Shown: piece by piece, positions 1-7,198 of the stretch
Position numbering within the stretch: position 1 is the first letter of the stretch
How the letters are laid out: every line of letters begins with the position of its first letter
Virus record (IMG/VR): IMGVR_UViG_2617271072_000001
Direction: 5' to 3' (one strand)
Length of the DNA: 7,198 nt
Source of the DNA: a virus
Lineage: Duplodnaviria > Heunggongvirae > Uroviricota > Caudoviricetes
Program-made: the position numbers and the translations under genes
Notes under the pieces: generated by a model
What the model saw: the letters and a program-made list of their open reading frames with translations, nothing else
Told to the model about the DNA's origin: nothing
The model's database searches: none

Positions 1-468
<468 letters not shown>

Positions 469-483
<15 letters not shown>

Positions 484-711
484 AAAAACCAGGTTCGTGC
501 TCATCTTTCCTTCCCGTTCTTCCCTGGTAGCAAACCGGTAATACACCGTTCGCCAGACCTTACCTTCGATAACCAGAAGACCTGCCCGTGCCATTTTAGC
601 CGCGGCCTGATTTATGCTGGTTACTGTTGCGCCTGTTAGCGCGGCAACGTCCGGCGCACAGAAGCTATTATGCGTCCCCAGGTAATGAATAATTGCCTCT
701 TTGCCCGTCAT
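469..711 (-). pseudogene. ren: ren (Rex-exclusion resistance), C-terminal coding region replaced by IS sequence
   Basis: The first ~76 residues (MTGKEAIIHYLGTHNSFCAPDVAALTGATV...) match lambda Ren as recalled; the ORF then ends VVVK-stop inside IS-derived sequence, about 20 residues short. Start codon at 711-709 overlaps the P stop (ATGA overlap), as in lambda. Confidence 0.7.
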
Positions 712-1409
712 ACACTTGCTCCTTTCAGTCCGAACTTAGCTTTGATTTCTGCGATCTTCGCCAGAGCCTGTGCACGATTTAGAGGTCTACCGCCCATGAC
801 AGGAAGTTGTTTTACTGGTTCAGGGATCGCCTCACCACGGTTAATTCTCGCAGTCATATGGACAAGCTCATCTGCGGCCTTACGGCGTAATTCCGCATCA
901 GTAAGCGCATTGGCCCGCATGTTCTGATACAGGTTGGTAACCAGCCAGTAGTGCGCGTTTGATTTCCACGGATAAGACTCCGCATCCGGATACAGGCCTC
1001 GCTTCCGGCAATACTCGTAAACCATATCAACCAGCTCGCTGACGTTTGGCAGTCCGGCGATAACGGATGCTTCTTCCCGGCACCATGCAACAAACTGCCC
1101 GGGTGATGGCAGAAATGGTCGATTCTGCCGACGGGCTACGCGCATTCCTGCGTTAACCTGTTCCATTGTGGTGATCCCGTTTTCCCGGAAAGCCAGAACC
1201 CACTGGCGGCGGATTTCGTTCAGTTCGTTCTGGTCACGGTTAGCCAGACTCGCCGGGAAAGTTGCCAGTAACTGGCTGAACACACCGTTGATGATCTGCG
1301 CTACCTGCTGTACCTGTGGCTTTTCGTCGTACTGTTCCGGCATGTTGTTGGCGATCCGACGCATCTGCTCACGGTCAAAGTTAACCATCTGTGCGGCGAT
1401 GTTTTTCAT
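708..1409 (-). CDS. P: Replication protein P (host DnaB helicase loader), lambda type
   Basis: 233-aa ORF, MKNIAAQMVNFDREQMRRIANNMPEQYDEKPQ..., matching lambda P in length and sequence as recalled. ATGA start/stop overlap with O at 1406-1409. Confidence 0.9.
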   Translation of the reverse strand: MKNIAAQMVNFDREQMRRIANNMPEQYDEKPQVQQVAQIINGVFSQLLATFPASLANRDQNELNEIRRQWVLAFRENGITTMEQVNAGMRVARRQNRPFLPSPGQFVAWCREEASVIAGLPNVSELVDMVYEYCRKRGLYPDAESYPWKSNAHYWLVTNLYQNMRANALTDAELRRKAADELVHMTARINRGEAIPEPVKQLPVMGGRPLNRAQALAKIAEIKAKFGLKGASV

Positions 1410-2305
1410 AGATCCACCCCGTAAATCCAGTCTGTGTTTGTCAGGTCGAGTTTTGATTTGCTGGCTGTCACGACTGCCTGTTGCTTGTTACGGTTGATTT
1501 CGAGCTGGGTCCACTTGTCGCGGAGTTTGGCCGGGCTAAGCACGTTACCGGACCAGAAGTTGTCCTGGCATGCCCAGCGGAACAGTACACACATGTCGCG
1601 ATGGTTACGTCCGTCACGTTCACGCATCAGGCGGATATCGTTAGCCCACCCAGCAAAATTCGGTTTTCTGGCTGATGGTGCGATAGTCTTCACCATGTCA
1701 AACATCCACTCTGCGGCGGTCAGGTCTTCTGCTGTCCCCCACTTGCTGCCGCTCTGAATTGCAGCATCCGGTTTAACCACAGAAAGATCGTTTTCTGGCT
1801 GGTCAGAGGATTCGCCAGAATTCTCGGACGAATAATCTTTTCTTTTTTCTTTTGTAATAGTGTCTTTTGTGTCCCCCTGTTTTGAGGGATAGCAATCCCC
1901 CAATTTGAGGGATGTTTTATCCCTCGTTTTAGGGGATTTTCCCTCGTTTTGAGGGATACACCATTCTGAGATGTTTTTATTTGGTCCAAACATGCCGCCT
2001 TGCTGCTTGATAATATTCATTCTGACGAGTTCTAACTTGGCTTCATTGCACCGTTTGACAGGTAACTTTGTAATCTCGCTAAGTTGAGAATCGGTGATTC
2101 TGTCCATTGGTTTATTCCACCCATAGGTTTTACGCAGAATGGCAAGCAGCACTTTAAACTGTCGCTTGGTCAGATCTGCGCCTGAATAAGCCTCAAGCAG
2201 CATATTTGATAGTCTGGCGTAACCATCATCGAGATCTGCCACATTACGCTCCTGTCCGGTAAAGTTACCTCTGCCGAAGTTGAGTATTTTTGCTGTATTT
2301 GTCAT
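1406..2305 (-). CDS. O: Replication initiator protein O, lambda type (299 aa)
   Basis: Protein begins MTNTAKILNFGRGNF... from ATG at 2305-2303, with AGGAG 5 nt upstream on the minus strand. The listed ORF 1406-2350 is an upstream in-frame extension without a ribosome-binding site. The gene contains the ori iterons, as in lambda. Confidence 0.9.
   Translation of the reverse strand: MTNTAKILNFGRGNFTGQERNVADLDDGYARLSNMLLEAYSGADLTKRQFKVLLAILRKTYGWNKPMDRITDSQLSEITKLPVKRCNEAKLELVRMNIIKQQGGMFGPNKNISEWCIPQNEGKSPKTRDKTSLKLGDCYPSKQGDTKDTITKEKRKDYSSENSGESSDQPENDLSVVKPDAAIQSGSKWGTAEDLTAAEWMFDMVKTIAPSARKPNFAGWANDIRLMRERDGRNHRDMCVLFRWACQDNFWSGNVLSPAKLRDKWTQLEINRNKQQAVVTASKSKLDLTNTDWIYGVDL
1871..1957. repeat. 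ori-lambda-type iterons: four ~19-bp direct repeats (O-protein binding sites) inside O, with adjacent AT-rich tract at about 1838-1866
   Basis: Four repeats of the form (t/a)tccc(c/t)c-N-ttt(g/a)ggggat at about 1872-1890, 1895-1913, 1919-1937 and 1939-1957, each an internal inverted repeat. A pyrimidine/AT-rich run ttttcttttttcttttgtaatag follows on the low-coordinate side. Confidence 0.85.
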
Positions 2306-2308
2306 AAT
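2280..2308 (+). promoter_or_regulatory. pO-like promoter for an oop-type antisense RNA
   Basis: TTGAGT (2280-2285), 17-bp spacer, CATAAT (2303-2308) on the plus strand, directed away from O and into the 3' end of c1. Confidence 0.5.
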
Positions 2309-2314
2309 GACTCC

Positions 2315-2382
2315 TGTGGATTGATCCAGTCTTTCTACATCAGGCCTCAAAACTGTTGCAGCAGTCTTGAGGCTTTTCTTTT
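2315..2382 (+). ncRNA. oop: OOP-like short antisense RNA overlapping the 3' end of c1 (cII family)
   Basis: Predicted start about 7 nt downstream of the -10. Intrinsic terminator with stem GCCTCAA (2344-2350) / TTGAGGC (2367-2373), inner pairing ACTG/CAGT, then TTTTCTTTT (2374-2382). The position is equivalent to lambda oop (between cII and O, antisense to the cII 3' end). Confidence 0.45.
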
Positions 2383-2618
2383 GTCAGCACCATGGCTACT
2401 TTCTTTGCTAGCTTTGCTAATTCCTCGTCTTCAACACCCCACTCCAGCACAGCCAGAAGCATGGCCATCTTTGGGATAAAGCTGTCTTTCCATCGCGAAA
2501 TTTGCGATTCATTAATCCCTAATGCATCAGCAACCTTTCGCTGACCACGTACAGCAATTCGATTCAGGATGTTGCTTGTGATTGCATTCGCTTTCTTGCG
2601 AGTACTTGTAAGTTGCAT
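2340..2618 (-). CDS. c1: CII-family transcriptional activator (P22 C1-like), 92 aa
   Basis: MQLTSTRKKANAITSNILNRIAVRGQRKVADALGINESQISRWK... resembles P22 C1 / lambda CII with a helix-turn-helix. ATG at 2618-2616 with AGGAAA 8 nt upstream on the minus strand. The listed 121-aa ORF is an upstream extension that runs across nutR. Confidence 0.8.
   Translation of the reverse strand: MQLTSTRKKANAITSNILNRIAVRGQRKVADALGINESQISRWKDSFIPKMAMLLAVLEWGVEDEELAKLAKKVAMVLTKEKPQDCCNSFEA
2572..2585 (+). promoter_or_regulatory. CII/C1 activator binding site (TTGC-N6-TTGC), -35 region of a pRE-like establishment promoter
   Basis: TTGC (2572-2575), spacer ttgtga, TTGC (2582-2585) on the plus strand, inside the 5' coding region of c1 and pointing through cro (antisense) toward c2, as for lambda pRE. 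Confidence 0.45.
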
Positions 2619-2676
2619 ATGTAAGTATTTCCTTAACAAATAAGAAGTTATACGCACCAACTGATGCGCGTTGTAT

Positions 2677-2720
2677 TCCCGCATTTCGGCGGGAATAAGG
2701 ACCATGACTGTTAAAGAGCA
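2677..2720 (-). promoter_or_regulatory. nutR: boxA (TGCTCTTTAA) plus boxB hairpin
   Basis: On the minus strand, boxA TGCTCTTTAA (plus-strand coordinates 2711-2720) is followed after 16 nt by a hairpin UCCCGC-CGAAAU-GCGGGA (2677-2694). The hairpin is identical to the one in nutL. Confidence 0.6.
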
Positions 2721-2726
2721 ATTTGC

Positions 2727-2912
2727 TTATGCCGCTTTGCGATAAGCACTTTCTTGATACTTCAGGGCGCCAGCTGTAACGACTTCCAGTCGATAGGCGT
2801 CTTTCTCTGGGATGACTTCCTTCCACTGAGAGACTGCTGCATCGCTAATGCCTAACGCTTTAGCTACCGCACGCTGGGTTCCGAAGTGGTCGATAACATC
2901 TTTCTTGTACAT
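2727..2912 (-). CDS. cro: Cro repressor, P22 type (61 aa)
   Basis: MYKKDVIDHFGTQRAVAKALGISDAAVSQWKEVIPEKDAYRLEVVTAGALKYQESAYRKAA, near-identical to P22 Cro as recalled. GGAG 10 nt upstream of the ATG on the minus strand. Confidence 0.85.
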   Translation of the reverse strand: MYKKDVIDHFGTQRAVAKALGISDAAVSQWKEVIPEKDAYRLEVVTAGALKYQESAYRKAA

Positions 2913-2926
2913 AGACTCGCTCCGAA

Positions 2927-2992
2927 ATTAAAGAACACTTAAATTATCTATCAAAGGAATCTTAAGTCAAGTTTATTTAAGATGTCTTAACT
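2927..2992. promoter_or_regulatory. OR operator cluster with divergent pR (to cro) and pRM (to c2)
   Basis: Two 18-bp sites fit the P22 C2 operator pattern ANTNAAG-N4-CTTNANT: ATTAAAGAACACTTAAAT (2927-2944) and ATTTAAGATGTCTTAACT (2975-2992), with a likely third between them. The c2 ATG follows immediately, so the pRM transcript is probably leaderless. Confidence 0.6.
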
Positions 2993-3643
2993 ATGAATAC
3001 ACAACTGATGGGTGAGCGTATTCGCGCTCGCAGAAAAGAACTTAAGATTAGGCAGGCTGCCCTTGGCAAGATGGTTGGCGTGTCTAATGTTGCTATTTCC
3101 CAATGGGAGCGTTCTGAAACTGAGCCCAATGGCGAAAACCTATTGGCTTTAGCCAAGGCTTTACAGTGCTCCCCTGATTACTTGTTGAAAGGAGAAGATA
3201 GTCTTTCAAACATTGCCTATCACAGCAGGCATGATCCAAGAGGTTCGTATCCTCTAATTAGTTGGGTAAGCGCAGGATGTTGGATGGAAGCTGTAGAGCC
3301 ATATCATAAGCGTGCAATAGATAACTGGTACGATACAACCGTAGATTGTTCAGAAGATTCGTTTTGGCTGGACGTAAAGGGTGATTCGATGACGGCTCCA
3401 GCCGGTCTTAGCATCCCGGAAGGGATGATAATACTAGTCGATCCTGAAGTAGAACCTCGTAATGGGAAGCTGGTAGTGGCAAAGCTCGAAGGAGAAAACG
3501 AGGCAACTTTCAAGAAGTTAGTTATTGATGCTGGCAGAAGGTTTCTAAAACCACTTAACCCACAATATCCGATGATTGAGATCAACGGGAACTGCAAAAT
3601 CATCGGTGTAGTTGTCGATGCAAAAATAGCAAACCTTCCATAA
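2993..3643 (+). CDS. c2: C2 repressor, P22 type (216 aa): N-terminal helix-turn-helix, C-terminal LexA-like S24 autopeptidase domain
   Basis: MNTQLMGERIRARRKELKIRQAALGKMVGVSNVAISQWERSE... matches P22 C2 as recalled. Ala-Gly cleavage site in VSAGCW; catalytic Ser in GDSM and Lys in the GKLVVAKL region. Confidence 0.9.
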   Translation: MNTQLMGERIRARRKELKIRQAALGKMVGVSNVAISQWERSETEPNGENLLALAKALQCSPDYLLKGEDSLSNIAYHSRHDPRGSYPLISWVSAGCWMEAVEPYHKRAIDNWYDTTVDCSEDSFWLDVKGDSMTAPAGLSIPEGMIILVDPEVEPRNGKLVVAKLEGENEATFKKLVIDAGRRFLKPLNPQYPMIEINGNCKIIGVVVDAKIANLP

Positions 3644-3665
3644 GGGGCATTCGCCCCTTTTTTTC
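3644..3665 (+). terminator. Intrinsic terminator directly after c2
   Basis: GGGGC (3644-3648), loop ATTC, GCCCC (3653-3657), followed by a run of 7 T. Confidence 0.6.
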
Positions 3666-3707
3666 TTTCCTTTAAAAATCAAAGCAAAACTTAAGCTTCG
3701 CAACAAA

Positions 3708-3762
3708 AATTTAAGTTTTCTTCAAAAACACTCTTGACCAATAGTTAAAGAAATCTTAAATT
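3708..3762 (+). promoter_or_regulatory. OL operators and pL promoter
   Basis: Operator-like site ATTTAAGTTTTCTTCAAA (3708-3725) and a second overlapping the promoter. TTGACC (3734-3739), 17-bp spacer, TAAATT (3757-3762), reading toward the N-like gene. Confidence 0.5.
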
Positions 3763-3807
3763 TAAGTCATCGGCAGGACGCTGGTAGCCAAACGGAACAG
3801 ATTGGCA

Positions 3808-3849
3808 GGCTCTTTAACATTGATGGGATTGTCCCGCCGAAATGCGGGA
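3808..3849 (+). promoter_or_regulatory. nutL: boxA (GGCTCTTTAAC) plus boxB hairpin
   Basis: boxA-like GCTCTTTA at 3809-3816, then after 14 nt a hairpin UCCCGC (3832-3837) / loop CGAAAU / GCGGGA (3844-3849), identical to the nutR hairpin. Confidence 0.6.
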
Positions 3850-3956
3850 ACCAAAGAGTAGTTGGCTTTGGGGTGACGTGAAGTGCAGCTGCACGACGGC
3901 AACCGGAAGATAAGCACCCGGCGCGTCACCGCCAAAGTCAATCATCGGAGGTCAAC

Positions 3957-4229
3957 ATGGCAGTAGTCATTACATATCTGGCTGACGATAACGCCAGAAA
4001 TCGCCGCAGAGCACGCAGACAGGCTCAACGTGAGCAGGCAATGCAAGAACAGCGACTGGCGCGAAAAATTGCGCTAAAGCTCTCTGGTTGCGTCAGAGCA
4101 GACAAAGCAGCATCACTCGGAAGCCTTCGCTGCAAGAAGGCAGATGAATGCAGTGGAAGTATTTGCCTGCCAAACGTAGCCATTTACGCGGCAGGCTACC
4201 GGAAATCAAAACAACTGACGGCGAGATGA
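3957..4229 (+). CDS. N-like transcription antiterminator (P22 gp24 / lambda N family), 90 aa
   Basis: N-terminal arginine-rich motif NARNRRRARRQAQREQ. The C-terminus ...LPNVAIYAAGYRKSKQLTAR resembles the P22 gp24 C-terminus as recalled. First gene downstream of pL and nutL; GGAGG 6 nt upstream of the ATG. Confidence 0.7.
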   Translation: MAVVITYLADDNARNRRRARRQAQREQAMQEQRLARKIALKLSGCVRADKAASLGSLRCKKADECSGSICLPNVAIYAAGYRKSKQLTAR

Positions 4230-4245
4230 TAAATTAATTTGCTAA

Positions 4246-4827
4246 TTACTTGTTTTTGCCATGCTTATCCTGAGCGATAAGTTCATCCATAAGACTGTCT
4301 TTCTTCCCAGCAAACCTAATGTAGCACTCATTTCTATAGCGTTCCGGGATAACAAAACGGTCGATTTCAGGATATCCAGTAGCAGAAGGTACCCGAATAA
4401 GAAGCCCTTTTTCGAGCAATGAGATTGCTTCAGGGCTTCCCTTTTCTGTCTTTAGCTGGTTATTAGCGGCTACAGCGAATGCCAAATACGCTCTTTCTCC
4501 AAGAGTTAACGAATCAAACAAATCTTGCACGTATTTCTCTTCTTTAGATTTGCGCTTCTGAGCAGCGAATATCTCAATTCTTTCAGTCACAGCGTGATAA
4601 GCGGAATTAACAACGCCGTTAAGCACATAGCTAACGCAAAACAACAGGATGTAATACATCCAGTAATGAGGAAGGATTTCTGGATTATGCAGGTTTATCC
4701 ATTCTTTTACGCTTACAGGCATAACAATAATCAATATGATTAGGATGATTAGCATATGAATCAACTGTTTAAGTGTCATTCCTTGCAGGAAAAAATGCAT
4801 TAGTTCCTGCCACCATGAGTTGTTCAT
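4246..4827 (-). CDS. sieB: Superinfection exclusion protein SieB-like membrane protein (193 aa)
   Basis: MNNSWWQELMHFFLQGMTLKQLIHMLIILIILIIVMPV... with two hydrophobic segments, lying between the N-like gene and ea10. Matches lambda/P22 SieB as recalled. Orientation is taken from the ORF itself. Confidence 0.65.
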   Translation of the reverse strand: MNNSWWQELMHFFLQGMTLKQLIHMLIILIILIIVMPVSVKEWINLHNPEILPHYWMYYILLFCVSYVLNGVVNSAYHAVTERIEIFAAQKRKSKEEKYVQDLFDSLTLGERAYLAFAVAANNQLKTEKGSPEAISLLEKGLLIRVPSATGYPEIDRFVIPERYRNECYIRFAGKKDSLMDELIAQDKHGKNK

Positions 4828-5041
4828 CGGCGTTTCTCTTTTGCTCTCTGTAGGGGTGAATAGAGTTTATCCGATTTCTCGCTGTAGGGGTACACGAGAA
4901 CCACCGAGCCTGATGTGGTTAAAAGACAGGCATACTAATAAACACTGCACTGTGTATTCATTCCAACGAGTGAATACACTGAGCAATGTCGCTCGTAACT
5001 AAACAGGAGCCGACTTGTTCTGATTATTGGAAATCTTCTTT

Positions 5042-5067
5042 GCCCTCCAATGTGAGGGCGATTTTTT
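5042..5067 (+). terminator. Intrinsic terminator upstream of ea10
   Basis: GCCCTC (5042-5047), loop CAATGT, GAGGGC (5054-5059), then ATTTTTT. No U-run on the opposite strand, so plus-strand specific. Confidence 0.5.
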
Positions 5068-5087
5068 ATCTGTGAGGATATGAATAG

Positions 5088-5456
5088 ATGTCAAACATCA
5101 AAAAATACATCATTGATTACGACTGGAAAGCATCAATAGAAATTGAAATCGACCATGACGTAATGACAGAGGAAAAACTTCACCAGATTAATAATTTCTG
5201 GTCAGACTCTGAATACCGACTCAATAAACACGGCTCTGTATTAAATGCTGTATTAATCATGCTGGCGCAACATGCTCTGCTTATAGCAATTTCAAGCGAC
5301 TTAAATGCATATGGTGTTGTGTGTGAGTTCGACTGGAATGATGGAAATGGTCAGGAAGGATGGCCTCCAATGGATGGTAGCGAAGGAATAAGAATTACCG
5401 ATATCGATACATCAGGAATATTTGATTCAGATGATATGACTATCAAAGCCGCCTGA
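5088..5456 (+). CDS. ea10: Ea10 (lambda early protein, reported ssDNA-binding), 122 aa
   Basis: MSNIKKYIIDYDWKASIEIEIDHDVMTEEKLHQINNFWSD... matches lambda Ea10 as recalled. GAGGA about 10 nt upstream. Confidence 0.75.
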   Translation: MSNIKKYIIDYDWKASIEIEIDHDVMTEEKLHQINNFWSDSEYRLNKHGSVLNAVLIMLAQHALLIAISSDLNAYGVVCEFDWNDGNGQEGWPPMDGSEGIRITDIDTSGIFDSDDMTIKAA

Positions 5457-5480
5457 GCGCGGCGTTACCGCATACCAATA

Positions 5481-5504
5481 ACGCTTCACTCGAGGCGTTT
5501 TTTC
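5481..5504 (+). terminator. Possible intrinsic terminator between ea10 and cIII
   Basis: ACGCUUC (5481-5487), loop ACUC, GAGGCGU (5492-5498) with one G-U pair, then UUUUU. Confidence 0.4.
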
Positions 5505-5529
5505 GTTATGTATAAATAAGGAGCACACC

Positions 5530-5694
5530 ATGCAATATGCCATTGCAGGGTGGCCTGTTGCTGGCTGCCCTTCCGAATCTTTACTTGAACGAATCACCCG
5601 TAAATTACGTGACGGATGGAAACGCCTTATCGACATACTTAATCAGCCAGGAGTCCCAAAAAATGGATCAAACACTTATGGCTATCCAGACTAA
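5530..5694 (+). CDS. cIII: CIII (inhibitor of FtsH, stabilises CII), 54 aa
   Basis: [54 protein letters not shown] matches lambda CIII as recalled. AAGGAG 7 nt upstream. Confidence 0.85.
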   Translation: MQYAIAGWPVAGCPSESLLERITRKLRDGWKRLIDILNQPGVPKNGSNTYGYPD

Positions 5695-5806
5695 ATTCAC
5701 TATCGCCACTTTTATTGGCGATGAAAAGATGTTTCGTGAGGCCGTCGACGCTTATAAAAAATGGATATTAATACTGAAACTGAGATCAAGCAAAAGCATT
5801 CACTAA
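5663..5806 (+). CDS. kil: Kil (host cell-division inhibitor acting on FtsZ), 47 aa
   Basis: [47 protein letters not shown] matches lambda Kil as recalled. AGGAG upstream. Start overlaps the cIII 3' end and the 3' end overlaps gam. Confidence 0.8.
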
Positions 5807-6177
5807 CCTCCTTTCCTGTTTTCCTAATCAGCCCGGCATTTCGCGGGCGATATTTTCACAGCTATTTCAGGAGTTCAGCCATGAACGCTTATTACATTCA
5901 GGATCGTCTTGAGGCTCAGAGCTGGACGCGTCACTACCAGCAGATCGCCCGTGAAGAGAAAGAGGCAGAACTGGCAGACGACATGGAAAAAGGTCTGCCC
6001 CAGCACCTGTTTGAATCACTCTGCATCGATCATTTACAACGCCACGGGGCCAGCAAAAAAGCCATTACCCGTGCGTTTGATGACGATGTTGAGTTTCAGG
6101 AGCGCATGGCAGAACACATCCGGTACATGGTTGAAACCATTGCTCACCACCAGGTTGATATTGATTCAGAGGTATAA
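5761..6177 (+). CDS. gam: Gam (RecBCD inhibitor); 138-aa long form, with a 98-aa short form starting at 5881
   Basis: Near-identical to lambda Gam as recalled. The ATG at 5881 ([12 protein letters not shown]...) has AGGAG 8 nt upstream, whereas the ATG at 5761 has no obvious Shine-Dalgarno sequence. Confidence 0.9.
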
Positions 6178-6182
6178 AACGG

Positions 6183-6968
6183 ATGAGTACAGCACTCGCA
6201 ACGCTGGCTGGGAAGCTGGCTGAACGCGTCGGCATGGATTCTGTCGACCCACAGGAACTGATCACCACTCTTCGCCAGACGGCATTTAAAGGTGATGCCA
6301 GCGATGCGCAGTTCATCGCATTGCTGATCGTCGCCAACCAGTACGGCCTTAATCCGTGGACGAAAGAAATTTACGCCTTCCCTGACAAGCAGAACGGCAT
6401 CGTTCCGGTGGTGGGCGTTGATGGCTGGTCCCGTATCATCAATGAAAACCAGCAGTTTGATGGCATGGACTTTGAGCAGGACAATGAATCCTGCACATGC
6501 CGGATTTACCGCAAAGACCGCAATCATCCGATCTGCGTTACCGAGTGGATGGATGAATGCCGCCGCGAACCATTCAAAACCCGCGAAGGCAGAGAAATCA
6601 CGGGGCCGTGGCAGTCGCATCCCAAACGGATGTTACGGCATAAAGCCATGATTCAGTGTGCCCGTCTCGCCTTCGGATTTGCTGGTATCTATGACAAGGA
6701 TGAAGCCGAGCGCATTGTCGAAAATACCGCATACACTGCAGAACGTCAGCCGGAACGCGACATCACTCCGGTTAACGATGAAACCATGCAGGAGATTAAC
6801 ACTCTGCTGATTGCCCTGGATAAAACATGGGATGACGACTTATTGCCGCTCTGTTCCCAGATATTTCGCCGCGACATTCGCGCATCATCAGAACTGACAC
6901 AGGCCGAAGCAGTGAAAGCTCTTGGATTCCTGAAACAGAAAGCCACTGAGCAGAAGGTGGCTGCATGA
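6183..6968 (+). CDS. bet: Bet / Red-beta single-strand annealing recombinase (261 aa)
   Basis: [66 protein letters not shown]... matches lambda Bet over its full length as recalled. Confidence 0.95.
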
Positions 6969-7198
6969 CACCGGACATTATCCTGCAGCGTACCGGAATC
7001 GACGTGAGAGCTGTCGAACAGGGGGATGATGCGTGGCACAAATTACGGCTCGGCGTCATCACCGCTTCAGAAGTTCACAATGTGATAGCAAAACCCCGCT
7101 CCGGAAAAAAGTGGCCTGACATGAAAATGTCCTACTTCCACACCCTGCTGGCTGAGGTTTGCACCGGTGTGGCTCCGGAAGTTAATGCTAAGGCGCTG
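6965..7198 (+). CDS. exo: Exo / Red-alpha 5'-3' exonuclease, 5' partial (runs off the right edge)
   Basis: [65 protein letters not shown]... matches the lambda Exo N-terminus as recalled. ATGA overlap with the bet stop; AGGTGG upstream; open to the window end. Confidence 0.9.

Follow-up and report, generated by a model that had tools for sequence, protein, structure and literature searches.

The early region analyzed here raises the question of which phages its parts derive from and where those parts are joined. The window, by which we mean the whole 7,198-nt stretch of viral DNA (IMG/VR record IMGVR_UViG_2617271072_000001), is the early control region of an E. coli lambda-like prophage that has a phage 21/P22-type repressor switch together with lambda-type replication and recombination genes. 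An initial annotation had placed a P22-class immunity switch between lambda-type replication and Red/early-left modules, and blastn and protein identities both bear this out. The mosaic is real and ordinary, and its grain is finer than that annotation had it. In the genome annotation, ybhC adjoins the prophage, which has its own integrase; we take the ybhC neighborhood to be the lambda attachment site.

Results

Lambda-type modules flank a non-lambda block

Blocks were compared by blastn with lambda, P22, 21, HK140, N7, VT1-Sakai, and Lambda_ev245 (ev245), alongside a sliding identity profile. Positions 484 to 2330 (minus strand), covering ren′ (484-711), P (708-1409), and O (1406-2305), align to lambda without gaps at 98.8% nucleotide identity. 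The O and P products are 99.0% and 99.1% identical to the lambda proteins and match Pfam Phage_rep_O and Phage_lambda_P. Four lambda-type ori iterons lie inside the O gene at 1873-1956, in line with the lambda-type iterons noted in the initial annotation; at least four matches were seen in 0 of 200 shuffles. Orthologues of O and P, with four O-binding iterons within O, identify a lambda replication module. A 314-aa TTG-initiated O reading frame (1406-2350) was rejected; the lambda O start maps to 2305.

On the other side, 4937 to 7198 (plus strand) is 97.8% identical to lambda and carries ea10 (5088-5456), cIII (5530-5694), kil (5663-5806), gam (5761-6177), bet (6183-6968), and the start of exo (6965 onward). 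Identity to the lambda proteins is 100% for Ea10, CIII, and Kil, 99.6% for Bet, and 97% for Gam. The lambda gene order and a cIII thermometer RNA at 5517-5575 (Rfam Lambda_thermo, 88.5 bits against a gathering score of 50) identify the lambda Red/early-left module. Apart from the thermometer, the Rfam scan (E ≤ 1) gave nothing at gathering score and no model for oop or the nut sites, so the calls for those elements rest on folding and on alignment to annotated P22/21 features.

An IS3-family insertion sequence interrupts ren; the first 483 nt (plus strand) are its right end, with Pfam rve, rve_3, and rve_2 matches on a reading frame at 37-414 that PGAP labels "IS3 family transposase." Its ends read TGTAGTGG...CCACTACA, and it is flanked by a 3-bp duplication, AAA, relative to lambda. 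This element lies outside the mosaic proper.

Between the flanks, 2331 to 4847 gave chance-level matches only to lambda (blastn, word size 7, E ≤ 10), the best being 20 nt (E of 4e-4) and 36 nt in the conserved cI C-terminal domain. A hidden lambda ancestry for the switch was rejected on this sensitive search, which returned those two matches and noise. Similarity to P22 is 82.1% over 2298-3825 and 86.8% over 4167-4932 (E = 0 for each), and 3826-4166 showed no blastn similarity to P22. The alignment check proposed with the initial annotation thus came out as expected, identity to a single reference not being uniform along the window. That annotation had ended the block at 4229; the non-lambda block runs to about 4847-4850, some 620 bp further right, and includes a missed sieB gene. 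The gene coordinates given for the switch stand, namely c1/cII at 2340-2618 (minus), cro at 2727-2912 (minus), the repressor at 2993-3643 (plus), and an N-family gene at 3957-4229 (plus).

The predicted switch is of the phage 21/P22 type

The repressor gene (cI/c2) encodes a protein with Pfam HTH_3 and Peptidase_S24 domains that is 98.6% identical to 21 cI, 93.1% to P22 C2, and 31.6% to lambda cI. Over residues 1 to 53, which include the helix-turn-helix, K16E is the sole difference from P22 C2. The shared DNA-recognition helix-turn-helix and LexA-like S24 cleavage domain mark the protein as an orthologue of P22 C2 and 21 cI. Scanning and folding placed an intrinsic terminator 3′ of the gene at 3642-3668. 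Cro (Pfam P22_Cro, E of 9e-28) is 96.7% identical to the 21 protein, 95.1% to the P22 protein, and 24% to lambda Cro. For repressor, Cro, and C1, identities of 93, 95, and 89% to P22 against 32, 24, and 45% to lambda agree with the earlier view that the immunity proteins are far nearer P22 than lambda.

A P22-like operator pattern had also been noted, and six P22/21-type 18-bp operators were found. Three make up the right operator region (2927-2992), at 2927-2944, 2950-2967, and 2975-2992, as located by operator alignment and a pattern scan; alignment to annotated 21/P22 operators placed the other three in the left operator region (3679-3762, plus strand), at 3679-3696, 3709-3726, and 3744-3761. 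All are near-identical to P22/21 operators (0 to 3 nt apart); compared with the closer of the two, five sites differ by 0 to 2 nt and 3679-3696 by 3 nt. Five of the six match ANTNAAGN4CTTNANT with at most one mismatch. The promoter scan gave a pR-like promoter (2970 to 2943, minus strand) and a pL-like promoter (3734-3762, plus strand), which are divergent and overlap the tripartite operators. Judged from these sequences, the switch of repressor, Cro, OR, and OL is of the phage 21/P22 immC immunity class. The 21 and P22 repressors reportedly recognize each other's operators. When literature support for this shared operator specificity was looked for, a citation of Poteete et al. 1980 (J Mol Biol 137:81) alone turned up. 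Joint transfer of cI and cro is frequent (PMC9836094).

P22-type c1 and oop adjoin the left junction

The c1/cII lysogeny activator gene encodes a protein that matches Pfam Phage_CII over its full length (E of 2e-44) and is 89% identical to P22 C1, 45% to lambda CII, and 23% to phage 21 CII. A 121-aa form (2340-2705), annotated in HK140 and N7, was rejected, as it would cross the nutR boxB; the 92-aa form is preferred because P22 C1 and the full Pfam model match it. A candidate pRE activator site, TTGC-N6-TTGT, was placed by alignment at 2596-2609. On the plus strand, a pO promoter-like site (TTGAGT-17-CATAAT with an upstream TG, 2280-2308) was found by promoter scan. A P22-type oop antisense RNA is predicted at about 2316-2384 from the position of the annotated P22 oop promoter and terminator; it would overlap the c1 3′ end and finish in a strong hairpin (2342-2375; −25.8 kcal/mol, z = −4.2) followed by a U-run.

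The initial annotation had put the left junction at 2306-2340, in the oop/O-start region, and the alignments confirm and narrow this. A 33-bp island (2298-2330), conserved in lambda, 21, P22, N7, HK140, and VT1-Sakai, spans the O start codon, the O Shine-Dalgarno sequence, the pO −10 element, and the oop 5′ end. Within it, 2302 and 2309 are lambda-like as opposed to P22-like, and 2318 and 2322 are P22/HK140/N7-like as opposed to lambda-like. These differences bracket the crossover at 2310-2317 (lambda 38674-38681), at the O ribosome-binding site and pO/oop start, and lambda similarity stops at 2330.

N and its nut sites as a matched set

The N-family antiterminator gene (Pfam N_peptide, PF25694; E of 2e-15, 57.5 bits against a cut-off of 27.9) lies just downstream of pL-nutL, with boxA and boxB at both nut sites, as in the lambdoid N family. 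Its product is 36% identical to P22 gp24, 42% to 21 N, and 13% to lambda N. The protein starts MAVVITYLADDNARNRRRARRQAQREQ, and its arginine-rich N-terminus is DDNARNRRRARRQAQREQ. Blastn blocks and sliding identity divide the gene into three parts: 3957-4054, which holds the arginine-rich motif, is of the N7/HK140 type; 4055-4148 is common to 21, VT1-Sakai, N7, and HK140; and from 4149 on the sequence is of the VT1-Sakai/HK140 type, with P22-like sequence confined to the last ~60 nt, from 4167.

At nutR (2674-2720, minus strand; fold z = −2.5), boxA is at 2709-2720 and the boxB hairpin at 2674-2697 (UUCCCGCCGAAAUGCGGGAA). At nutL (3808-3849, plus strand; alignment and folding), boxA is at 3808-3819 and the boxB hairpin at 3832-3849. 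The two sites share boxB UCCCGCCGAAAUGCGGGA and boxA GCUCUUUA, and their hairpins are stable. As RNA, boxB reads UCCCGC-CGAAAU-GCGGGA, a stem of at least 6 bp closing a GAAA-containing hexaloop. The nutR boxB is found also in N7 and HK140 and is unlike those of P22, 21, and lambda; local P22 identity at nutR drops to 48 to 60% in the sliding profile. An identical nutL is present in HK140 and N7.

The N gene had been called gp24-like. This assignment as a P22 gene 24-type N was rejected: gp24 identity is 36%, the P22 motif GNAKTRRHERRRKLAIER and P22 boxB GCGCUGACAAAGCGC are absent, and the arginine-rich motif and boxBs are of the N7/HK140 class. The N 5′ end and both boxBs are common to the window, N7, and HK140, and in VT1-Sakai a 21-type N 5′ end occurs together with 21-type boxBs; N and boxB travel together. 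This N-boxB pair assorts without regard to cI/cro immunity type: it is present too in HK140, whose cI and cro differ and whose repressor is unrelated. A somewhat less than even case can be made that N and its two nut sites constitute a recognition pair orthogonal to the biochemically studied lambda, P22, and phage 21 pairs. The literature searched gave no description of such a fourth N-boxB specificity; variant N termini have been noted earlier, for example in phage epsilon34 (PMC2629481).

A P22-type sieB precedes the right junction, where ral is lost

The superinfection-exclusion gene sieB (4246-4827, minus strand; Pfam SieB, E of 1e-25) is encoded opposite to N. Its product shares 84% identity with P22 SieB against 20% with the lambda protein, and at nucleotide level the gene is 98 to 99.7% identical to those of HK140 and VT1-Sakai. 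Upstream lies an 85-bp island (4848-4932) located by alignment and by the P22 annotation of the sieB promoter and RNA start. It holds two CTGTAGGGGT repeats, is conserved in lambda, P22, HK140, VT1-Sakai, and ev245, and matches lambda at 80 of 85 positions and the annotated P22 sieB promoter region at 84 of 85. P22-type bases at 4858-4863 and a lambda-type base at 4914 set the crossover interval at 4864-4913. The right junction does lie between N and ea10, as had been proposed; the suggested involvement of ral does not hold, the crossover being in the sieB promoter island. Nor is the ral region simply altered. At 4933-4936, 4 bp replace 340 bp of lambda (34056-34395, ral and orf28; blastn and alignment), so that ral is lost outright, and VT1-Sakai and ev245 have the same deletion joint. 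Both crossover intervals are defined against present-day references and not true parents, and the real exchange points may lie elsewhere within or slightly outside the islands.

Distribution

At least 80% of the window is present in 78 complete E. coli genomes, and at least 80% of the immunity block in 76. Carrier isolates come from humans, poultry, swine, giant panda, soil, and seawater, and some wild isolates have the arrangement interrupted by an IS. None of 521 matching phage-collection records covers 80% or more of the window, so the whole arrangement was not found in an isolated phage there. Its nearest relatives are found among E. coli phages; P22 itself is more distant.

Discussion

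The region exemplifies textbook module swapping among lambdoid phages; it is no new system, as the initial annotation had also judged, and the arrangement is already known. The non-lambda segment (2331-4847) is a composite of at least five sub-blocks, which are most closely related to phages of E. coli: phage 21 at 95 to 100% over cro-OR-cI 5′, and N7, HK140, and VT1-Sakai elsewhere, against 82 to 87% for P22. Its parts are a P22-type c1 with matching oop, a cro-operator-cI core nearly identical to that of phage 21, an N N-terminus and both boxBs as a matched N7/HK140-class set, and a P22-type sieB.

Among other origins, one contiguous P22-derived immunity module, from c1 to N, might have entered a lambda backbone through one double crossover. 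P22 similarity over 2298-3825 and 4167-4932, c1, cro, c2, and sieB products 84 to 95% identical to P22 proteins, and outer junctions that both fall in islands shared by lambda and P22 speak for such an event, which is nonetheless improbable. P22 reaches only 82 to 87% nucleotide identity where 21, N7, HK140, and VT1-Sakai reach 95 to 100% on sub-blocks; 3826-4166, with the nutL boxB and two thirds of N, is not P22-like, nor is the nutR boxB; and the "lambda-type" flanks are equally close to 21, ev245, and HK140 (98.6 to 99.4%), so the backbone need not be lambda.

It is less credible still, to the point of being negligible, that the sequenced strain harbored a lambda imm21 derivative made in the laboratory, the DE3 prophage for example. 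Lambda imm21, lambda h434 imm21, and DE3 are indeed the top phage records (77% coverage, about 95% identity), but in these hybrids cII is that of phage 21 (23% identity to the protein encoded here), the arginine-rich motif of N (N 42%) and the boxB are likewise of the 21 type, ral is intact, and sieB is lacking, differences that refute the identity, and the arrangement occurs in wild isolates from many hosts. An assembly chimera joining two prophages of one genome is extremely unlikely as well. Several lambdoid prophages are common per E. coli genome (a median of 2 matching places, up to 20), yet the identical join recurs at 99.4 to 100% identity in 76 to 78 independently sequenced complete genomes, and reading frames and regulatory sites are intact across both junctions. 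With high confidence, then, the window comes from a natural lambdoid prophage that sits beside ybhC and represents its early region, of immunity class 21/P22 immC, with lambda-type flanks and a composite middle; no observation contradicts this reading.

Such a natural prophage may have arisen by homologous or homeologous recombination between co-resident lambdoid phages in short conserved islands at module borders, here the 33-bp O ribosome-binding site/pO island and the sieB promoter island of 85 bp; additional exchanges would have taken place within the block. Lambdoid mosaics are documented to form by Red-promoted homeologous recombination where the flanks have diverged (PMC2327257). Seven references were compared, and the order and number of recombination events are beyond reconstruction from them. 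The function of every part is taken from its orthologues, each gene having a characterized counterpart that is near-identical. On that footing, repressor bound at the six operators would turn off pR and pL; Cro, C1, and CIII would set the lysis-lysogeny decision; N acting at nutL and nutR would allow early transcripts to extend into the lambda-type Red and replication genes; and SieB would abort superinfecting phages.

Phage 21 and lambda imm21 (including DE3) resemble the window in the cro-OR-cI 5′ half (95 to 100% nucleotide identity), and phage 21 has the same operator sequences and the same lambda-type O-P and ea10-to-exo flanks (98.7% and 97.3%). It differs in its own-type cII (23% identity; the window's is of the P22 c1 type), in the N arginine-rich motif and both boxBs, in lacking sieB, into which the window's N 3′ end runs on, and in having ral. 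The P22 immC region (c1-cro-c2-24-sieB) has the same gene order and orientation, similar products (C1 89%, Cro 95%, C2 93%, SieB 84%), near-identical operators, the oop/c1 overlap, and the sieB promoter island. Yet it shares only 82 to 87% nucleotide identity, and its gene 24 product (36%), arginine-rich motif, and boxB are different; P22 also carries 18/12 replication and erf/abc recombination genes where the window has O/P and Red, and the window has no immI region.

HK140 is 99.4% identical over 484-2419, a stretch that crosses the left junction; for N and sieB (3942-4932) the figure is 98.1%. VT1-Sakai and ev245 are 99 to 99.7% identical from mid-N through sieB and the ral deletion joint into ea10. 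The cI/cro immunity types of all three are unrelated to that of the window, and in them additional genes separate cI from N. Over 2213-4148, N7 shares 92% identity with the window, and 98 to 100% over nutL and most of N, but it has other replication and recombination genes and lacks sieB. The laboratory hybrid lambda cI857(18,12)P22 has its exchange point in the same island, a short conserved stretch that takes in pO and the beginning of the replication genes; its pO is hybrid (lambda −10 and P22 −35), and divergence is at about lambda 38694 (PMC3349717). It is the reciprocal case, combining lambda immunity with P22 replication genes, whereas the window joins P22-type c1/oop to lambda replication genes.

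The value of these results lies mainly in annotation, the locus being a clean worked example of the lambdoid modular-genome picture. The two outer junctions map to short conserved islands where functional units meet, one at the pO/O ribosome-binding site and one at the sieB promoter, and matched sets move together: the operators go with cI and cro, oop with c1, and both boxBs with the arginine-rich motif of N. If the N-boxB pair is indeed orthogonal, a fourth, uncharacterized peptide-RNA specificity would come from a prophage lineage that is widespread in E. coli. For typing, the prophage is neither "lambda" nor "P22" but combines immunity class 21/P22, lambda-type replication genes, and integration beside ybhC. 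Its hosts are probably immune to imm21-class phages and probably gain SieB-type exclusion from it.

Gene content and similarity to lambda and P22

The minus strand of the window carries ren' (484-711), P (708-1409), O (1406-2305; start codon 2303-2305), c1/cII (2340-2618), cro (2727-2912) and sieB (4246-4827). Four ori iterons lie at 1873-1956. On the plus strand are the repressor gene (cI/c2; 2993-3643), an N-family gene (3957-4229), ea10 (5088-5456), cIII (5530-5694), kil (5663-5806), gam (5761-6177), bet (6183-6968) and the start of exo (6965 onward). The lambda cIII thermoregulator (Lambda_thermo, RF01804) gave a full-length Rfam match at 5517-5575 (88.5 bits; E = 3e-21), immediately upstream of the cIII start and overlapping it. 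Two longer reading frames were rejected. A 121-aa c1 (2340-2705), as annotated in HK140 and N7, would cross the nutR boxB, and the 92-aa form matches P22 C1; a TTG-initiated 314-aa O (1406-2350) overlaps c1, and the 299-aa form matches lambda O.

Segments of seven references (lambda, P22, phage 21, HK140, N7, VT1-Sakai and Lambda_ev245) were compared with the window by blastn. Lambda matched 484-2330 without gaps at 98.8%, 4848-4932 at 94% and 4937-7198 at 97.8%. Over 2331-4847, a search with word size 7 and E ≤ 10 found no lambda similarity beyond matches of 20 and 36 nt. P22 matched 2298-3825 at 82.1% and 4167-4932 at 86.8%, with no blastn similarity over 3826-4166. Neither reference is therefore uniformly similar to the window. 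O, P, Ea10, CIII, Kil, Gam and Bet were 97 to 100% identical to their lambda counterparts at the protein level. For the other proteins compared, identities to lambda, P22 and phage 21, respectively, were 32, 93 and 98.6% for cI, 24, 95 and 97% for Cro, 45, 89 and 23% for CII/C1, and 13, 36 and 42% for N; SieB, compared with lambda and P22, gave 20 and 84%. All six operators aligned with those annotated in 21 and P22 and are near-identical to them. These results bear out the initial annotation in its description of a P22-type immunity switch, closer to P22 than to lambda, between lambda-type flanks.

The initial annotation was wrong, however, in ending the non-lambda block at 4229, since lambda remains unmatched to 4847; sieB was missed. 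Its description of N as gp24-like was also not sustained, given 36% identity to P22 and the lack of a P22 nucleotide match over 3826-4166.

In the phage 21 record (OL657228), the label "OR2" stands on two OR operators, and the deposited cI CDS is shorter (573 nt, start 4114) than the reading frame at 4036-4686. Alignment with P22 c2 and the window supports a 651-nt phage 21 cI, which would start directly after the operator, over the 573-nt CDS.

Both junctions lie in short conserved islands

At the left junction, a 33-bp island (2298-2330) common to lambda, 21, P22, N7, HK140 and Sakai spans the O start codon, the O Shine-Dalgarno sequence and the pO -10. Since the window agrees with lambda at 2302 and 2309 but with P22, HK140 and N7 at 2318 and 2322, the exchange is bracketed to 2310-2317 (lambda 38674-38681), within the region near 2306-2340 where it had been expected. 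A promoter-like site (2280-2308) and a strong hairpin with a U-run (2342-2384; -25.8 kcal/mol, z = -4.2) correspond in position to the oop promoter and terminator, respectively, of the P22 annotation. The replication side of the exchange thus holds pO, and the immunity side holds the oop body, necessarily antisense to its own c1. The junction of the laboratory hybrid lambda cI857(18,12)P22 lies within the same island, about 15 to 20 bp away, and its arrangement is the reciprocal one (PMC3349717).

The right junction lies in an 85-bp island (4848-4932), the counterpart of the sieB promoter annotated in P22. Of its 85 positions, 80 agree with lambda and 84 with P22. The bases at 4858-4863 are of P22 type and the base at 4914 is of lambda type, which confines the exchange to 4864-4913. 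The initial annotation had placed this junction between N and ea10, possibly in an altered ral region; the interval was right, and the exchange itself falls in the sieB promoter island. Within the island, CTGTAGGGGT occurs twice as a direct repeat (4848-4857 and 4883-4892). Lambda keeps the repeat even though its sieB coding sequence shares only 20% identity with that of the window, which points to a conserved element regulating sieB expression. The ral region is indeed changed, but by outright loss: directly after the island, ral and orf28 (340 bp; lambda 34056-34395) are replaced by 4 bp (4933-4936). The joint is identical in VT1-Sakai and Lambda_ev245, and sequence comparison thus identifies the deletion as an old natural variant, not private to this prophage.

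The non-lambda block is itself a mosaic

A sliding identity profile and the blastn blocks divided 2331-4847 into at least five sub-blocks. The first, c1 and oop, is P22-type (75 to 97% to P22), 99.4% identical to HK140 and unrelated to phage 21. The second is an N7/HK140-type patch around the nutR boxB (~2650-2709), where P22 identity falls to 48 to 60%. The third, cro, OR and the 5′ half of cI, is 93 to 100% identical to phage 21. The fourth comprises the 3′ half of cI, OL, nutL and the first third of N; N7 is nearest, reaching 98 to 100% from nutL through N, joined by HK140 from 3942. In the fifth, the middle third of N is common to 21, Sakai, N7 and HK140, and the last third into sieB is Sakai/HK140-like (98 to 99.7%), with P22 at 87%. 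For every sub-block there is a sequenced E. coli phage with an identity of at least 98% along all or part of it; for the 3′ half of cI with OL the figure is ~90 to 97%. No single phage record covering at least 80% of the window was found.

Among named systems, the phage 21 immunity region, with its lambda imm21 hybrids (PMC9119081), and P22 immC come closest. A lambda imm21 hybrid was ruled out, because the window differs from one in cII, in N with its nut sites, in ral status and in sieB. Direct transfer from P22, to which the initial annotation had likened the block, was ruled out as well: nucleotide identity to P22 is only 82 to 87%, and N is non-P22. The nearest relatives are E. coli phages instead.

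The boxB hairpin UCCCGCCGAAAUGCGGGA is the same at nutL (3832-3849) and nutR (2674-2697), and the arginine-rich N terminus of N forms a matched set with both hairpins. The same set occurs in N7 and in HK140, whose repressor is unrelated, and in VT1-Sakai an N terminus of the 21 type goes with boxBs of that type. P22-like phages have already been noted to carry variant N termini that imply new boxB specificities (PMC2629481). The N-boxB pair of the window may be a biochemically distinct specificity class.

Occurrence in E. coli prophages

The full-length window was matched at 99.9 to 100% (rounded) in the prophage of E. coli strain 13KWH46 and in five more complete genomes, and dozens of further genomes matched 484-7198 at 99.4 to 99.6%. 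At least 80% of the window was present in 78 of 5,426 complete genomes, and the whole arrangement is annotated in RefSeq genomes. The 13KWH46 prophage extends from a terminase and lysis cassette via the nin genes to int-xis and adjoins ybhC, a gene that borders the lambda attachment site.

The right end of an IS3-family element (1-483), with element ends TGTAGTGG...CCACTACA and a flanking 3-bp duplication (AAA), is inserted in ren; a second ren fragment lies beyond it in CP019250, an E. coli prophage locus matching the window. Most relatives (the 99.6% group) appear to lack the element, as their matches start at window 484.

The window differs from CP019250 by three single-base homopolymer changes. 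One extra A at 3705, in the A-run that separates OL3 from OL2, and one extra T at 5498, in the T-run following the ea10 terminator hairpin, are intergenic. The third, one G fewer in a G-run at 406-409, towards the 3′ end of orfB of the IS transposase, makes the ORF stop at 414 instead of ~477 and reflects either a genuine frameshift or a sequencing error in the homopolymer.

In the remainder of that prophage (CP019250 4060694-4072000; positions 1-11300 of the extracted locus), the late genes nohD, essD and rrrD are named after DLP12, which sets the late region apart from that of lambda. The prophage also carries rusA and encodes a Q-family antiterminator and a Dam-like methyltransferase. The late region may resemble that of phage 21, making the whole prophage mosaic at a larger scale.

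Proposed function and origin

By analogy with characterized orthologues, the repressor would silence pR and pL from OR and OL, and Cro, C1 and CIII would set the lysis-lysogeny decision, with oop acting on c1 as an antisense control. N at boxB, with host Nus factors at boxA, would carry antitermination into the lambda-type replication and Red genes, and SieB would exclude superinfecting phages.

Our comparisons establish which genes and sites are present, which blocks of similarity they fall into, where the junctions lie and that the arrangement occurs in many genomes. The mosaic probably arose by recombination within short conserved islands between coresident lambdoid phages, a kind of route that has experimental support for lambda Red (PMC2327257). 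This origin would be consistent with the frequent cotransfer of cI and cro (PMC9836094). As the initial annotation correctly held, the arrangement is the expected modular exchange of lambdoid phages rather than a new system.

Follow-up and report, generated by a model that had tools for sequence, protein, structure and literature searches.

The window analysed here, that is, the whole stretch of 7,198 nucleotides from IMG/VR virus record IMGVR_UViG_2617271072_000001, carries two copies of an 18-nt hairpin that are very probably the boxB elements of the nutL and nutR sites of a lambdoid prophage in the E. coli chromosome, accompanied by the N antiterminator of that prophage. Judged by their sequences, the nut sites and the arginine-rich motif (ARM) of N are of a known, annotated and widespread class, the HK620 type, which was first annotated in coliphage HK620. 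Among intact related loci, the ARM and the type of boxB are inherited together.

The nut sites in the early region of the prophage

The map of the early region was built from open reading frames, Pfam matches and the RefSeq annotation of the identical E. coli chromosome segment, and gives the gene order ren'-P-O-cII-nutR-cro-c2-pL-nutL-N-sieB-ea10-cIII-kil-gam-bet-exo. The individual features are as follows.

469-711, minus strand: ren', 80-aa product
708-1409, minus strand: P
1406-2350, minus strand: O
2343-2621, minus strand: cII, first gene 3' of nutR and tR1; Pfam Phage_CII, 150 bits
2677-2694, minus strand: nutR boxB on the pR transcript, the same 18 nt as in nutL; exact match, fold, identical to the annotated HK620 nutR
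2709-2719, minus strand: nutR boxA GCUCUUUAACA, between the cro stop and boxB; exact match and region alignment
2727-2912, minus strand: P22-type cro, first gene of the pR operon, followed by nutR; Pfam P22_Cro, 96 bits
2943-2970, minus strand: pR-like promoter TTGACT-16-GATAAT upstream of cro; promoter scan
2993-3643, plus strand: P22 C2-type repressor gene (c2); Pfam HTH_3 and Peptidase_S24
3734-3762, plus strand: pL-like promoter TTGACC-17-TAAATT, about 45 nt 5' of the nutL boxA; position of the pL annotated in HK620
3809-3819, plus strand: nutL boxA GCUCUUUAACA, 12 nt 5' of boxB; the same boxA is found in phage 21
3832-3849, plus strand: nutL boxB UCCCGC-CGAAAU-GCGGGA on the pL transcript; exact match, fold, identical to the annotated HK620 nutL
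3861-3942, plus strand: N-leader hairpin, ~82 nt, separating nutL from the ribosome-binding site of N; fold
3957-4229, plus strand: N antiterminator gene, 90 aa; Pfam N_peptide PF25694, PHROG 271
3990-4037, plus strand: codons of the ARM NARNRRRARRQAQREQ, residues 12-27 of N
4246-4827, minus strand: sieB, P22-type
5040-5071, plus strand: intrinsic-terminator-like hairpin with T-run in the pL operon, between sieB and ea10; terminator scan

The 18-mer TCCCGCCGAAATGCGGGA occurs exactly twice in the window, once on each strand, while none of 200 dinucleotide shuffles gave a match to it (0/200). Likewise, there are exactly two copies of the boxA GCTCTTTAACA, each located 5' of a hairpin and on the same strand as that hairpin. 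The spacer between boxA and boxB is 12 nt in nutL and 14 nt in nutR, and the two elements thus conform to the consensus (C)GCUCUU(U)A at 8-15 nt 5' of boxB. When the two regions are aligned with each other, boxA and the hairpin are the only common blocks. The preliminary description had placed the same hairpin behind a boxA at both sites, and its coordinates were found to be exact.

The fold of each hairpin has 6 bp in the stem and CGAAAU in the loop. In nutR, the paired region reaches 9 bp (2674-2697), with a folding energy of -13.7 kcal/mol (z = -5.2), and the nutL hairpin has -10.7 kcal/mol (z = -2.2). Both are thus short stem-loops of 6-9 bp with an A-rich loop and without a T-run on the 3' side, and each lies on the strand that is transcribed, near the start of one of the two divergent operons, pL or pR. 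Their positions are those of the nut sites of lambda, P22 and phage 21, nutL lying between pL and N and nutR between cro and cII. The candidate cognate boxB RNA for the N of the window is GUCCCGCCGAAAUGCGGGAAC. One reading of its loop is a GAAA tetraloop with a flanking C.U mismatch, and a GNRA fold is possible for it.

Downstream of nutR, the expression of cII should depend on N. In HK620, the corresponding position carries an annotated terminator tR1; the element is not recognisable from the sequence because, by analogy, it would be Rho-dependent. On the other side, the hairpin at 5040-5071 is a likely tL-like target of N-dependent read-through. Between the two nut sites, c2, cro and the operators constitute the exchangeable immunity cassette.

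Further RNA structures were found in the pL transcript. In the N-leader hairpin, 9 of the 22 consensus pairs stay paired through two-sided changes among six relatives including phage 21. It resembles the N-leader stem of lambda, which is processed by RNase III and takes part in the control of N translation. The lambda cIII thermoregulator RNA (RF01804) is present at 5517-5575 on the plus strand, overlapping the cIII start, with 88.5 bits (gathering score 50); it is the only Rfam match within the window, and Rfam has no nut-site family. At the other end of the map (1-480 in the window, 661-2212 in locus L299), an IS3-family element sits in ren, and the window begins inside its transposase (37-414, plus strand). 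The gene is thereby split into the 80-aa product and a leftover fragment past the insertion sequence.

Relation to HK620, phage 21, P22 and lambda

The first gene of the pL operon encodes a small basic protein with an ARM at its N-terminus, and its assignment as an N protein, already made in the preliminary description, is confirmed by the matches to PF25694 (57.5 bits, cutoff 27.9) and to PHROG 271, 'anti-termination protein N-like' (9e-34). An identical N (100%) is encoded by 19 IMG/VR contigs. The protein is a mosaic, in which residues 1-32 carry the HK620-type ARM, residues 33-64 are phage-21-like and residues 65-90 are P22 gp24-like. In lambda N, residues 1-22 bind boxB, residues 34-47 bind NusA and residues 73-107 contact the polymerase. 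By analogy, the three blocks of the mosaic may correspond to the boxB-binding, NusA-binding and RNA-polymerase-binding regions. A sequence search of the PDB returned no solved structure related to the N of the window.

The closest match to the whole system is that of HK620 (AF335538 / NC_002730). Its N is identical to that of the window in 87 of 90 residues (96.7%), the three differing residues all being outside the ARM, and both 18-nt hairpins and both boxA elements are those of the window. The HK620 features 'nutL; putative N-utilization leftward' and 'nutR', annotated since 2001, run exactly from boxA to the hairpin and occupy the same positions as in the window, between pL and N and between cro and cII, respectively. 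The immunity cassettes differ, HK620 having a 434/L-like cI with a lambda-like cro and the window a P22-type c2 and cro, and the homology between the two starts immediately 3' of pL on one side and of cro on the other. The window thus has the two marks of the HK620 type, namely the ARM ..DDNARNRRRARRQAQREQ.. and the boxB (U)CCCGC-CGAAAU-GCGGG(A) at both nut sites. The suggestion that the pair is new is therefore refuted by an exact known match at both sites, while the functional reading of the elements is left intact.

The class is common. With the pL-nutL-N segment as query, megablast matched 158 phage records, and the same type of N and nut sites is found in HK620, HK140, HK630, CUS-3, JEP4, N7, ECP1 and many Stx1a-converting phages. 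The segment from nutL to the ARM is present in 526 of 5426 complete E. coli genomes (~10%). A pattern scan of genome contigs, in a collection that holds one genome per species, returned 3 contigs only, two of which are short and sit in MAG bins labelled Bacillales and Segatella, where they are probably mis-binned. The reverse scan of viral contigs with a 14-mer gave many single chance matches, the pattern being unspecific.

The same or nearly the same N (window, H71 and H81-H83) is called 'hypothetical protein' in many E. coli genomes by RefSeq/PGAP and 'transcriptional antitermination N peptide' in others. The former name could be improved.

Outside the class, the comparison of the leaders and proteins indicates that the system is a sister of that of phage 21, which, and not P22, is its closest relative. 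Homology between the pL leaders of phage 21 and the window extends over the whole stretch between the transcription start and the start codon of N, with the approximately 20 nt of boxB as the exception, and the boxA elements are identical. Residues 33-64 of the two N proteins are almost the same, whereas the first 32 codons differ and the C-terminus is phage-21-type in one and gp24-like in the other. The phage 21 ARM, GTAKSRYKARRAELIAERR, has the same length and register as that of the window and a common core A-x-x-R-x-x-ARR (A-[KR]-[SN]-R-x-x-A-R-R), but most of its residues are unlike those of the window. Similarly, the boxBs in the annotated phage 21 record, CUCAAC-CUAACC-GUUGAG and UCACCU-CUAACC-GGGUGA, share with the window the architecture of a 6-bp stem and a 6-nt loop, but the letters differ. 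The window accordingly lacks the combination of GTAKSRYKARRAELIAERR with a CUAACC-loop boxB that marks the phage 21 type.

The likeness to P22 is more limited. In the preliminary description, boxA had been called P22-like and the C-terminus of N gp24-like, and both statements are correct in part. For boxA, GCTCTTTAAC is common to the window and P22 nutL, while the complete element is that of phage 21. For N, the likeness to gp24 is confined to the C-terminal ~26 residues (~40 when aligned by BLAST), while residues 33-64 are phage-21-like. Residues 61-100 of gp24 are ~63% identical to residues 50-90 of the window N, and the alignment ends in LP.VA.YAAG.RKSKQ.TAR, that is, YAAG[YH]RKSKQ[LI]TAR, but over the full length the identity falls to 36%. 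Other P22-type genes of the window are cro, c2 and sieB. The P22 ARM, GNAKTRRHERRRKLAIERDT, and boxB, GCGCU-GACAA-AGCGC, with a 5-nt loop and other stems, are unlike those of the window, which carries neither this ARM nor a GACAA-loop boxB.

The lambda system has the same logic and the same map positions, and the genes O, P, ren, ea10, cIII, kil, gam, bet and exo of the window are lambda-like. In the PDB search, lambda N (ARM MDAQTRRRERRAEKQAQWKAAN) has no detectable sequence similarity to the N of the window, and the boxA elements are CGCUCUUA in lambda and GCUCUUUAACA in the window. The preliminary description was right that the hairpin differs from the lambda boxB, GCCCU-GAARA-AGGGC, which has another stem and a 5-nt loop instead of 6 nt, although the window loop holds a GAAA core like the GNRA-like pentaloop of lambda. 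The lambda and P22 boxB sequences used in that comparison agree with the lambda-type nutL of phage mEp213, GCCCTGAAGAAGGGC, and with the nutL in the P22 record, GCGCTGACAAAGCGC. The N of H-19B, a subject of work by the Sen laboratory, was also considered as a possible member of the same class and was rejected, its ARM being RSRRRER (PMC3526286).

Co-inheritance of the arginine-rich motif and boxB

For this comparison, one set of loci was fetched per N architecture and combined with 160 IMG/VR loci. Both nut sites carry HK620-type boxB in every intact related locus with the HK620-type ARM (102 of 102), and phage-21 boxB in every one with the phage-21 ARM (68 of 68). As the loci are close relatives, the counts do not represent independent events, and the independent support is a handful of recombinant architectures. 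No mixed combination of ARM and boxB was found among the 170 intact loci.

The recombinant architectures are the following. In a protein search, the ARM TYLADDNARNRRRARRQAQREQ was nearly invariant across 120 homologues with differing C-terminal modules. It is joined to at least three of these, namely the window/HK620 type (90 aa), the phage-21 type (99-101 aa) and a P22-like body in Enterobacter (86 aa). The HK620-type boxB is kept when the same ARM sits on a phage-21 C-terminus (L084-086) or on the P22-like C-terminus of Enterobacter (L083), and CCCGC-CGAAAU-GCGGG is found at nutL and nutR in every one of the fetched architecture loci with this ARM. The phage-21 ARM (GTAKSRYKARR...) is also found on the window-type C-terminus (proteins P0051, P0060 and P0013), and in such loci (L087-L090) boxB is that of phage 21. 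Between identical boxBs, the relatives hold at least 10 different immunity cassettes. With a freely recombining cassette between the sites, the match of nutR to N and nutL is therefore maintained across it.

Within the class, the boxB loop is invariant in all loci. Covariation in the stem comes down to a single nutR variant, CUCCCAC-CGAAAU-GUCGGAG, seen in L091 and L097, in which the second pair has changed from G-C to A-U and a C.C mismatch is also present.

Seven loci with an HK620-type ARM lack a nut site, and all of them can be accounted for. The upstream region is replaced in L003, L047 and L072 reach the contig end, L008 and L021 have deletions, and L059 and L095 are one phage, mEp213 (NC_019720), in which this N is a second copy. 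In the two IMG/VR loci L008 and L021, the deletion runs from inside cro straight into nin-region or Q-region sequence, so that nutR, cII, O and P are gone while nutL and N are kept; these are probably defective prophages.

The pL operon of mEp213 has two N genes. The first (2378-2710) has a lambda ARM and a lambda-type nutL at position 2080 of L095, and the second, of HK620 type (3863-4135), lies ~1.2 kb downstream of it. In front of the second gene, its boxB is reduced to the 3' half (CCGAAATGCGGGAACTGAG), apparently the scar of a recombination event inside the hairpin, and no HK620-type nut site was found in the mEp213 locus. To judge from this arrangement, the second N looks like an orphan.

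The strict co-occurrence across mosaic relatives, 102/102 against 68/68, supports the earlier suggestion that the HK620-type ARM and boxB form a distinct specificity pair. An alternative is that the nut/N system has no separate specificity, the N of the window also working on the boxB of phage 21, P22 or lambda and the sequence difference being drift. There are arguments for this, since the ARM and its phage 21 counterpart have a homologous core, A[KR][SN]R[YR][KR]ARR, and the boxBs of the window and of phage 21 both have a ~6-bp stem and a 6-nt loop flanked by pyrimidines. In addition, the N protein of P22 partially recognises the boxB of lambda. However, the C-terminal half of N and the immunity cassette are frequently swapped by recombination, and still the number of mixed ARM/boxB loci is zero. 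Moreover, mEp213, with its HK620-type N behind a truncated boxB, relies on the lambda-ARM N and the lambda nutL. We therefore regard a shared specificity as unlikely, although it deserves to be taken seriously.

Two other explanations concern the hairpins themselves and are both highly improbable. If the hairpins were intrinsic terminators or attenuators at the start of the early operons instead of N-binding sites, this would fit their GC-rich stems and early positions in both transcripts, but there is no T-run 3' of either of them (ACCAAAGAG, AUACAACGC), the terminator scan did not call them, and the model would not explain why boxA is invariant and its distance fixed, or why the hairpin and the ARM are inherited together. 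The absence of the T-run and the covariation with the ARM effectively exclude this option. Similarly, the stem is a perfect 6-bp palindrome and could in principle be bound as DNA by a dimeric protein, for instance as an operator or a recombination site, but the asymmetric loop reads CGAAAU along the direction of transcription at both sites, on opposite DNA strands, the operators lie elsewhere according to the HK620 annotation, and the element covaries with an RNA-binding motif and not with the freely exchanged repressor and cro; the strand-specific orientation of the loop and the covariation with the ARM leave practically no room for it.

Proposed mechanism and significance of the pair

We now return to the reading of the two elements as nut sites. 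By analogy with lambda, P22 and phage 21, we infer that the N of the window binds boxB and acts together with the Nus factors. The pL and pR transcripts would each bear boxA, which would load NusB and S10, followed by the boxB hairpin. The arginine-rich helix at the N-terminus of N would bind boxB, and the remainder of the protein would engage NusA and RNA polymerase. On the pR side, the modified polymerase would pass tR1, by analogy with the HK620 annotation, and continue into cII, O and P. On the pL side it would similarly pass the terminators of the operon, such as that at 5040-5071, and reach ea10, cIII, kil, gam, bet and exo.

The stronger proposal is that the HK620-type pair is orthogonal to the other N/boxB pairs and represents a previously uncharacterised peptide-RNA solution, in which a GAAA tetraloop on a C.U mismatch in the 6-nt loop would be read by an ARM of the phage-21 lineage. 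We give this proposal about an even chance. If it is true, the pair would add one N-peptide/boxB tethering pair to those of lambda, P22 and phage 21, and the relatives would provide a natural series for how ARM/hairpin specificity switches within a conserved leader.

In a full-text literature search of incomplete coverage, we found no paper testing the binding or orthogonality of an HK620-type N/boxB. The epsilon34 genome paper infers a 'novel BoxB specificity' from divergent N termini, which is routine in the field (PMC2629481), and in the phage L paper identical nut boxBs are taken as evidence of shared specificity (PMC8022706). The reasoning from ARM and boxB sequences is therefore standard.

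As a discovery, the nut sites of the window carry little weight, being common regulatory sites of a textbook kind that are already annotated in a sequenced phage. A modest practical point is the clean natural domain swap, which marks the ARM/boxB pair as a good candidate for an extra orthogonal RNA-tethering tag. The pair is also suited to the study of how ARM/RNA specificity evolves relative to phage 21.

Finally, two minor observations concern the leader directly 3' of the nutL boxB. In the minimum free energy fold, the boxA core CUCUUU (3811-3816, plus strand) can pair with AAAGAG (3853-3858), which follows boxB directly, and boxB is then placed inside a longer helix. The divergent loci L083, L091 and L092 also have the AAAGAG. 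It is not present at nutR, and in 12 loci with an insertion after the nutL boxB it is moved ~250 nt away. This ~250-nt insertion, seen in about a dozen relatives, sits exactly at the junction of the nutL boxB with the conserved leader, the sequence reading GGGAAC, then TGAGTTTAACC...GAGTGTGAGT, then CAAAGAG. It has no match in Rfam at the gathering threshold. Examples are found upstream of N in L047, L072 and L059, and at about 2590-2850 in HK140 (L002), where a 41-aa hypothetical open reading frame is annotated within it.

Follow-up and report, generated by a model that had tools for sequence, protein, structure and literature searches.

Gene order of the window

The window, a stretch of 7,198 nucleotides from a viral record (IMGVR_UViG_2617271072_000001), derives from a lambdoid prophage and takes in its immunity and early-left region. 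Its orientation is reversed relative to the usual lambda map, and the plus strand of the segment considered here (4828-5087) is consequently the strand transcribed from pL. At the left edge, an IS3-family transposase fragment (C-terminal part, with rve domains; 1-414, plus strand) abuts a shortened ren-like open reading frame (ORF) of 80 aa (469-711, minus strand), which has no Pfam match and a C-terminus that we take to be unlike that of lambda Ren. The right arm of the prophage has probably been broken by an IS element and, given this junction of transposase fragment and shortened ORF, the prophage may be defective. Next in window order come P, O, cII, and cro on the minus strand, followed by a P22 c2-like repressor (2993-3643, plus strand), an N-like antiterminator (3957-4229, plus strand), and sieB. 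Across the 260 bp that form the subject of this work lies ea10 (DUF2528; 5088-5456, plus strand); beyond it are cIII, with a thermoregulator RNA ahead of it, and then kil, gam, bet, and exo.

Several smaller elements can be read within this frame. Iteron-like repeats (CCCTCGTTTTGAGGGAT and variants) run from about 1860 to 1960 within the O gene and presumably constitute the replication origin. The 20-mer TTCCCGCCGAAATGCGGGAA, a short GC hairpin, occurs identically at 3831-3850 (plus strand, downstream of pL) and at 2676-2695 (minus strand, downstream of cro); the two copies look like boxB of nutL and nutR for a phi-21-like N protein. A second intrinsic-terminator-like hairpin (5480-5499, plus strand) stands between ea10 and cIII, presumably at the position of lambda's next tL2 terminator, and after it comes the cIII thermoregulator RNA (Rfam RF01804, 88.5 bits; 5517-5575, plus strand).

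sieB, Esc, and the promoter PsieB

The sieB gene (4246-4827, minus strand; start codon 4827-4825) encodes 193 aa with a Pfam SieB match at E = 1e-25 and 85% identity to P22 SieB over 191 aa. An internal in-frame start for Esc is present at M25 (ATG at 4755-4753) and corresponds to the esc CDS annotated 72 nt inside sieB in the P22-pbi record (AF527608). Lambda sieB has no detectable similarity to the sieB of the window by tblastn, though both proteins belong to Pfam SieB.

A sieB promoter had been among the suggested contents of the segment, and it is there: the annotated "P sieB" of AF527608 (locus L010, 943-973) maps with identical sequence to 4864-4894 on the minus strand. The -35 hexamer TGTACC (4894-4889) and the -10 hexamer TAAACT (4869-4864) flank a 19-nt spacer, and this TGTACC-N19-TAAACT arrangement, homologous to the mapped P22 promoter, lies at the same distance from the start codon as in P22. 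Counting against it, the -35 is weak and the spacer measures 19 nt. Diverged blocks retain a -10-like hexamer, TAAAAT or TAATCT, as read from the alignment. Transcription of sieB would begin at about 4856-4858; a start near 4857 implies a leader of about 30 nt, for which no structure is predicted. PsieB would then drive sieB on the minus strand in the lysogen.

The sas antisense RNA

The left half of the segment holds more than the promoter. Although the first reading of the sequence saw PsieB as a possibility, it missed the homologue of the P22 sas antisense RNA, whose target would be sieB. The sas RNA and PsieB of P22 go back to Ranade and Poteete 1993 (as cited in PMC12197685 and PMC13397905). 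In P22, sas pairs with the sieB mRNA and shifts translation from SieB to the internal Esc, a switch by which the phage evades the exclusion system that it encodes (PMC12197685).

The P22 sas sequence aligns to 4823-4932 of the window at 96.4% over 110 nt, and the conserved block ends at 4932. The homologue has its first nucleotide at 4823, which lies 5 nt within sieB, and extends out of the gene from there, antisense to the start codon, the Shine-Dalgarno sequence, and the leader; its overlap with the sieB mRNA is about 35 nt if that message starts near 4857. The ends assigned here rest on two P22 lengths: a 127-nt species, given with its sequence in a 2026 paper on the basis of small-RNA-seq coverage (PMC13397905 Table 2), and a size of 105 nt in a 2025 review (PMC12197685 Table 1). 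We place sas at 4823-4927 (plus strand), with the 5' end set by homology to P22A-sas and an approximate 3' end taken from the 105-nt size. The last 16 nt of the 127-nt P22 form are not conserved in the window; sequence past about 4932 differs from P22 sas because ral does not follow there. The 105-nt size would set the 3' end just past a hairpin of the form CCAC-N10-GTGG (4901-4918, plus strand), whose four pairs are invariant in 43 sequences, although the pattern used for the search already specified the loop and the 5' arm, which leaves only the 3' arm as independent evidence. This hairpin is probably the 3' stem-loop of sas.

The likeness to P22 extends to the layout of the whole switch: in both, the RNA is encoded in cis, antisense to the start and leader of sieB, the PsieB -10 and -35 are identical, and an internal Esc start is present. 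The window differs in its host, which is E. coli, and in its SieB, which at 85% identity is not the same protein. By analogy with P22, where the mechanism has been demonstrated, transcription of the early-left strand would allow sas to pair with the sieB leader, Shine-Dalgarno sequence, and AUG. Such pairing would block SieB synthesis and leave the internal Esc start (M25) usable, so that the phage's own SieB would not cut its growth short.

A dedicated sigma-70 promoter for either sas or PreS (the second RNA of the segment, described below) finds no support. The promoter scan returned no sigma-70 promoter-like site on the plus strand at 4750-4980; the sole plus-strand site found, at 4712-4740, is ill-suited to sas because its RNA would cover the esc start. 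Both RNAs are probably cut from the N-antiterminated pL transcript and probably lack promoters of their own.

An 85-bp scaffold comprising PsieB and sas recurs at 4848-4932 in the window, in lambda (L001, 1197-1281; 94%), and in HK446 (L014, 1201-1289), where the block stands ahead of a 164-aa ORF with no Pfam match. This scaffold is common to phages with otherwise dissimilar sieB DNA, and sas looks modular, with a 5' part that does the targeting and differs between alleles and a 3' scaffold that stays constant.

Twin GGGG motifs: hairpin loop or operator

The decamer CTGTAGGGGT occurs at 4848-4857 and 4882-4891, as had been reported from the sequence alone, and nowhere else in the window; with flanks, the two copies can be extended to 17 nt at 88% identity. 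Chance would yield about 0.2 matches at up to one mismatch, and two were reached in 1 of 200 shuffles (a post hoc test). Both copies lie inside sas. Copy 1 (plus strand) covers approximately +1 to +10 of the sieB mRNA, which is made from the other strand, and is perfectly complementary to the start of that message; copy 2 overlaps the PsieB -35 at the DNA level. Comparison with relatives, which had been proposed as a check on the repeats, speaks for their conservation: the GGGG core and a spacing of 32-34 bp are kept in nearly all of some 120 IMG/VR loci, with the motif lacking in 6 loci and copy 1 degraded in a few variants. The copies also occur in matched versions, with CTGTAGGGGT twice in E. 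coli/Salmonella-type blocks and TGTTGGGGA twice in Klebsiella-type blocks.

Copy 2 is embedded in a sas stem-loop at 4876-4900 (plus strand), in which UUCUCG-C-UGUA pairs with UACA-CGAGAA around a GGGG loop (4887-4890). In an RNAalifold consensus of 43 distinct sequences, this hairpin shows two pairs with both partners exchanged in 19 (CG/UA/GC; AU/UA) and three that turn into G.U. The positions of the repeat that change together are the loop-closing pair of the hairpin. A count of G.U pairs leans toward the plus strand as the structured one, to the modest extent of 92% versus 87% of cells paired. A conserved stem at copy 1 was also considered and is not consistently supported: RNAalifold does not favor it, and the short stems that individual sequences can form there do so in differing registers.

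The direct repeats, together with the inverted repeat farther to the right, are best explained as RNA hairpin elements. Their placement does invite a reading at the level of DNA, in which the CTGTAGGGGT copies would be operator-like sites for a regulator of PsieB that represses or loops the promoter, one copy lying over the -35 and the other over the transcription start; such a layout is compatible with the RNA explanation. The annotated PsieB is bracketed by the copies, the spacing is constant at 32-34 bp, and the Klebsiella-type blocks carry the same variant in both copies. An operator is nevertheless unlikely. The co-changing positions amount to the loop-closing base pair of a hairpin, exchanged from A-U to U-A, and further stem positions co-vary or turn to G.U, which is not required of a DNA-binding site. 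No regulator is known, and the block is common to phages with different immunity repressors (lambda, P22, 21-like, HK446), so no phage repressor is an obvious candidate. Of the three functions originally proposed for the segment, the promoter and the small RNA are borne out through near-identity with characterized elements, and the regulator binding site has gained nothing positive in its favor.

Under the RNA explanation, the second copy acquires a possible role. Because copies 1 and 2 share one sequence, the copy-2 loop also complements the sieB mRNA at its 5' end. We hypothesize that the GGGG loop could act as a second nucleation site on the sieB mRNA: the twin GGGG motifs, one cis-complementary (copy 1) and the other exposed in a loop (copy 2), may be alternative nucleation sites for a single 5' CCCC. 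If true, this would explain both why the copies change together and why the 85-bp sas scaffold is constant across unrelated sieB alleles. Loop-to-5'-end antisense pairs are familiar from IS10 RNA-OUT/RNA-IN, which is offered as an analogy only. The likeness is that an antisense loop could nucleate on an unstructured mRNA 5' end, with GGGG facing a 5' CCCC in the present case; the difference is that there is no sequence relationship between the IS10 RNAs and sas.

PreS (LPR1) and the terminator tL2a

The right flank holds the second RNA. LPR1, since renamed PreS, was found by RIL-seq on lambda-infected E. coli (Silverman et al., 10.1101/2024.10.31.621285). According to that preprint, the lambda gene lies between ral and ea10, with tL2a forming the 3' end, and yields species of about 88 and 68 nt that are present only in the lytic cycle and absent in lysogens. 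The RNA depends on Hfq and pairs upstream of the start codon of host dnaN, exposing the ribosome-binding site; it thereby activates dnaN translation and raises beta-clamp synthesis, and it also represses alaS. Its activity supports both the replication of phage DNA and the switch to the lytic cycle, and triplet mutations in its seed, M1 and M2, abolish the regulation of dnaN and alaS, respectively (10.1101/2024.10.31.621285).

The ends of LPR1 can be taken from the cloning and in-vitro-transcription primers, GAGCAATGTCGCTCGTAACT...GAGGGCGATTTTTTA (10.1101/2024.10.31.621285, Table S5), and these boundaries place an 88-nt PreS at 4981-5068 (plus strand) in the window. It matches lambda at 87 of 88 nt with no gaps, the only change being G to A at 5050 in the terminator loop, and so falls within LPR1 as delimited in the preprint (at least 92% identity and at most 3 gaps; 10.1101/2024.10.31.621285). 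The fold has a z-score of -3.85. The seed, TGTTCTGATTATTGGAA (5016-5032, plus strand), as deduced from the seed-deletion and mutagenesis primers, is identical to that of lambda, and both triplets are intact: CTG at 5020-5022 (LPR1-M1, dnaN pairing) and GAA at 5030-5032 (LPR1-M2, alaS pairing).

The 3' end of PreS is formed by the intrinsic terminator tL2a (5040-5067, plus strand), with stem 5040-5047/5054-5061 and a T-run at 5062-5067 (T6). A terminator scan recovers the same stem (5040-5061) and T6, in agreement with the plus-strand terminator first read from the sequence; the small RNA that was suspected to end there is PreS. The homologous hairpin is annotated as "terminator" in HK75, and lambda tL2a (about 33930-33952) has a homologous hairpin and U-run, from which the window differs by one loop substitution.

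PreS thus occupies the same place here as in lambda: it lies on the pL strand directly ahead of ea10 and ends at tL2a. The two contexts differ upstream, where the neighbor is sas/sieB here and ral in lambda, and at position -1 (4980), which is T and not G. From the 87/88 identity and the intact seed, we infer that PreS of the window would serve the same function, activating dnaN during the lytic cycle. Neither sas nor PreS appears to be in Rfam 15, and there is therefore no curated model to score them against; a search with Rfam 15 gave no match at E ≤ 10 within 4828-5087, and the only significant match in the window was RF01804 at 5517-5575.

The absence of ral: two RNA modules joined by 4 bp

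Alignment with lambda by blastn resolves the segment into two stretches of homology. Window 4848-4932 corresponds at 94% to lambda 34480-34396, the 85 bp directly upstream of lambda sieB, and window 4937-5300 corresponds at 99% to lambda 34055-33692, which comprises the ral-ea10 spacer and ea10. The 340 bp between them in lambda (34056-34395, containing ral and orf28) are missing, and the 4-bp mosaic joint TACT (4933-4936) stands where they would be. Queried by tblastn, the whole window gave no significant match to the Ral proteins of lambda and P22 or to lambda orf28 (best E = 0.64). The original prediction that ral is absent accordingly holds; its wording that another segment stands in place of ral does not, since nothing has been substituted and the flanks that bracket ral in lambda are simply joined by 4 bp. 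The sas and PreS modules are direct neighbors owing to the lack of the optional ral cassette, which stands between them in lambda. As judged from these alignments, the break falls precisely between the two RNA modules and shows ral to be an optional cassette inserted exactly there. In relatives such as PhiR11_1, phage 4W, and Salmonella phage 103203_sal4, both flanks are present with ral or another ORF between them.

With both flanks identified, the 260-bp gap between sieB and ea10 very probably consists of two regulatory RNAs that have already been described: sas, together with the sieB promoter, and PreS/LPR1 ending at tL2a. The features of 4828-5087 are real and functional, and the RNA genes, promoter, and terminator are all described in lambda or P22.

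The joint is not peculiar to this prophage. A query of 47 nt across the junction, each side of which is too short to match without the joint, found it in 338 of 5,426 complete E. coli genomes and in 18 phage records, including VT1-Sakai, HK446, and wild lambda-like phages; 9 of 115 IMG/VR PreS loci share the ral-less upstream context of the window. VT1-Sakai (AP000400), 1H12, and Lambda_2E9 are 100% identical across the whole segment, with an identical joint and likewise no ral. Given so many genomes and records with different neighbors, the arrangement must be old and widely spread. One might still suspect that ral was deleted recently and that the segment is a scar without function, for the lambda-homologous flanks are just 4 bp apart. 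We give this reading almost no credence: each flank is a functional module conserved in numerous phages in which the joint never existed, and the joint is itself fixed in the 338 E. coli genomes and 18 phage records despite differing neighbors, as in HK446.

Two known modules set side by side have a practical consequence for annotation. Nothing is annotated between sieB and ea10 in the records of VT1-Sakai (AP000400), 1H12, and Lambda_2E9, and no annotated feature covers the joint segment among phage records in the matches listed. Hundreds of E. coli genomes and several reference phage records leave blank a 260-bp gap that in fact carries two experimentally characterized regulatory RNAs and a promoter.

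A further reading is that the segment encodes a small protein. Its only ORF, of 60 aa (4820-5002), is as first described: it lacks a ribosome-binding site and overlaps the sieB start, which is on the other strand. A coding role for it is extremely improbable, even though its C-terminal 37 residues (24-60) match PHROG 31828 (function unknown) at E = 4e-12, so that some phage annotation pipelines call the ORF. Besides the missing Shine-Dalgarno sequence and the overlap with sieB, the ORF starts with TTG and runs across the mosaic joint. Across the roughly 120 loci, its frame is open for 0-94 codons depending on context, for at most 16 aa in most, and the stop is lost in 9; it has no Pfam match and is not called by PGAP in the identical E. 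coli copy. The conserved nucleotides are accounted for by the two RNAs. With no Pfam match, no conserved frame, and no PGAP call, we reject the protein-coding reading despite the PHROG match, and the segment can be treated as non-coding, as it was from the outset.

A conserved hairpin ahead of PreS and a portable cassette

The inverted repeat GTGTATTCA/TGAATACAC, noticed at the start as a perfect 9-bp match, is real, and structure prediction on the segment extends it, as RNA, to a perfect 12-bp hairpin with the 4-nt loop CAAC (4952-4963/4968-4979, plus strand). The hairpin ends 1 nt before the PreS 5' end and has a fold z-score of -4.9 alone and -5.8 in context. A longer, 22-bp stem of the RNase III type (4942-4989) was rejected: its lower part is not conserved in most upstream contexts, and only the 12-bp hairpin is.

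Conservation was judged in the 115 IMG/VR loci that contain the PreS seed, which yield 56 distinct cassette sequences. The hairpin is conserved in these 115 loci, within a block from about 4947 to about 5062 that is nearly invariant. On either side of the block the sequence changes abruptly in kind: upstream there are at least 8 unrelated classes, preceded by unrelated ORFs, and downstream at least 4. PreS and the hairpin ahead of it hence travel as a sharply bounded unit behind at least 8 unrelated genes.

An indication that it is the fold that matters comes from a natural exchange of the stem. In 5 of the 56 distinct cassettes (L025, L041, L067, L084, and L090), the usual arms GTGTATTCATTC/GAGTGAATACAC are replaced by TATAGCAGATT/AGTCTGCTATG; the swapped stem folds equally well at the same position (-14.9 versus -15.7 kcal/mol), and identity resumes at the PreS 5' end. 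Counting pairs in a fixed register gives four pairs changed on both sides, a figure that understates the swap because the loop is shifted by one column; independent folding is the better evidence here. The sequences with the swapped stem form a single lineage and therefore represent one evolutionary event. An unrelated stem that still pairs at the same position implies that structure, not sequence, has been kept. Conservation of the hairpin as a structure seems to be new, as does the movement of hairpin, sRNA, and terminator as one portable cassette. Position 4980, at -1 of PreS, is T in the window. The remaining ral-less loci and those with the swapped stem share this T; most other sequences have G there, and one has A.

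The inverted repeat could alternatively act as DNA, whether as a recombination signal at mosaic joints, a palindrome bound by protein, or part of a promoter for PreS. In favor of this, only 5-15 bp separate the repeat from the left edge of the conserved cassette, where at least 8 different upstream contexts join. We regard a DNA role as very unlikely, though, since five sequences keep pairing with an unrelated stem and use G.U pairs to do so. As for a promoter, no sigma-70-like site was found there by the scan, and the absence of the lambda sRNA from lysogens, together with its appearance on induction, fits an origin at pL.

The lack of a promoter-like site before 4981, combined with the absence of the RNA from lysogens, suggests that PreS is cut from the pL transcript. 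The lambda preprint gives no account of how the 5' end of LPR1 is formed, and the lpr1 deletion used there begins just after the hairpin (10.1101/2024.10.31.621285). A probable role of the hairpin at 4952-4979 is to mark or protect the site of cleavage that generates the 5' end of PreS; it could serve as a processing element or as a 3'-protection element, fixing that end when the RNA is cut from the pL transcript. The stretch from about 4947 to about 5062 would then be a self-contained sRNA cassette, moved by recombination among lambdoid phages. Taken jointly, a hairpin acting as the maturation signal of a portable cassette (~4947-5062) and twin GGGG motifs of sas acting as alternative nucleation sites make up a tentative proposal, which we consider possible and would not put higher than that.

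What is added to the picture drawn from lambda and P22 is modest: a break that falls between RNA modules, a cassette of PreS and hairpin, a covarying hairpin with a GGGG loop, and a shared sas scaffold. Current understanding is not overturned by any of these.

One further locus deserves mention. The IMG/VR locus L072 (5468-5590, minus strand) retains the hairpin together with the 5' stem-loop of PreS and the greater part of its seed. Directly beyond the seed pattern it diverges to a different 3' hairpin rich in GC, GCCGCTCTATATGGGCGG, and may represent a form of PreS whose terminator has been exchanged.
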